Notes: generated by a model not told the origin, from the letters alone. Shown: positions 1 to 64,000, numbered from the stretch's first letter. The stretch is 64,000 nt of DNA from Fimbriimonadia bacterium (GCA_041483895.1 JBGPGO010000011.1:1-64000); one strand, 5' to 3'. Program-made: numbers and translations.

Positions 1-642
1 GGAAATGGGTTTTGCGCCTATTCCGCTCGACTTTTTTTCCGAGACGCGACGACGGGCGTTGACGGTCCGGGCGAGGTGATTGCGACGCCGGGCGACCTGA
101 TCGAGGTTTGGTTCTCGTTTCACAAGATCGACGCCGTCAACCCGTACAAGTGGGGGACGCTGCAGATCACTCTCTGTTTCGAAGGCGGCAACGCCATCGT
201 CGATCAGGCAGATAAGGATGCTTGGGAAACCTCGATTATTGCGGCCAAATCATCCGGTGGACCTAAAACGGACTTCCTTTCTACGGTGACCGGCGTGGGG
301 ACATTGTATGACAGCGCTATCGATCCGTATGATGATGTCCCAGGCAAAGTGTGCTCTGACGGTCTTTACGTCCTCCTTGGCATCAACAAGAACAGCACGC
401 GTTCGGAAGACTGGGACGTGCTTCTTTGGGAGTTCACTGCGCAGGCAAATGGCGTTGGCCAAACACTGAATTGGTTTTTCGACGGGCGGGACACAGGTAC
501 CGGGTTATCTACGCGGATACTCGACCAGAAGAACAACTCGGTGGACGTGACGGACAACCGGGTGACTGTGGTACCGGAACCTGCAGCGGTTGCCGGAGTT
601 ATTATGTGCGCGGCCGCAGTGTACTCTCGAAGAAGGAGATGA
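1..642 (+). CDS. PEP-CTERM sorting-domain surface protein, array copy 1 (5'-truncated by window edge)
   Basis: Frame is open from base 1 (GNGFCAYSARLFF...) and nearly identical to the N-terminus of copy 2; ends VPEP + hydrophobic helix + RRRR. Confidence 0.9.
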   Translation, partial: GNGFCAYSARLFFRDATTGVDGPGEVIATPGDLIEVWFSFHKIDAVNPYKWGTLQITLCFEGGNAIVDQADKDAWETSIIAAKSSGGPKTDFLSTVTGVGTLYDSAIDPYDDVPGKVCSDGLYVLLGINKNSTRSEDWDVLLWEFTAQANGVGQTLNWFFDGRDTGTGLSTRILDQKNNSVDVTDNRVTVVPEPAAVAGVIMCAAAVYSRRRR

Positions 643-648
643 TCGAGA

Positions 649-1332
649 ATGTTTCGTTTATTTGTTTCACTTTGGATGGTAGTCTTGTTTGCCGGAAATG
701 GGTTTTGCGCCTATTCCGCTCGACTTTTTTTCCGAGACGCGACGACGGGCGTTGACGGTCCGGGCGAGGTGATTGCGACGCCGGGCGACCTGATCGAGGT
801 TTGGTTCTCGTTTCACAAGATCGACACCGTCAACCCGTACAAGTGGGGGACGCTGCAGATTACCCTCTGCTTTGACAGCGCAATGGGGATCGTTGAGCAG
901 GCAGATAAGGATAACTGGGAACCATCGATCTATGCCGCGAAGGCGTCCGGTGGCCCGCCGAGCGATTTCTTAACAACGGTCGTCGCCGAAGGCTATCTAG
1001 GAGACGATGCTTTGGATCCGTCAGGCGGCGACGTCAAGGTTTGCGACGACGGCGTGTACATACTTCTAGGGATGAGAAGTAGCGCGCCTCGAACGGAGGA
1101 CTGGGATGTACTCCTGTGGGCGTTCACGATCCAACAGGCCGGCATCGGTCAGACCCTGAATTGGGCTCGGGATGGCTATGATACCGCCACTCGCCTTTCT
1201 ACCCGCATCCTCGACCAGAAGAACAAAACGGTGGACGTGACGGACAACTGGGTTGCGGTGGTACCGGAGCCGGGTAGCCTGTTTGTCTTTGCAATCCTCT
1301 TGGCCTTGGTACGAAGGCGAAAGGAGCCATGA
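649..1332 (+). CDS. PEP-CTERM surface protein, copy 2 (cohesin-like beta domain)
   Basis: Signal peptide, shared motifs NPYKWGTLQITLC and STRILDQKN, tail VPEPGSLFVFAILLALVRRRK. Confidence 0.92.
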   Translation: MFRLFVSLWMVVLFAGNGFCAYSARLFFRDATTGVDGPGEVIATPGDLIEVWFSFHKIDTVNPYKWGTLQITLCFDSAMGIVEQADKDNWEPSIYAAKASGGPPSDFLTTVVAEGYLGDDALDPSGGDVKVCDDGVYILLGMRSSAPRTEDWDVLLWAFTIQQAGIGQTLNWARDGYDTATRLSTRILDQKNKTVDVTDNWVAVVPEPGSLFVFAILLALVRRRKEP

Positions 1333-2010
1333 ATGATCCGATACGTTGTTTCACTCTCGATGGTACTGCTCGTTTGCGCCGCGCATGCGGCGTATACGGC
1401 GCGGCTCTTTCTCTACAACGTGACGACCAACGGTTCCAACGTAGGCGCGGTGACCGCCCGTCCTGGGGATGTGATCGAGATGTGGTACACGTTCCACAAG
1501 CTTGACAACGTAAATCCGTTTAAGTGGGGCACGCTCCAAGTAACGCTTTGCCTTGACGCGTTGAGCGTTATCAGCCCGGCGGATCAGGCGACATGGTCGG
1601 CACAAATCACCGGAGCAAAGTCTCAAGGCGGTCCCGCGGCAGATTTTCTTTCCGCTGTTATCGGTACAGGCGAGCTGCACGATAACGCGATAAACCCCTC
1701 GGATTCGTCGCAGCCGATCGTTTCGGCAAACGGGCTCTACTTTCTGCTCGGCATCGCTGGAGCGAGGGCGAGGGAGAGTAATTGGGATGTGAAGCTGTTT
1801 CGCTTCAATGTCGCTCCTGGAAGTGAAGGGGAGGTACTCGACTGGTGCTTGGACGGTCGAGACGCGCCAACCGGACTGTCTACGCGCATCCTCGACCAGA
1901 AGAACAAAACGGTGGACGTGACGGACAATTGGGTGACTGTGGTACCGGAGCCGGGCTTTTGGGCAGTTGCTGTGGTGGTGGTCTTTTTTGGCAGGAGGTT
2001 CAGAAGATGA
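1333..2010 (+). CDS. PEP-CTERM surface protein, copy 3
   Basis: Signal peptide, paralog motifs, VPEP-TM-RRFRR; abuts the stop of copy 2. Confidence 0.92.
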   Translation: MIRYVVSLSMVLLVCAAHAAYTARLFLYNVTTNGSNVGAVTARPGDVIEMWYTFHKLDNVNPFKWGTLQVTLCLDALSVISPADQATWSAQITGAKSQGGPAADFLSAVIGTGELHDNAINPSDSSQPIVSANGLYFLLGIAGARARESNWDVKLFRFNVAPGSEGEVLDWCLDGRDAPTGLSTRILDQKNKTVDVTDNWVTVVPEPGFWAVAVVVVFFGRRFRR

Positions 2011-2684
2011 AACGGTTTCCAATGGCGACCGTGCTGGCCATTTTCGTAGTGCAAGGAGTCAGCGCGGCCTACCAAGCGCGTCTTCTGTTTTATGACTCCT
2101 CAACAGGAAAGTCAAATTCCGGGGAGCTGATTGCCCGCCCGGGAGACCAAATCGAGGTTTGGTACACATTCCATGCGCTCGATACGGTCAATCCCTACAA
2201 GTGGGGAACGTTGCAGGCCACGCTTTGCTTGGACGGCCTCCGCCTGATCAGTGCAGCCGATCAGGCGACCTGGGCGGACCAGATCCAGAACGCCAAAGTG
2301 CAAAGCGGGGCACTGAGCGACTTTATGGCCACAGTCATCGGCAATGGACCCCTCTATGACAATGCCATCGACCCTTCGGATGTGACGAGCCCGCTTATCA
2401 GTTCGAATGGATTGTACGTCTTGCTCGGCATCCATCAAGTGCTGGCGCAGCATTGGGATGCGATGTTGTATCGGTTTACAATTGCTCCGGGCACCGAAGG
2501 GGATGTGCTTGGTTGGTGCCTGGACGGCCGAGATGCCGGAACCGGGCTGTCCACCCGCATTTTGGACCAGAAGAACCGGACGGTGGACGTGACGGATAAC
2601 TGGATCCATGTTGTGCCGGAGCCGGGATCTCTCTTTGCGTTTGGAATCTTGCTGGCCTTGCTACGAAAGCGAAAGGAGCCCTAA
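2007..2684 (+). CDS. PEP-CTERM surface protein, copy 4
   Basis: ATGA overlap with copy 3 and GGAGG RBS; MKRFPM signal peptide; VPEPGSLFAFGILLALLRKRK. Confidence 0.92.
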   Translation: MKRFPMATVLAIFVVQGVSAAYQARLLFYDSSTGKSNSGELIARPGDQIEVWYTFHALDTVNPYKWGTLQATLCLDGLRLISAADQATWADQIQNAKVQSGALSDFMATVIGNGPLYDNAIDPSDVTSPLISSNGLYVLLGIHQVLAQHWDAMLYRFTIAPGTEGDVLGWCLDGRDAGTGLSTRILDQKNRTVDVTDNWIHVVPEPGSLFAFGILLALLRKRKEP

Positions 2685-3341
2685 ATGGTTCGTTGTGTTG
2701 CTTCACTGTGGATGGTACTTCTCGTCTGCGCCGGGCATGCGGCGTACAACGCCCGGCTTTATTTCCGCGACGCGACCACGGGGGATTCGGGCACCGGACA
2801 GGTGACAGCGAAACCCGGCGACCTGATCGAGGTTTGGTTCTCGTTTCACAAGATCGACACCGTCAACCCGTACAAGTGGGGGACGCTGCAGATCACTCTC
2901 TGTTTCGACGGGTATGGGATCGTCAACCAAGCGGACAAGGACGCATGGGTTTCGTCGCTGAACGCCGCCAGGTCATCCGGAGGTCCTACATCTGATTTCT
3001 TGTCATTCATACCCTATGAGGGGGAGCTTTTCGATTATGCAATTGATCCCACAGACGTCGATGGAGGCCCGAGAGTCTGCAACGACGGGGCGTACCTGTT
3101 GGCGGGAATGAGGGCCACGGCGTCTCGGTCTGAGGCCTGGGACGCGCGTCTATGGCAGTTCACCGTGCAAGCCGAAGGCGTTGGCGAGACCTTGAACTGG
3201 CTATTCGACGGAAGGTCCACGAACAGAGGTCTTTCTACTCGCATTCTCGATCAAAAAAATGCAACGGTGGACGTGACGGACAACTGGGTCACCGTTGTTC
3301 CGGAGCCGGATGCTTGGGCATTGCGCTATTTCCCTGTCTGA
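2685..3341 (+). CDS. PEP-CTERM surface protein, copy 5, with frameshifted anchor (tail continues in another frame to 3394)
   Basis: VPEPDAWAL then an early stop; the shifted frame reads ALFPCLIWQTVRRRRRK. Confidence 0.85.
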   Translation: MVRCVASLWMVLLVCAGHAAYNARLYFRDATTGDSGTGQVTAKPGDLIEVWFSFHKIDTVNPYKWGTLQITLCFDGYGIVNQADKDAWVSSLNAARSSGGPTSDFLSFIPYEGELFDYAIDPTDVDGGPRVCNDGAYLLAGMRATASRSEAWDARLWQFTVQAEGVGETLNWLFDGRSTNRGLSTRILDQKNATVDVTDNWVTVVPEPDAWALRYFPV

Positions 3342-3573
3342 TATGGCAAACGGTCCGCAGGAGGCGCCGCAAGCCGTCTCAGCCGTCAAACTGACCTACT
3401 TTTGTCGTCGGCGAAGGCCGGAGCGTCCGGCCAGACCGGTTCCGTCGCAGCAATAGTGCTGGCCATGATTCAGACGCCGCACCTTCCAACTCCGATTCCT
3501 TGGGACGCGTACGTCGTCGTCTGGCACCCTGGCGGGGTCCGATGAGCCGCCGTTGGTATCGCCGCATACATAG

Positions 3574-3786
3574 ATCACTTCCAGCCCGATCGAAGCGAAC
3601 TCCGACTTCGACCTGATCAATGGCGATGCGTTCCAGGATAAACAGATCAATGTCCAGGATATGAGCTCGATATTCATCGACTTCGGTTCAAACGGGTCCG
3701 ATTACGATACGGATGAGAGCGGTGTGGTCGATTTACCGGACCTGAACAGGGTGTTTACGAACTTTGGCATGGCTGGGGATAACTAA
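3574..3786 (+). pseudogene. Orphan dockerin-like (double Ca-binding loop) C-terminal domain with no upstream start
   Basis: After an in-frame TAG (3571-3573) the frame reads ...FDLINGDAFQDKQINVQDMSSIFIDFGSNGSDYDTDESGVVDLPDLNRVFTNFGMAGDN*, matching the C-terminus of the S8 protease at 13361-14962. Confidence 0.8.
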
Positions 3787-3805
3787 TCCCACTCTGCCAT
3801 TTGAG

Positions 3806-3836
3806 GCCACCTGCCGCAAGGCGGGTGGCATTTTTT
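3806..3836 (+). terminator. Rho-independent terminator
   Basis: GCCACCTGCC-GCAA-GGCGGGTGGC followed by ATTTTTT. Confidence 0.85.
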
Positions 3837-3989
3837 GTTGCATCTCGCCGTTTGGCATGAAGCCTGCATGGGGTAAGCCGAACGCAAAAGATGTGCCGTC
3901 TGAACCGGTCTGAGCGACCGGACAGATGCTGAATTTGCGTGATTTTGGCCTTTTCGGAAAAATTCAGCAGGTTTTTTCTCGAGATTTCC

Positions 3990-4018
3990 TTGACAAATCG
4001 ACGAGGTTGGTGTAACCT
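3990..4018 (+). promoter_or_regulatory. Sigma70-type promoter for PEP-CTERM copy 6
   Basis: TTGACA-17 bp-TAACCT upstream of an AGGAG RBS. Confidence 0.65.
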
Positions 4019-4100
4019 GCATGCACAAGAGGTTGGAGAAACACTCCCAGTCCAAGGGCTGTAAACCTCTGCATTGATTCCGAAAAGGAGCTTTTGAACT

Positions 4101-4793
4101 GTGTTGATTAGAAACCTGGTGTGGTTCACTCTGGCTGCCACAGCCACTTCGAGCTGTTTTGGTGCATATTCGGCTCGTCTATTCTTCAAAAACGCTACCA
4201 CGAATAATCAGGCTGCCGGTCAGGTTCTAGCCTCGCCCGGTGACACGATTGAAGTCTGGTATTCGTTCCATGCGTCTGATGCTGTCAATCCGTTCAAGTG
4301 GGGGACCTTTCAAGCAACCCTATGCTTCGATGGTCTCACGCTTGTGAGCGCCGCCGACCAAGCCAATTGGGACGCTTCGATTGCAACCGCAAAGACGACT
4401 GGTGGCCCCGCAACCGACTTCCTGGCTACCGTAATAGGAAACGGCGAACTCCGAGACAACGCTATCGATCCGACGGATCCGAACTCTCCCAAGCTCTGCA
4501 ACAACGGCATCTATGTGTTGCTTGGTATCAACGGCAACAAGGGCCGCGCATCGCAGTGGGATGTCAAGGTATGGCAGTTCACCGTTAAGGCCGGTAGTTT
4601 TGGAAACACGCTTGACTGGCTCGTAGACGGTAGGGATACAGGCACCGGTCTATCTACCGGAATCCTCGACCAGAAGAATGTTAGGAAGGACATCACGGAC
4701 AACCATGTGACGGTCGTCGTTCCCGAACCGGGAACGCTGGCCGCAATCGCTACCGGTTTGGCGGGACTTGCCGCCTTGCGACGGCGAAAGTAG
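4101..4793 (+). CDS. PEP-CTERM surface protein, copy 6 (monocistronic, probably the main family member)
   Basis: Paralog motifs, canonical VPEPGTLAAIATGLAGLAALRRRK, own promoter, RBS and terminator. Confidence 0.93.
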   Translation: MLIRNLVWFTLAATATSSCFGAYSARLFFKNATTNNQAAGQVLASPGDTIEVWYSFHASDAVNPFKWGTFQATLCFDGLTLVSAADQANWDASIATAKTTGGPATDFLATVIGNGELRDNAIDPTDPNSPKLCNNGIYVLLGINGNKGRASQWDVKVWQFTVKAGSFGNTLDWLVDGRDTGTGLSTGILDQKNVRKDITDNHVTVVVPEPGTLAAIATGLAGLAALRRRK

Positions 4794-4817
4794 CAACGTC
4801 GTGTCCAATATCATTAT

Positions 4818-4858
4818 GGCCACCCCAACCGGTTTAGCCCCGGTTCGGGTGGCCTTTT
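4818..4858 (+). terminator. Rho-independent terminator
   Basis: GGCCACCCCAACCGG...CCGGTTCGGGTGGCC-TTTT between convergent genes. Confidence 0.8.
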
Positions 4859-4864
4859 GATTCA

Positions 4865-5695
4865 CTATCGCCCTACGTACTCCCTCACGGCGTCATGCCA
4901 ATCCCGTAGCTGTGCCAAACCGGCGGCTTCCACCTTCTCGCAGGCCAGAACGCTGTACGACGGACGGCTCGCCGGACTCTGCCACTCATCCGTGGAAATC
5001 GGCTTGACATCGGCTTCGATGCCCGCGGCTTTGAGGGTTTCTTCGGCAAACTCGAACCATGTGGCCTGCCCCCCATTCACCAAGTGATAGATGCCCTTCG
5101 GCGGCTCGAAGCCGAGCAGATTAAGTATTGCGCCTGCCAGCTCGGGTGTATATGTTGGTGAGCCGACCTGATCCGCCACGACTCGAATCGGCTTTCCCTC
5201 TTTGGCGAGCTGGAGAATGGTTGCGGGAAAGCATTTTCTCCGCGGACCGAACAGCCACGCGGACCGGACGATGAGGAAGCGCTCCGGATTGCCCTTCTCA
5301 ACCGCCAATTCGCCGGCAAACTTCGCCCTTCCGTAGGCGTTGATCGGATTAGGCGTGTCGGCCTCGGTGTACGGTTCCCTTGAATTCCCATCAAAGACGT
5401 AGTCCGTGCTGATTTGCACAGTCCAGGCCCCGACTTCTTTGCATGCCTCGGCGAGCATTCCGGGACCAATTGCGTTGACACGAAAGGCAACCTCATTGTC
5501 TTCGCAGGCGTCTACATTGGTGAAGGCGGCGCAGTTGATGACGAAATTGGGTTCATGCCGATGAATGACAGAGCGAACCGCCCGCCCGTCGAGAATGTCC
5601 AGTTCGGCATGAGATAGACCGACGACGTCGAATGACTCTTGGCGCGTTAGGTCATGGCCCAGCATGCCGCCGGCACCCGTCACGAGGATTTTCAC
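4865..5695 (-). CDS. rfbD: dTDP-4-dehydrorhamnose reductase
   Basis: KILVTGAGGMLG, ISTDYVFDG, YGRAK, DQVGSPT, RPSYSVL motifs; GTG start. Confidence 0.95.
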   Translation of the reverse strand: MKILVTGAGGMLGHDLTRQESFDVVGLSHAELDILDGRAVRSVIHRHEPNFVINCAAFTNVDACEDNEVAFRVNAIGPGMLAEACKEVGAWTVQISTDYVFDGNSREPYTEADTPNPINAYGRAKFAGELAVEKGNPERFLIVRSAWLFGPRRKCFPATILQLAKEGKPIRVVADQVGSPTYTPELAGAILNLLGFEPPKGIYHLVNGGQATWFEFAEETLKAAGIEADVKPISTDEWQSPASRPSYSVLACEKVEAAGLAQLRDWHDAVREYVGR

Positions 5696-5848
5696 AGTTC
5701 CCTTGTACCCCAAGGCGGTTTGGGATCTGCCAAAACAGTTTTGCAAGGGACCCGATTTCCATAGGACCTTAAGAATTCTAAGGTCCAGTTATCATATACT
5801 CAACAAATGAATGGACCGACCTCAATGGAATTTTGGAGGACATCAAGA

Positions 5849-6583
5849 ATGAACATCAAGCTCGGTGCGATCGCCATCGGTTTCACGCTAATTTCCGTGG
5901 CCATGTCCCAAACCGCCGTTGATAACGTTGTGCTGAAACGCAAACTTGCGGCCGGGGACCTTGCGAAGTACAAGATGATGGGGAAGATCGGCTCAGAAGA
6001 CATGGGACAGGAATTCGAGGTTTCCGGCACGATCCAGTTCAAATGCGATAAGGTTGCCGAAGACACGGGCGCAGGGATGGCTGTTCTGTGGACAAAGCTG
6101 AGCGTACTGCGAGACGGCGAAGAGATTATCAATGATCCGGAAGACATACCGCCGGTCGTTTCCGCAAAGATTGACAAGGCCGGAAAAGTGGCGGACATGC
6201 TTTGTGAAAAGGACGATCCCGCCACCGAGTTTACGCAGCTGCTCTATGCGTTTTCCCATATTCCACTGCCCGCGGATGAGTTGAAGGTCGGAACAAAGTG
6301 GCAATCGAAGAGCGCCGATGTCCTCTTGTCACCGCTCGGCGGCGCGACCGCTTCCTACGAAGTGGCTGCCTTCGAAACGGTCGGAAGTGCGAACGCGGTG
6401 AAAATAACGTTCAAGTTCAAAGCGGTTGCCTCCGACTCCGGCGCCGCGGCGGGCGAAATACGCGGGGAAGCATGGCTTGATTCCAAGACAGGATTGCTTC
6501 TTAAGGAGAATGTGACGCTCGATGCCCTGGCGATATCGGGCGCGATGATGAAGGGCAAGTACAGCCTAGAGCTGCAGAAATAG
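5849..6583 (+). CDS. Secreted hypothetical protein (beta-rich)
   Basis: GGAGG RBS, signal peptide MNIKLGAIAIGF. Confidence 0.75.
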   Translation: MNIKLGAIAIGFTLISVAMSQTAVDNVVLKRKLAAGDLAKYKMMGKIGSEDMGQEFEVSGTIQFKCDKVAEDTGAGMAVLWTKLSVLRDGEEIINDPEDIPPVVSAKIDKAGKVADMLCEKDDPATEFTQLLYAFSHIPLPADELKVGTKWQSKSADVLLSPLGGATASYEVAAFETVGSANAVKITFKFKAVASDSGAAAGEIRGEAWLDSKTGLLLKENVTLDALAISGAMMKGKYSLELQK

Positions 6584-6588
6584 GCACA

Positions 6589-7107
6589 TCAATAGACGTC
6601 TTTGCGGAGATTGAGAGCCTGGAAGATCTGTTCCGTCGTGTATCTCCAGCGGCCGCCTTTGAACTCTAACGGCAGCTGCATCTCCATCGTAGTTGTTGCG
6701 CCTGTAGTTTCGTTTTTGGCGAAAACCTTGATCGGAACGACGGCTTTGTTGTCCTTTGGCGGCACATCGGTAACCTTGTAATTCTGGATTTTCCAGCCCG
6801 TTCGCTTCAGGGCGCTAACGACCCCGTTGCCGTAAATCTCGATTCCGCCACCGAAGTCCAAGCGGCGATCCTCCTCCGGGGTGAAGTTCATGTACCAGGC
6901 GACCGTCTGACCGTCGCCGGCCTTCAGCGCGTCCATCACTTTTTCGGCTGCAGCGGCCGGTCCTTGCGAACGCGATATGGCTTTTCCCATGAACCAAAGC
7001 CCGATAATCGCGCCCACGATGATCACCGGGATGAAGAAATACTCAATCGGGAACGCCTTGTTCTCGTTGAAGTAGAACCGATTTTTCTCAAATTTGCTCT
7101 TTGGCAT
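6589..7107 (-). CDS. Membrane-anchored hypothetical protein (NTF2/DUF4878-like periplasmic domain)
   Basis: One TM helix followed by PAAAAEKVMDALKAGD...LEFKGGRWR. Confidence 0.7.
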   Translation of the reverse strand: MPKSKFEKNRFYFNENKAFPIEYFFIPVIIVGAIIGLWFMGKAISRSQGPAAAAEKVMDALKAGDGQTVAWYMNFTPEEDRRLDFGGGIEIYGNGVVSALKRTGWKIQNYKVTDVPPKDNKAVVPIKVFAKNETTGATTTMEMQLPLEFKGGRWRYTTEQIFQALNLRKDVY

Positions 7108-7125
7108 GGATTTGAATGATTTACC

Positions 7126-7896
7126 CTATTTGACGACCTTTTTCGCTATCACCGTTTTCAGACGCTTGTCGTCCCAGCCCGCGGCGGCCAGAAAGAGCCG
7201 GGCCCGGAAGGCGTCAAATGATGGCCAACTCGCCCAAGACTTGGACCATTCGCCGGTCAATCCTGAGGCAAACTGGATAACCCTGCCGCGGCCGACGGTC
7301 CATTCGATGAGGATTGGCAGGTCGGCAGCGAGAACTTTGGCCTTGGATTCTTGGCGGACGTATAGTAGCGAATAGTCGCTGATCTTCGGCAATCGCGACC
7401 AGTCGAGACCGTAGACGAGCCCGGAGGAGGTATCCGGCAGGACCGGCTTGTCCGATCGATTCTCACGCCGGGACGAAGGGCCGTTTCCCATGCTGATGCA
7501 GGGGATTCGGCTTCCAAGAACGGTGTCGTCAATCCCTGATCCCGCAAATCCCGAGGGACCGCCTTCCAGCACGATTCCCATTCCCAAGGAGCCGGCATCG
7601 GCGACGACAGCAAGAAACTCCGCTCCCACGTCGCGGGTTAGTACGAGGCCCTCCTGGAAGAACAGAGCGTCGTAGTTCTGCCTCAATTCAGCGCCGTCGG
7701 CAGCCATCGCCGTCAAGAGATCGGGACTCGCCTTGATCACGGTGACCTGAATTCCGAATGGCTTCATGGCCTCCGCTAGCTGTTGGCAACTGTCTACATC
7801 GGAAGCTAGGGCGAGTACACGGGTGTCTTTGGCAAAGCCGGCGGTGACAACGGTCGTCAGGGCAAGAATAACCGCAAAAGTTCTATTTCGTACCAA
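7126..7896 (-). CDS. Secreted class I glutamine amidotransferase-like domain protein
   Basis: YDALF, GIVLEGG, PILIEWTVGRGRVIQFAS; start uncertain. Confidence 0.65.
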   Translation of the reverse strand: MVRNRTFAVILALTTVVTAGFAKDTRVLALASDVDSCQQLAEAMKPFGIQVTVIKASPDLLTAMAADGAELRQNYDALFFQEGLVLTRDVGAEFLAVVADAGSLGMGIVLEGGPSGFAGSGIDDTVLGSRIPCISMGNGPSSRRENRSDKPVLPDTSSGLVYGLDWSRLPKISDYSLLYVRQESKAKVLAADLPILIEWTVGRGRVIQFASGLTGEWSKSWASWPSFDAFRARLFLAAAGWDDKRLKTVIAKKVVK

Positions 7897-10699
7897 ATCG
7901 AAATCCTTTGACATTTGGCGTGTTGGAGAGAACGATAAAGTCCGCCGTAAATGCCGTCGCATCCGAGATGCTGAGCTTATGGACGCCGACGGACAACGCC
8001 AACTCCCCGACTCGATATACGTCGCCGGCGGGACCGCTGAGTTTCCCGTTCGATACCGCTGCGTCGTCCAAGGTGATTTTTGGGAGGATCAGGTCTTGCC
8101 CACGGAGCGCCCGGACGTAGAGGACATACGAGCCGGGCTGTTCGATTTCAAACCGGGTTGCAATGGACTGCCCGTCGTCAACCATCTGACCGGTTGTCCC
8201 CGCGCCTGGGCTGCAATCCGCGCGATTGATAGGCTGGGAACTTCCGAGATCGACGAACTTCTCACATTGCAACAGCAGGTCCAAAGCGGTATCCGTTGTC
8301 GGAACGACGGTGACCAAACCCGGCTCGACCGTGATCGAGCGGGCCACCGTCTGTCCCGGCAATGCGACGTCCATCTTCATCTGCGACGCCGTGGAGTTGT
8401 AGAAGACCGCTTTATCTCCCGCCAGCGAGGTGTACACACCATCCCTGCGATCGTCCACTCGCGGCGCGTTTGCCCGCGCCGGATCCAATTCGGAGAGGCG
8501 ATAGATCAACACCCTGGCGATCGCAAGGTAGTCGCTCAGGCGGGTCTTCGTGTTTGGGAAAAACACGGTCATGCCGTTGCCAACCTTTGCGATCCATTGG
8601 TCGCGGACGAGTTTGGCATCGGCGGCGGCAACAAAAGCGCCGACGAGCGGCACGGGTTTCGCTGACGAGTCCGCTCGGCGTACGATGAGATGGCGAATGC
8701 CGATCCCGATCACCCGATCATCGGTTGAGCCATCGACGACTTCCGAATATTTCCAGGTTTCCGATTCGAGGGTCAGACGGGCGGCCGAACGCGTAATCCA
8801 CGAGGCAGGGATAACAAAACGGTAGATGGAGTCGCCGCTCCGGGTCAGCTTGCCGACCAACCGTCCGTCGAAAAGCAGCTTGCGATCGAATCCTTGGGCG
8901 TGTTCCGGGACATGCGCCCGCAGCGTCAGCGAGTAGTCTTGGCCGGGCCGCAATGCCAGATGAATCGATGCGGTTTTTCCCGCGTACCGGAGAGGCACTC
9001 CACTATCGGCAGGTTCCGGTTCCAACCAGTCGCCTTCCAGCAGCCATTCCGACGTTCCGTCGCTTGGATCGATCTCGTAGGCGTCCGGGATTTTGCCTTC
9101 AAAGCGTTCGGGCAGGCTGCCGGGACCGGTTTTTCCGGCCTGAGGGAACAGCCTGGCGAAGCTGTCCGACCTCCCCTCCGATGAAGCCATCTTGCCAAAA
9201 TCGTATGCGGAAAGCACTCCGCCCGCCTTGACCCAGGCCTCAATCTCGTTCAGGGTCGCTTGCTCCCATGCGACACCTTCACACAAAATAGCAATTCGAT
9301 AGTTGGACAGCGCACCGGCCTGAATCAGTCGCTCGTCCAGAACATCGAAATCCGCATAATCGCGCAGTTGGGTGGCAAGCTGCATGTAAACGGAGGGCGC
9401 GGGAGCTTCGTTTTTCAGCAGTTGGGTGGTGGTCGGATAGATCAGCGCGACATCGGTCTGGGGCGTTCCGACCGTCAGATAGCGCGTAAGCCGGTCCACA
9501 TCCACGGAATAGTCCCGCCAGTTTTCGGACCATTCTGAGTATCCAATCGCCCCGAGGGAGAGCGCTTCCGCCAAGCGCTCGTTGAACCCTTCCCGATCGC
9601 CGGGGGCGGCCGATTGGAGCCAAAGCGGCGTTTTGTACCATCGAGATGCGGCGCGGGCCAGGCCGAATCCAAGAGCATGGTCTTTGGCGAAGGTGTCGTA
9701 TCCGCCGTTCGTTATGAGCACGTTCGCCCCATGTTTTCCCGCCATCTCGATGAGGCCGGAGATGTCCGTTCCGTACTTCAAGTTGTCATCGGGCGGTCCG
9801 ACCGGAAGGAGGAGCAGAGCGTTCGGGTAGGCGCTCTTGGCGGCCTCGATATTGCGCACCGCCATATTGGTAACGCCTATCCTGTACCAGTTGGCAAAAT
9901 CCAGCCGGGCCCGTTGGCTGAAGTCCGGACCGATTGGAAACGGGATATCTTCTTCAGATTTTGTTTCGACTCCCCATGCGGCGTTCAGCTTTTCTAGCGA
10001 CCCATACTTTTGAAAAACGGCCTGCCGGAAGTTTTCTTTGGCAGCGAGATCGCCGCACCAGAATTCCGGCCCGGTGAGCTTGACGCCGATCGTGTTCAGC
10101 CACTGTGCCTGCATCTCGTCCGAGAGATCGGCGACGTCACCGGGCAGGCCCGCATCGCCATACGCGCCGTGGACCCCCACGACGACGACCGGGACGGTTC
10201 CAAACTGCCGCGCAGAAGCGCTCCAAATCCGATCGGCGAAGGTTCCCGAGGCCGCGCTCCACGGCGACAGGCCGGGCACAACCGTGACGCCATCGAGGCT
10301 GGTTAGGAAGTCCGCCTTGAATCGGGGGCGCTGCCAGGCGGGCGGGAAGGCGGTATGGAGCATGAGGCCCCACGAGGCATCGGTCCGACCTGCCGCATCC
10401 CTCTCCGCTACGGCTCGCGTCCAATTCCATCGGTTCTCGGCGACCTCGGGAGTGGTCAGCGGGTCGGTGCGGCTCAGGAACAGGTCGACCCCTTCCGCGT
10501 TGAGCGCCGCCAGATCGGTGGTGACCGTCGCGTTGGATGCCAGCGCCATGCGGCTTCCCGGCGATCGGTGCGCTGCATAGGGATTTTGGGCGGCGGTCGC
10601 TTTGGGGAGCTGCTCGAAAACCCGCACCAACTTTGACGGGTCGACCGAGTCGACCGCGCAGAGTGAAAGCCAGGTTCCGAGGATTATGCTCACGCACAT
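7883..10699 (-). CDS. Secreted GH42-like glycoside hydrolase with trimerisation and beta-sandwich domains
   Basis: FQKYGSLEKLNAAWG, LDFANWY, DVALIYP, FDVLDE motifs; signal peptide. Confidence 0.7.
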   Translation of the reverse strand: MCVSIILGTWLSLCAVDSVDPSKLVRVFEQLPKATAAQNPYAAHRSPGSRMALASNATVTTDLAALNAEGVDLFLSRTDPLTTPEVAENRWNWTRAVAERDAAGRTDASWGLMLHTAFPPAWQRPRFKADFLTSLDGVTVVPGLSPWSAASGTFADRIWSASARQFGTVPVVVVGVHGAYGDAGLPGDVADLSDEMQAQWLNTIGVKLTGPEFWCGDLAAKENFRQAVFQKYGSLEKLNAAWGVETKSEEDIPFPIGPDFSQRARLDFANWYRIGVTNMAVRNIEAAKSAYPNALLLLPVGPPDDNLKYGTDISGLIEMAGKHGANVLITNGGYDTFAKDHALGFGLARAASRWYKTPLWLQSAAPGDREGFNERLAEALSLGAIGYSEWSENWRDYSVDVDRLTRYLTVGTPQTDVALIYPTTTQLLKNEAPAPSVYMQLATQLRDYADFDVLDERLIQAGALSNYRIAILCEGVAWEQATLNEIEAWVKAGGVLSAYDFGKMASSEGRSDSFARLFPQAGKTGPGSLPERFEGKIPDAYEIDPSDGTSEWLLEGDWLEPEPADSGVPLRYAGKTASIHLALRPGQDYSLTLRAHVPEHAQGFDRKLLFDGRLVGKLTRSGDSIYRFVIPASWITRSAARLTLESETWKYSEVVDGSTDDRVIGIGIRHLIVRRADSSAKPVPLVGAFVAAADAKLVRDQWIAKVGNGMTVFFPNTKTRLSDYLAIARVLIYRLSELDPARANAPRVDDRRDGVYTSLAGDKAVFYNSTASQMKMDVALPGQTVARSITVEPGLVTVVPTTDTALDLLLQCEKFVDLGSSQPINRADCSPGAGTTGQMVDDGQSIATRFEIEQPGSYVLYVRALRGQDLILPKITLDDAAVSNGKLSGPAGDVYRVGELALSVGVHKLSISDATAFTADFIVLSNTPNVKGFRFGTK

Positions 10700-10803
10700 A
10701 AAGATGGATCTCCCAATAAGACACTATTTGGACGGGTTCTTGCGTCCTTCGTGTCGTTTTGTTCCCCTTCCTTGCGCCGATGTGCGACAATTGGACCGCT
10801 CAG

Positions 10804-12354
10804 ATGTCCCATTTAGCTTTGTACCGCAAGTATCGCCCGGACTCCTTCGCGGAGGTTGCCGGGCAGGAACACATTACCCGAGCGCTTGGCAACGCCATCG
10901 ATCGTGGCACGTTTGTGCACGCCTATCTGTTTTCCGGTCCAAGAGGCTGTGGGAAGACCTCGACGGCCCGGCTGGTCGCGCAGGCTCTCAATTGCGAGCA
11001 AGGCCCTACCTCGACGCCTTGTGGCACGTGCCGATTTTGCACCTCTATTCGCACGGGGCAATGCATTGACGTGATCGAAATGGACGCGGCCTCACAAACC
11101 GGCATTGACGACATTCGCGAAGCGGTTATCGAAAACGCCATCTATGCGCCGATGGAGGCCCGGTTCAAGGTCTATATCATCGATGAAGTTCACGATCTTT
11201 CCAGCAAGGCGTTTGACGCCCTGCTCAAGACCATCGAAGAGCCGCCGGCCCACGTGCTGTTCATCCTCGCCACCACCGAACTGGGCAAGGTGCCCCTAAC
11301 GGTTCGGAGCCGGTGCCAGAAGCATGAATTCCGCCGCGGGTCGCTGCCGGATTTGGTCAAGCGGCTGGAGACTGTTGTACAGCGCGAAGGTTGGACGGCA
11401 GAACCCGGCGCGCTGGGGGCCGTGGCTCGCATGGCGGACGGCGGATATCGGGACGCGCTGTCGCTTTTGGAGCAGGTTGCGGGGTCGGGCTCGGGGCTGG
11501 TTACGCTGGCTGACGTGAACGAGACGCTTGGGCTGGTCCCGGATGATTTGACGAACTCGCTGCTTCGGGCGTTGTCGGATCACGACGGCGGCAAGACCTT
11601 GGCGCTGATCGACGAGGCGATGCTCTCTGGGCGAGAGCCTCGGGCGGTGTTGGAGTCCCTGATTCATAAGGCGAGCGAGTTGACGCGGCTGGTTCATGGG
11701 GCGGAGATTGGCACGATTGAGCCGGACCGGCGGGCGCTCTTGCACGAGTTGGCAACCTACGTCGGCAAGGAGAACCTGGCGCGATTTGGACTGGGGCTTG
11801 CGGAGGCGCATGCAAAGCTTCGCACGTCCGGTCTGCCGCGGCTCTGGCTTGAGATCGCGCTGCTGGGGCTGACTGAGAAGCCAGCGGAGGTTGTTGGCAA
11901 GGCGGCGCCGGTGAAGACCGCAGAGCCGTCGAAGCCGGAGCCGATTGCGAAGGTCGCGGCGGTTGAGCTGCCCGTTGATCCGGAGTTGGCGGACATGGAG
12001 CGGGCCTGGCGACAGACGATCGAGAATATCATTGCGCGCGGTTCCAAGAGCGCGGAGGAGATGCTTGGGACTTCCCGGGTCATCAGGATGTTGGAAGGGA
12101 CGATTACGATCGAGCTGGCGAGTCAATTCATGTATGCAAAGCTGGAGGACCCAAACGGCAGGACGCACCGAGAATTGCAGACCAACTTCCGCTCGACGAT
12201 CGGCGATGATAAATGGAGCCTTGCTTACCGGCTGCGATCCGGCGACGGTCCCGCTGGGGAAGAGCCGGCCAAGGTCCCGATGCCGCTGGAGGGAGAAGAA
12301 TTGGAAAAGGCCATCGAAGAGATGGGCGGAGAACGAATTAGCAACAGCAAGTAA
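10804..12354 (+). CDS. dnaX: DNA polymerase III subunit gamma/tau
   Basis: ALYRKYRP, GPRGCGKTS, Zn motif, IIDEVH, SRC. Confidence 0.97.
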   Translation: MSHLALYRKYRPDSFAEVAGQEHITRALGNAIDRGTFVHAYLFSGPRGCGKTSTARLVAQALNCEQGPTSTPCGTCRFCTSIRTGQCIDVIEMDAASQTGIDDIREAVIENAIYAPMEARFKVYIIDEVHDLSSKAFDALLKTIEEPPAHVLFILATTELGKVPLTVRSRCQKHEFRRGSLPDLVKRLETVVQREGWTAEPGALGAVARMADGGYRDALSLLEQVAGSGSGLVTLADVNETLGLVPDDLTNSLLRALSDHDGGKTLALIDEAMLSGREPRAVLESLIHKASELTRLVHGAEIGTIEPDRRALLHELATYVGKENLARFGLGLAEAHAKLRTSGLPRLWLEIALLGLTEKPAEVVGKAAPVKTAEPSKPEPIAKVAAVELPVDPELADMERAWRQTIENIIARGSKSAEEMLGTSRVIRMLEGTITIELASQFMYAKLEDPNGRTHRELQTNFRSTIGDDKWSLAYRLRSGDGPAGEEPAKVPMPLEGEELEKAIEEMGGERISNSK

Positions 12355-12364
12355 GGAGAGAGCG

Positions 12365-12700
12365 ATGAAGATACCCAAGATACCGGGGATGAACATGATG
12401 AAGCAGCTTCAGGATGTGATGGACCGGGCGCAGGCGTTGGAGGCGGAGCTAGCGAACGACCGCCTGGACGTGACGGCCGGCGGCGGCGCGATCAAAGCCA
12501 CTTTCAGCGGAACCGCCGAGTTGGTGGATATCAAGATCAGCAAGGATGTGGTCGATCCGGAAGATATCGAGATGCTGGAAGACCTGATCAAGAGTGTCGT
12601 CCGCGAGGGGAACGAGAAGGCGCTCGAGCTGCGGCAAAAGAAGACCGCGGAGATTCAATCCCTGATGCCGAATATCCCCGGCATGAAAATGCCCTTCTAA
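12365..12700 (+). CDS. ybaB: YbaB/EbfC nucleoid-associated protein
   Basis: AGGGAIK...VVDPEDIEMLEDLI; dnaX-ybaB-recR synteny. Confidence 0.95.
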   Translation: MKIPKIPGMNMMKQLQDVMDRAQALEAELANDRLDVTAGGGAIKATFSGTAELVDIKISKDVVDPEDIEMLEDLIKSVVREGNEKALELRQKKTAEIQSLMPNIPGMKMPF

Positions 12701-13297
12701 ATGCTGTTTCCGCGTTCGCTGGCTAATTTGATAGGCGAGTTGGAGAAGCTGCCTGGCGTGGGGCCGAAGTCGGCGCAACGGCTCGCCTTCCATCTCTTGC
12801 GGACCTCGGAGGAGACCGCGCTTCGGCTTGCGGACGCCATTCGGGCAGCCCGGGAACACGTACATTTTTGCCGACATTGCTTCTATGTTTCGGACGAAGA
12901 CCTGTGCCCAATCTGTGTGGATGCCAAACGGGATCCGAAGCTGATTTGCGCGGTTGCCGACGTGCGGGACGTATCCTCGATGGAACGGACCAATGAGTTT
13001 CGCGGGCTCTACCACGTGCTGCACGGCCTGATCTCTCCCATGGATGGAGTCGGTTCCAGCGATCTCAAGATCGATGAGCTGGTTGCCCGGTGCAAGAGCG
13101 AGGATGTAACAGAGGTTATCATCGCCACGAATCCAACCGTCGAGGGGGACGCAACCGGCATGTATATTGCACGACTATTAAAGCCGCTTGGGGTGAAGGT
13201 GACCCGGCTTGCATACGGAATGCCCGTAGGCGGCGATTTGGACTATGCGGACCAGGCTACGTTGGTCTCCGCCCTACAATGGCGACGCGACCTGTGA
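12701..13297 (+). CDS. recR: Recombination mediator RecR
   Basis: LPGVGPKSAQRLAF, C4 zinc finger, ATNPTVEGDAT, GGDLDYAD. Confidence 0.97.
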   Translation: MLFPRSLANLIGELEKLPGVGPKSAQRLAFHLLRTSEETALRLADAIRAAREHVHFCRHCFYVSDEDLCPICVDAKRDPKLICAVADVRDVSSMERTNEFRGLYHVLHGLISPMDGVGSSDLKIDELVARCKSEDVTEVIIATNPTVEGDATGMYIARLLKPLGVKVTRLAYGMPVGGDLDYADQATLVSALQWRRDL

Positions 13298-13360
13298 TAT
13301 ATTGTAGGGGGTAAGAACGCCGCATCCGTTTGGAACTGCTATCTTTTCGGGGAGTTTAGA

Positions 13361-14962
13361 ATGCAAAAGAGAATTCTCGGCCTATTGGCAATATTGCCAT
13401 CCGTCCTCTTTGCGGGACCGACCTTCAATCTTCCGACCATGCCCACGTCGGGATATGTTCCCGATCGCGTACTGATTCGGTTCAAGCAAACGCCGACGCT
13501 GGAACAGTTTCGATCCATCGTCCAGCCTATCGGCGATTGCGAGTTTACGATCCCACAGCTGGCGGTGCATGCGATTCGGATCGGCACCGGCCAGAACCCG
13601 CTCGCGCTTGCCAAGCAGTTGGAAAAGAATCCGGCAATCGAATATGCCGAGCCTGACTACTATTTGCAGCTTGCCTACACTCCGAATGACCCGCTGTATA
13701 GCAATCAGTGGGATAAGCCAATGATCAACGCCCCGGAGGCATGGGACTATACCAAAGGCGATCCGAACACCATCATCGCAGTCTTGGATTCGGGCTATCG
13801 GCTCGATCATGAAGATTTGCAAGGACAGCTCGCCAATTACTGGAATGTCGTTTTGAACAACAATGACGTTCACGACGATCTCGGCCATGGAACGCTGGTA
13901 TTTGGCATGGCCGGCGCGATCATGGATAACAACTTGGGGCTTGCCGGCCTTGCTCCGAAATGCAGGTTCTTGATGGTCAAGATCACGTCGGGCGGCGGCG
14001 CGACGGATTCCGCCTCCGCGGCCGGTATGACCTGGGCGGCAGACCATGGCGCGCGTGTCGTCAACTTCAGCCTGGCAGGCCCGTCCGGCAGCACGACGCT
14101 GCAGAATGGCGTTACCTACCTTCGGAACGCCGGGGTAGTGTTTGTAGTAGCAGCCGGAAACAACAACAACACTTCAGCCACGTATCCAGGAATCTATACC
14201 CACTCCATCGCCGTCGCCGAGTCGAACGACCAGGACAATCGCGGCTATCAGTCCACATATGGGACTTGGGTGGAGGTCGCGGCGCCAGGGCAAAATGTGT
14301 GGTCCACAAATTGGGACAGCTATTCCGACTACCAGCCTAGGACGGGAACGAGCTACGCAGCACCCTTGGTTACCGCCGAGGCGGGGTTGATCTACGGCAT
14401 CATCGCCGATCCGGGTGAACGGACGACGGCGCTGGCGGACGAGGTTCGGAACATTATTCAGAGCAACTGTGTGGCAAAAAGCTTCGTTGCGTACGGCCGC
14501 GTTGATGTTGGCGCCGCAATTCGCAATTCATACGCCACGGTCAGCGGTCATATCGACCTCGATGTATGGCAGGGTGGTTCGAACGGCGTGCAAATCAAGC
14601 TGGATTTGCGCCAGCCCGGCACGCAGACTGTTGTCCAGAGTCGAACGGCAGTGTTAGACGCCACCGGTAACTACAGCGTCCGATTCACGAAAGCGGGGAC
14701 ATTCGACTTGGTGGCCAGTGGACCGGTGTGGTTGAACGCGGGAGCCGCCTCGATATCGCTAGCGCGCGGAATGAACAGCCAGAATTTCTCCTTGATCAGC
14801 GGCGATATTACTCGCGACAACGCCATCAATACGATCGACATCAATCAGATATTTGTCTTTTTCGGCACAGTGGCGCCGGGAAGCGACATCGATGGCGACG
14901 GGCTCGTAGACCTGGCGGACCTCTCGACGCTCTTTATCAATTACGGTCTTACCGGTTTCTAG
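13361..14962 (+). CDS. S8 subtilisin-like (thermitase-type) serine peptidase with C-terminal dockerin-like domain
   Basis: Catalytic D (VLDSG), H (GHGT), S (GTSYAAP), AAGN; C-terminus [13 protein letters not shown]...[13 protein letters not shown]. Confidence 0.93.
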
Positions 14963-15606
14963 CCGGTCAGAAGGGGCGGCTGGCCGTCGTTTGGCGGCTT
15001 GGATCGCGATCGTCTGCCGCCTGGTTGTTTTTTTCTCGGTGCGTCGGGAAGCTCATGGCAATTCCGGCACCGGGCCTCGTAACTTTCCGCCGCACCCACA
15101 AGGACGACGGGGTCGTTGTATGAGGCCGGCTTTCCATCGACGAGGCGTTGCGTGTGGCTGGCCGTTTGCCCGCACCGGACACAGATCGCGCGCAGCTTGA
15201 CGACTTCGTCCGCTATTGTAAGCAGCGCCGGCATCGGTCCGAATGGCTCCCGACGAAAGTCCTGATCGAGACCGGCAATGAGCACGATCATGCCCTTGTC
15301 GGCCAGTTCTTGGCAGAATCGCGGCAGGGCTGAGTCGAAGAACTGCGCCTCCTCGATTGCCAACACTTCGGTGTCCATGCGCAGAAGGCTTCGAATATCA
15401 TCGGTCGCGGTGACCGGGACGGCGGTGAGGGTGACACCTTCGTGCGTCGCGATCTCGCCCTCCGCGTACCTGCTGTCGTAGGAATGCTTGAAGACTTGTA
15501 CCTTTTTATGCGCGTACATGCTTCTTCGAATCAGACGGATTAATTCTTCCGATTTCCCGGCGAACATTCCGCCGCAGATCAAGGTGATAGATCCGAGCCG
15601 TTTCAT
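14959..15606 (-). CDS. tdk: Thymidine kinase
   Basis: [38 protein letters not shown]. Confidence 0.96.
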
Positions 15607-16649
15607 CCCTCGCCCTTTTCCGCCAACTCGTCTTGTATTCTCTTTTCCCACAGCTCTCGCGCCCATTTGCGCATGTCGGCCACGTTGTCAAACTCGTCCA
15701 CAATCTCCAGTCCGAGAAGGGTTTCGATTGCATCTTCCAATGTGACGATGCCGGATGTGCCCCCATATTCGTCCACAACGAGAGCCATGTGCCCACGGCG
15801 AGCCATGAATTCATAAAGCAGCGCTCGAACGGTTTTGGACTCCGGAACGACATCGATCGAGTGCTTCATGGACGACAGCAATCGAGCGCCTTCTCCGCGG
15901 GCCATCGCCTCGAAGATTTGGAAGCGAAGGACGAAGCCCGTGACTTCGTCAACGTCGTTGGTAAATATCGGCAGCCGCGAGAAACGGAGGGGTGCTTCAT
16001 TCATTACAATGTCTTCGCAAGTTCGATCTTGCTGGAAGGCGATCATGACGGACCGGGGAGTTAGGATGTCGTTGACTCGGATTTCATCCAGTCGGAGCAC
16101 GTTGCGGATGATTTGCGTTTCCCGTTCGTGGAGGGTGCCCCCTTTGCCACCCATCTCGGCAATGACCATGACCTCCTCCCTTGTGACGGTGGCATCCCCG
16201 CCTCTTCGAGAAATAATCTGTGAAATGGCTTCCAAGCTGACGACGATCGGATAGGTTACGAAAATGAGAAATTGGATCGTGTAGGCTGCGATCGGCGCAA
16301 GCTTTCTCCAGAACGCCGCACCCAGGGTCTTGGGGATAATCTCTGCGACGACCAGAATCAACAGGGTCATGATGCCGGAACCCAAGCCGACATATTTGCT
16401 CCCGTAGTCAGTGGCGACGGCAGCGCCGACCCCCGCGGCGCCCACGGTATGCGAGATCGTGTTGATCGTCAGTATGGCGGCGAGGGAGCGATCGATTCGT
16501 TGCTTTAGCCGTGCCAAGAGATCGGCGCTCTTTGCCCCAATCTTGCTTTGCATGGCAATGTAGGAAGGCGAAACGGAAAGAATGACCGATTCGAGAACCG
16601 AGCTGATGAACGACATTCCAAGGGCAAAGCTCAAATAGATCCAGAGCAT
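15603..16649 (-). CDS. CNNM/DUF21 + CBS membrane protein (HlyC/CorC family)
   Basis: [34 protein letters not shown]. Confidence 0.93.
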
Positions 16650-16675
16650 GTCTTTGGCTACGTTACCATGGACGG

Positions 16676-17467
16676 CTAGGTATCCGTTGGGACGTGGTCC
16701 CAATCCTTCTCGTAGCCGCAGAGCCAATTGAACGCCCGATGGCGCTCCATCGCGATGGATTGAATGTGAAGGAATTCCTCCTGGGTGAGGTCGCGATAGG
16801 GTTTGCCTAGAGCTGGGAAATCGTCGCCGATCGGCTTTGGCACGTCGCCATGGGCGTTCGCGACATGAACTGTCTTTCGGATTATTCGCTCGAATGTGTA
16901 TCCGCCTGAGGGCTTTCTCCCCATCTGTATCAGTTGGGTTGTTCTTGCCCGCCAGTGCCAAAGTTCGGCTATATCCCTTGCGTTGATAATTTCGGTTTGC
17001 GGCCTGAGGACCATGAGCGATGCGGGCTCCTCCATATTGAAGGATGGCTTGCTTTCCACGTCGTACGGCCGGATGGTCTGCTCCAACGACAGGGCCCAAC
17101 GCAAAATGGCGAGGGATTCGGTTCGCCACGAGCAGTCGATGGTGTCTTGATGTGATATTGTGCCGATGGGCGATGCGATGATTCGGCGCTCTTCTCGGGA
17201 GAAATTTTCGCTGTCCAGGGATTGCTGCATGGTCTCCCATGCTGCAAGCCGTTCGTTGGTATCTCTTTCCGGCATTTCGAGTTGGAGGCGCTGCAAGAGG
17301 GTTGCAAGACAATTGGCACGCGCGATGACCGCCTCTCTCGTTGGGATTGGGTTCTTGGGTCCGAACTCCTTGACGGATCTGGTCTTCGGCACGAAGCGAA
17401 TTTGGAATGCGAGCGCTATTCCGATGACGAGGATGACGAGGAATGCCGCGCAAAGGTAGTAGCTCAT
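16676..17467 (-). CDS. DUF4272-like protein
   Basis: WRTESLAILRWAL, ERHRAFNWL, WDHVPTDT terminus. Confidence 0.8.
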   Translation of the reverse strand: MSYYLCAAFLVILVIGIALAFQIRFVPKTRSVKEFGPKNPIPTREAVIARANCLATLLQRLQLEMPERDTNERLAAWETMQQSLDSENFSREERRIIASPIGTISHQDTIDCSWRTESLAILRWALSLEQTIRPYDVESKPSFNMEEPASLMVLRPQTEIINARDIAELWHWRARTTQLIQMGRKPSGGYTFERIIRKTVHVANAHGDVPKPIGDDFPALGKPYRDLTQEEFLHIQSIAMERHRAFNWLCGYEKDWDHVPTDT

Positions 17468-17757
17468 CCGGGAAAGTTTTCGATGGCCTTTCGGAGTTCC
17501 TTCACCGATTGCTCCATCCAGTCGGCGCCGCGGTTTGCTGCAATTTTGAACCAGAGCCTTGGTTTGGCCGGCCAATAGGTTAGTTCGAGCGTGCCTTTGG
17601 CTGAGCCATGCCTTAGATGCCAGTGAACGCAGCCGGGATATTTGGCGAGGTCCCCCTTGGACGTGATCGTCAGGCCGGTGGCAGCGAGGCAGCGATCGAT
17701 GTGGTCTATGAGAAACGTTTCGCTTGACGACGGGATTGGAAGGTCGATCTCGATCAA
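17464..17757 (-). CDS. Hypothetical protein
   Basis: 4-bp overlaps with both neighbours; YPGCVHWH...GTLELTYW. Confidence 0.75.
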   Translation of the reverse strand: MIEIDLPIPSSSETFLIDHIDRCLAATGLTITSKGDLAKYPGCVHWHLRHGSAKGTLELTYWPAKPRLWFKIAANRGADWMEQSVKELRKAIENFPG

Positions 17758-18266
17758 TCTTTCTTCTTGACGATTCCCCAGAGTCCGATGCGGGTGCCGT
17801 TTGGCGAGCGGAACAAACCGGTGTACAAGGTTGAGCCTTCGCCATCGGGCGCCGGTCTGGCCTCAAATCGGATGCCCCGGCGTTCCAACTCCTGGGAGGT
17901 TTCGACGATGTTGTCGATCATGAACTCAACCTTGATGGAGTCCTTGGGTGTCGCCGGGCGGTCAGGGGAGCTGGGGACCACGCTGAGAAAAAACTCCTTT
18001 TTTGGGCCGTTCACCATCGCGTATTCTTCCGAAAGGGCGTTACATTCGAGGCCAAGAATGTCGATGTAGAACCCGATTTCGGCGGCGAAATCGTCGACGA
18101 CGTACTCGGCCGTTTGGTTCCAGCATTCTCCCCAGGTGAAGGCGAACGGATGGGCGCTCTCCTTCCACAGCCGATCCCAGTCCTCGCGGGACTTTGCCTC
18201 CCGAGCGACGATAAGGCGCTCTTCCCCATATTCTTTCGCGGATTTCGATCCGGCAATTGTGCTCAT
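17754..18266 (-). CDS. VOC/glyoxalase family protein
   Basis: FYIDILGL...LERRGIRF...FRSPNGTRIGLW. Confidence 0.8.
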   Translation of the reverse strand: MSTIAGSKSAKEYGEERLIVAREAKSREDWDRLWKESAHPFAFTWGECWNQTAEYVVDDFAAEIGFYIDILGLECNALSEEYAMVNGPKKEFFLSVVPSSPDRPATPKDSIKVEFMIDNIVETSQELERRGIRFEARPAPDGEGSTLYTGLFRSPNGTRIGLWGIVKKKD

Positions 18267-18304
18267 GTTCCTTCCTCCCTGCTGGTCTCCATTTTATCAC
18301 GACC

Positions 18305-19054
18305 TTATCCGACCATCCTCAATTGCGACTGACGATTGCCACTTTCGAGCGGCACGGGATATTCATCCCAAGTGCGACCGTCCAAATCTCGCCCAGTTCT
18401 GCTCTTTATGACGCCACCCCATTGTTTGAAGAAAAACGCGACCCTTTGGTCAAGGCATTGGTCGCGTATATCGCGAACCCAATCGGCATTCATCGGCCTG
18501 GCCTTCGGGCCTGATTCGCCGCCCACGATGACCCAATCAATGCCTGTAAAGTTCAGACCTTTCAGCGGCCCAATGAGCGGTTCGATAGATAGGAATTTGA
18601 CCCTGGCGGCCGAGCGCCGCAAATGGTCAATTCGTTCGATGACCCTCTGATCCTCGATGCTTACTCCCATCCAAATATGGTCTGCCCATTCAAGGTGCGG
18701 GCTCAATTCTTCTAGTCTCTCGGCCCGCTTTGTCAGCAATTGGTATTGGTGCCAGTCGGCTTTGTTCATCGTGCTAAAGACGCGCTCGATGAATTCAATC
18801 GGGATGTTCTCATGGAAAAGGTCGCTCATCGAATTTACGAAGATGCGTTGCGGGCGCTTCCACCGCAGCGGAAGTTCGAGCATGTGCTCGTGCAGGGTCA
18901 ATTTGAAGCCGTTTCGGTAGTTGTTTTGGCCCATCGCTTTGAGGCGCTTTGCCATTCGCTCGGCGTAGCAGTGTTTACACCCGGCGCTGATCTTTGTGCA
19001 GCCCGTCACGGGGTTCCACGTGGCGTCCGTCCATTCTATGTGGGATTCAGCCAT
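18305..19054 (-). CDS. DUF5131 (phage Gp37/Gp68-like) three-Cys radical-SAM-like protein
   Basis: [53 protein letters not shown]. Confidence 0.93.
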
Positions 19055-19060
19055 GATTAC

Positions 19061-19492
19061 TTAGCTACGCCGAGAATTTCCACTTCGATCATATGGAACT
19101 ATCTTGTCCCACTCGTCGGCGGCCGAGCGGGCGACGACGGCGATGACGGGCTCGGTATCGCTCAGATTGAATACTTCGTGCGGGACGCCGGGTTCGATGA
19201 AGATGAAGTCGCCGGCCTGGTTTTCGACAGATTTTCGCAAACCATCGCCATATTCGTGGCACACGCGGCCTTGGAGGATGTACAGCATGACTTCGAAGCC
19301 CACGTGAATGTGCGCCCCGGCGACGCCTCCCGGCGGAATCGTGGCCACATTCATGGAAAGGTGCTTTGAACCAACGTTCTTTTCGGACATGCCGACCTTG
19401 TAATGGATACCGTTCCAGTCGCGGCAGTTTTCGCCGCCTCGGATAACCAGGATGCCGTCTTCCCCCTCCACCGGCTTACGCAGGTCTACCAT
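19061..19492 (-). CDS. Cupin domain protein
   Basis: AHIHVGFE and GDFIFIEPGVPH cupin motifs. Confidence 0.9.
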   Translation of the reverse strand: MVDLRKPVEGEDGILVIRGGENCRDWNGIHYKVGMSEKNVGSKHLSMNVATIPPGGVAGAHIHVGFEVMLYILQGRVCHEYGDGLRKSVENQAGDFIFIEPGVPHEVFNLSDTEPVIAVVARSAADEWDKIVPYDRSGNSRRS

Positions 19493-19501
19493 GTTCGCAC
19501 C

Positions 19502-20713
19502 TCATTTCGGAAACAGTTTATTGAACCAGTCCGGCAGGTTGTCCAATCGAGCGGTTTTGGTTGGGACGACAACCGTCATGGTCTTGGTATCGACGACCAA
19601 CATCACCGACGCTCGATTGAGCCCTAATCTTCTGCAGAAAGGCCCAGCTAGGCCATGGCCGTCGAAGATGCTGCGCGATGTGGACATGCCGATTGAAGCT
19701 GCATCGATGCATGCCTGCTTATCCTCCGGCTTGGCGACGCAAACGCCTATGACGGCCAATCCCTTGGATCCGAAGTTCTCAAGCAGCGTGGACAGCCTTG
19801 CCAGCAAGCCTGAGGCCGTACCTGGGGTTGGCGACCAGGAAACAAAGATGACCTTCTTCCCACCATAATCTTCCGGGAACTTAATCACGGTGCCGTCCAG
19901 CGCCGGCGCCCGGAACGGTTCGATTTTCGCGCCAAGCCCTGTGTCGTAGAACGACGGAGTGTCCTCAACATTATCGAATTCCACCAAGGTGCCGGATGGA
20001 TTGATCTTGCGAACCCGGAACGGCTTGCCACTGAGTTTGAATGTCCGTGACGGGTCAACTTTCTCGAATTGGCCATGGATTCGTTCGTCCCGGTCGAAAT
20101 CTATGTATAAATCCAGTTTGCTGGGCCCATTTCCCTCATATCCGTAGGCGCCGCGGGTCGTCGGATCGTCGAGCCAAGCTTTGTATGTTTTTCCACCGAG
20201 CATAACTTGACCCGTTCTGCCATACCGGCGGACGACGAGGAGAGTGTTGGCTGGAGCGGTCGTTTCCGGATTGAATTCTGCCACCGCCAGATTGATTGGA
20301 TATTGATACTCTTTCCCGTCCTGGGTTCGAGTGATGGTCAATTCCGCAGCATGGGTCACGAGTTCGGTCGGTTTCTGTTCCTTTGACGGGACCATGGAGG
20401 CGTTTCTCTTGGAAGGGAATTTTTCATCGTCCTTGAATTCTCCATCGCGATTGAGATCGACATAGAAAGTCCAGGTATCTTTTTGCATGCCTACGCTGAA
20501 TTCGTTGCCATCGAACGTAAAGGCCGCATACAGAGCGTCACCCGGCAGCGGCGTTTTGACGGTGCGCGGCGCGGGACCTAATTTGTATCCGGACGGGTTC
20601 CCGGGTCCGAACAGCTTTTGCTCCTCCGGGGTCGCCGGAGCCAGCGTTGCTCGCCCCTCAGCGCCGGCTGCTTGCAACACAGAGGTCATGCAAACAAGGT
20701 AAATATGAAACAT
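19502..20713 (-). CDS. Secreted protein with C-terminal thioredoxin/AhpC-like fold lacking CxxC
   Basis: DLNRDGEF loop; FRAPALDG..IKFPEDYGGKKVIFVSW. Confidence 0.7.
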   Translation of the reverse strand: MFHIYLVCMTSVLQAAGAEGRATLAPATPEEQKLFGPGNPSGYKLGPAPRTVKTPLPGDALYAAFTFDGNEFSVGMQKDTWTFYVDLNRDGEFKDDEKFPSKRNASMVPSKEQKPTELVTHAAELTITRTQDGKEYQYPINLAVAEFNPETTAPANTLLVVRRYGRTGQVMLGGKTYKAWLDDPTTRGAYGYEGNGPSKLDLYIDFDRDERIHGQFEKVDPSRTFKLSGKPFRVRKINPSGTLVEFDNVEDTPSFYDTGLGAKIEPFRAPALDGTVIKFPEDYGGKKVIFVSWSPTPGTASGLLARLSTLLENFGSKGLAVIGVCVAKPEDKQACIDAASIGMSTSRSIFDGHGLAGPFCRRLGLNRASVMLVVDTKTMTVVVPTKTARLDNLPDWFNKLFPK

Positions 20714-20726
20714 AGAGCCTCCATTC

Positions 20727-21227
20727 TTGACTGACGAGAGTGAAATCGGACCCGTCTTATGCAGTGTAGGCGAACCGCGAAGCAGAATGCCAGACCAGTC
20801 AACCGTGGAATCGAAGGAGCTGACCTGGAGCGTGCATCTTGCGGCTCTGGAACCGAGAAAGGTGGCGGTCATCGTCGTTGCCGCCGTTTTTGCCGGTTTC
20901 ATGGCCCATTGGCTGCTCGGAAACATATTCTTTACGATTTTCGGGGGCGGAATGGTTCTCGCGAGCACCTCGGAATTCCTTTTACCGTCGCATTACAAGG
21001 TATCCGAACAGGGAGCGTCGTCCCGCTGGGGGGTCAATGTGACCTCCATTCGGTGGGAGGACGTGAAGCGGATTCGGGCCGATGAGAAGGGAATGAAGCT
21101 GTCCCCGTTTGCGGAAAACAGCCGTTTGGAGGCATTTCGTGGAGTATATTTGCGTTTTGCCAACAATCGGCAGGAAGTTGAAGATGCCGTGCGGTATTGG
21201 TACAAGAACCATGAAATTGTGGGATGA
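20727..21227 (+). CDS. Hypothetical membrane protein (2 TM + PH-like domain)
   Basis: Two TM helices then IRWEDVK...LSPF...RLEAFRGVYLRF; first gene of the operon. Confidence 0.75.
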   Translation: MTDESEIGPVLCSVGEPRSRMPDQSTVESKELTWSVHLAALEPRKVAVIVVAAVFAGFMAHWLLGNIFFTIFGGGMVLASTSEFLLPSHYKVSEQGASSRWGVNVTSIRWEDVKRIRADEKGMKLSPFAENSRLEAFRGVYLRFANNRQEVEDAVRYWYKNHEIVG

Positions 21228-21531
21228 ACCCCTCACGGACGAGAAAAAGGCGGAGATTGTGGAGACCATCGCCGGTCAGGTGATGAAGCGTGGTCTCAGC
21301 GTTCCGGCGATCCTATTTCTCGAAATGCACAAGCCGCTCGCCCGCGTCGCGGCCAACGCCTCCATCGTTTTCTCTCCCTTTATCATTCCGTTCACCGGTT
21401 TTGGGCCGTTCGACCGCTATTCTCAGTTTTTTGAAGAGCGAACGAATGTGGAGGCCGTGATCCGACGCATCGAGGAGTTGGAGGCGGAGAAGAAAATTCA
21501 ACCAAAGGACCCAGCGCATGCAACACGCTGA
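21211..21531 (+). CDS. Hypothetical protein
   Basis: PAILFLEMHKPL motif; overlaps both neighbours. Confidence 0.75.
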   Translation: MKLWDEPLTDEKKAEIVETIAGQVMKRGLSVPAILFLEMHKPLARVAANASIVFSPFIIPFTGFGPFDRYSQFFEERTNVEAVIRRIEELEAEKKIQPKDPAHATR

Positions 21532-22336
21532 TCAGAATTGGTTTGTCGCCGCACTCCTGTGGCTATTTGTTCTGTTCATTTTGGGCGCGATCGTCGTTGC
21601 GAAGCGTGGCAAGGAACTCTACATTCGGAAGATTCCCGGATTGACCGCCATTGACGAGGCCGTCGGCCGGGCTCTAGAGATGGGCCGGCCCATCTTGATG
21701 GTTCCAGGCATCGGCGCGCTCAATACGATTTCCGTGCAGGCGCTGCAGATTTTCAACTATATCACCCGCACGGCGGCGAAGTATGGCAATCCGATCCGCC
21801 TGGCCTGCTTGGACGCGGCGGTGTATGCGGTGGCGCAGGAGATCATTCAGGACGCCTATCAGGCGGAGGACCGTATGGCGGACTATGACCCCGATTCGGT
21901 CCAATTCGTTGCGGCGCAGCAGTTCGCATTCGCGGCGGGCGTTGCGGGCATGATCCAACGGGAACGGATCGCGGCGTCCTTTTTGTTGGGTGAATGGTTC
22001 GCGGAGTCGCTGATCTTTGCGGAGTCGGGAAACATGGTCGGGGCCATACAGGTGGCAGGTTCCACTCAAACGACACAGACGCCGTTCTTCGTCGCCGCTT
22101 GCGACTATGTGATTATCGGCGACGAATTCTATGCCGGCAGCGCATTCCTGACCCGCGAGCCGGTTTTGATGGGAAGTATTGTCGCACAAGATATGTGCAA
22201 GGCGCTTCTGCTGGCAAGCATCGTCATCGGTGCCATTTGGACTTCGGTTGCGGCGACCAACCACGACTTTTACAACAAATTCAAATCGGTGTACGGCACC
22301 GATGGCTGGGACCGGGTATTTGGAGGCAAGCCTTGA
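21518..22336 (+). CDS. DUF6754-like membrane protein
   Basis: YIRKIPGLTAIDEAVGRALEMGRP, AESLIFAE, PFFVAACDYVIIGDEFYA. Confidence 0.8.
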   Translation: MQHADQNWFVAALLWLFVLFILGAIVVAKRGKELYIRKIPGLTAIDEAVGRALEMGRPILMVPGIGALNTISVQALQIFNYITRTAAKYGNPIRLACLDAAVYAVAQEIIQDAYQAEDRMADYDPDSVQFVAAQQFAFAAGVAGMIQRERIAASFLLGEWFAESLIFAESGNMVGAIQVAGSTQTTQTPFFVAACDYVIIGDEFYAGSAFLTREPVLMGSIVAQDMCKALLLASIVIGAIWTSVAATNHDFYNKFKSVYGTDGWDRVFGGKP

Positions 22337-24336
22337 AGCGATTCGCCGGGCTATCCGTTCTTGCGACCGTGCTGCTGGTGGCGGGCTGCGGCGGCAAGAA
22401 GGATGAGGTCGTCAAATCGGGGGACCGCCTGTCTATTTTTGCCGACGGCGCTCCACACGATGTCATCGTCGGTCCGGACGGACGAGTTGATCTCGGTCCA
22501 TTGGGCATTTACGATGCTGTTGGCAGGCAGTTTTCCGACGTGGCGCGCGAGATCTCGGACCATGTCAAGGTAACCCCGATGCCGGAGTATGATATCCATT
22601 TCTTTGGCGTCGCCGATCGGCCGATCGGAACCCCTCTCGACCATTTCCAACCCGGCGATATCGCGCTCGTTGATATCAGCGGCACAGACGTAGAAGCGGA
22701 AGTCTCTCCGACCGGAGATATCACTTTGCCGGAGATCGGCACATTGAATGTTGGCGAACTGAACTTTGGTGACGCCACGAAACGAGTCATCGACGCGTGG
22801 CATCGGGCATATCCCGACAAGCCCGCGGATTCGGATCCAAAAGTGCTCGTTCGACTCGCAGGCGTCGCGCCCAGAGTTCCCGGATACCCCTACGATCGAT
22901 TTGTCGGCAAAGACAGAGTTCACTTGAAGATCGGTGAAGTTGAGATCGATGTCGAAGTCAAGCCCGCAACAGGAATGATTGCGGTACCGGGCGGAGTAGG
23001 ACCGGTGCGGATTGCGAATCAGACGGCCGCCGGCGCGATTCAACGAATTCAAAATGCTTGGAGGCAGCGCAAGGTCGGCAGCTTTATTGATAGGGTTGAC
23101 GTAGTGCGCCCCGGCGAGAAATTGATCGTCAACTTCGACAACAAAGTGAGCACCTTAACGGTCGCCTCCGACGGCATGTTGACGGTTCCTGGGGTCGATC
23201 CGGTGCCGGCCGATATGAAGACAACGGACGAAATTGTGGGGGCCATCAGCGCCGCATGGGCGGCAAAGCAAACGCAACCCGTATTCCAGATCCGGGGTCA
23301 ACTGGATAACGAAGGCAAGATCGTTCCCGATTCGGACGTTCAGTACACTGTCGATGGCGAGACGTTCGTCGTGCCGCTTGCCGACGACAGCAACGGCGGA
23401 TTCTACAACGGCTTTTACAAAGTGGGCGAAGTGCGAATAGCCGGCCACACGATCGACGAAGCGCAGAATGCCATTGCGGATGCTTGGAAATCGCAGCTAT
23501 CCGTGCATGTGTTCGTCGAGAAGCCTTCCGGGTACATCAAGCATGGTTGGAGTTTTTGGCTGGCGGTCGGCGGGATATTGGTCGGCATGTTCGTCCTTTT
23601 CTTCGGTCTAACCAAAGTACACAGCCGCATCCGACGGTTGGTTGTCGCGACATGCGTTTTCGTGACGGGCGCGTTTTGGGTGTTTGAATTCTTCCTTCCG
23701 ACGGCGCAAGAAGGCCCGAAGCAGGGGCAGAACTTCCTCACCGAGTACATTACTTCGGTCGCCGCTCCAGCATCCAATGTCGTATCCGGAGTCCTGCTCG
23801 GGTTGGGCGTCTATTCGTTGCTTCGGGTACACGGCGGACGCGTTGTAAAGAGACAAAAGGATTGGTCGTTTAGCTTGATTTTGCTGCTTATCATCCCAGT
23901 GATGGCGGGGGTGATGCTGGTCTATTACGGTCCGGACAACGCTTACACGCTCAAGCCGTTTTGGCACGATACGAGGAATGTAGTATTCGAAAGAGGCTAT
24001 GCGTCGATGGATGCGGCCATGTTCTCGATGATCGCCTTCTTCATCATGTCGGCGGCTTACCGAGCGTTTCGATTGCGCTCCATCGAGGCCTCCATCTTAA
24101 TGCTGACTGCTCTCATCGTGCTGCTGGGTCTCCTTCCGATTGGCGCTCTGATCACGAGCAAATTGCCGATTGAAGGTTTTGCAAGCTCGCTCCGGATCGA
24201 GAATGTGGCCCAATGGTTCCTATTGACGATCAGCACTCCGGCTCTCCGGGCGATTGAATTCGGCATCGGCGTCGGCGTCCTCGCGATGTCGCTCAGGATT
24301 TGGCTCAATCTCGAACGCGGAGCGTTATTCGATTAG
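22333..24336 (+). CDS. Lipoprotein-signal protein with 5 Poly_export (Wza-like) repeats fused to a polytopic membrane domain
   Basis: TTG start, LVAG-C lipobox; repeated (D/T)Gx(I/V)xLPxxGxxxxxGxTxxE; C-terminus MFSMIAFFIMSAAYRAFR. Confidence 0.8.
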   Translation: MKRFAGLSVLATVLLVAGCGGKKDEVVKSGDRLSIFADGAPHDVIVGPDGRVDLGPLGIYDAVGRQFSDVAREISDHVKVTPMPEYDIHFFGVADRPIGTPLDHFQPGDIALVDISGTDVEAEVSPTGDITLPEIGTLNVGELNFGDATKRVIDAWHRAYPDKPADSDPKVLVRLAGVAPRVPGYPYDRFVGKDRVHLKIGEVEIDVEVKPATGMIAVPGGVGPVRIANQTAAGAIQRIQNAWRQRKVGSFIDRVDVVRPGEKLIVNFDNKVSTLTVASDGMLTVPGVDPVPADMKTTDEIVGAISAAWAAKQTQPVFQIRGQLDNEGKIVPDSDVQYTVDGETFVVPLADDSNGGFYNGFYKVGEVRIAGHTIDEAQNAIADAWKSQLSVHVFVEKPSGYIKHGWSFWLAVGGILVGMFVLFFGLTKVHSRIRRLVVATCVFVTGAFWVFEFFLPTAQEGPKQGQNFLTEYITSVAAPASNVVSGVLLGLGVYSLLRVHGGRVVKRQKDWSFSLILLLIIPVMAGVMLVYYGPDNAYTLKPFWHDTRNVVFERGYASMDAAMFSMIAFFIMSAAYRAFRLRSIEASILMLTALIVLLGLLPIGALITSKLPIEGFASSLRIENVAQWFLLTISTPALRAIEFGIGVGVLAMSLRIWLNLERGALFD

Positions 24337-24347
24337 GGGAAAAGTCT

Positions 24348-25232
24348 ATGGCAACGAACGAACCGACAACAACTATATGGGAGAAGCTGCAGGCGATCGA
24401 TCGAAGGATCCTCTACCTGATCCTGATCGTGGTCGTCAGCATGTTCATTATCTTTCCGTTCGATTTGCCGAACGATCCTCTGCCGCAATCGCGCGCGCTT
24501 TATGATGCGGTCAACGGCTTGCCGAACGGCAGCCCCATTATCATCGCTTCCGAATGGACCATGTCCTCTCGAGGGGAAAACATCTATCAGTTCAAGTCCC
24601 TCGTCCGTCTTTGCATGCTCAAGCAGCACAAGATCGTGCTGATGACCATTTCCGAGCCTGCGGCGGTCGGCTTCGCGCTCGGCGCATTCCAAGACGTAAA
24701 CAACGAACCGGGACACAAGCGATATGCTGAAGGGACGGATTTCGTAAATATCGGCTACCGCCCCAATGGCGACGCGTTCATCCAGTCAATGGCCGCGGAT
24801 CTGTCCGGCACTCTGGGCCAAGTGCAGGTTCTTGGCCAACCGGCCAACCGGCTCGAAATGCTGAAGGATATTCACAGCCTGCGCGACATCAAGATAATCG
24901 TCGATGTAACAGCTTCCTCGACAAACAACAGTTTCATGGCGTTTACAGGCGGCCTGACGGAGTACGGCCTGATGTGTACTGGCGTCATGTTCCCCGAGGC
25001 CTTGCCCTACGTCGCGACCGGCCAGATCGTCGGTGTGGCCAACGGCGCAAGAGGCGCCTACGATTTTGAGACGATGATGAAGCACGACTACCCGGACGCC
25101 ACGAAGAACGTCAAGGGGGCGAAGGCATACATGACGCCGCTGACAGGCGCCATGGCCCTCCTCATGACGGCGATTGTCGTCGGGAACATCGCGATGGGCC
25201 AAGCCCGCAAGACTCGGGAGAGGGAGGCCTAA
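24348..25232 (+). CDS. Hypothetical membrane protein (DUF6754-cluster partner)
   Basis: IDRRILYL TM, YxEGTDFVNIGY, PYVATGQIVG..GARGAYDFE, C-terminal TM. Confidence 0.8.
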   Translation: MATNEPTTTIWEKLQAIDRRILYLILIVVVSMFIIFPFDLPNDPLPQSRALYDAVNGLPNGSPIIIASEWTMSSRGENIYQFKSLVRLCMLKQHKIVLMTISEPAAVGFALGAFQDVNNEPGHKRYAEGTDFVNIGYRPNGDAFIQSMAADLSGTLGQVQVLGQPANRLEMLKDIHSLRDIKIIVDVTASSTNNSFMAFTGGLTEYGLMCTGVMFPEALPYVATGQIVGVANGARGAYDFETMMKHDYPDATKNVKGAKAYMTPLTGAMALLMTAIVVGNIAMGQARKTREREA

Positions 25233-25952
25233 ATGATCGTTGCGCAGCTCATCGCGGCTCGTCAGGCCGAGTACTTCGGGACGCTGTGGTGGTTCTATTC
25301 GGTCGCCGCGGTGGCAACCATCGGCCTCTACTCGATCCTCTATCGTGAGAACAAATTCTATCGGCTGGTCGAGCACATCTACCTTGGCCTATCGGCAGGT
25401 GTGGTCATCGCGCTGACATGGACCCAAGAGATGCGCGGGATATGGTGGGTACCGTTCTACGACATGGGCTACTATTGGTGGATCATCCCGGTCCCAATCG
25501 CGATGCTGGGGTATACGGTCTTCTCAAAGAACACAGGATGGATGAGTCGCGTTCCGATCGGCATCCTCCTGGGACTCTGGGCCGGCCAACGATTTAAGGA
25601 GTTCGCTAACCGCTGGCTGCCGCAAGTGCAGAAGACGATGCTTCCGGTCATCCCAAATTCTCCGGGCCTCTACCCAGGGCCGAAGGCCGCCCCTGTCGAC
25701 GCGCTCTATGCCTCGACGGCAATCAACAACCTGCTGCTCGTCCTGACGACCCTGGCCGTGCTGAGCTATTTCTTCTTCTCGTTCGAGCAAAAGTCACGGC
25801 TGGTGAAAGGCAGCTCAACGACGGGGCGTTGGCTGCTCATGGTGGCGTTTGGGGCGATCTTCGGTTCGACGATCATGAACCGATTTATTTTGATGATCGA
25901 CCGCATGTACTTCTTGCTGATCGAATGGCTGCACGTCCGGCCACCGATGTAG
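25233..25952 (+). CDS. Hypothetical polytopic membrane protein (DUF6754-cluster partner)
   Basis: YSILYRENKFYRLVEHIYLG, GRWLLMVAFGAIFGSTIMNR. Confidence 0.8.
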   Translation: MIVAQLIAARQAEYFGTLWWFYSVAAVATIGLYSILYRENKFYRLVEHIYLGLSAGVVIALTWTQEMRGIWWVPFYDMGYYWWIIPVPIAMLGYTVFSKNTGWMSRVPIGILLGLWAGQRFKEFANRWLPQVQKTMLPVIPNSPGLYPGPKAAPVDALYASTAINNLLLVLTTLAVLSYFFFSFEQKSRLVKGSSTTGRWLLMVAFGAIFGSTIMNRFILMIDRMYFLLIEWLHVRPPM

Positions 25953-26026
25953 GTGCTGGGTCTTGGGTATCGATCTGCGCGGAGTATCGGCTACAGTGAA
26001 CGCCAGCACATCGCGAATTTGTTAGG

Positions 26027-26770
26027 GTGGGGGTTCTTCGTTTGTCCGCACGCACCTATCCCGTAGAAGCCATCGTCCTCCGCAGCCGTGATCTTGGGGA
26101 AAACGACCGGATGCTGACCCTGTACACGCGGGAGCGAGGCCGGATGACGGTCATCGCAAAGGGAGCGCGAAAGCAAGGCAGCCACTTGGCGGGCTGCAGC
26201 GACGCCCTGACTTTCTGTTCTTTTCTGCTCGCTCACGGAAGGCAATTCGATTACGTCACGCAAGCACAGCCGCTGCGATCGTTCGTGAATGTCCGGCGGG
26301 ATCTTTCGCGGCTGGGGCATGCATTGGTGATTGCCGAATTGATCGAGCGGGCGACGCCGGAGCATCAGCCGAACGAGCGTTTCTATGATCAGGTCCTGAT
26401 CGTGATGGAGCTATTTGACGGAGATTTGGACCCAACATGCGCGATGCTCTGGGGCGAGTTGAAATTCGCGCAGATTTTGGGATACGCGCCAGTGCTGGAT
26501 CGGTGCGCGCGGTGTGGGAGGGAATTGGGCGCCAAGGCGACGTTTTCCGCGGATGCCGGGGGATTGATGTGTGGTGCGTGCCCCGCGAAGGACGGGCTTC
26601 CGCTTACCGAGGTGGCCGTGGCGGAGATGCGGGTCCTCCAGATCAGTTCGGAACCTCCCCACGCGCTCAAAGCCGCCGGGGCGATCCGGAGGGCGTTGCG
26701 CAGGCTGTGGGGACATGTTTTGGATGCGGAGCTGAAATCCGATCGCTTCTTGGACGACGTGCTGAACTAG
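26027..26770 (+). CDS. recO: DNA repair protein RecO
   Basis: AIVLRSRDLGENDRMLTLYT..GRM..IAKGAR; C4 Zn motif. Confidence 0.93.
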   Translation: MGVLRLSARTYPVEAIVLRSRDLGENDRMLTLYTRERGRMTVIAKGARKQGSHLAGCSDALTFCSFLLAHGRQFDYVTQAQPLRSFVNVRRDLSRLGHALVIAELIERATPEHQPNERFYDQVLIVMELFDGDLDPTCAMLWGELKFAQILGYAPVLDRCARCGRELGAKATFSADAGGLMCGACPAKDGLPLTEVAVAEMRVLQISSEPPHALKAAGAIRRALRRLWGHVLDAELKSDRFLDDVLN

Positions 26771-26783
26771 GTATCCTTGCGCC

Positions 26784-27347
26784 ATGCCGGTATTGCCCAA
26801 ATCGTTCTATCTGCGTCCGACATTGGAGGTTGCGCGGGACCTGCTCGGGTGCTTCCTTTTCTATGATGGCGCGCGGGCGCGGATTGTGGAGGTGGAAGGG
26901 TATCTGTGCGACGACGAGGCTTGCCACGCGAGTCGGGGGGAGACGCCGCGAAACGCCACCATGTTTCGAGAAGGCGGCCGGATCTACATTTATCGCAGCT
27001 ATGGCATTCACTTTTGCGCGAATGCGGTGACGGGGCCGGCCGGGATCGGCGAGGCGGTTCTGCTGCGCTCTGCGGAGCCATTGGAAGGTATCGATTTGAT
27101 GCGTGGTCGCCGGGGCGCTGTTCCGGACCATCGTTTGCTGGCGGGACCGGGGAATTTGACGAAGGGTCTTGGACTTTCGACCGAACAGGACAACTATCTT
27201 TTGACGGATGGCGTGTTGCGAATCGAGCAGGGTGAGGCGGTGGCGGACGGCGATGTGGTGCAGACGACACGCATCGGCTTGACGAAAAACGTTGAGGCGC
27301 CGTGGCGATATTATGTCCGCGGGTCTCGCTGCGTGTCGCGAAAATGA
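26784..27347 (+). CDS. mpg: DNA-3-methyladenine glycosylase (AAG/MPG family)
   Basis: VARDLLG, RIVEVEGY, YIYRSYGIHFCAN, AVLLR, GPGNL, RIG. Confidence 0.93.
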   Translation: MPVLPKSFYLRPTLEVARDLLGCFLFYDGARARIVEVEGYLCDDEACHASRGETPRNATMFREGGRIYIYRSYGIHFCANAVTGPAGIGEAVLLRSAEPLEGIDLMRGRRGAVPDHRLLAGPGNLTKGLGLSTEQDNYLLTDGVLRIEQGEAVADGDVVQTTRIGLTKNVEAPWRYYVRGSRCVSRK

Positions 27348-28066
27348 TCCAATGGTGGTCCGGGCTGTTCCTTGCCGCGATGGTGTCGTTGGTGGCATTG
27401 CGGCTTGGCTGGCTGACGCTTGGCGGCGCTCTGGTCGCATGCTTGGTTGGAGGATTTGCGTTCGGCCGGTTTGGGCTGATCGGGGCCGGGGCGCTGTTGA
27501 CATTTTTCGTTACTTCGACATTGCTTGGACGGTCGCGGGGCAAGGTTTCGGAGGGACCGCGCACGGCGATGCAGGTGTTTGCGAATGGGGGCGTGGCATC
27601 CTACTTTGCGCTGTATGGCTCGGTGGAGGGATGGGTCGGATTTGTTTGCGCTCTGGCGGCTGCGAATGCGGATACCTGGGCGACGGAGATCGGCCTAAGA
27701 TTTGGCGGAAATCCTCGGAATATCGTGACGTGGAGGCGGGTCGATGCGGGAGCCTCCGGTGGCGTGACTTTGATCGGGTTTGTTGGGGCTGCGGCGGGTT
27801 CGATGCTGATGGCGTTGTGGGCGCCGGAGGTTATGAGAGTGGTACTTCTTGCGGGGTTCTTGGGCGCCTTGTTCGATAGCCTCCTCGGGGCAGCGCTGCA
27901 GGCGCGATTTGTGTGCGGCGAATGCGGGGCGGCCCTAGAGGGATCGCGGCATTGCGGCCAGGATGCCAGGTGCGTACGGGGATGGAGTCTCTTGGATAAC
28001 GATGGGGTCAATTTTGCGATGACCCTGTTTGCCGCTTTGGGCGGCATTTTCTTGTTTACGCGCTGA
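27344..28066 (+). CDS. DUF92 integral membrane protein
   Basis: QVFANGG, ADTWATEIG, GASGGVT, DSLLGA. Confidence 0.9.
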   Translation: MIQWWSGLFLAAMVSLVALRLGWLTLGGALVACLVGGFAFGRFGLIGAGALLTFFVTSTLLGRSRGKVSEGPRTAMQVFANGGVASYFALYGSVEGWVGFVCALAAANADTWATEIGLRFGGNPRNIVTWRRVDAGASGGVTLIGFVGAAAGSMLMALWAPEVMRVVLLAGFLGALFDSLLGAALQARFVCGECGAALEGSRHCGQDARCVRGWSLLDNDGVNFAMTLFAALGGIFLFTR

Positions 28067-28092
28067 GGGAACGGCAGTTTTGGAGAAGATAA

Positions 28093-28253
28093 CGTTGTCA
28101 TTCCGAAGCGGAGCAAGGAATCCCTTTCAGAACCTCTCGACGCCCACCAACGCCGCAACATCGCAGGGCCCCCGGAAAGGGATTCCTCGCTCCGCTTCGG
28201 AATGACAACGGCAGCGGGAAAAAAAGGGATTCCTCGACTGGCTCGGAATGACA
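28093..28253. repeat. Palindromic intergenic repeat (36-bp inverted repeat plus a third partial copy)
   Basis: CGTTGTCATTCCGAAGCGGAGCAAGGAATCCCTTTC (28093-28128) pairs with 28175-28210 at 1 mismatch; variant half at about 28223-28253. Confidence 0.9.
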
Positions 28254-28261
28254 GCGCTCTG

Positions 28262-28693
28262 CTACTTGCCTAGATCAGAAAAACGGGAGGCGCTGGGGTC
28301 GAGCGCCTTTCGCAAGTCGGCATACGCGGCTTCCACCTTTTCCCGAATTTGCGAGGCCTGAGTTGCCGCCTCGGTGCCCGCCTCGAATCGCGTGGGATCA
28401 GTGCGGCGCATCAGCTTTTGGTACGCGCTGCGGACAATCGCAAAACTCGCGCCGGGCTCGAGGGCGAGAACCGCGTATTGCTGATCCAGCGAATTTGGCT
28501 TCGGCGGCTGGGCAACCGGCGGCGAGGTGGGCGCGGGCGGGACGGAAGGGTTCATTTCATCGAGCTCCTGCGCTGCTGTATGGCGGCCGCCACCCCACTC
28601 GGCGTCGGCATCGTCCACGATTCCCCGTATTCGCTCCCATTCACGCTCCACATATCCGCTGAGGATTCTGTAAAAGCGCTGTGCCTCGTCCAT
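28262..28693 (-). CDS. Protein with C-terminal J-like domain
   Basis: YAVLALEPGAS..VRSAYQKLMRRTDP...EAAY. Confidence 0.75.
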   Translation of the reverse strand: MDEAQRFYRILSGYVEREWERIRGIVDDADAEWGGGRHTAAQELDEMNPSVPPAPTSPPVAQPPKPNSLDQQYAVLALEPGASFAIVRSAYQKLMRRTDPTRFEAGTEAATQASQIREKVEAAYADLRKALDPSASRFSDLGK

Positions 28694-28726
28694 ATTCGGA
28701 TTGTACCCGTGTACCATAATGGTCCC

Positions 28727-29185
28727 ATGGTTCGGAGGATTGTATCGGGCGGGCAGACGGGGGCGGACCGCGGCGGATTGGACGCGGCGATCGAGATGGG
28801 GATTCCGCATGGCGGTTGGTGCCCCAAGGGCCGGAAGGCAGAAGATGGCATGATCCCTTTGCACTATGATCTGGTAGAGACGGACTCCGGTGTGTCCGAG
28901 GTGCGGACGGAGAGGAATGTCATCGATTCCGACGGAACGGTTCTGTTCACCTTTGGCGAGCCGACGGGAGGCAGCGCGCTGACCGCCGACTTTGCGCACC
29001 AGTATGGCAGGCCGCTGCTTCATTTGGATTTGTCGGCTATGGCTTCGGGCGAGGCCGCCACTCGGCTCCGGGCCTGGCTGCACTTTGCTGACATTGAAGT
29101 GCTGAACGTGGCCGGATCGCGGGAGAGCAAGACGCCGGGGCTGGAGGACACAGTCAAGGTTATTATTACCCTTGCAATTGGGTAG
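28727..29185 (+). CDS. Putative molybdenum cofactor carrier family protein
   Basis: IVSGGQTGADRGGLD, GGWCPKGR, RTERNVIDSDGT, LNVAGSRES. Confidence 0.9.
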   Translation: MVRRIVSGGQTGADRGGLDAAIEMGIPHGGWCPKGRKAEDGMIPLHYDLVETDSGVSEVRTERNVIDSDGTVLFTFGEPTGGSALTADFAHQYGRPLLHLDLSAMASGEAATRLRAWLHFADIEVLNVAGSRESKTPGLEDTVKVIITLAIG

Positions 29186-29237
29186 CTGATCGGGACCGGC
29201 AAAGTGCTGGCGAAGGGCCAAATCGGCATCCCGGATG

Positions 29238-29265
29238 TTGACTTTCTTGGAAATAGCACTATAAT
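29238..29265 (+). promoter_or_regulatory. Sigma70-type promoter
   Basis: TTGACT-16 bp-TATAAT upstream of the prepilin-like gene. Confidence 0.6.
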
Positions 29266-29382
29266 GAGGTTGGAGCGGAAGGCTAAGAGCGGGATGCCTG
29301 CTACCGACGAGATGAGTCTCACCTATTATCGTGAGGCCTCTAATCGGGCAAGGGTCCGGAAAGCAACGAGTAGGACCGGGAG

Positions 29383-30039
29383 ATGAAAAAGGGATTCACA
29401 CTCATCGAACTGCTATGCGTCGTCGCCGTGATCGCGATCGTGGCGGCCATCATAAGTCCCATCATCGCCGCTTCGCGCATGCGAGGTCGGACGGCGACCG
29501 TCACAAGCAATATGAGGCAGATTGCCCAGGCCTTCGTGGTCTATATGGATGAGTACAATTTGCGAATCCCGCCTAAAGATGCGACACCGCTCATGGACTT
29601 TCGGGGGGTGCATCTTCTGGCGTATTACCCCCATGAGATGGCAAGCAGACAGTATATGGACGGTTTGCCGAGGTATCAGGCGCCGTTCCTCGGGGATTTC
29701 GTCTACGTCCGATACACCGGGGAGTGGATGAGCGACGATATCTATGGCGAACGCGCTAACCGCTACCACTCTGTTCCTCTCCTGGCTTCGCTCCATGACG
29801 CGGGGCTCCATTGTCTGCTTTTGCAAGAGCGATCCATCGATCCGTTCGGGAACGAGAGTTGGGATTCGAATGGTCGGTGCCCGGAAACCGGCGAATTGGT
29901 GCAGATGCCTGAACATGTCCTGGTAGCGAGGGCCGACACTTCCGTGAGTTTGCATCGACTGCAGACATTTGGAGTGAACAACGCCAAGATCCTGTTTGAC
30001 TACCACAGTTTCTTCGAATACGGTCCGATCACGCGATGA
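29383..30039 (+). CDS. Prepilin-type N-terminal cleavage/methylation domain protein
   Basis: MKKG|FTLIELLCVVAVIAIVAAII...SNMRQI. Confidence 0.92.
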   Translation: MKKGFTLIELLCVVAVIAIVAAIISPIIAASRMRGRTATVTSNMRQIAQAFVVYMDEYNLRIPPKDATPLMDFRGVHLLAYYPHEMASRQYMDGLPRYQAPFLGDFVYVRYTGEWMSDDIYGERANRYHSVPLLASLHDAGLHCLLLQERSIDPFGNESWDSNGRCPETGELVQMPEHVLVARADTSVSLHRLQTFGVNNAKILFDYHSFFEYGPITR

Positions 30040-30491
30040 GATCAGTCTCGACATCGAGCGGAGGATCACTGGTGGGCGCGCTTCAGGACATGCACCCCTT
30101 CTACCGCAACATCCTAATCGGCGGTGCCGCGGGGTTCATCGCGGGAGTTCTTGTCGCCGGCTTCTACTACGTTCTCGGTCAGTTCACAGGCGGAGTAATT
30201 TCGACGATAGTGACGACGATGCTGATCTCGATTGTGATCGTTGGCCCGGTATATCGCCGCTTTCGGAACCGAGGCATAGCCTGGTTGACTTTCGCAATGA
30301 TGCTCGTCGGAGTGACGTTCTTGATCGTCATCAGCGCAATCTCTGGCGGACCGCAAAAGGATGTTATGGATAACGTCGCCATGGTCAGCTTTTTCCCAGT
30401 CCTTACGCTGGTCTCCTCGCTTGTATATGCGCAACTGCATGGCCTCTATTCCCGACATGCCGGCGGCGATTCGAAGGCAGCTTCCCACTAG
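30036..30491 (+). CDS. Hypothetical membrane protein (about 4 TM)
   Basis: Hydrophobic segments; ATGA overlap with the upstream gene. Confidence 0.65.
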   Translation: MRSVSTSSGGSLVGALQDMHPFYRNILIGGAAGFIAGVLVAGFYYVLGQFTGGVISTIVTTMLISIVIVGPVYRRFRNRGIAWLTFAMMLVGVTFLIVISAISGGPQKDVMDNVAMVSFFPVLTLVSSLVYAQLHGLYSRHAGGDSKAASH

Positions 30492-30505
30492 ACAGCGCGA
30501 ACGAC

Positions 30506-30661
30506 TCATTGTTCGCGAAAGCGGCGCTCGAGATCGATGAACTGCTGCGCGCGCGTCTGCCGCCTCTGCCGCACATATTCCAGCACAGCGGTCGAGAATG
30601 TGAACATCGCGATGATCGAGGCGGCTACGATCGCGATGGTTTATATGGCTTCTCGTTCCAC
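30506..30661 (-). pseudogene. Gene remnant (TM helix plus amphipathic segment) with an internal stop
   Basis: GTG-EREAI*TIAIVAASIIAMFTFSTAVLEYVRQRRQTRAQQFIDLERRFREQ*. Confidence 0.45.
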
Positions 30662-30665
30662 GCGG

Positions 30666-32045
30666 CTATGGTACCGCCATCACCGCCGACGCCACCGCAA
30701 GGGCCACACGCTTGTCGAACACGCTGGGGACAATGCAATCGTCTGTCAATTCATCGTCGCTCAAGATGCCCGCAATCGCCCTCGCCGCCGCCAGCTTCAT
30801 TTCGTTCGTCACTCGCTTGGTGCCGCTGTCCAACAGTCCGCGGAACAGACCAGGGAAGCAGAGAACGTTGTTAATCTGGTTGGGATAATCCGACCGGCCC
30901 GTCGCGACGATTCGAGCGTGGCGCTCGGCTATCTCCGGCGCGACTTCGGGGATGGGATTGGCCATCGCGAATACCATCGCGTCCGGCCGCATGGAAGCGA
31001 TCGCCTCTTCGCCGACGATGTTGGGGGCCGAGACCCCGATGAACACGTCCGCGCCCTTCATCGCATCATCCAGCGAACCGCGTATGCGGCGCGGATTGGT
31101 TTCCTCCGCCAGTTTCAGCCGCTTCGGATGCGCATTCCGCTCGTCGTCCGGATGCAAGATGCCATTCCGCCCGATCACCACGATGTCGGTCGCCCCAGCA
31201 TAGAGAAGCAGCTCGGCGATGGCCGTCCCCGCCGCCCCTGCTCCGGCGATCACGATCCTCAGGTCGCTCAAATCTCGTTTGACGATCTTCAGCGCATTGG
31301 TAATGGCGGCCAGAAGCACAATAGCGGTCCCATGCTGATCGTCATGGAAGACCGGAATATCGAGCCGTTCCGCCAGCCGTTCCTCCACATCAAAACAGCG
31401 CGGCGCGGAGATATCCTCCAAATTGATTCCGCCGAAACCGGGCGACAGCCGCGCCACGGTCTCCACAATTTCGTCCACGTTTTTGGTGTCCAAGCAGATG
31501 GGATAGGCGTCGACGTTCCCAAACTCCTTGAACAGGATCGCCTTCCCCTCCATCACCGGCATGGCCGCGAGCGGCCCGATGTCGCCCAGCCCAAGCACCG
31601 CAGTCCCATCGGTTACGACAGCGACCGAGTTGCCCTTGATCGTCAGTCGACGGGCGCTTTCGGGGTTTTCGTAAATTCGCTTACAAATGCGCGCAACGCC
31701 AGGGGTGTAGAGCATCGATAGGTCGTCGTGATTGACCAGTGGGTGCTTCGAACGGATCTCCAACTTTCCGCCGATGTGCGCGTCGGTGGTGCGATCGCTG
31801 ACCTGCAGCACATCAATATCCGTCAGCGCCTCGACCGCCTTCACCACAGCCGCCTCGTGGTCCTCGTTGGCAGCAAAAACCACGATGTCCCGCACTTTGT
31901 GGGTCCGCGCGCTGGAGACCAGGTTGATAGCTCCGAGGTTGCCACCGGCATTGCCAATGGCCTCCGCGACTAAAGCAAATTTCCCGGGTTCGTTCGGCAA
32001 CTTGACCCGAAGGGTCACGCTATAGGAGGGTGATGTGATTGCCAT
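30666..32045 (-). CDS. NAD(P)-dependent malic enzyme with N-terminal ACT domain
   Basis: [51 protein letters not shown]. Confidence 0.95.
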
Positions 32046-32153
32046 GCCCCTAGTGTATCCGTTGCTGTGCGGCAAGTTATGCCATTGATACGAATGACAT
32101 CATGGGTTGCCTGTCAATGGTAGGAGTTTTGACTGACTTGGTGAGTTCTTAGC

Positions 32154-32332
32154 GATGTGTTGGGGTTCACTGCCGCCGGCATCCCCCGGGCTTAGATGTG
32201 TTGGGGTTCACTACCGCCGATATCCCCGGCCCGCCACCAACCTAGACCCCAACACGGCCTAAGGTGTTTGATGTGTTGGGGTTCACTTCCACCGATACCG
32301 ATGGCCTGCCACTATCCTAGACCCCTACACGC
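32154..32332. repeat. Cluster of ~60-bp palindromic elements (2 full, 1 partial)
   Basis: GATGTGTTGGGGTTCACT occurs 3 times; full units end CCTAGACCCC(A/T)ACAC, giving terminal inverted repeats. Confidence 0.85.
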
Positions 32333-32333
32333 A

Positions 32334-33893
32334 TCAAGCCAGCACCTTCGTCACAACCTCCCCCTCCACATCCGTCAGCCGGAAGTTGCGGCCCTGGAAC
32401 TTGTAGGTCAGCCGCGTGTGGTCCAGGCCCAGGCAGTGCAGAATGGTCGCCTGCAGGTCGTGCACGTGGATCGGATCGTCCACGGAGGTGAGGCCAAGGT
32501 CGTCCGTCGCGCCGATAACCGCCCCGCGCTTGATACCCCCGCCCGCCATCCAAATCGTAAACGCCGTCCGCAGATGGTCGCGCCCCGCGTCCTCCTTCGT
32601 CACCGCCGACTGCGCCATCGGTTGCCGACCAAACTCTGACCCCCAAATCACAAGCGTCTCGTCCAGCATCCCGCGCTGCTTCAAATCTTTGATCAGCGCC
32701 GCCGCGCCCTGGTCCGTCTCCTTGCAGCGTTGCGGCAGGCCGGTGATCAGGTTCTGGTCGCCGCCGCCATGATGGTCCCATCCGCCATGGTCCAGCTGCA
32801 CAAACCGCACGCCCCGCTCGATCAGTCGCCGCGCCAGCAGGCAGTTGTTGCCGAACGAGGTCTTCCCCGGCTCCGTCCCGTATAGCTCGTGCATCGCGGG
32901 CGGCTCCTTGGCGATGTCCATCAGCTCCGGCACGCTGGTCTGCATTTTGAAGGCCATCTCGAACGATTCGATGCGTGTGGCGATCTCGGGGTCGCCGACG
33001 TCGGTCAACTCGCCCTGGTTCAATTCTTTAAGAGTGTCTAGCTGCTTGCGGCGAACATCGGCCGAGACGCCGGATGGGTTGGCGAGATACAGCACCGGAT
33101 CGCCCGCCGAGCGGAACGGCACGCCCTGATACACGCTGGGCAAAAACCCGCTGCCCCAACAGATGGTGCCGCATCGCCCGGACTTGCCGCTGGTCAGCAC
33201 CACAAAACCGGGCAGGTCCGCGCACTCGCTGCCCAGGCCGTAGGTGACCCACGAGCCCATGGTCGGCCGGCCCATGCGCGGCGAGCCGGTGGAGAGCAGC
33301 AGTTGCGCGGGCACATGGTTTATCTCGTTGGTGTGCATCGAGCGGACGAAGGTGATGTCATCAATTATCGAGGGCAGGTGTCGCATCAGCTCGCCGATGT
33401 ACATGCCGTTTTGGCCGTATTGCCCGAACTTCCAGGGCGATTGGAACACCTTCATGGTGTCCTTGTTGGTGAACGGCCCCAGCCTTAATCCTTTCACCGC
33501 TTCTTCCGGGATGTTCTGCCCGTTGTACTTGGCCAGGGCGGGCTTGTAGTCGAACAGGTCCACCTGGCTGGGCGCGCCGGTCATGTTGAGGAAGATGACG
33601 GCCTTGGCGGTGGCCGGAAAATGCCCCTTCTTCGGCGCCAGCGGGTCGGTCCGCACCCGCCCATCCCCACGCCCACTTCCATCCCCTCGCCCGATCCGCC
33701 CTTCATCCCCCGTATAGGTCTTATATGTCCTATCCGTCCTATAGGTCCCTGAGGTCGCTTCCGTCCCTGCCGTCCCCGCCGCCAACACCCTCTCATCCAA
33801 CAGGAAGGCAAGGGCAATCCCCCCAATCGCCGCCGCCCCGGTCTTTTGGAGAAAATGCCTACGGGTTATAAGTTTGATATCGTCGTTTTGCAT
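32334..33893 (-). CDS. DUF1501 family protein (Tat signal)
   Basis: TRRHFL, GAPSQVDLFDYKP, GWDHH, EFGRQP, GRDH, QGRNFRLTDV. Confidence 0.93.
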   Translation of the reverse strand: MQNDDIKLITRRHFLQKTGAAAIGGIALAFLLDERVLAAGTAGTEATSGTYRTDRTYKTYTGDEGRIGRGDGSGRGDGRVRTDPLAPKKGHFPATAKAVIFLNMTGAPSQVDLFDYKPALAKYNGQNIPEEAVKGLRLGPFTNKDTMKVFQSPWKFGQYGQNGMYIGELMRHLPSIIDDITFVRSMHTNEINHVPAQLLLSTGSPRMGRPTMGSWVTYGLGSECADLPGFVVLTSGKSGRCGTICWGSGFLPSVYQGVPFRSAGDPVLYLANPSGVSADVRRKQLDTLKELNQGELTDVGDPEIATRIESFEMAFKMQTSVPELMDIAKEPPAMHELYGTEPGKTSFGNNCLLARRLIERGVRFVQLDHGGWDHHGGGDQNLITGLPQRCKETDQGAAALIKDLKQRGMLDETLVIWGSEFGRQPMAQSAVTKEDAGRDHLRTAFTIWMAGGGIKRGAVIGATDDLGLTSVDDPIHVHDLQATILHCLGLDHTRLTYKFQGRNFRLTDVEGEVVTKVLA

Positions 33894-34074
33894 TCTTGCT
33901 ATTTCAGTCCTTAACTGATATTACCGCGAGAATATGGCACCATGTAACCCCGCATTACAACGCTCATTCTAACAAGGGTCGCCGCCAACGGTTCAGGACC
34001 AGATTCTATGGGGCGGAGCGATTGGGCAAAGATTCACCCAGTTTCGATCCTACAGTTGATGATCACCGACCAGG

Positions 34075-37000
34075 TTATAGCGCCATCTCTACGGCCCCTT
34101 TTAGCTCTCGCAAGACCTCCGCCAATTCCTCGCCTAGCTCTCCTGACGACAAGGCTTCAATTTTCTGCTTGAAGGCTCGCTTATGCGCATCTGGCAATTC
34201 AATGAATGCATCGGCGGAGTGGTGAAGGGCGTTCGCAAGCCATTTCAGCGCTTTGACGTCTTTTCGCTCAAGCAGTTTTTCAAAATTGTCTCGGAGATGC
34301 TTGGAGAACTCTTGCTCAAGCACGCGGGCGCTGACAATTTCGGCACCAAATTCGTCCAATATCGGACCTGGAGTCTCCGACTCCCAGATCAAATCTAACA
34401 TTGAAGAGAGAAGGGACATCCTATGATCCTCTGAGATGGTGGGAAGGAGTGAACGAAGTCCAGGTGGTTGTTTCGGTGGCTTTGGACCGAGCAATCGCTT
34501 CTTAGCGTAGCCCTTGATCGCATCCGAGAGAGGGAAGGAAACTGTGATAGGCCTTTCCGTTTCAGCTCGGTGCAACAAAATGTCGATAGTCATCTCCGAA
34601 TGCTCCAAAGCGTGCAACCAGTCCTGTTCCCCCATCGCGCGGAGCCCCTTAGTAAGAAACGACGTGAATTGCTCATCCTCTGGATCGTCAATCTCGCAGT
34701 ACAGTCGGGCCCTTTCTCCTTTGAATGGTTCGGATGCAGTTATGTGTCTGAGTTCGGTTCGACCGCCTGAACCCACGATTGTAGCGAATTTTTCGTCTGA
34801 GTAGTTTTGCTGAAAGACATCTAGAATCGGGAGAATGTTGTCGCGGAAGAGCCTCGGGCTTGTCTTCTCATCTCTGACCAACTCATACAAAATACTAGCA
34901 ATTGCAGGCCGGAAACGTTCGACCCGACCCCCAATCTCTATAAACTTGTCGATAAGGTCGTGGTCCGCAACCACCATTGCAATGGCGCGGGCGAAGTCAC
35001 TTGATCCCGTGGGCTCAAACAAGAACGTATTGAATGCATTCCAGCCCGAAGTCGCGTCCTCTGACGGCAGTTCTGGTTCTTGACTATCCTGCAGGATAAT
35101 GAAATGTGCCACCGCTGATTCTGCGGCGGCTGACATTCCTTCTGGTTCTTCCATCAAACGTAGTTGGCATGCCAACACTCCTCTTGTGACGAGCCCAGAG
35201 AGTATGGATGTGGCTTGATCATCGATGGGTGAGAGGGCGGTTGGACGCCATAACCGGAGCAAGGAACAGATCGCCGCTTCTGCCTCAACTGCCGTTAGCT
35301 CTGCTTGCAAATTCAGTCGGTTTTCCAGCTTAGTTGCAATCGGCTCGGTGGGCCACGTCTTCTCATATCGGACAATGGTCTTTAGGGCTGCCGCATACTT
35401 ACGGTCCAGCAACCCGTTCTCAATAATGCTCTCGAGTTCGCCGACCACTTGCGGCAGATGTTGTCCAGGATCAAACAGGGGGAGCCAATTATTACTTTCA
35501 TTGGCGAGCTCGGTGTAAATTTCAAGGAGGAACCATTCTTTGTCGGCAAGGAGATTGGGTACGGAGATAGATGGATGGTATTCGAGAACGATTTGTATCA
35601 AGCCCTTAACTATCAGGAACCAACCTAAAGCCCTTGTCCGCCTTGAAATACCGTCGGCTGCGTCGATTGTTGCGGCACCGTTCAGAACGGAAACCAGTAC
35701 GTTGGCGTGGAAAGTTTGCTCAGTCCGGGCCTGGAGAATCGCAGCCAGGCCGTCCCGAGATGCCGGGTCGAGATCATTCATGCTCTCCAGTGTAGTAAAC
35801 CGATATGCGATGTCCCGTAACATTGATTCACGGTACCTAGTCTCAAGGCGCTGAAGATTCGCTATCGCTCCGGCCGCCTTCATTCTGCTGCTCAGGGCGC
35901 CCTCTTCCAACAATTGATGGAGATGTGACTCCAATTCGATCGCAAACCACTCTGCCTCCACTTCATCGTCAATTAGGCCATCGAAAGAGCCCGCATCGAA
36001 TCCGGTGCCAATCTTCGGACCCACCAACACTTGCAGGGCCTTATCGGCGTCAACTCCATATTTCATGGCCGCAAGCATTTTGCAGGTATCCAGGGTGCGG
36101 AGCTCTGCTGGCAGTTGCAACCAGACTGCAGCAGACGTGTCTGAGGCCATCTTCACAATGTCCCAACTCGAGTCTAAAATGGCAGCATACGCTGCTTGGA
36201 CACCCAGGGGGAACTGGTGCTGCCATTGGCGGTGAAGAGATCCCAGCTTGTTAACGAAAACTTTGACATCTCGTGGAGTGACCGTGCCCTTCTTCGCATT
36301 TTGAGAGCGATGAATTCTGAAGACGATGTCAAAGTCCTCTTCGGGATGATCTGGCATCGCTTTCCGAAGCTGTGCCATAAGATATTCGCGCCAGTTCGAA
36401 AGTACAAGAGGGGGCACGCGAAATTCGACTTGAAACGTCTTATCCCGAAACGCTTGGCCAATCGGAGCAGGCTGTCCTTCGTTATTAGACCACAAACCGC
36501 CTAAGGCGGTGGGATCAAATGGCACGACTAACCATGTCTTCTGCTTCCAATTTGATTCCTCCGTCACTTGGAAATCGAAAAAGGTCTGCAAAGTCGACCA
36601 AATTGCCAGCGCGTCGTCCCGATCCGTTCGATCTAAATTGTCAATGACGATAACAAGCTTCTTTGCCGAATTGCCATTCAAAATCATCAGTTCTTGGAAA
36701 TGGCGCTGAAACTCCAAGGACGAAGGCTCTGGACCCTCCAACTGCGTTGACTCATCGATCTTTCGGTGCAAATTGACCATGCTTCCAACAGCATTGACCA
36801 GAACGCTCTTCATCTCCTGGGCATAAGAACGCTTAAAGATGGCTGCACCAAGTACCGCTAGCAACAGAAGAAAGAAGACGATTAATTGGGCGACGTTGAA
36901 GTAGAGCCAACTCGGAGACAGCGGCAGAGCCTTCTTGAGGAGTTCCACGGCAACTGGTAACCCGAGTATCACGAAAGGTATCACAATGCAGCCAGCCGTT

Positions 37001-37425
37001 GTCAACATCGGGGAGGAATCGGTTACAATTTCCTTTTTCCTCCCTGAGATTTCCCTCCTCCGTTCTTCTGCGGCCTCTTCCGTAATGACTTCTTTCCGTT
37101 TCAGAAAGTTAATTAATTCTTCCAAGAATGCGCGCCTTAGCGGATCGCCCCTATGCGACCACGCGTCGAAAATGAAAAGTTCTCCATCCTCTTCAATCGC
37201 ATTCCCTAGCATTTTGACAACGGAGGACTTCCCTCCACCCCATGCGCCTGTCAGGGCGACACGGCGTCCGCCAGACTCGACTTGAATCATCTCGCATATG
37301 GCTTCGGCAACCGCGCGGTGGGTCTGAAAATCATCTGAGCCAGTAGGTTCGTCGCTTAGCAGGCGCGTTGAGCACCTAGTACGGCTCGCTAACGCAGTTT
37401 TCTTGGAGTCGGATTCCGTAGTCAT
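34075..37425 (-). CDS. KAP family P-loop NTPase
   Basis: Walker A GAWGGGKS, FDAW, two TM helices, Walker B VIVIDNLDR, DKTFQ, TPRDVK; more AT-rich than its flanks. Confidence 0.9.
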   Translation of the reverse strand: MTTESDSKKTALASRTRCSTRLLSDEPTGSDDFQTHRAVAEAICEMIQVESGGRRVALTGAWGGGKSSVVKMLGNAIEEDGELFIFDAWSHRGDPLRRAFLEELINFLKRKEVITEEAAEERRREISGRKKEIVTDSSPMLTTAGCIVIPFVILGLPVAVELLKKALPLSPSWLYFNVAQLIVFFLLLLAVLGAAIFKRSYAQEMKSVLVNAVGSMVNLHRKIDESTQLEGPEPSSLEFQRHFQELMILNGNSAKKLVIVIDNLDRTDRDDALAIWSTLQTFFDFQVTEESNWKQKTWLVVPFDPTALGGLWSNNEGQPAPIGQAFRDKTFQVEFRVPPLVLSNWREYLMAQLRKAMPDHPEEDFDIVFRIHRSQNAKKGTVTPRDVKVFVNKLGSLHRQWQHQFPLGVQAAYAAILDSSWDIVKMASDTSAAVWLQLPAELRTLDTCKMLAAMKYGVDADKALQVLVGPKIGTGFDAGSFDGLIDDEVEAEWFAIELESHLHQLLEEGALSSRMKAAGAIANLQRLETRYRESMLRDIAYRFTTLESMNDLDPASRDGLAAILQARTEQTFHANVLVSVLNGAATIDAADGISRRTRALGWFLIVKGLIQIVLEYHPSISVPNLLADKEWFLLEIYTELANESNNWLPLFDPGQHLPQVVGELESIIENGLLDRKYAAALKTIVRYEKTWPTEPIATKLENRLNLQAELTAVEAEAAICSLLRLWRPTALSPIDDQATSILSGLVTRGVLACQLRLMEEPEGMSAAAESAVAHFIILQDSQEPELPSEDATSGWNAFNTFLFEPTGSSDFARAIAMVVADHDLIDKFIEIGGRVERFRPAIASILYELVRDEKTSPRLFRDNILPILDVFQQNYSDEKFATIVGSGGRTELRHITASEPFKGERARLYCEIDDPEDEQFTSFLTKGLRAMGEQDWLHALEHSEMTIDILLHRAETERPITVSFPLSDAIKGYAKKRLLGPKPPKQPPGLRSLLPTISEDHRMSLLSSMLDLIWESETPGPILDEFGAEIVSARVLEQEFSKHLRDNFEKLLERKDVKALKWLANALHHSADAFIELPDAHKRAFKQKIEALSSGELGEELAEVLRELKGAVEMAL

Positions 37426-37709
37426 ATAGTGACCTTGATTCGACGATTGCACAACGTGCTCCCTGCTACCTCGCAATCGAAATTCGTGTGTCGCATCGCT
37501 AATTCCTGCACTCAGATGCGCTAGCGGGTCTCCGATGTGCTGGGGTGTCCGCACCGTGCACTGACATTCCCCTGTCTCCCGCCCGGAACTCACTCCGCCC
37601 AAGCCGTGCATCCGGGGTCTGAGAACACGAGGCCCAGGAGGTCCGGGCATTGCGCGGCGCGCATGCCCTTCCCGCCCGGGACCTGAGTGGGGCAAAGGTC
37701 CTATACCAG

Positions 37710-37739
37710 TAGACAAACTATACCAACAGGTGTTATAAT
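37710..37739 (+). promoter_or_regulatory. Sigma70-type promoter with overlapping repeats
   Basis: TAGACA-18 bp-TATAAT with extended -10 TG; CTATACCA direct repeats at 37701 and 37718. Confidence 0.55.
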
Positions 37740-37941
37740 GTCTGGTAATGCTATAGCAGGCACTAAGCCGAGAGAAAACAGTCCACTGGTGGCTGGTCCT
37801 ACACTACGGCGTGGCAGCTGAACCGCGGCCGTACGTTAGGTTCATAAAATGGCGCCGTCTGCGCCCAGGTCAAGACTAACCTGGCCCCAGACGAAGACCT
37901 GTACTAAGCGATGCCGAAAAAGCTCGCCCCGACCGAAGGCG

Positions 37942-38085
37942 ATGGCTAAACGCGAAGCCCAAGCCGAGGCCGAAGGACAGGTATGGAGGTACACCGTCAC
38001 GGGTTGGCCGAAAGCCAAGCCGGGGCTCGCCCTGCGCGCAGCCGAACGCGCCAACCCGGCGGTTACCGCCAAACAATTGAATTAA
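37942..38085 (+). CDS. Possible small protein (47 aa)
   Basis: GAAGG upstream of ATG; downstream of the promoter at 37710. Confidence 0.3.
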   Translation: MAKREAQAEAEGQVWRYTVTGWPKAKPGLALRAAERANPAVTAKQLN

Positions 38086-38149
38086 CAGCGGTCCGTGCAA
38101 CCCGGGGCGAATTTTCACCGCCGGCGGGGGTCCTCCCGGTTGCCTGATG

Positions 38150-38238
38150 CTTCCCCTCCCCCTTTTTCGGCCTGTCGCAGCACCTTTCCGATGGCCAGGA
38201 CCTAAACCGAAAAAGGGGGAGGATCAAGGTGGGGGTTC
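38150..38238. repeat. CCCTCCCC/GGGGAGGG palindromic element
   Basis: CCTCCCCCTTTTTCGG...CCGAAAAAGGGGGAGG-ATCAAGGTGGGGGTTC. Confidence 0.85.
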
Positions 38239-38322
38239 GTCCGCAGAAAAAGAAAAATGAATCATTCCGGAATCGAACGTTGCGGACGATGGCGACTTAG
38301 GTTCGATAGGAAACCGGCTGAA

Positions 38323-38392
38323 CGATGAAGAACCCCCACCCAACCCTCCCCCTTTTCCAGGCTGACGCCTGAAAAAATGGGAGGGCTTTCCG
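38323..38392. repeat. CCCTCCCC/GGGGAGGG palindromic element
   Basis: GAAGAACCCCCACCCAACCCTCCCC...CAGGCTGACGCCTG...GGGAGGG. Confidence 0.88.
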
Positions 38393-38394
38393 GA

Positions 38395-41300
38395 TTATCC
38401 CTTCGTTATCGTTTCGTCCATGTTGAGGAGGACGTTGGCGACGATGATGAGGGCGGCGAGGGAGGGATCGTCGCCCATTTCGCGCGCGTCTTTGATCACC
38501 GCGGTGGCAGCAGCCGGGTCCGCGCGGTATTGCGTGAGCGAAATGGTGAATAGTTTCATTAGCGCCGACAATTCTTGCTTTGTCGGGCGGCGGGATGTGC
38601 ATGCGCGGAAGCCGTACTCGATCCCCAATGGCGGATTCCAATTCGTAGTGTCGCCGCCGTGCTTTAGCATCTCCATCGCAAGCCCGCCGGCGCATTCGAA
38701 GAACAGCGGGTCGTTGAGAGTGCTGAGCGCCTGCAGCGGGGTGTTGGTGCGCGTGCGTTTGGCGCTGCACGTGTCGCGGCTGTTGGTGTCGAAGGTCAGC
38801 GCGGTGGGGAACGGGGCGGTCCTTCGCCAATAGGTATAGAGGCCGCGGCGGTATCGGTTCGGCCCTTCCTCGTCCTTCCACCGCTCTTTGGTGTCGTAGA
38901 AGCTGAAGCTGTCTTCCCAGATGCCCGGCGGCTGCGGGGGCATGACGCTGGGTCCGCCGATTGCGGGGTTGAGGCGGCCGCTGGCGGTCAGCGCGATGTC
39001 GCGCACCATCTCCGATTCCGCCCGGAACCTCGGGCCGCGGGCGTAGAGTGTGTTGTAAGGGTCTTTCTCCAGCAGTGATGAAGAACCCCCACCCAACCCT
39101 CCCCCTTTTTCCGGTTTCTGGCTGGCAGTGGATATCGGAGGTCGGGAAAAAGAGGGAGGGCTTTTCTTTGCGGATGGACCCCCACCCCGACCCTCCCCCT
39201 TACTCGTTCCTCGCAAGAGGGAGGGGGGCAAAGCACTTGATTGCCGATAGGTGGCGGATAGGACGATCAGTTTCTGCATCGCCTTGACATCCCAGCCGAC
39301 CCGCACGAACTCCGTCGCCAGCCAATCGAGAAGCTCGGGGTGAGTGGGGCGTTCGCCCTGGGAGCCGAAGTCCTCCATGGTGGAGACCAGGCCGCGCCCG
39401 AAGAACTGCTCCCACAGGCGGTTGACGGCCACGCGGGCGGTCAGCGGGTTCTTGCCATCCACCAGCCAGCGCGCCAGTCCCAGGCGGTTGGGCGGACCGT
39501 CAAAGTTCCCAAAAACCTCGGGGGTGGCGGGAGTGACCAGGTCGGCGGGTGTGCGGAAGTCCCCGCGCGTCAGCAGGTGAGTTTCGCGCGGTTTTTCCTG
39601 CTCTTTCATCACCATGACCGTGGGCGACATGTTGTTGATTTCGTCCTGGCGTCCCCTGATGGCGGCGATGCGCGTTTGGATTTCCTGGAACGGCGCGGCA
39701 TGCTGCAGGTAATAGTCCTCCAGCTTTTTCGCCTGTTCTTTCGTCCGGTCTTTGGCGTCAAGGATTTGAGAGATTTCCGCGGTCGGCGGCGTTTCGCTCG
39801 CGAGCTCTGAGTCTGGGGTGACCGAGAGGCGGAAGCGACCGATGTTGTGGTGGGCGAATCGTTTGCTGGGATGGAGCGTAATGACTAATGTATCGCCTTC
39901 ATGCGGGTGGATCGGCATGGCGAGGCGCAGGACGGCTGCGTGGTCCACGCGGTTTTCCGGCTCGAACCCCGCGATGGCCCAGCCGAGACCGTCGCCATTG
40001 ATCAGGTCCCGTGCCTTGTGCCCGCCTTGCGCAAAGTCCACGTGCGCATCGGCGAGGGGGATGTCTGTGATGTTGCCGAGGAAGTCGCGCATCTGCACCT
40101 GAACCCGCGCCACCACGAAGTTGCCGTTGACGTTGCGCCCGCTGCTGCCGAAGGGGAGCGATGGATGAGTGAGCGCCTCGAGCCGCAACCCAACAAACGG
40201 AGCGCGCGGATGCAGCTCCACGGTGTATGTGTCCGCCTCCGGGTCCTCTCCGCCGGCCACCACGGAGCCGTCTCCCAAGATCGTCGTCGTCGCGCCGGCC
40301 CGCACGCTTGTTGGCATCGCAACTTGCCATCCCTTTGATTGACGCTGCTCCCAAACCGCCTGGTCTCGCGGCACCGAGTCCAACTCTTTCACCGCGCGGG
40401 CCATGGATTCCGTCAGCCGTCCCATTTCGGATTTCTGTCCATCGTTCAGCACGCGCAGGATGGGGTCGGGGTCCCGGCCGTTGTCTTCGCTGGTGTTGAA
40501 GAAAGCATAAAACTTGTAGTAGTCGGTCTGCGGGAAGGGATCGTATTTGTGGCTATGGCACTGGCAGCAGGCGAGGGTGGTGCCCATCCAAGTGGTTGCG
40601 GTGGTGTTCACCCGATCCATCACGGCCACCACGCGGAACTCTTCCGGGTCGATGCCGCCCTCGTCGTTGAGCAGGCTATTCCGGTGGAAGGCGCTGGCGA
40701 TTCTCTGCTGATCCGTCGGGTTGGGAAGCAGGTCTCCGGCGAGCTGCGCGATGGTGAACTCATCGTAGAGCATGTTCTGGTTGAAGGCGTTGATGAGCCA
40801 GTCGCGATACAGGTACATCTGTCGCGGCAGGTCTTTCTCATAGCCGTTGGTGTCCGCGTAGCGTGCCAGGTCCAGCCAGATTCGGGCCATGCGCTCGCCG
40901 TAATGCGGGGACGCAAGCAGCCGGTCCACCAGTTTTTCGTAGGCATTCGGGCTCTTGTCGGCGAGGTAGTCGTCCACCTCTTCGACGGTCGGCGGGAGGC
41001 CGGTTAGGTCCAGGGAAAGGCGGCGGATGAGGGTCTCTTTGGTGGCTTCTTTCTGGGGCGTCAGTCCTTCTTTCTCCAGCCGAGCGAGGATGAAGCGGTC
41101 GATCGGGATGCGGGGCCATACGGAGAGCCCGCCCCTTTTTTCAGGCGTCAGCCTGGAAAAGGGGGAGGGTTGGGAGGGGGTTTTCTTCATCATGGCAAGG
41201 AGCTGGGCATCCGTCGGCGGCGCCGGCCGTTTAGGCGGAATGTAGGCCCAGTGCTTTCCCGCCGCGCCACCGAATGCCGCGCCTTCATCGATCCATCGCT

Positions 41301-41607
41301 TGATGAGCGCGATTTGGTCGTCCGGCAGCGGGTTGAATCCCATTGGCATGCGCGGCTTATCGTCAAGACCGCGCAGGCGCCTGACCAACAGGCTGCGGTC
41401 GCCCTCCCCGGGGATGATCAGCGCGCCGCTCTGACCGCCCTTGCGTATTCCCTCGGTCGCGTCCAACCGCATGCCCGCCGACTGCAACCCTGCCCCGTGG
41501 CATTGGGCGCAGTGGGCCTTCAGGACCGGCAGGATGTCCTTGGCAAAGTCGACCTTGGGTTTTTGGGCGGATCCGCTCAGCAGCGCAAAAACAGAAAGTG
41601 CGCCCAT
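38395..41607 (-). CDS. PSD1/DUF1549/DUF1553 planctomycete cytochrome c domain protein, with in-frame repeat insertions
   Basis: [48 protein letters not shown]; true start may be ACG at 41634. Confidence 0.93.
39078..39229. repeat. Two palindromic elements inserted in frame in the DUF1553 gene
   Basis: Same GAAGAACCCCCACCCAACCCTCCCCCTTTT motif as the intergenic copies. Confidence 0.88.
41121..41192. repeat. Palindromic element inserted in frame in the DUF1553 gene
   Basis: Reverse complement closely matches 38323-38392. Confidence 0.88.
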
Positions 41608-41730
41608 GCCCCCGATGAAATGAGACTTCTTCGTGTCTTGTCACCTCTCTGGAGATTAGGCCAATGATAACCCCCATTCGCTAAAATGTCTACGTGCGCA
41701 AGCTCAAATGACTGTAGAAGTTCGCCAGTC

Positions 41731-41970
41731 CTAGTTGCTGTCGCGTTCAAAGTTCAATAGGACAAGATTGAAGTCATATAAATCCGTGATGCCGTCCCAA
41801 TTAACATCGCTATCTCTAAATCCATGTACGACGTTAAAACCCGAAATAATCGTGGGATCACAAGAGAAAACCGGCCCAGAGTCTATATGTGGACATTCAG
41901 CAGGCGTCTCTGCCATTTTCTCCTGGATTTGAACCGCACAAATAGTGTATCCTATCGGATAGGTTCGCAT
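41731..41970 (-). CDS. Small protein or remnant ending in a single dockerin-like loop
   Basis: DSDVNWDGITDLYDFNLVLLNF; AT-rich. Confidence 0.5.
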   Translation of the reverse strand: MRTYPIGYTICAVQIQEKMAETPAECPHIDSGPVFSCDPTIISGFNVVHGFRDSDVNWDGITDLYDFNLVLLNFERDSN

Positions 41971-42087
41971 TGTGGAATAGTCATTCCCAGGCGGCCAACA
42001 AACGATCCCGGTGGGATCTACGCTTTCGCTCTCGATGATATCCCTTTTGGCGGTCCTGAATCAGCCAATTCCTCAAGGAGGAGACCG

Positions 42088-42231
42088 ATGGGTAAGAAGA
42101 CAAAACCGAACTTTCGAAACTCGGCAGGTAGCGCAAAAAGCACACCTGAGGTTGCAAAGAAGCCACTGCAGAAGCCAGGTAAGTTGCAGCGGCCCGTCGG
42201 GAATCCGCGGGCCCAGCGCGGTAACAAGTAG
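42088..42231 (+). CDS. Small Lys/Arg-rich protein (47 aa)
   Basis: Strong AAGGAGGAG RBS; MGKKTKPNFRNSAG...PRAQRGNK. Confidence 0.65.
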   Translation: MGKKTKPNFRNSAGSAKSTPEVAKKPLQKPGKLQRPVGNPRAQRGNK

Positions 42232-42285
42232 ATATTCACTGTTGCCCGCAATGTTTCCGCCAGTCCCGGCTCCGAAAGAATTATT

Positions 42286-42349
42286 GAAGACCGCCACCCA
42301 ACCCTCCCCCTTTTTCAAGGCTAACGCCTGAAAAAAGGGGAGGGCTTTT
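42286..42349. repeat. CCCTCCCC/GGGGAGGG palindromic element
   Basis: CCACCCAACCCTCCCCC...AGGCTAACGCCTGAAAAAAGGGGAGGG. Confidence 0.85.
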
Positions 42350-42669
42350 CAGAGTTCAATCGGCTCAAAGCCGGGGAACATTTCGTGGCTTTCGGGGATT
42401 TGGTCGAGCGTGATATAGTCGCAGGCCGCTTCATAGCGCTTCCACAGTTTTATCACCTCCGGGTTGGTGTGCGCCGCGTTGATGGCCTCCTGCGATTTCC
42501 ACTCGAACACCTCGATCACCGTCCCGTCTTTCGCAAGCATCGCGTGGCAGGGGCGATCCGTGATGAGGCCCTGCGCGCGTAGGACCGGCATGTGATCGCG
42601 CGTGAGCCGCAGCAGGTCCGCCTCCTTGCCCGGTTTCGGGCGGAAAGCAGTGATTACGAATATTCCCAT
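42349..42669 (-). CDS. Dimeric alpha-beta barrel (ABM-like) protein
   Basis: FRPKPGKE...IEVFEWKSQEAINAAH..PEV. Confidence 0.75.
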   Translation of the reverse strand: MGIFVITAFRPKPGKEADLLRLTRDHMPVLRAQGLITDRPCHAMLAKDGTVIEVFEWKSQEAINAAHTNPEVIKLWKRYEAACDYITLDQIPESHEMFPGFEPIEL

Positions 42670-42691
42670 TTCACTTCTCCATAGGTTTCAA

Positions 42692-42897
42692 ACGTGGGTC
42701 GTGGTGGTTGGCAGACGAAACGGGATTGCCGATCCGATCCACGGCTACCGGCCAGTCATACGTGGGTCTTGGTGATTGGCAGGCGAAAGGGGATTGCCAA
42801 CCCGACCCACGGCTACGGGCCACCTCTGTTCAAACGTGGGTATTGGTGGTTGGCAGGCGAAACGGGATTGCCAACCCGACCCACGGCTACGGGCCAC
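42692..42897. repeat. Three tandem GTAG-type REP-like hairpins (about 57 bp; periods 68 and 74)
   Basis: ACGTGGGT..TTGGCAG.CGAAA.GGGATTGCC..CCCACGGCTAC at 42692, 42760 and 42834. Confidence 0.88.
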
Positions 42898-44344
42898 CAC
42901 CATTTGTTGCAGGTGGAGTATCTCGCGGCATCATATTCGGCTGGCACGCGGTGATATACACTGCTACCGCCTCATTCGTCGAACACTGCACCATATACTC
43001 CGGTTTGATCTGCTCATAGTTGTCATATTGCGTGTGATGGATGTAGTTATAGTCCATCGGTCCAGACTTGTCCCAGAAGAATGCCGGCACTCCCACCGCA
43101 TTGAACGACATATGATCGCTTCCGCCGCCGCGTGGAATGCGTTGCACTGTTCGTATCTTCATCTGACAGTCCGGAAACGCGGCGTTCGTGGTATCGATGA
43201 TCGGCTGAATATATGGCACCATGGCTTCGAGCGCGTAGGTTCCGCTTTCGTAGTTCGCGCCGTTGTCTTCGATGAACACTGCCGATATCTTCGGCCACTC
43301 ATCCTTGTGCTTCTCTACATAAGCGCGCGATCCAAAAAGGCCCTGTTCCTCCGCCGTGAACAACACAAATCGGATGGTGCGTTTCGGTTTCGCTCCGACC
43401 TTGCCAAGAATGCGAGCCGCCTCAATGGCGCACATCGATCCGGTGCCATTATCCTGCGACCCCTCACTGCCGGGTCCGTCCCAACTGTCCAGATGTCCGC
43501 CGACAATGACGACCTCATCCGGCTTTTCCGTCCCCGGAATCTCCGCGACGACGTTGAACAGCTTGCGCGGTCCCTTGATCCACTTTTGATTCACGTCAAA
43601 TTCCAAGACGACCGGCTTATTCGCATCCATGTCCGCGACAATCTTAGCCATGTCGGATTTTCGGACGGTGATGTTCACGTCGGTTGGGTGCTGCTCGAAG
43701 GTCTTGTCGCGGTAGTTTCCGGACGTGATCACCAAGTCGCCACCGGCCGGGCTGACGGAACCGAGGATGCCGGCGCCATTGATCGCCTCCCGCAAATCTT
43801 GCGCGGCTTTTTGCTCCGGTGTTAGCTCCGGCGGCGGATCGCCTGGTCGCTGGCGACGCGGTCCCCCTCGGAAGCCCCCAGTCTTGTAGATCAGCCAGGC
43901 GCCCTTGAGTTTGTCCTTCATGGCAATGAACTGCTCCATGTTGTCGGGCGCATAGATGGCGGGGCCCTTCTTCTTGCCGTGCGTGCCTTCGCTCCAGGAC
44001 TGCGTAGTGAACTCGAAATTGACCTTCTCGGGCGACACCATTTTTCCGGAGCTCTTGCCGCGCTGGAAGCCGACGGGCCATTCGCCCCATTCCTCCAAAT
44101 GCACGTTCTGGCATCCCACCTCTTTGAACTTCTTGACGGTCCATGCGTAGGCTTTATCGAGATTCTCGGAGGTCGAGAGCCGAGCGCCGATCTTTTTGCT
44201 GAGGTATTTGAGGTGCTCCATCACCTTGTTGTGATTCTTCCCCTCGTCGACGATTTTGGCTACGGTGGTGGGATCAGCCTGCGCGCCGACCGCGACCGCG
44301 GAACTGATAAATAAAGCTAGGGTGAAAATACGAAGATGTTTCAT
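42887..44344 (-). CDS. M28 family metallopeptidase (carboxypeptidase Q-like), secreted
   Basis: GGHLDSW, DNGTG, AEEQGLFGS, GGSDH, HHT. Confidence 0.92.
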   Translation of the reverse strand: MKHLRIFTLALFISSAVAVGAQADPTTVAKIVDEGKNHNKVMEHLKYLSKKIGARLSTSENLDKAYAWTVKKFKEVGCQNVHLEEWGEWPVGFQRGKSSGKMVSPEKVNFEFTTQSWSEGTHGKKKGPAIYAPDNMEQFIAMKDKLKGAWLIYKTGGFRGGPRRQRPGDPPPELTPEQKAAQDLREAINGAGILGSVSPAGGDLVITSGNYRDKTFEQHPTDVNITVRKSDMAKIVADMDANKPVVLEFDVNQKWIKGPRKLFNVVAEIPGTEKPDEVVIVGGHLDSWDGPGSEGSQDNGTGSMCAIEAARILGKVGAKPKRTIRFVLFTAEEQGLFGSRAYVEKHKDEWPKISAVFIEDNGANYESGTYALEAMVPYIQPIIDTTNAAFPDCQMKIRTVQRIPRGGGSDHMSFNAVGVPAFFWDKSGPMDYNYIHHTQYDNYEQIKPEYMVQCSTNEAVAVYITACQPNMMPRDTPPATNGGGP

Positions 44345-44389
44345 AGAATTCTTAGCTTAGCAGATGAAGCGCTTGGACTACAATTGCCC

Positions 44390-45235
44390 ATGCCGCAAAA
44401 TGATGCGCCCAGCAACACCGCGATGGCCGTCCTGCTGGGTGTTTGGCTGACCGCCTGCGATCCCAAGACGCGGGGCCTGGTTTCGCCGGAGGTGCGCGAC
44501 TACACAGACCGCGCCTTGGCCGCGCTGGGAAGTCCCTATCGTTTCTTGTTGAAACTAGGCATCGTGCGGTGGGTGGCTCGGCGAAAAGAGGCGGGTCTGT
44601 TGGCAGGCGTCTGCAGCCATTACGCGGTGCGAAAGCAGGAGATTCATGGGTTGGTCGAGCACGTGGCTCCGCAGCGGTTAGTTGTTGTTGGCGCGGGATT
44701 CGATGGTCTGGCGTATCGTTTTGCGGATCGGATGGAGACCATCGAATATGACCACCCCGCGACGCAGGAGAGGAAGCGACAGATATTGGCGGCATTGCCG
44801 CATCGGCCTGTGGGGCTGCGGCCGGCCGATCTGAGCGACGAGAGCTTCCGATTCCACCTTTCCCGCAATGGGCGGACGCTGTTCGTGCTGGAGGGAGTGA
44901 CGATGTACTTGCAGGAGGCCCGCATACGAAATCTGTTGCATAAGATTGCCGGTATCGGGGAGTTGATCTTTACTTTTATGACACTGGATGAGCGGGGTAG
45001 GCCGACTTTTGGCGCGACACAGAACCAGATCGATCGATACCTGGCAAGAGTTGGCGAACCGTTTCTTTGGGGAATCTCACCGGAAAACCTGGAAGGCTTT
45101 TTGGATCGCGAAGGATGGCAGCTGCGGCAGGTGATTGGCGCTCCGAATCCGCGAATGCCCTTTTTGCGGCCGGCTGAAGCCATGATCGCCGGCGAGTGGA
45201 TCGCTTATGCTACGCCGAAAAGTGATTTGAGATGA
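44390..45235 (+). CDS. SAM-dependent methyltransferase (LCM/ML2640-like)
   Basis: VVVGAGFD, EYDHPATQERK, LEGVTMYL. Confidence 0.85.
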   Translation: MPQNDAPSNTAMAVLLGVWLTACDPKTRGLVSPEVRDYTDRALAALGSPYRFLLKLGIVRWVARRKEAGLLAGVCSHYAVRKQEIHGLVEHVAPQRLVVVGAGFDGLAYRFADRMETIEYDHPATQERKRQILAALPHRPVGLRPADLSDESFRFHLSRNGRTLFVLEGVTMYLQEARIRNLLHKIAGIGELIFTFMTLDERGRPTFGATQNQIDRYLARVGEPFLWGISPENLEGFLDREGWQLRQVIGAPNPRMPFLRPAEAMIAGEWIAYATPKSDLR

Positions 45236-46617
45236 AGATACCAATCGCTGCATAGTATCTCGTTTGGATCCCGCTTACGTTTCTCGCATAGAATCTGCTC
45301 CATCATTGGATAGGACCGTTCGATCTGCTCCCTGGTGGCCCATCGATGATAAGTGAGGTAGAAGGTGCCCCCAAATCCCTGCGCCAAATCGATCAGCGTG
45401 CGAAACTGTGTCTTGGCACGTTCGAGTCCAGGCGGGTCGTGATCGACGTGAAGGTTGAAGATTACGCAGGCCCAATTTTGGGTTGCCCAAGGAAGGAACG
45501 TCTCCTTCTCCCTTTCGACCAGGCGGATGGTGCCATATATCACTTTCGCAGCGTTTTGACGCATTTCCGATCGGCAAAGATCGAGAAAGGTGGTGAGCGA
45601 TTCTCGCGGGACGTATAGCTCCGTTATCATCTCCGATCCGGGACAATGAGCGCGGGTCCGGCGGTCCATCTTTCGGTGGTAATCGTCCAGATAGGGCGTC
45701 ATTTGGTGCAGATCGGACCAGTAGATCTGGCCATCAGTGCTTTTGTAGAAGTCCGCATAGAGTCGGAACGCCTCGGATGGATTGGCGTGGGCGAGATAGA
45801 CAAGATGGTGCCATGCCCGGCGCGGAACCTCCTTCTGATTGGCGCTGATGGCTGTGGTGTCCGGCACCGGTTCGTAGCAGGCGAAGACACCGGATCGCAG
45901 GAAGTCATCCGATTCCGGGTCGATTGCGAACTGAAAATCCCCAAACTCATATCCCTCACGGATTCGGTCATCAAACGCCTCAATAAGACCATCCACTGAT
46001 CGCACCTCTACTCGCCGGCGGAGTTTGTGCCGCCGAACCAGGCGAAGCTCGGCCCCAGTGATCACGCCGAAGAGACCGTATCCGCCGATGACGAACGGAA
46101 ACAGATCCGCGTTTTCTTCCCGGCTGATTCGCAGCAGTTTCCCTTCCGGCGTGATGAGGTGAAGGGCCTCGATATCTTCCACCATAGGCCGCATCGTCAA
46201 ACCCCGACTATGGATGTTCGAGGAGATGCTGCCGCCAAGCGATAGCCGATCGCCGCCTGTTTGCTTTTGGCGAAATGTCCATCCAAAGTCATCGCCGCTT
46301 TGCGCCTTGCGCAGCTCCCGGTACAGTTCCGGCCAAAGGATTCCCGCCTCCACCATCGCAATGCCACGATCACGATCGAGCGACAGGAGCCTTTTGAGCC
46401 CGCGCATATCGAGCAGGATGCCGTTGGATAGGAACGCTTGCCCTCCCATGCTGTGCCGACCACCGCTGACCGATAGCGGCTCTCCTTGCTTCACGATCGC
46501 CGCCACATGCTCTGGGCTCTTAGCGCGAACGACGCGACGAACCTTTGCCGCGTTGAGGGCGGAGTGAATGTCATTAACCCAGACCGGAAAGGGAAGCCTC
46601 TCGCGCCAAGAGCTCAT
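45205..46617 (-). CDS. FAD-binding oxidoreductase (FAD_binding_4)
   Basis: GGRHSMGGQ, LSLGGSISSNIH, IGGYGLFG, GGTFYLTYH. Confidence 0.9.
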   Translation of the reverse strand: MSSWRERLPFPVWVNDIHSALNAAKVRRVVRAKSPEHVAAIVKQGEPLSVSGGRHSMGGQAFLSNGILLDMRGLKRLLSLDRDRGIAMVEAGILWPELYRELRKAQSGDDFGWTFRQKQTGGDRLSLGGSISSNIHSRGLTMRPMVEDIEALHLITPEGKLLRISREENADLFPFVIGGYGLFGVITGAELRLVRRHKLRRRVEVRSVDGLIEAFDDRIREGYEFGDFQFAIDPESDDFLRSGVFACYEPVPDTTAISANQKEVPRRAWHHLVYLAHANPSEAFRLYADFYKSTDGQIYWSDLHQMTPYLDDYHRKMDRRTRAHCPGSEMITELYVPRESLTTFLDLCRSEMRQNAAKVIYGTIRLVEREKETFLPWATQNWACVIFNLHVDHDPPGLERAKTQFRTLIDLAQGFGGTFYLTYHRWATREQIERSYPMMEQILCEKRKRDPNEILCSDWYLHLKSLFGVA

Positions 46618-46639
46618 ATCTTCTTAGTATGGCCTTGGT

Positions 46640-47356
46640 TCACTTTTTGTGTGGTTGTTCTTCTGTGAAAACATCCTTCACCAGATAGCCCAAGTTCGTA
46701 TAGAAGTTGCCGCCCAAAGGGCGAACGGCTTGGAATTGCAGGTCCGGGCCGCCGACGTAGGGCCGGAATATCCACGCCATTTGGGTCCCCACGAACGCAT
46801 ACACGATGAGCCATGCGCGCAGAATCGCGAGACTCGAACTCGGCTGATGGTCGGGATTCGCAAGTGCCGCAATGTGCCGAACACCGGAAGCAAGATATGA
46901 CACTCCATACAGCCCGGAAATCGCGAACGCGGCCACATGGAGCAGCATGATGAAGCTGTAGTCGCGGCTGCTGATCATAAAGAATATGACGATAGGGGCC
47001 GTCGCTGCCAGCATCACGGACGAAACTGTGAGCGCCCCGAGCCAAAGCATCACCATCGGGCCGAATGCCAGGCGCGTCCCGAGCAGCACGTTGGAAACGT
47101 AGAGCGCGGGAAGGCAGACGATGAGCGTGGCGATGAAGAGCAATGGTATCTTGATCACGTCCGCCACGGCAAAGCGCCAATAGCCGTCGCCCCACCCCCA
47201 AAACGAACCCATGACCACGCCGTAGAAAGCGGTCAGCAGCAGGTAGATCCACACCAGGTCGCGGGCCAATTGGCCGTAGTCGGATTTTTGGTGTACGTCG
47301 TTGAAAAATGAGCTCTTGTCTCGCAGCAGTTCCTCGATCTTCGTTAGTTGTCGCAT
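46640..47356 (-). CDS. YIP1-like integral membrane protein
   Basis: KIPLLF..TLIVCLPALY, YAFVGTQMAWIFRPYVG. Confidence 0.75.
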   Translation of the reverse strand: MRQLTKIEELLRDKSSFFNDVHQKSDYGQLARDLVWIYLLLTAFYGVVMGSFWGWGDGYWRFAVADVIKIPLLFIATLIVCLPALYVSNVLLGTRLAFGPMVMLWLGALTVSSVMLAATAPIVIFFMISSRDYSFIMLLHVAAFAISGLYGVSYLASGVRHIAALANPDHQPSSSLAILRAWLIVYAFVGTQMAWIFRPYVGGPDLQFQAVRPLGGNFYTNLGYLVKDVFTEEQPHKK

Positions 47357-47484
47357 TGGGTCCCCCTTCGGCGCCACAGGTCATTGTACGCAATCTATGT
47401 CACATTTATCACCGCGCTCGTCAAAAAGAAGGAGTCCGATTGGCAGGACAGGAACTAATGGGAATCACCGTTTGAGGAGTGGTT

Positions 47485-47925
47485 ATGAACTGTACCAATC
47501 ACCCTAGCGTGCCTGCCTTTGGAACGTGCGTCAATTGCAACCGACCGTTTTGTCCCAATTGTCTCGTTGATGTTCAGGGCCAGAGCTATTGCATGAATTG
47601 CCGAAACTTGGCGGTGCGCGGCCCGCAGCAATACGCCCCACCGCCTTACGGCGCGATGCCGCCGATGGAGTGCAATGAAGCCAAGGAAGCGCTTACCTAC
47701 GCCCTCATCGGAATCATTTGCTTGGGAATCATCCTCGAACCGATCGCCATCATCAAGGCGCTCAAGGCGAAAGAGCTAATTCGGATGAATCCGACGTTGG
47801 AAGGAATTGGAAAAGCGAATGCGGCACTGGCGATTGGAATCATCATAATAGCGCTTAATTTGCTGTACTTCGCTGTTTTGATTATGGGTGCGGCATCAGG
47901 AGCGAGCACTGGTCGTTTCCGGTGA
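47485..47925 (+). CDS. B-box-like zinc finger + DUF4190-like membrane protein
   Basis: CTNHP..CVNC..FC..C..YC..C, then two TM helices. Confidence 0.8.
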   Translation: MNCTNHPSVPAFGTCVNCNRPFCPNCLVDVQGQSYCMNCRNLAVRGPQQYAPPPYGAMPPMECNEAKEALTYALIGIICLGIILEPIAIIKALKAKELIRMNPTLEGIGKANAALAIGIIIIALNLLYFAVLIMGAASGASTGRFR

Positions 47926-48530
47926 TTGCGGCTTGTCCTCGGTGTTCCGGGCCATTGGAACATGTATCCGAAGACGACGTGCGATGCCGGATATGCGGCA
48001 TGGTGTTTCGGGTCCTGTTTTCTCGCGCACCTATCGAATCGCCTGCCCCGATTCCGCAACCACATCCCGATCAAATGTGCGCGCAACATCCGCAGGCGCC
48101 CGCCCAATCGATTTGCATATCTTGTGGAGCCCCGATTTGTGCGATTTGTGATTTTCTCACATCCGATGGGCAGCACGTCTGTCCGGGATGCGTGACGAAG
48201 AGCGCGCCGCCGATCGTCGAGAAAGGCACGTCTAAGATGCTGGGATGGTCGTACGTTATGGCCATCATCGGTTCGGTCGGATTTGGCCTTTTGTTTCTTG
48301 TCGCGTATTCCAACATGCCAAAATTGGAAACTGAAGCGCTCAGCATGTTGGTGGGACTCATAACATATTTGCCGACTCTCGCCGGATGCGGTCTGGCGGT
48401 TGGGGCGATGGGGAGAAATCCTGGCCAATTTGCGTCCGCATGGATTGCGTTGGCTTGGAATGCTGGGATTCTTATAATTGCCTTCATGCTGACGATGGCG
48501 GGAGCGCTGATGGAAGGTGGAGCGAAATGA
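47922..48530 (+). CDS. Zinc ribbon/B-box membrane protein
   Basis: CPRC..CRIC, CAQHP..CISC..CAIC..CPGC, 3 TM. Confidence 0.78.
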   Translation: MIAACPRCSGPLEHVSEDDVRCRICGMVFRVLFSRAPIESPAPIPQPHPDQMCAQHPQAPAQSICISCGAPICAICDFLTSDGQHVCPGCVTKSAPPIVEKGTSKMLGWSYVMAIIGSVGFGLLFLVAYSNMPKLETEALSMLVGLITYLPTLAGCGLAVGAMGRNPGQFASAWIALAWNAGILIIAFMLTMAGALMEGGAK

Positions 48531-48802
48531 ATGGGAAGATTTCCGGATCAGACCTTTTAGTGACGCGCTACATAAAGTTCGACACTCGAAAGCGCATTCT
48601 CGAGGGTCAAAACTCGGCGCTCTTCTTGGTCGGCAAGAAACGGTTCCGATTCGATCAGATCGATTTGGTTCTCTATTCCGCGGATCATCAGCTAACGGTG
48701 ACTTCCGGCACCGAGATGCTCACTGTTCCCATAATCGCCAACAATGCGAAGCACAAAGCCGCCCTCGATATGTTGCTCACTGCGCTCCGGCGAGGGCGTT
48801 GA
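48527..48802 (+). CDS. Hypothetical protein (PH-like)
   Basis: ATGA overlap with the upstream gene; fills the operon gap. Confidence 0.6.
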   Translation: MNGKISGSDLLVTRYIKFDTRKRILEGQNSALFLVGKKRFRFDQIDLVLYSADHQLTVTSGTEMLTVPIIANNAKHKAALDMLLTALRRGR

Positions 48803-48803
48803 G

Positions 48804-50891
48804 ATGGTGATCCCAGCGATTCTCTCCATCCTGATCGCCAGTACGTTTGCTCCACCCGGCGACGTGAAGCTGCGGCCGTTTGACTATCGTGGAGTTAGGA
48901 TCGACAGCGGTCCGTTTCGGCAGCAGTTGGACGAGGTAAAGAACTTCTATCTTCGTATCCCCAACGATGATCTGCTGAAGGGGTTTCGAACGCGGGCAGG
49001 ATTGCCAGCTCCAGGCGTCGATTTGGGTGGATGGTACTCGGCGGATGTGTTCCATATCTTCGGGCAGATCATATCCGGTCTTTCTCGCCTGTATGCCGCG
49101 ACGGGGGACACCGCATGCAAGGACAAGGTGTTTGCGCTTGTCGGCGAATGGGGGAAGACGATTGCACCCGATGGATATTTTTACTACACCACCAAGCCGA
49201 ACGCGCGCCACTATATCTACGACAAGATGGTATGCGGCCTGGTCGATGCGTATCTGTACTGCGCCGATAGGGAGGCATTAGGATATCTGAGTAAAATCAC
49301 GGATTGGGCGATCAAGAATCTGAGCCGCGAACGAACGTACAATTTCACCTCAGGGAACGGTTATACGGAGTGGTACACCTTGTCTGAGAACCTGTACCGA
49401 GCATATGACATAACGCGCGATCGAAAGTACCTGAACTTTGCGAAAGTGTGGGAGTACACCGAATATTGGGATCTCTATGCCGCTAGGAAGTATATCTTCT
49501 CGCGCGCAACCGGTTATCACGCATATAGCCATGTAAACACCCTCAGTGGCGCAGGCGCTGCATACATGCAAACTCAGGAGCAGCATTATCTGGACACGAT
49601 TAAGCACGCATACGAATATTTGCATGGCAATGAGTGTTTCGCGACCGGAGGATACGGTCCCAACGAGTCGTTGTTGCCGCCAGCATTGCTGCCGAGGACA
49701 CTCGAAAATTGGACCAACCACTTTGAGACGCAGTGCGGGACGTGGGCGGTTTTCAAGCTGTGCAAGTATCTGATCATGGCCACCGGCGACGGCCGCTATG
49801 GCAACTGGGTGGAGGAGCTTGCATACAATGGGCTTGGTGCGACGATTCCCATGTCGCCGGACGGCAAGGTGTTCTACTATTCCGAATACAGCGTCGATGG
49901 ATCTTCTAAGCGGAATTCGGATACCGGCTGGACGTGCTGCGCGGGCACGCGGCCCCAGGCGGTTGCGGATGTCGTGGATCAGATCTACTACCAAGATGGG
50001 CTGGGCTTCTTTATCAATCTTTTTGTGCCATCCACCGTCCAATGGCAGGGTCACAGCATTACTCAGCGCACGAGGTTTCCGGAAAGCGGATGGGTGGCAA
50101 TTACTATTCATGATGCAAATCACACTCAGTTCAGCATCCATCTTCGAGCGCCCGACTGGCTCGACGGCAAAATGACCGCCGCGGTCAATGGTGAGGCGCT
50201 GGATTTGCTTCCTCCTCGCCAAGGATGGTTCACGGTCCGCCGGTCGTGGCAAGACGGCGACGTTCTCTGGATTCGGCTGCCGATGAAGATTTCGCAGAAG
50301 CCGATCGCGAAAGATGCGAAATATCCGACCGCGATCACCTACGGCCCCGTTGCGATGGCGTTTCGGTCCTCCGCAAATCCCGGCGATATCGTCAATTTCG
50401 GTGCGTTATCGGCCAATTTCATCCCCAGCTTAGGGGAGCCGCTCACATATCATTTGAAGTCCGACCCTTCTGTTCTGGTCCGGCCGTTCTATGCGTTCAA
50501 GGCGGGCGAGTCATACTATCTTTATCTAGACCCTGCGGCGAGGAACCGGGTCTCGTGGCGCGCGGTGAAGCTCGACAAATGGTATGGCGACGCGGGATAT
50601 ATGCGGTACACGGACACCATCGGCGCGACTGCGGAGTATACTTTCGAGGGCACAGGAATCCGTTGGCGTGGGCAGAAATTCGATGACGGAGGGCAGGCGA
50701 AGGTGGAGATTGATGGGACTCTCGTCGGGATCGTTGATATGTATGGGCCTGGCCGCGGACTGCCATTCGACTGGCGCCACACGGATCTGCCGAAGGGCAA
50801 GCATACGATTAAGATAACACTCATCGCCACCAAATCCACAGAATCGAAAGGCACCTTTTTGAACCTGCAGGGATTCGAGGTGATTCCGTGA
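48804..50891 (+). CDS. GH127/GH146-like beta-L-arabinofuranosidase family protein
   Basis: LLKGFR..AGL, GGW, HAYSH, ETQC, WTCCAGT. Confidence 0.88.
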   Translation: MVIPAILSILIASTFAPPGDVKLRPFDYRGVRIDSGPFRQQLDEVKNFYLRIPNDDLLKGFRTRAGLPAPGVDLGGWYSADVFHIFGQIISGLSRLYAATGDTACKDKVFALVGEWGKTIAPDGYFYYTTKPNARHYIYDKMVCGLVDAYLYCADREALGYLSKITDWAIKNLSRERTYNFTSGNGYTEWYTLSENLYRAYDITRDRKYLNFAKVWEYTEYWDLYAARKYIFSRATGYHAYSHVNTLSGAGAAYMQTQEQHYLDTIKHAYEYLHGNECFATGGYGPNESLLPPALLPRTLENWTNHFETQCGTWAVFKLCKYLIMATGDGRYGNWVEELAYNGLGATIPMSPDGKVFYYSEYSVDGSSKRNSDTGWTCCAGTRPQAVADVVDQIYYQDGLGFFINLFVPSTVQWQGHSITQRTRFPESGWVAITIHDANHTQFSIHLRAPDWLDGKMTAAVNGEALDLLPPRQGWFTVRRSWQDGDVLWIRLPMKISQKPIAKDAKYPTAITYGPVAMAFRSSANPGDIVNFGALSANFIPSLGEPLTYHLKSDPSVLVRPFYAFKAGESYYLYLDPAARNRVSWRAVKLDKWYGDAGYMRYTDTIGATAEYTFEGTGIRWRGQKFDDGGQAKVEIDGTLVGIVDMYGPGRGLPFDWRHTDLPKGKHTIKITLIATKSTESKGTFLNLQGFEVIP

Positions 50892-52510
50892 TAGCATATT
50901 TGATCGCCGTCGCACTTGCGGCCAACGTGCAATCACCATTCACCGTCCGAGGCATCAAGGGATTATGGTGGGAGGGGATTGATAAGTATGAAAAGGCGTT
51001 GCCGTGGCTGGCGGAGCATGATCTGAATTTCCTTATGCTCTGCTACAGCTCGTTCAAGGCGAGCGGGGCGGATTGGCGATCCGACTACACAACGGCGGAG
51101 AAGGAGCAGTTCCGCAAGCTGGCGGAGGAGGGGCGGCGCGGCGGCGTAACGGTGTGCCTCTCATTCAATCCCGGCATCTGGAGCAAGCCGGCGCTCACCT
51201 ATTCCAGCGAGGACGACTACGCAATGATCATTGGTAAAGTTCGGTCCATCCATGCGCTTGGCGTTCGCTGGTTCGCGCTCTGTCTCGATGATATCAATAC
51301 GGAACAGCAGCCGAATGACAAGACGAAATTCGGCACGCTGCAGGACGCGCAGGTCTATTTGGTCAATCGTCTGTGGGACGACATGAAAGCAATGACTCCT
51401 CGACCGACGCTGATCTTTTGTCCCAGCGCATACACCACCGAATCGGCGCGGGCGAATATGGCCTACATCAAGCGAATCGGCGATATCGATCCGGATGTGA
51501 TGATGTTTTGGACCGGGCCCGAAGTCCGCTCGCCCAGTATCACCGCGAAGGACGCACAGGAATTTGGAAAGTGGATCAAGCGTAAGCCGTTTGTGTGGGA
51601 CAACTATCCGGTCAATGATGATGGTCCTTGGCGTCCGTATTTGTGCCCATTGAAGAATCGTTCCGCCGATCTGGGCGGGGCGGTGTCCGGGTATTTGGCC
51701 AATCCGATGAAACAGTGGTACGCCTCCACGATTCCGCTCGAATCAACTGCGTCCTACCTCTGTCATCCCTCAGAATATGATCCGAAAAAGGCGCTGGAAT
51801 CTTTATTGACACGATTCGAGCCGAAACAGCGCGAGACTGTGCGTCTATTGGTTAAGTTGTACGGCTCGAAATTCCTGGGCGAGAAAGACTATCCGACGGA
51901 CATTCATAAGGTGCCGAGGGACGAGGCGAAGAACCGGCTTAATGAGTACTACCGGTTGCAGACCCTGTTGCAAGCCGATTCCACGCTTGCCAATCTCTAC
52001 GCCGATGTGCGGCCGACACTCGAGCAGGACATCAGCGATTTGGCGCGGCGAGCCCGCGATCGGGCAAAGGAGTCGCCTCTCAAGGCGATGGGGGACGATT
52101 TTGATGGGGGCGCGGGTTCCGTGTACGGCTATCGCTACTTCGATAGACCCGTCAACTATGTCTATGCGCGCTCGACCGGCAAGAACAGGATGAGCGCCAG
52201 CTTCTATCTTGCTTCGCCAATACCGGCGACGCTGCGATTGACCGCGCGGATGGACGACCGCGACAGCCGGTTTCCAATTAGAATTTCCATTAATGGGCAT
52301 GTGATTGTCGAAGGCGACTCTTCATACGATGGAAAGGGGTTTTCCACGAAGGAGTTCCCCGTCGCCGCTTCCATGTTAAAGAAGGGCGCGAACAGGCTGG
52401 TGATCGAGAACCTTGTTCCGACCGGCGGCCTCGGCATGCCGCCATGGTTTATGGTGTCGGAGGCGGAGTTCGTCATCACCGATGGCCTCCCACGCGGGTC
52501 TTTGTGGTAG
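50888..52510 (+). CDS. GH84-like beta-N-acetylglucosaminidase domain protein
   Basis: FALCLDDI, FCPSAY, FWTGPEV, WDNYPVND, NPM. Confidence 0.88.
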   Translation: MIAYLIAVALAANVQSPFTVRGIKGLWWEGIDKYEKALPWLAEHDLNFLMLCYSSFKASGADWRSDYTTAEKEQFRKLAEEGRRGGVTVCLSFNPGIWSKPALTYSSEDDYAMIIGKVRSIHALGVRWFALCLDDINTEQQPNDKTKFGTLQDAQVYLVNRLWDDMKAMTPRPTLIFCPSAYTTESARANMAYIKRIGDIDPDVMMFWTGPEVRSPSITAKDAQEFGKWIKRKPFVWDNYPVNDDGPWRPYLCPLKNRSADLGGAVSGYLANPMKQWYASTIPLESTASYLCHPSEYDPKKALESLLTRFEPKQRETVRLLVKLYGSKFLGEKDYPTDIHKVPRDEAKNRLNEYYRLQTLLQADSTLANLYADVRPTLEQDISDLARRARDRAKESPLKAMGDDFDGGAGSVYGYRYFDRPVNYVYARSTGKNRMSASFYLASPIPATLRLTARMDDRDSRFPIRISINGHVIVEGDSSYDGKGFSTKEFPVAASMLKKGANRLVIENLVPTGGLGMPPWFMVSEAEFVITDGLPRGSLW

Positions 52511-52620
52511 GTTATAGTTTGGGTAGCGGCAATCTGACCCGCGCCTACAGATAAAGATTCACGCGGGTCTTTGTGGTAGGTTATAGTTTGGGTATCGGAG
52601 ATCTGACCCGCGCCTACAGA
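52491..52620. repeat. Tandem pair of GTAG-type REP-like hairpins (69-bp period)
   Basis: CACGCGGGTC...GACCCGCGCCTACAGA at 52491 and 52560. Confidence 0.88.
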
Positions 52621-52640
52621 ATTGCAGGAGGTTTTGTTGA

Positions 52641-54104
52641 ATGTTGTTGTTCTTGATCATCACCATATTGCAAACCGCAAAGCCAGCCTTCCAAGATCGC
52701 TCGACCGAAATGGGACTGACCATCGGAGCCGATGCCGCATGCTGGGTGGATATAGACAACGATGGGTGGACGGATTTGATAACATCCGGTGCCGTTTGGA
52801 AGAACGAAAAAGGCAAGAAGTTCACCAAGATCGCCGATGTCGGTTCTGTGGTGGCGGCCGATTTTGACAATGATGGTTTCGTCGATCTGTTCTCATGGTC
52901 ACAGATGAAACTGTATCACAACATCGGCGGCGCCAAATTCGAGCCGATCCCCCTCCCAGAACTGCCACCCACCATTTCTCGCGGCGCGTGCTGGGGCGAT
53001 TTCGACAATGACGGGTTTGTGGATTTGTACATTGGCGGGTTCGAGGATTGGGAGAAGCAGATCGCCTACCCGGACATGATACTCATGAATCAAGGCGGCA
53101 AGTCGTTCAAACTTGCGTGGAGTGAGATCAAGTATCGCGCACGGGGCGTGACGGCGTGCGATTTCGACCGAGATGGCGACGTTGATATCTACGTCTCCAA
53201 CTATCGCCTGCAACCGAATCTATTGTGGATTAATGACGGGACCGGCCACTTCAAAGAGATGGCCGCCGATTACAACGCCGTCGCAACTTCGCCAGGTTTT
53301 CCGGGCGGGCATTCGATTGGGGCATGCTGGGGCGATTTTGATGATGATGGGTTTATGGACCTGTTCGCGGGCAACTTCGCTCACGTAGATGATCGCGGGG
53401 ATCAGCCGAAGTCACGTTTCCTGCGAAACCTGGGTCTCAATAAGGGATTCAAGTTTGAAGATATGGGAACGTGCGGCGTGTTCTATCAGGAGTCGTACGA
53501 CACCCCCGCCGACGGCGACTATGACAACGACGGCGACCTGGACCTTTACTTCACCACCGTCTACCCTATCGCGTCGTTCAACAGACCGAACCATCCCGTG
53601 CTGTATCGAAACGATGGGAAGTTTGTGTTCGCGGATGCGACGGCCTCAGCGGGGTTGGCCGGCCTACCCACAACCACACAGGCGGCATGGGCGGACTTCG
53701 ATAACGATGGAGACCTGGATCTGGTGACTGGGGGCAAGCTGTTCGTCAACCAAGGAAATGGCAATCACTGGCTGGAGGTCCGCCTGCATGGCGATGGACA
53801 CATTGTCAATCGGTCCGCCATCGGCGCGCAGGTGCGAATCAAGCTAAAAGGGAAAACCCTGACGCGGCAGGTAGAGTCCGGGACGGGCGAAGGCAATCAG
53901 AATGATCTGCGGCTGCACTTCGGTCTTGGCGACACCAAGGGCAAAGTTGATTTGGAGATTTTGTGGCCCGGCGGCCATCTGCAGCGAGTTCAAAACGTCA
54001 AGATAGATCGAATCACGGATGTGGATTTGCATGTTTCCGCGCCAAAAAGTACACGACCGGAACCCGTGCCTCCGACCGTGCGACCAAGGCATGGAGGAGG
54101 CTAG
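52641..54104 (+). CDS. CRTAC1 family protein (FG-GAP/VCBS repeats + ASPIC/UnbV)
   Basis: Multiple D(F/Y)DNDG.xDL repeats; NRSAIGA, LHFGLG, WP. Confidence 0.92.
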   Translation: MLLFLIITILQTAKPAFQDRSTEMGLTIGADAACWVDIDNDGWTDLITSGAVWKNEKGKKFTKIADVGSVVAADFDNDGFVDLFSWSQMKLYHNIGGAKFEPIPLPELPPTISRGACWGDFDNDGFVDLYIGGFEDWEKQIAYPDMILMNQGGKSFKLAWSEIKYRARGVTACDFDRDGDVDIYVSNYRLQPNLLWINDGTGHFKEMAADYNAVATSPGFPGGHSIGACWGDFDDDGFMDLFAGNFAHVDDRGDQPKSRFLRNLGLNKGFKFEDMGTCGVFYQESYDTPADGDYDNDGDLDLYFTTVYPIASFNRPNHPVLYRNDGKFVFADATASAGLAGLPTTTQAAWADFDNDGDLDLVTGGKLFVNQGNGNHWLEVRLHGDGHIVNRSAIGAQVRIKLKGKTLTRQVESGTGEGNQNDLRLHFGLGDTKGKVDLEILWPGGHLQRVQNVKIDRITDVDLHVSAPKSTRPEPVPPTVRPRHGGG

Positions 54105-55048
54105 GGGATTGGGATCGCGTTCTTGTTCGCCTCCAGCCACTGGGCGAATGTCTGGAGCTTCGGGTTTAGCTCTCGCGAAAACGCGATGCTCCGCGCGCCG
54201 CAGTAGTAGTCGTTGAAATCGCGCTTGAACTGGAACATATTTCCCAAATCTTCCGCGCCGGGGAAACCGAGCGCCCGGTAAGCATCCGGCGATATCGGAT
54301 AAAAGCCGACCTCGCGCCCAATCGCTTTCGTGAACGCCGCCGCCATCTCCACCCCGCTCAGGTGCTCGCCCGCGATGCCGACGGTCTTGCCGATAAATTC
54401 CGGCCGTTTGAAAATGCTATATGGGCAACCGCCTATGTCTCCCGCCGCGATTCCGGGCAGCTTCTTATCATCCATGGGGAACGCAATCATCAGTTTTCCG
54501 TCCGGCCCGGGCTGCGGCCCCATGCCGAAGTGGATGAAGTTGTCCCAGTAGAAGGAGGTCAGTAGGAACGTTGTCGGCACGCCCATGTCCCGGAAGAATT
54601 GGTCTGACTGGCCCTTCGCATCAAGATGCGGGACCTTGTATTCGCCCATCAGGGTCGGCATGCTGCTGTCGCTCAAGGGGACCCATTTTCGGGTGTCTTC
54701 CAGCGTGGACCAGATGGCGTGCCGGACGCCGCTGTCCTTCGCCGCTTGCGCCATGTTCCTTGCCGAAGCCGTCTCGGCGTCCGGCGAGCAGTGCGCCCAA
54801 AAGAATGTGACGCAATAGGCGCCATACGCGCCTTCGAACGCCTTTCGTAGGCTCGCGACGTCGTCCACGTCCCCCTGCACAACCTCCGCGCCGCGCGCCG
54901 ACAACTGCCGAGCCTTTTCGGAATTTGGATCCCTTGTGACGGCGCGCACGGCAAATCCGCCGGTTGGATCGTTAAGGATCGCATCTGCCACACCGCCGCC
55001 CTGCGCGCCTGTCGCACCGACGACCGCGATTACTTTTTTATCAGCCAT
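54101..55048 (-). CDS. NmrA/HSCARG family protein
   Basis: VVGATGAQGG, RAVTRDP, VPHLDAK. Confidence 0.93.
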   Translation of the reverse strand: MADKKVIAVVGATGAQGGGVADAILNDPTGGFAVRAVTRDPNSEKARQLSARGAEVVQGDVDDVASLRKAFEGAYGAYCVTFFWAHCSPDAETASARNMAQAAKDSGVRHAIWSTLEDTRKWVPLSDSSMPTLMGEYKVPHLDAKGQSDQFFRDMGVPTTFLLTSFYWDNFIHFGMGPQPGPDGKLMIAFPMDDKKLPGIAAGDIGGCPYSIFKRPEFIGKTVGIAGEHLSGVEMAAAFTKAIGREVGFYPISPDAYRALGFPGAEDLGNMFQFKRDFNDYYCGARSIAFSRELNPKLQTFAQWLEANKNAIPIP

Positions 55049-55068
55049 TCCACTCCCCTCGCATTAGA

Positions 55069-56574
55069 TTACTGCATCAGGTCTTCGACAACGTGCCCGT
55101 GGACATCGGTGAGTCGAAAATCACGTCCCTGGTACGGGATGGACAGGAGCTTGTGGTCTACGCCCATCAGCCACAGCAGCGTCGCTTGCAGATCATGAAC
55201 GTGGACCGCGCCATTGGTGAAATCCTGCTTGGTCGGTTCCATCGCGTTGCCGTCCGGATCGGCGATGTTGTAGCCATAGTCGTCCGTTCGTCCGTAGGTC
55301 GTTCCCGCCTTCACGCCCCCGCCCGCCATGAACACGGTGAAGCAGCGCGGATGGTGGTCGCGGCCGAAGACGGCAGGCTCCAGCGGACCCTGCGAGTAGC
55401 TGGTGCGCCCGAACTCGCCGCCCCACACAATCAGCGTGTCTTCCAGCATTCCTAAACGCTTGAGGTCCTTGATAAGCGCGGCGGTCGGTTGGTCCGTGTC
55501 TTTGCATTGGACCGATATTCCGCTGACCAGGCTGCCATGCTGATCCCAGCCTTGGTGATACAGTTGGATAAAGCGGACTCCTTTTTGCGCCATTCGGCGG
55601 GCGAGGAGGCAGTTGGCGGCAAAGGTGCCCGGCTTCCGCGAATCCGGTCCGTACAACTCAAATACTTCGTTCGGCTCTTTGCTGAGATCGGTGACATCGG
55701 GGACGCTTGTCTGCATTTTATAGGCCATTTCGTATTGGGCGATTCGGCTCTCGATTTCGGGATCGAGCTCCTTTTCATATTCGTGCCGATTCAATTCGCT
55801 CAATCGATCCAGCATCGCCCTGCGACCCGAGCCGCAGATTCCATCGGGGTTGGACAGATACAGAACCGGTTCTTTGCCCGCGCGGAATCGCACGCCCTGA
55901 TATCGGGAGTCCAAGAAACCGCTTCCCCATAACCTGGAGTAGAGCGGCTGGTCGCCCTTGCCGACGCTTGCGAGCACGACGAAGGTGGGCAGGTCTTCGT
56001 TCATCGTACCGAGGCCGTAGGAGACCCATGAACCGAACGAGGGTCGGCCGGCGATCTGGCTGCCGGTCTGGAAAAACGTGATTGCGGGATCGTGATTGAT
56101 CGCTTCAGTGAACATGGACTTGACGAAGCAGAGATCGTCGGCCACGCCGGCGATATTTGGAAGGATCTCGCTGAGCCAGGCCCCTCCCTGTCCGTGTTGG
56201 GCGAACTTGAACGGCGAGCCGGCGAGGGGAATGACGCTTTGGTGCGCGCTCATAGTGGTGAGGCGCTGGCCGTGCCGGACGGCTTCCGGGAGCGGCTGGC
56301 CGTGCATTTTGTTGAGGAGCGGCTTGTAGTCGAACAGGTCCTGTTGCGCGGGCCCGCCTGCCTGGAAGAGGTAGATAATCCTCTTGGCCTTTGCGGGATG
56401 GTGGAGCTTGCCCAGGACCCCGTTGACCTTTGTATCGTCGCCGAGTACCCAGCTTGGCATGAGGGATGCCAGGGCAAGCGCCCCAAACCCCTGCGCGGCC
56501 CGGCCAAAGAACTCCCGTCGGGTGAGGCCGACGAGGTCGTCAATCCTCATTCGTTTGTCTTCAGGTCTCATCAC
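55069..56574 (-). CDS. DUF1501 family protein (Tat signal)
   Basis: TRREFF, GGPAQQDLFDYKP, GWDQH, GEFGRT, GRDHH. Confidence 0.93.
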   Translation of the reverse strand: MMRPEDKRMRIDDLVGLTRREFFGRAAQGFGALALASLMPSWVLGDDTKVNGVLGKLHHPAKAKRIIYLFQAGGPAQQDLFDYKPLLNKMHGQPLPEAVRHGQRLTTMSAHQSVIPLAGSPFKFAQHGQGGAWLSEILPNIAGVADDLCFVKSMFTEAINHDPAITFFQTGSQIAGRPSFGSWVSYGLGTMNEDLPTFVVLASVGKGDQPLYSRLWGSGFLDSRYQGVRFRAGKEPVLYLSNPDGICGSGRRAMLDRLSELNRHEYEKELDPEIESRIAQYEMAYKMQTSVPDVTDLSKEPNEVFELYGPDSRKPGTFAANCLLARRMAQKGVRFIQLYHQGWDQHGSLVSGISVQCKDTDQPTAALIKDLKRLGMLEDTLIVWGGEFGRTSYSQGPLEPAVFGRDHHPRCFTVFMAGGGVKAGTTYGRTDDYGYNIADPDGNAMEPTKQDFTNGAVHVHDLQATLLWLMGVDHKLLSIPYQGRDFRLTDVHGHVVEDLMQ

Positions 56575-56575
56575 T

Positions 56576-59500
56576 TCACCGTTTCCATATTACCGCGTCG
56601 GAATTCATAACCGTTTGCACCATGACCGTCATCGCCGCAAGTTCAACGGGGTTCAGCGCCGAGTCCGCCTTGGAATCGCCGAAGGAGATCAGTCTGCGGG
56701 CAGAATCGGGGTCCAATCGAAACTGTCGCCGCTGCTCAATAAAAGTTTGCATAAGGAGCACGGACTCCCTGGCGTCCGGCGAGCGCCCCGCCAGCCGGAC
56801 GAATACGGTCTTGATCCGTGCCGCGTCCCCAGTGTTCATCTGCAACACGCGTTCGGCAAGCACACGGGCGGCTTCGACAAACTGCACATCGTTGAGAAGT
56901 ACGAGCGCTTGCAGCGGCGTGTTTGTCGTGGGGCGGCGCACGGTACAGGCTTCCCGCGAATTGGCGTCGAAAATCAGCATGCTGGGGACCGGGGAGGTGC
57001 GTTTCCACGTCGAGTAGATGCTTCGCCGATACAGCTCGGTCCCGGTGCTCTGGACAAACTGCGGTGTCATGCCGTTGTTCTCCGTCCAGATGCCGGCGGG
57101 CTGGTAGGCGTTGACCGGCGGTCCACCCATCTTGGGATTGAGAAGACCCGAAGCGGCCAGCACGGTGTCGCGCACCATTTCCGCGGACAGTCGCAGACTC
57201 GGTCCGCGCGCATAAAGCCGGTTCAATGGATCAGCGTCAATGAGCTTCTTCGTCCTCACGCTATCCTGCCGATAGGTGGAAGACAATACGATTTCACGTA
57301 TCAATTCCTTGACGTTCCAGCCGGAATCAATGAAGTGACGGGCAAGATAGTCGAGCAGTTCCGGGTGCGTCGGTCGCGATCCCTGAATGCCAAAGTTTTC
57401 GCTTGTCTCGACAAGGCCGACGCCGAACAGCATTTGCCAAATCCGATTGACCGCGACGCGGGCTGTCAGAGGATTATCCGGCCTGGTGACCCACTTTGCG
57501 AGGGCCAGGCGATCGTTGCGAGTGGTCGACCCCAACGCCGGCAGGGACTTCGGCACGCCTCGCGTCACACGATTTTCCGCTGTTCGCGGAGCGTCATATT
57601 GTCCCCGCCGCAAAACGTATGCGGGATTTGGTGTGGGCGCATCTTGCATCACGGATATCTCCATGATGCCCTCTTCGAAATTAGCGAGATCGGTCTGCGC
57701 TTTTTGCACGGCGGCTTGCGCGGACCTGGCCTGTTCATCCAGCGCTGAGATGTAATACTCGCGAAGACCTATTGCGGGTGATTTTAGGACCGCGGTAAGC
57801 GGCACGCCGTCATATAATTGGGTGATCTCCAAGGGACTCAGCGCACGCTGCGCGAACGTCAGCTCATCCAGCTTGCCGCCCTTGAACCCGGCGTCCCGAA
57901 ATCGCTGACCAAACGCCCAATCGCCGCCGCTGGGACCGAGGTCCCCGTACCCATTGATCTTCTTCCAAAGTTGGTCGACAATGATAGTGGTCTTTGCGGG
58001 GCGGCCGTCTATGTATAGCTGTAGGCCTGCCGCTCGTCCGCTGCCGTCCCACGACCAGCCGATGTGCGACCATGCGCTCTTTGGCACCTGACTCTGGGTG
58101 CGGATCGCCACCGCATTCCCGGGCCAATGCCGCATGACTCGCGCGGTCAGATAGCCGTTTTCCAGCATCAGATCGAAGCCGCAAAAACCGACGTCCGTTC
58201 CTCCGGTGCGATGCAGCAGAACCACCGGTCCGGTCTGCCGCGGGTCTGCAATCCAAAACGACCAGGTGAACGCCTCCCAGCGCTCTTTCGCCGGCAATCC
58301 ACGCACAGTGATTCCGTTGTCGCCGTCGAATTCCACGGCTTTCCCACTCTTGCCCGGCACCAGCTCGACATTTCCGAGCTTTGCCCCAAACGCCTTGCCG
58401 ACGCTGCTGGGAAACTTGTCGGCATCGATTGTGTCCAAAGAAATGTGGGCGACAACATCGGGGGTCTCCGCGCGAACGGGCCTGCCTGCCAACCAGTGTT
58501 TGTAGCGCGGTTCGGCGTCCTTTCCGGCTTGGTCGCGGGCGCGCAGAGCGGCGTCAGATTCCGAACGCAGTTTGCCGAGCTTTGCTTCCTGCTCAGGTGT
58601 CGGCAAGAGCAGCGAAGGGGTGGGCACGATCTCCGAGCTCAGCAGAAGGCCATATTCGTTGATCGAGTTGAAGTATGCGTAGAACTGGTAGTACTCCCTT
58701 TGCGTTATCGGATCGAATTTATGATCGTGGCAGCGGGCGCAGCCGACGGTCAGCCCAAGCATTGCCGTGCCAAACGTATCCACTCGATCTACCGCATATT
58801 CATTCTTGAACTCCGCGGCTATCGAACCACCCTCGTTCGATTGTCGGTGCAACCGGTTAAACGCGGTCGCAAGCCTCTGATCCCGCGTCGGTGAAGGCAG
58901 CAGATCACCCGCAAGTTGATTCATGAGAAACTGATTGTATGGCAGATTTTCGTTGAACGATTTGACGACCCAATCGCGATACGGCCACGTCGGCATCAGC
59001 AGATCGGACTGGTAGCCATAGCTGTCGGAATAGCGCGCGGCGTCGAGCCAATCGACGGAGATCCGTTCGCCATAGTGCGGACTTGCCAATAGCCGATCCA
59101 CAACGCGTTCATAGGCGTTGGCGCCGGTATCGGCCAGAAATGCCGCAATCTCATCTTCCGTAGGTGGAAGCCCGGTGAGATCGTAGGTGGCGCGCCGCAG
59201 CCATCGCTCTCTTGGCGCGGGTGGACTTGGCGAAAGATTCTCGCGAATCAAACGAGCGAGCACAAATCGATCGATATCGTTGCGGGGCCAATTGCTTTTG
59301 ACGTTCGGCACCGGGACGGAAGCGGGAAGCGATTCGAACGACCATAGCTTGCCGTAGTGCGCGCCTTCCGCGATCCATTGCGTAATCGTCGCAATCTCTT
59401 CCTTGCTGAGAGTCTTCCCGCTAAAGGTCGGCGGCATCTCATGAGCTGTAATCCGTTTCACGACGAGGCTCTTGCTCGGTTGCCCTGGGACGATGGGCCA

Positions 59501-59737
59501 TTTGCCGCCGCGATCCGCGAAGGCTCCTTCCGGCGAATCGAGCCGCATATTCACCATGCGGCTCTCCGAATCGGGGCCGTGACACTTGAAGCACTTGTCC
59601 GAGAGAATGGGAAGTATGTCGCGCGAAAAGCTGATCTTAGCCGGAGCGGCCTGCACGGCGTTAAACGCCGATGTTGTCAGCCAACTCATGCCGACAACCA
59701 GCAAAAAGAGCGTGGAGACCCCGCGACCGACCTTCAT
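56576..59737 (-). CDS. PSD1/DUF1549/DUF1553 cytochrome c domain protein with LamG-like insert
   Basis: [37 protein letters not shown]. Confidence 0.93.
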   Translation of the reverse strand: MKVGRGVSTLFLLVVGMSWLTTSAFNAVQAAPAKISFSRDILPILSDKCFKCHGPDSESRMVNMRLDSPEGAFADRGGKWPIVPGQPSKSLVVKRITAHEMPPTFSGKTLSKEEIATITQWIAEGAHYGKLWSFESLPASVPVPNVKSNWPRNDIDRFVLARLIRENLSPSPPAPRERWLRRATYDLTGLPPTEDEIAAFLADTGANAYERVVDRLLASPHYGERISVDWLDAARYSDSYGYQSDLLMPTWPYRDWVVKSFNENLPYNQFLMNQLAGDLLPSPTRDQRLATAFNRLHRQSNEGGSIAAEFKNEYAVDRVDTFGTAMLGLTVGCARCHDHKFDPITQREYYQFYAYFNSINEYGLLLSSEIVPTPSLLLPTPEQEAKLGKLRSESDAALRARDQAGKDAEPRYKHWLAGRPVRAETPDVVAHISLDTIDADKFPSSVGKAFGAKLGNVELVPGKSGKAVEFDGDNGITVRGLPAKERWEAFTWSFWIADPRQTGPVVLLHRTGGTDVGFCGFDLMLENGYLTARVMRHWPGNAVAIRTQSQVPKSAWSHIGWSWDGSGRAAGLQLYIDGRPAKTTIIVDQLWKKINGYGDLGPSGGDWAFGQRFRDAGFKGGKLDELTFAQRALSPLEITQLYDGVPLTAVLKSPAIGLREYYISALDEQARSAQAAVQKAQTDLANFEEGIMEISVMQDAPTPNPAYVLRRGQYDAPRTAENRVTRGVPKSLPALGSTTRNDRLALAKWVTRPDNPLTARVAVNRIWQMLFGVGLVETSENFGIQGSRPTHPELLDYLARHFIDSGWNVKELIREIVLSSTYRQDSVRTKKLIDADPLNRLYARGPSLRLSAEMVRDTVLAASGLLNPKMGGPPVNAYQPAGIWTENNGMTPQFVQSTGTELYRRSIYSTWKRTSPVPSMLIFDANSREACTVRRPTTNTPLQALVLLNDVQFVEAARVLAERVLQMNTGDAARIKTVFVRLAGRSPDARESVLLMQTFIEQRRQFRLDPDSARRLISFGDSKADSALNPVELAAMTVMVQTVMNSDAVIWKR

Positions 59738-59808
59738 GCCCACTAGGTTACCGAATCTTGAGCGATCATTGCGAATGGCTCCCATTCCGTCTATGTCACA
59801 ATGAGCGG

Positions 59809-61599
59809 GTGCACTCCACGTCTCAGCAAGCAGGGCTCCGCAGGCTATGGCGTTATGCCCGCCCTCACCGCAGCCAAGTAATCTTCGCCACCACGTACAC
59901 CACGCTCGGCAAGGTGATGGACGTTGTGCCGGAGGTTCTGATCGGGGCGGTGATCGATGTCATTGTCCGTGGAAATGACTCGTTCGTTGCCACGCAGTTT
60001 GGAATTGGGGATCGGTGGCATCAACTGCTGGCGCTTGCGGCGGCCAATGTCATTGCATGGATATTGGAGTCAGTATTCGGTTACCTGTCGTTGATCACAT
60101 GGCGAAATCTCTCGCAAACAATCGAGCATGAGCTGCGCCTGGACCTGTACCGCCACGTGCAGACGTTGGAGGTGGCATGGTTCGAAGACCGGACGAGCGG
60201 CGGACTGCTCAGTATTCTCAATGATGATATCAATCAGCTGGAACGGTTCCTCGATGGCGGCGCGAGCTCGATCATAACTTTGTTCTGGAACATAATCCTC
60301 GTCGGCGCGGTTTTCGCCGCAAGCTCGCTCCTCGTTACTGTCTTGGCCTTTCTGCCCATTCCTATCATTGTTTACGGATCAATTCTCTATCAGCGAAGGC
60401 TGCAGCCGTTATATGGCAGGGTCCGGGAAGCGGTTTCGGAACTGAGCTCGACAATGAGCACGAATCTGGGCGGCATTACCACCATCAAGGCCTTTACCGC
60501 GGAGGCGCGCGAGTCCGAGCGGGTAGGCGGTGTTTCTGATGACTATCGGTTGGCGAATCGCGATGCGATCCGATATTCCTCCGCCTTTGTCCCGCTGATC
60601 CGCATGGCGATTCTGACCGGCTTTAGCTGCACATTGGTTGTCGGCGGCTGGTTGGTTCTGCACCGTCAGATGGAGGTCGGCATCTACTCGGTGCTCGTCT
60701 TTATGACCCAACGATTGCTGTGGCCGATGACATCGCTTGGCGAGACATTGGACCAATACCAGCGCGCGATGGCATCGACACGGCGCATATTCGGACTGCT
60801 GGAGATTCGGCCCACGATGCAGGAGGGTTTCAAGCCGCTGGCGGAACCGATTCGCGGAGAGATCTGTCTTAGGGATGTGTCGTTTGGCTATGGCGACGGC
60901 GTGGATATTCTTAACGGGATCAATATCACCATTCCCGCAGGAGAATCGCATGCGATTGTGGGCGCGACCGGGGCAGGAAAATCCACGATCGTTCGCCTGC
61001 TCTTGCGGTTTCACGATCCGCGCGTCGGCACTGTTTCGATTGACGATCAGGACCTGCGCACGCTCAGCTATTCCAGTCTTCGCGGGGCGATCGGCTATGT
61101 CAGCCAGGATGTGTTTCTCTTTCATGGCACCGTGGCGGACAACATCGCTTACGGGCGGCCCGGAGTTACCGATGAGGAGATCAGAGAAGCGGCGCGGTCG
61201 GCGGAGGCGCATGAGTTTATCCTCGACCTGCCGAACGGCTACAATACCGTCGTGGGCGAACGGGGTCAGAAGCTGTCGGGCGGCCAGAGGCAGAGGCTGT
61301 CGCTTGCGCGCGCCATCATCCGCGATCCGGCCATCTTGGTCTTGGACGAAGCCACGTCGGCTGTGGACAACGAGACGGAGGCGGCTATACAGCGGTCCCT
61401 TGCGCGGGTGACGAAGGGCCGGACTTCGGTCGTCATCGCGCACCGACTCTCAACCGTGCGCGACGCACACAAGATTTGGGTGTTGGAGGCGGGCCGGGTT
61501 ATCGAATCGGGGACCCATGACGAACTGGTTGCAAGGTCAGGTCTCTACGCCGCTTTGTGGCGGGTCCAGACCGGCGAGCTGATGCACGCAGCGAAATGA
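59809..61599 (+). CDS. ABC transporter permease/ATP-binding protein (MsbA/MdlB-like exporter)
   Basis: TM domain; GATGAGKS, LSGGQRQR, LDEATS, IAHRLS. Confidence 0.95.
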   Translation: MHSTSQQAGLRRLWRYARPHRSQVIFATTYTTLGKVMDVVPEVLIGAVIDVIVRGNDSFVATQFGIGDRWHQLLALAAANVIAWILESVFGYLSLITWRNLSQTIEHELRLDLYRHVQTLEVAWFEDRTSGGLLSILNDDINQLERFLDGGASSIITLFWNIILVGAVFAASSLLVTVLAFLPIPIIVYGSILYQRRLQPLYGRVREAVSELSSTMSTNLGGITTIKAFTAEARESERVGGVSDDYRLANRDAIRYSSAFVPLIRMAILTGFSCTLVVGGWLVLHRQMEVGIYSVLVFMTQRLLWPMTSLGETLDQYQRAMASTRRIFGLLEIRPTMQEGFKPLAEPIRGEICLRDVSFGYGDGVDILNGINITIPAGESHAIVGATGAGKSTIVRLLLRFHDPRVGTVSIDDQDLRTLSYSSLRGAIGYVSQDVFLFHGTVADNIAYGRPGVTDEEIREAARSAEAHEFILDLPNGYNTVVGERGQKLSGGQRQRLSLARAIIRDPAILVLDEATSAVDNETEAAIQRSLARVTKGRTSVVIAHRLSTVRDAHKIWVLEAGRVIESGTHDELVARSGLYAALWRVQTGELMHAAK

Positions 61600-61655
61600 A
61601 TCACGTGCGCCTTCTGGTGCTCAGATTGCCTAAGAGCACGATGCACGCCTGCCGG

Positions 61656-62486
61656 TTATTCGTTGAACCGATCAATTGGATCTTGGCTAAGCCGCATCGG
61701 GCCGACGTAGCTCGTCGAAATCACTACATCATCGAACCAGACGCGGTTGATTCGCTTCGAATCGTGCACATACAGATCGAGCGAGAAGGAATTCAGGCGC
61801 AGATCGGTGGTCTCGCGCCAACGAATTCCTTTCCATTCGCCCTGCTTGACCCCATCAACCCAGAACGCCTGCTCGCCATCCGACTTGCCCGGCGCGTTCA
61901 CCTTGATCATCATCTCTAGGCAGACCCATTTGCCACGCGGCATCACGAACGGCTTCTCCGGCATGAATTGATTGCCCCAGTACGGACCCGTTTTGTCCGG
62001 CTTCATGTCGGGGTAGTAGGTGTAGAAGTTCATTGCGCCGGGGGGAGGGTATTTGCCATACGCCCTCCACGGTTCCAGGTTCGAAACAAAGAAATCGGTC
62101 CCAGTTGGCTTTTTGCCCGCCTGCCCGGCGGCAGACCACTTGTTGTCGGTTCGGTTCCCAGCGAGCGCGCACAGATGCATCAGGTTTCCCTGGTCGAAGT
62201 CTTCGGCGAACTTCACATACCATCGAACGTAGACCTGATCGTATCCCGGGAGGAACCATCGCACCATGTGCCCGCCGGCGCCTTTTCCCACCTTTGCCGT
62301 CATCTCCACTGAGCGCTTGCCCGAATGCACGTTCGCGGCATCTGTAGTAAGGCGCAATCGAGTGGTGTCGTCGAATCGCGCGTCACCCCAGTGGTCCTTC
62401 AGTTCGCCTTTCTCAAAACCGTCCTGGAAGATGACATCGGCATGGGACAACGTCATCATAGCAAACGCTATTAGCAAACAGTTCAT
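61656..62486 (-). CDS. Secreted concanavalin/polysaccharide lyase-like beta-jelly-roll protein
   Basis: IFQDGFE, YVRWYVKF, GKWVCLE, WVDG, WFDDVVIS. Confidence 0.75.
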   Translation of the reverse strand: MNCLLIAFAMMTLSHADVIFQDGFEKGELKDHWGDARFDDTTRLRLTTDAANVHSGKRSVEMTAKVGKGAGGHMVRWFLPGYDQVYVRWYVKFAEDFDQGNLMHLCALAGNRTDNKWSAAGQAGKKPTGTDFFVSNLEPWRAYGKYPPPGAMNFYTYYPDMKPDKTGPYWGNQFMPEKPFVMPRGKWVCLEMMIKVNAPGKSDGEQAFWVDGVKQGEWKGIRWRETTDLRLNSFSLDLYVHDSKRINRVWFDDVVISTSYVGPMRLSQDPIDRFNE

Positions 62487-63748
62487 ATCCCGCTATTCTC
62501 ACTCATGGCGATGCTTCCCTGCACCGGCTTGCTCGACTTATCCACGCATGCCGCCTTTTGGATGATGGCTTTAGGATTTTGATTCGTTATCGGATCCGCG
62601 GCGCGGTAGTTGCGCATGCTGCATCCGACGAGGGAAATCGACACGGTATCGGCGCCTTCGACAAGCAGAAAGTCCTGGGACTGGCCCAGGGTTGTCAGAG
62701 CGCCGTTGGGTCCGGAGAACGACTCCACGTTGGTCATCGATACATGGCCTTTGCCCCGAACAATGATCGGATGTATGTCTTCGATCCGCGGCCCGCAATT
62801 CGCGATAATTGATCCGTTGCACAGCATCCACGTGCGATTGAAATCGTTGTCACCCTGCTTGAGGATGCCTACCGTTACGCAGTCGAAGTTGAAGTTCGTA
62901 ATCTGTCCATACGACGCAGGGCCGCAGGAAAGCCCACCGTATGTGCCAAACGTGAACACACCCTCCAACTGTGCGTTGTCCGTGTGATCGATGTCATAGG
63001 CGAACGTCTTTTTGGCAACGACGGAATCGATGACCGCCTTGGAATACCCGCCCCGGAACAGACGCAAATTGGCAGGATTAACATGGCACTCCAACACGCG
63101 CGGAATGTCGTAGCATCGATCGATTCGCACGAACCGGCCGCTAAGCGGGTAACCGTAGCAATGCTCGATCAGAATCTGTTCGCACGGGGCGCTGGGCGCG
63201 GCGGCAAAGTCCATCGCGGTGTACTCTCCATAGAAGGTCAGGCAGGAAAGTGTGACGCCTTGCGCCGGACTGGTCTGCGATACTTGAATCGTTGGAGGGT
63301 AGGCGATTATTTTGGCCGGATCGGATAGCGTCTGGTCGGGATACCAGAACTGAATCCCTCTCACCTGTGTAGCGGCTTCGACCGTTAGGAATGGCCGTTC
63401 CCTATCACGAATTGCGATTACGCTTCCGACGGGCTGGGCCTTCGTCGGATGCTTCGTGCCGCGGCCGACCGGACCGTGCACGCCGATCAGGGATACGTTC
63501 CGGCGCAGGACGATTCCGCCGCCAATCGGATACGGCTCGTCCGAGGGTTCGACGTACAGAGCGGCTCCGCGGGAACTGGCCCAGTCGATGGCGGCTTGGA
63601 GCTTCAGGGCGTTGAGTTCCGGGGTGTTGGTCGGCAAAACGCCGAAGGACTGGATGCTCCTGCCGACCAACACATTCATCGCACCGTCAGTTTGTGGCGG
63701 TACGCAGAGCGTGCTGAGCGCAATCAGGAGTGTCATTTGGCAGATCAT
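62483..63748 (-). CDS. Secreted pectin-lyase-fold (beta-helix) protein
   Basis: LQAAID..GAALYV..VSLIG; periodic beta-helix pattern. Confidence 0.72.
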   Translation of the reverse strand: MICQMTLLIALSTLCVPPQTDGAMNVLVGRSIQSFGVLPTNTPELNALKLQAAIDWASSRGAALYVEPSDEPYPIGGGIVLRRNVSLIGVHGPVGRGTKHPTKAQPVGSVIAIRDRERPFLTVEAATQVRGIQFWYPDQTLSDPAKIIAYPPTIQVSQTSPAQGVTLSCLTFYGEYTAMDFAAAPSAPCEQILIEHCYGYPLSGRFVRIDRCYDIPRVLECHVNPANLRLFRGGYSKAVIDSVVAKKTFAYDIDHTDNAQLEGVFTFGTYGGLSCGPASYGQITNFNFDCVTVGILKQGDNDFNRTWMLCNGSIIANCGPRIEDIHPIIVRGKGHVSMTNVESFSGPNGALTTLGQSQDFLLVEGADTVSISLVGCSMRNYRAADPITNQNPKAIIQKAACVDKSSKPVQGSIAMSENSGI

Positions 63749-64000
63749 GTGGCTAGTATGGCCGCAATCGATCGCATTATCACTTGGCAAAAGTCATTGG
63801 CGCTCGGAGATACGCGAGGATTGTTGTCAGCAGGTCGATCCAAAGTGACCAATCTGCGCAACTCGTAGCAAAAATAAATACCAGACCTACCAAAATGCCT
63901 CCCACAATTTCTCCATCGCAAACGGTCATAGTCCGCGACCATCTCGTAGGCGGTAAGGGAGCCGTCGTTCTTATTATCCATAGTGAGGACGAGAAAGGAA

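Follow-up and report, generated by a model that had tools for sequence, protein, structure and literature searches.

Cohesin anchors of the Clostridium (Acetivibrio) thermocellum type are fixed to the cell through SLH domains or sortase, processing of PEP-CTERM proteins by exosortase is established in general, and the majority of PEP-CTERM proteins lack an assigned function. Dockerins that occur without a recognizable cohesin are a long-standing puzzle. In C. thermocellum, single-cohesin anchoring scaffoldins bind the X-module-dockerin (XDoc) tail of CipA in a type II interaction (PDB 2b59, 5k39, 4u3s), and in Ruminococcus flavefaciens single cohesins are coupled to either an anchor or a dockerin (ScaC, ScaE, ScaG/CohG; PDB 5lxv, 2zf9, 4n2o, 4wkz). 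Non-cellulosomal cohesin-dockerin systems have been proposed from genomes, namely the planctosome (PMC6461901) and the complex of Ca. Stygibacter (PMC8542988), which are described as having dockerin-tagged peptidases on a diderm surface and Pfam-detectable cohesins on large scaffolds, with a lamin-tail domain or a CTD as the anchor. Cohesin and dockerin domains are reported absent from Fervidibacter sacchari (PMC11535203). We found no literature joining a cohesin with PEP-CTERM, or PEP-CTERM with a dockerin, in a search that covered a minority of the subscription papers.

Here, we analyzed a window of 64,000 nucleotides at the start of contig C11 of a Fimbriimonadia bacterium (3.95 Mb genome, 95% complete), which opens with a tandem array of paralogous genes and also encodes a secreted protease with an XDoc tail (Table 1). 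The domain repeated in the array, which we call X (distinct from the X module of the tail), defines a family of small secreted proteins that had no earlier annotation and that bear a signal for anchoring at the cell surface. On the predicted folds, a display that couples cohesin-dockerin docking to exosortase has a well-supported structural case, with the assignment of X to cohesin versus CnaA ambiguous. As in C. thermocellum, the tail models as a dyad of X module and dockerin, and the predicted receptor is a single, surface-anchored cohesin-like domain; in contrast to C. thermocellum, the anchor is of the PEP-CTERM/exosortase type, the XDoc sits directly on ~110 unrelated cargo proteins instead of on one polycohesin scaffoldin, X spans ~185 residues, including an insert of helices, and the cargo lacks a cellulolytic character. 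The likeness to R. flavefaciens lies in the occurrence of X in both architectures, with an anchor or with a dockerin, but here in a diderm-type host, in 29 paralogs, and with no sequence similarity detected. Tagged peptidases on a diderm surface would be shared with the planctosome and Ca. Stygibacter, whereas the receptor here would consist of many single PEP-CTERM domains invisible to PF00963.

Table 1. Features of the window, with positions counted from its first nucleotide
Feature	Position	Strand	Remark
Paralog 1: X domain + PEP-CTERM	1–642	+	5′ end open at contig start
Paralog 2: signal peptide + X + PEP-CTERM	649–1332	+	
Paralog 3: signal peptide + X + PEP-CTERM-like tail	1333–2010	+	
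Paralog 4: signal peptide + X + PEP-CTERM	2007–2684	+	
Paralog 5: signal peptide + X + PEP motif, without membrane and basic parts of the anchor	2685–3341	+	
Orphan dockerin fragment, intact two-repeat motif	3574–3786	+	likely gene remnant
Paralog 6: signal peptide + X + canonical PEP-CTERM	4101–4793	+	
X domain of paralog 6, part modeled	4164–4718	+	
Secreted S8 protease carrying the tag	13361–14962	+	PF00082, E 1e-36
C-terminal Ig-like X module + dockerin (XDoc) tail, modeled	14528–14962	+	
Degenerate half dockerin in short open frame	41731–42060	−	no Ig module

A sequence-only reading of this DNA had described at least six tandem paralogs, each with a signal peptide, one domain, and a PEP-CTERM anchor; the six genes and this order of parts hold, but the anchor is incomplete in gene 5. 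Every paralog has the ~185-residue domain followed by VPEP, with 49–58% identity to gene 6, whose leader and tail are similar to the ones found in homologs from relatives. TIGR02595 scores genes 2, 4, and 6 above its cut-off and gene 1 at 15.0 of 16, and gives no match for genes 3 and 5. The tail of gene 3 nevertheless has a visible hydrophobic stretch and basic end, and genes 1 and 3 both pass a PEP-CTERM pattern filter. Gene 5 stops 10 residues past PEP, with no transmembrane segment or basic tail, and this short tail, together with the TAG preceding the dockerin frame downstream, shows 0 differences in public bridging contigs. The four runs compared with the stretch are sediment metagenomes, and one run may be the source sample. 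Paralogs 3 and 4 overlap, the stop of the former with the start of the latter. The end of contig C12, where paralog 1 starts, overlaps the start of C11 by 83 nt and bears five more paralogs, so that the array probably runs on into C12 with 11 genes in all; the 5′ end common to genes 1 and 2 (an identical 132-nt block) makes this join ambiguous. Identical blocks of 34–132 nt, against an overall identity of 64–74%, point to recent gene conversion or unequal crossing-over among the paralogs.

The genome-wide search for an exosortase that the same reading had called for returned one gene (C3:200236–201000, PF09721, E 1.7e-45), the only match in the genome, and the adjoining gene is, as inferred from its position and length, EpsI-like. 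The pattern filter finds 93 PEP-CTERM-like ends in the genome, a few of them likely false. The X-PEP proteins share the signal peptide, passenger, and PEP-transmembrane-basic tail of the known families (TIGR02595, PF09721; NF038129 and similar), but the X passenger matches no NCBIfam family at its cut-off; the best score, 29 of 65 bits, falls on the tail. We also observed a second expanded PEP-CTERM family in this genome (G000), with 18 members in frames of ~340–520 residues on contigs C1, C2, C3, C5, C9, C10, C16, C18, C21, C27, and C34, and with two XDoc-tailed homologs (C5:221115–222671 and C23:6274–8028).

The S8 protease had been proposed to end in a dockerin-type tag, and it indeed carries a complete Ig+dockerin module (14528–14959). 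The model of this tail (57 sequences, pLDDT 97.7) retrieves type II X-module-dockerin chains with Foldseek at E 2.4e-10 to 5.9e-9 and TMq 0.72–0.76 (best chain 4u3s_B, E 2.4e-10, TMq 0.74), with the next match only at E 2e-6. As modeled, the tail is a full structural XDoc, in which two Ca-loop/helix repeats come after an Ig-like X module. PF00404 leaves such tails below its cut-off (E 0.23 for the S8 tail; E 0.006 and 17.2 of 22.9 bits for P0033). The genome-wide count of tagged genes, also proposed earlier, gave 121 frames with an iterated tag HMM, 110 of them with an Ig module upstream. Across 113–114 parsed tags, the Ca loops and helices of both repeats are uniform, with D1 and D12 at 98–100%, N14 at 71–81%, F17 at 73–76%, and F20 at 81–84%. 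Among 56 tagged proteins, taken as every second of 111, we found 21 propeller-type, 5 protease, and 1 melibiase matches, 18 proteins with no Pfam match, and no member of a cellulase or xylanase family (0/56). The dockerin tag is thus a general secretome tag and not that of a cellulosome. As a separate observation, the passenger of one tagged protein (G000 C13:52719–54479) matches the profile of the RPYG family described below (E 6.5e-4 among 116) and is possibly another cohesin-like domain.

A domain HMM finds 29 copies of X in the genome; five carry an Ig+dockerin tail, and the other 24 terminate with a PEP or PEG motif (21 of these pass the full PEP-CTERM pattern). Each of the 29 frames holds a single X, and PF00963 has no match in the six paralogs or anywhere in the 95% complete genome, in line with the earlier claim that a polycohesin scaffoldin is absent. 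The other part of that claim, a cohesin-like domain, divides: the predicted fold agrees with it, but recognizable cohesin sequence does not. Alignment of X to a profile of Pfam-type cohesins with hhalign reached only 6.7% (E 0.0055, over 39 columns), there were 0 matches among PDB sequences at E 10, and a search of 1.84 billion representatives returned 43 matches, 37 of them at 1e-10. Four weak, long matches were DUF11, PPC, or Ig repeats, none of them a cohesin, and were set aside.

The proposed fold check of the mature domain was run on a model of gene 6, which adopts a predicted cohesin β-sandwich, and Foldseek ranks cohesins above every adhesin down to rank 35, with all of the R. flavefaciens structures listed above among the rows. 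At 6–17% identity to solved cohesins, X is on this model predicted to be a divergent cohesin. When the 8-3-6-5 face used in docking was scored, it gave an entropy of 1.09 versus 2.04, with strand register and exposure inferred rather than taken from coordinates, and this inferred face is kept across paralogs and families.

The alternative that survives best is that X is instead a passenger displayed at the surface (an adhesin or variable coat protein) with a fold of the cohesin/CnaA class, that PEP-CTERM and XDoc are interchangeable anchors, that XDoc docks elsewhere, and that tandem expansion with gene conversion provides surface variation. We regard this as possible but doubtful. The exchange of anchors that it invokes is common (among 72 PEP passengers other than X, 20 from four families are homologous to some of the 116 tagged passengers), and X also heads large multi-domain proteins in relatives, both of which an adaptor cohesin would fit equally; the Foldseek ranking and the conservation of one inferred face speak against it, as does the lack of X-superfamily genes in tag-poor genomes (below). 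CnaA-type adhesin domains form a Lys-Asn isopeptide with a catalytic Asp/Glu. The first strand of X has Arg (R5) in 25 of 28 sequence rows and no conserved Lys, which may speak against such a bond; a C-terminal Asn (N180) is present in 26 of 28. The CnaA/DEv-IgG domains themselves (RrgB, CppA, PrgB, SpaP) fall below the cohesins in Foldseek, and X, in contrast to them, is single-domain.

The sequence-only reading was also to fail if receptor and tag did not co-occur across related genomes. Tags are abundant in 26 of the 61 genomes of the order sample, PF00963 matches 0/61 of these and 41/301 of the phylum sample, and close homologs of X are restricted to the window's family, with 9 copies in G001, 10 copies in G002, and none in 58 other genomes (0/58). 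The absence of X outside family f1 (0/58; 0/300; 0/5 at E 10) might seem to refute co-occurrence, but local scoring of 31 PEP-CTERM proteins from the tag-rich genomes G005 and G020 exposed a remote homolog, so that the absence reflects a limit of sensitivity. This remote family, in family f4, aligns to X at 92.5%, its profile has window gene 3 as best reciprocal match (E 6e-5), and, where intact, its members are always signal peptide, domain, and PEP-CTERM. An iterated search finds it in 9/19 f4 genomes, with an X relative in 8/9 contiguous versus 1/10 fragmented assemblies. A match in G010 (E 0.003) was dropped, being partial and lost with a wider profile, and X and f4 profiles against 64 PEP-CTERM proteins of G016, G035, G040, and G043 gave no convincing match among the 60 loci listed (best E 0.005). 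X and its f4 relatives together occur in 12/26 tag-rich versus 0/35 tag-poor genomes.

From this set, in tag-rich f2 genomes, we picked by eye a PEP-CTERM family with an RPYG motif, whose profile matches a Pfam cohesin (E 1.6e-5 among 30). One member retrieves two of the ESM Atlas clusters that X retrieves, and also a 19%-cohesin cluster, and one bears an XDoc tail; alignment to X reached only 0.2%, which leaves homology to X unsupported, and the family was characterized by sequence. G003, G013, G031, and G052 each have only one or two tagged genes, and in all four an RPYG gene immediately precedes a tagged gene in the same orientation. The X superfamily and RPYG together cover 19/34 tag-bearing versus 0/27 tag-free genomes. 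These counts overstate the case, because kin are not independent, the four gene pairs represent one genus, and the searches were seeded from tag-rich genomes, with PEP repertoires inspected in tag-bearing ones. Eleven tag-rich genomes have neither family. No tags were found within the ~1.5-kb flanks of 22 X-like loci, but flanks of this length would miss the end of a long neighboring gene. That XDoc needs no cohesin, acting as an export or sorting signal, a Ca-dependent self-association module, or a membrane-binding module, with X unrelated and co-occurrence due to shared ancestry of tag-rich lineages, is improbable: the extreme C-terminal position of the highly uniform tag (≤2 residues from the stop in 120/121 frames) would suit a sorting signal, and no cohesin-like gene lies 4–4.5 kb upstream of the single tagged gene of G007 or the second tagged genes of G031 and G052, but the tail models as a full structural XDoc, and in f2 without the three seed genomes the RPYG family is found, beside a tagged gene, in 4/6 tag-bearing and 0/10 tag-free genomes.

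We therefore favor, with moderate confidence and on modeled folds, a display in which X-PEP proteins would be anchored at the surface by exosortase and would capture ~120 XDoc-tailed proteins through Ca-dependent cohesin-dockerin binding. The X-PEP proteins would be exported by Sec, and, going by what is known of the PEP-CTERM family, would be cleaved by exosortase and attached to the surface, where Ca-loaded XDoc tails would bind the 8-3-6-5 face of X. The five proteins with both X and XDoc may serve as adaptors, lengthening the display or adding branches to it in the manner of adaptor scaffoldins with a single cohesin. The paralogs had been suggested to differ in docking specificity; this is less likely, since the tags are uniform and variation among the paralogs falls outside the inferred face. 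A single specificity is probably common to all of them, with their differences confined to the other face, and their expansion would increase docking capacity or surface variation and not sorting. The analysis shows the architecture and copy number of these genes, one exosortase gene, the predicted folds, and the co-occurrence of both parts; exosortase processing, the position at the surface, and the docking are proposed. For Fimbriimonadales more widely, we would give an even chance to a scaffoldin-free, two-tier display in which exosortase-fixed single divergent cohesins hold >100 XDoc-tailed secretome proteins, the role being filled, according to lineage, by several cohesin families that evolve fast and escape Pfam (X, its f4 relatives, and RPYG), down to minimal cohesin-plus-cargo pairs. 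If true, this would name the missing receptor of the Armatimonadota tail, make a cellulosome-type docking pair a general surface-retention system of a diderm-type bacterium, provide the first link between exosortase and cohesin-dockerin systems, and offer new, probably orthogonal pairs for display engineering. The candidate receptor is small and expressible and the ligand set is ready, which reduces the question to a single binding experiment.

Several observations from other genomes stand beside this. Polycohesin proteins occur elsewhere in Armatimonadota (L161 in G276:C218; G095, G119, G142), with at least seven PF00963 matches in one 2197-residue frame, such that scaffoldin-like proteins exist in the phylum. 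In another Armatimonadota family, L173:1336–1995 (G300:C2) encodes a Pfam-type cohesin followed by a PEP-CTERM-like tail, the same architecture as the X proteins with a recognizable cohesin. In P0035, L014, and L015, X is followed by at least six Big_3 Ig repeats, and the C-terminal domain differs from both PEP-CTERM and XDoc; this could be a stalked form or one with a third anchor. L152 (G032:C20) and L128 (G005:C3), from one genus, share the upstream leader and PEP tail around very divergent domain alleles, which suggests allele replacement at a variable surface locus. The nearest feature neighbors of X and RPYG in the ESM Atlas (0.87–0.92) are unnamed clusters of 171 and 200 residues, recorded mostly from tailed phages.

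Two further dockerin-like frames in the window had been read as tags, and both are reduced. The frame at 3574 retains both repeats (tblastn, 54% identity to another tag, E 2.5e-17), but it is a fragment and not a complete tag or gene, as it is preceded by an in-frame TAG (3571–3573), the domain lacks a standard start codon ahead of it, and none of the three plus-strand frames upstream encodes an Ig module; an Ig remnant or parent gene was looked for and not found. The frame at 41731 keeps the second Ca loop (E 2.5e-6) but neither the first repeat nor an Ig module. Directly 3′ of the orphan dockerin, a GC-rich hairpin is followed by a T run (3806–3836), so that a terminator seems to have stayed with the remnant, and gene 6 would form a separate transcription unit. 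Other tag-only or truncated X fragments lie at C1:54933–55151, C2:163665–163763, and C29:10914–11327 of G000, and remnants of the system are scattered through this genome.
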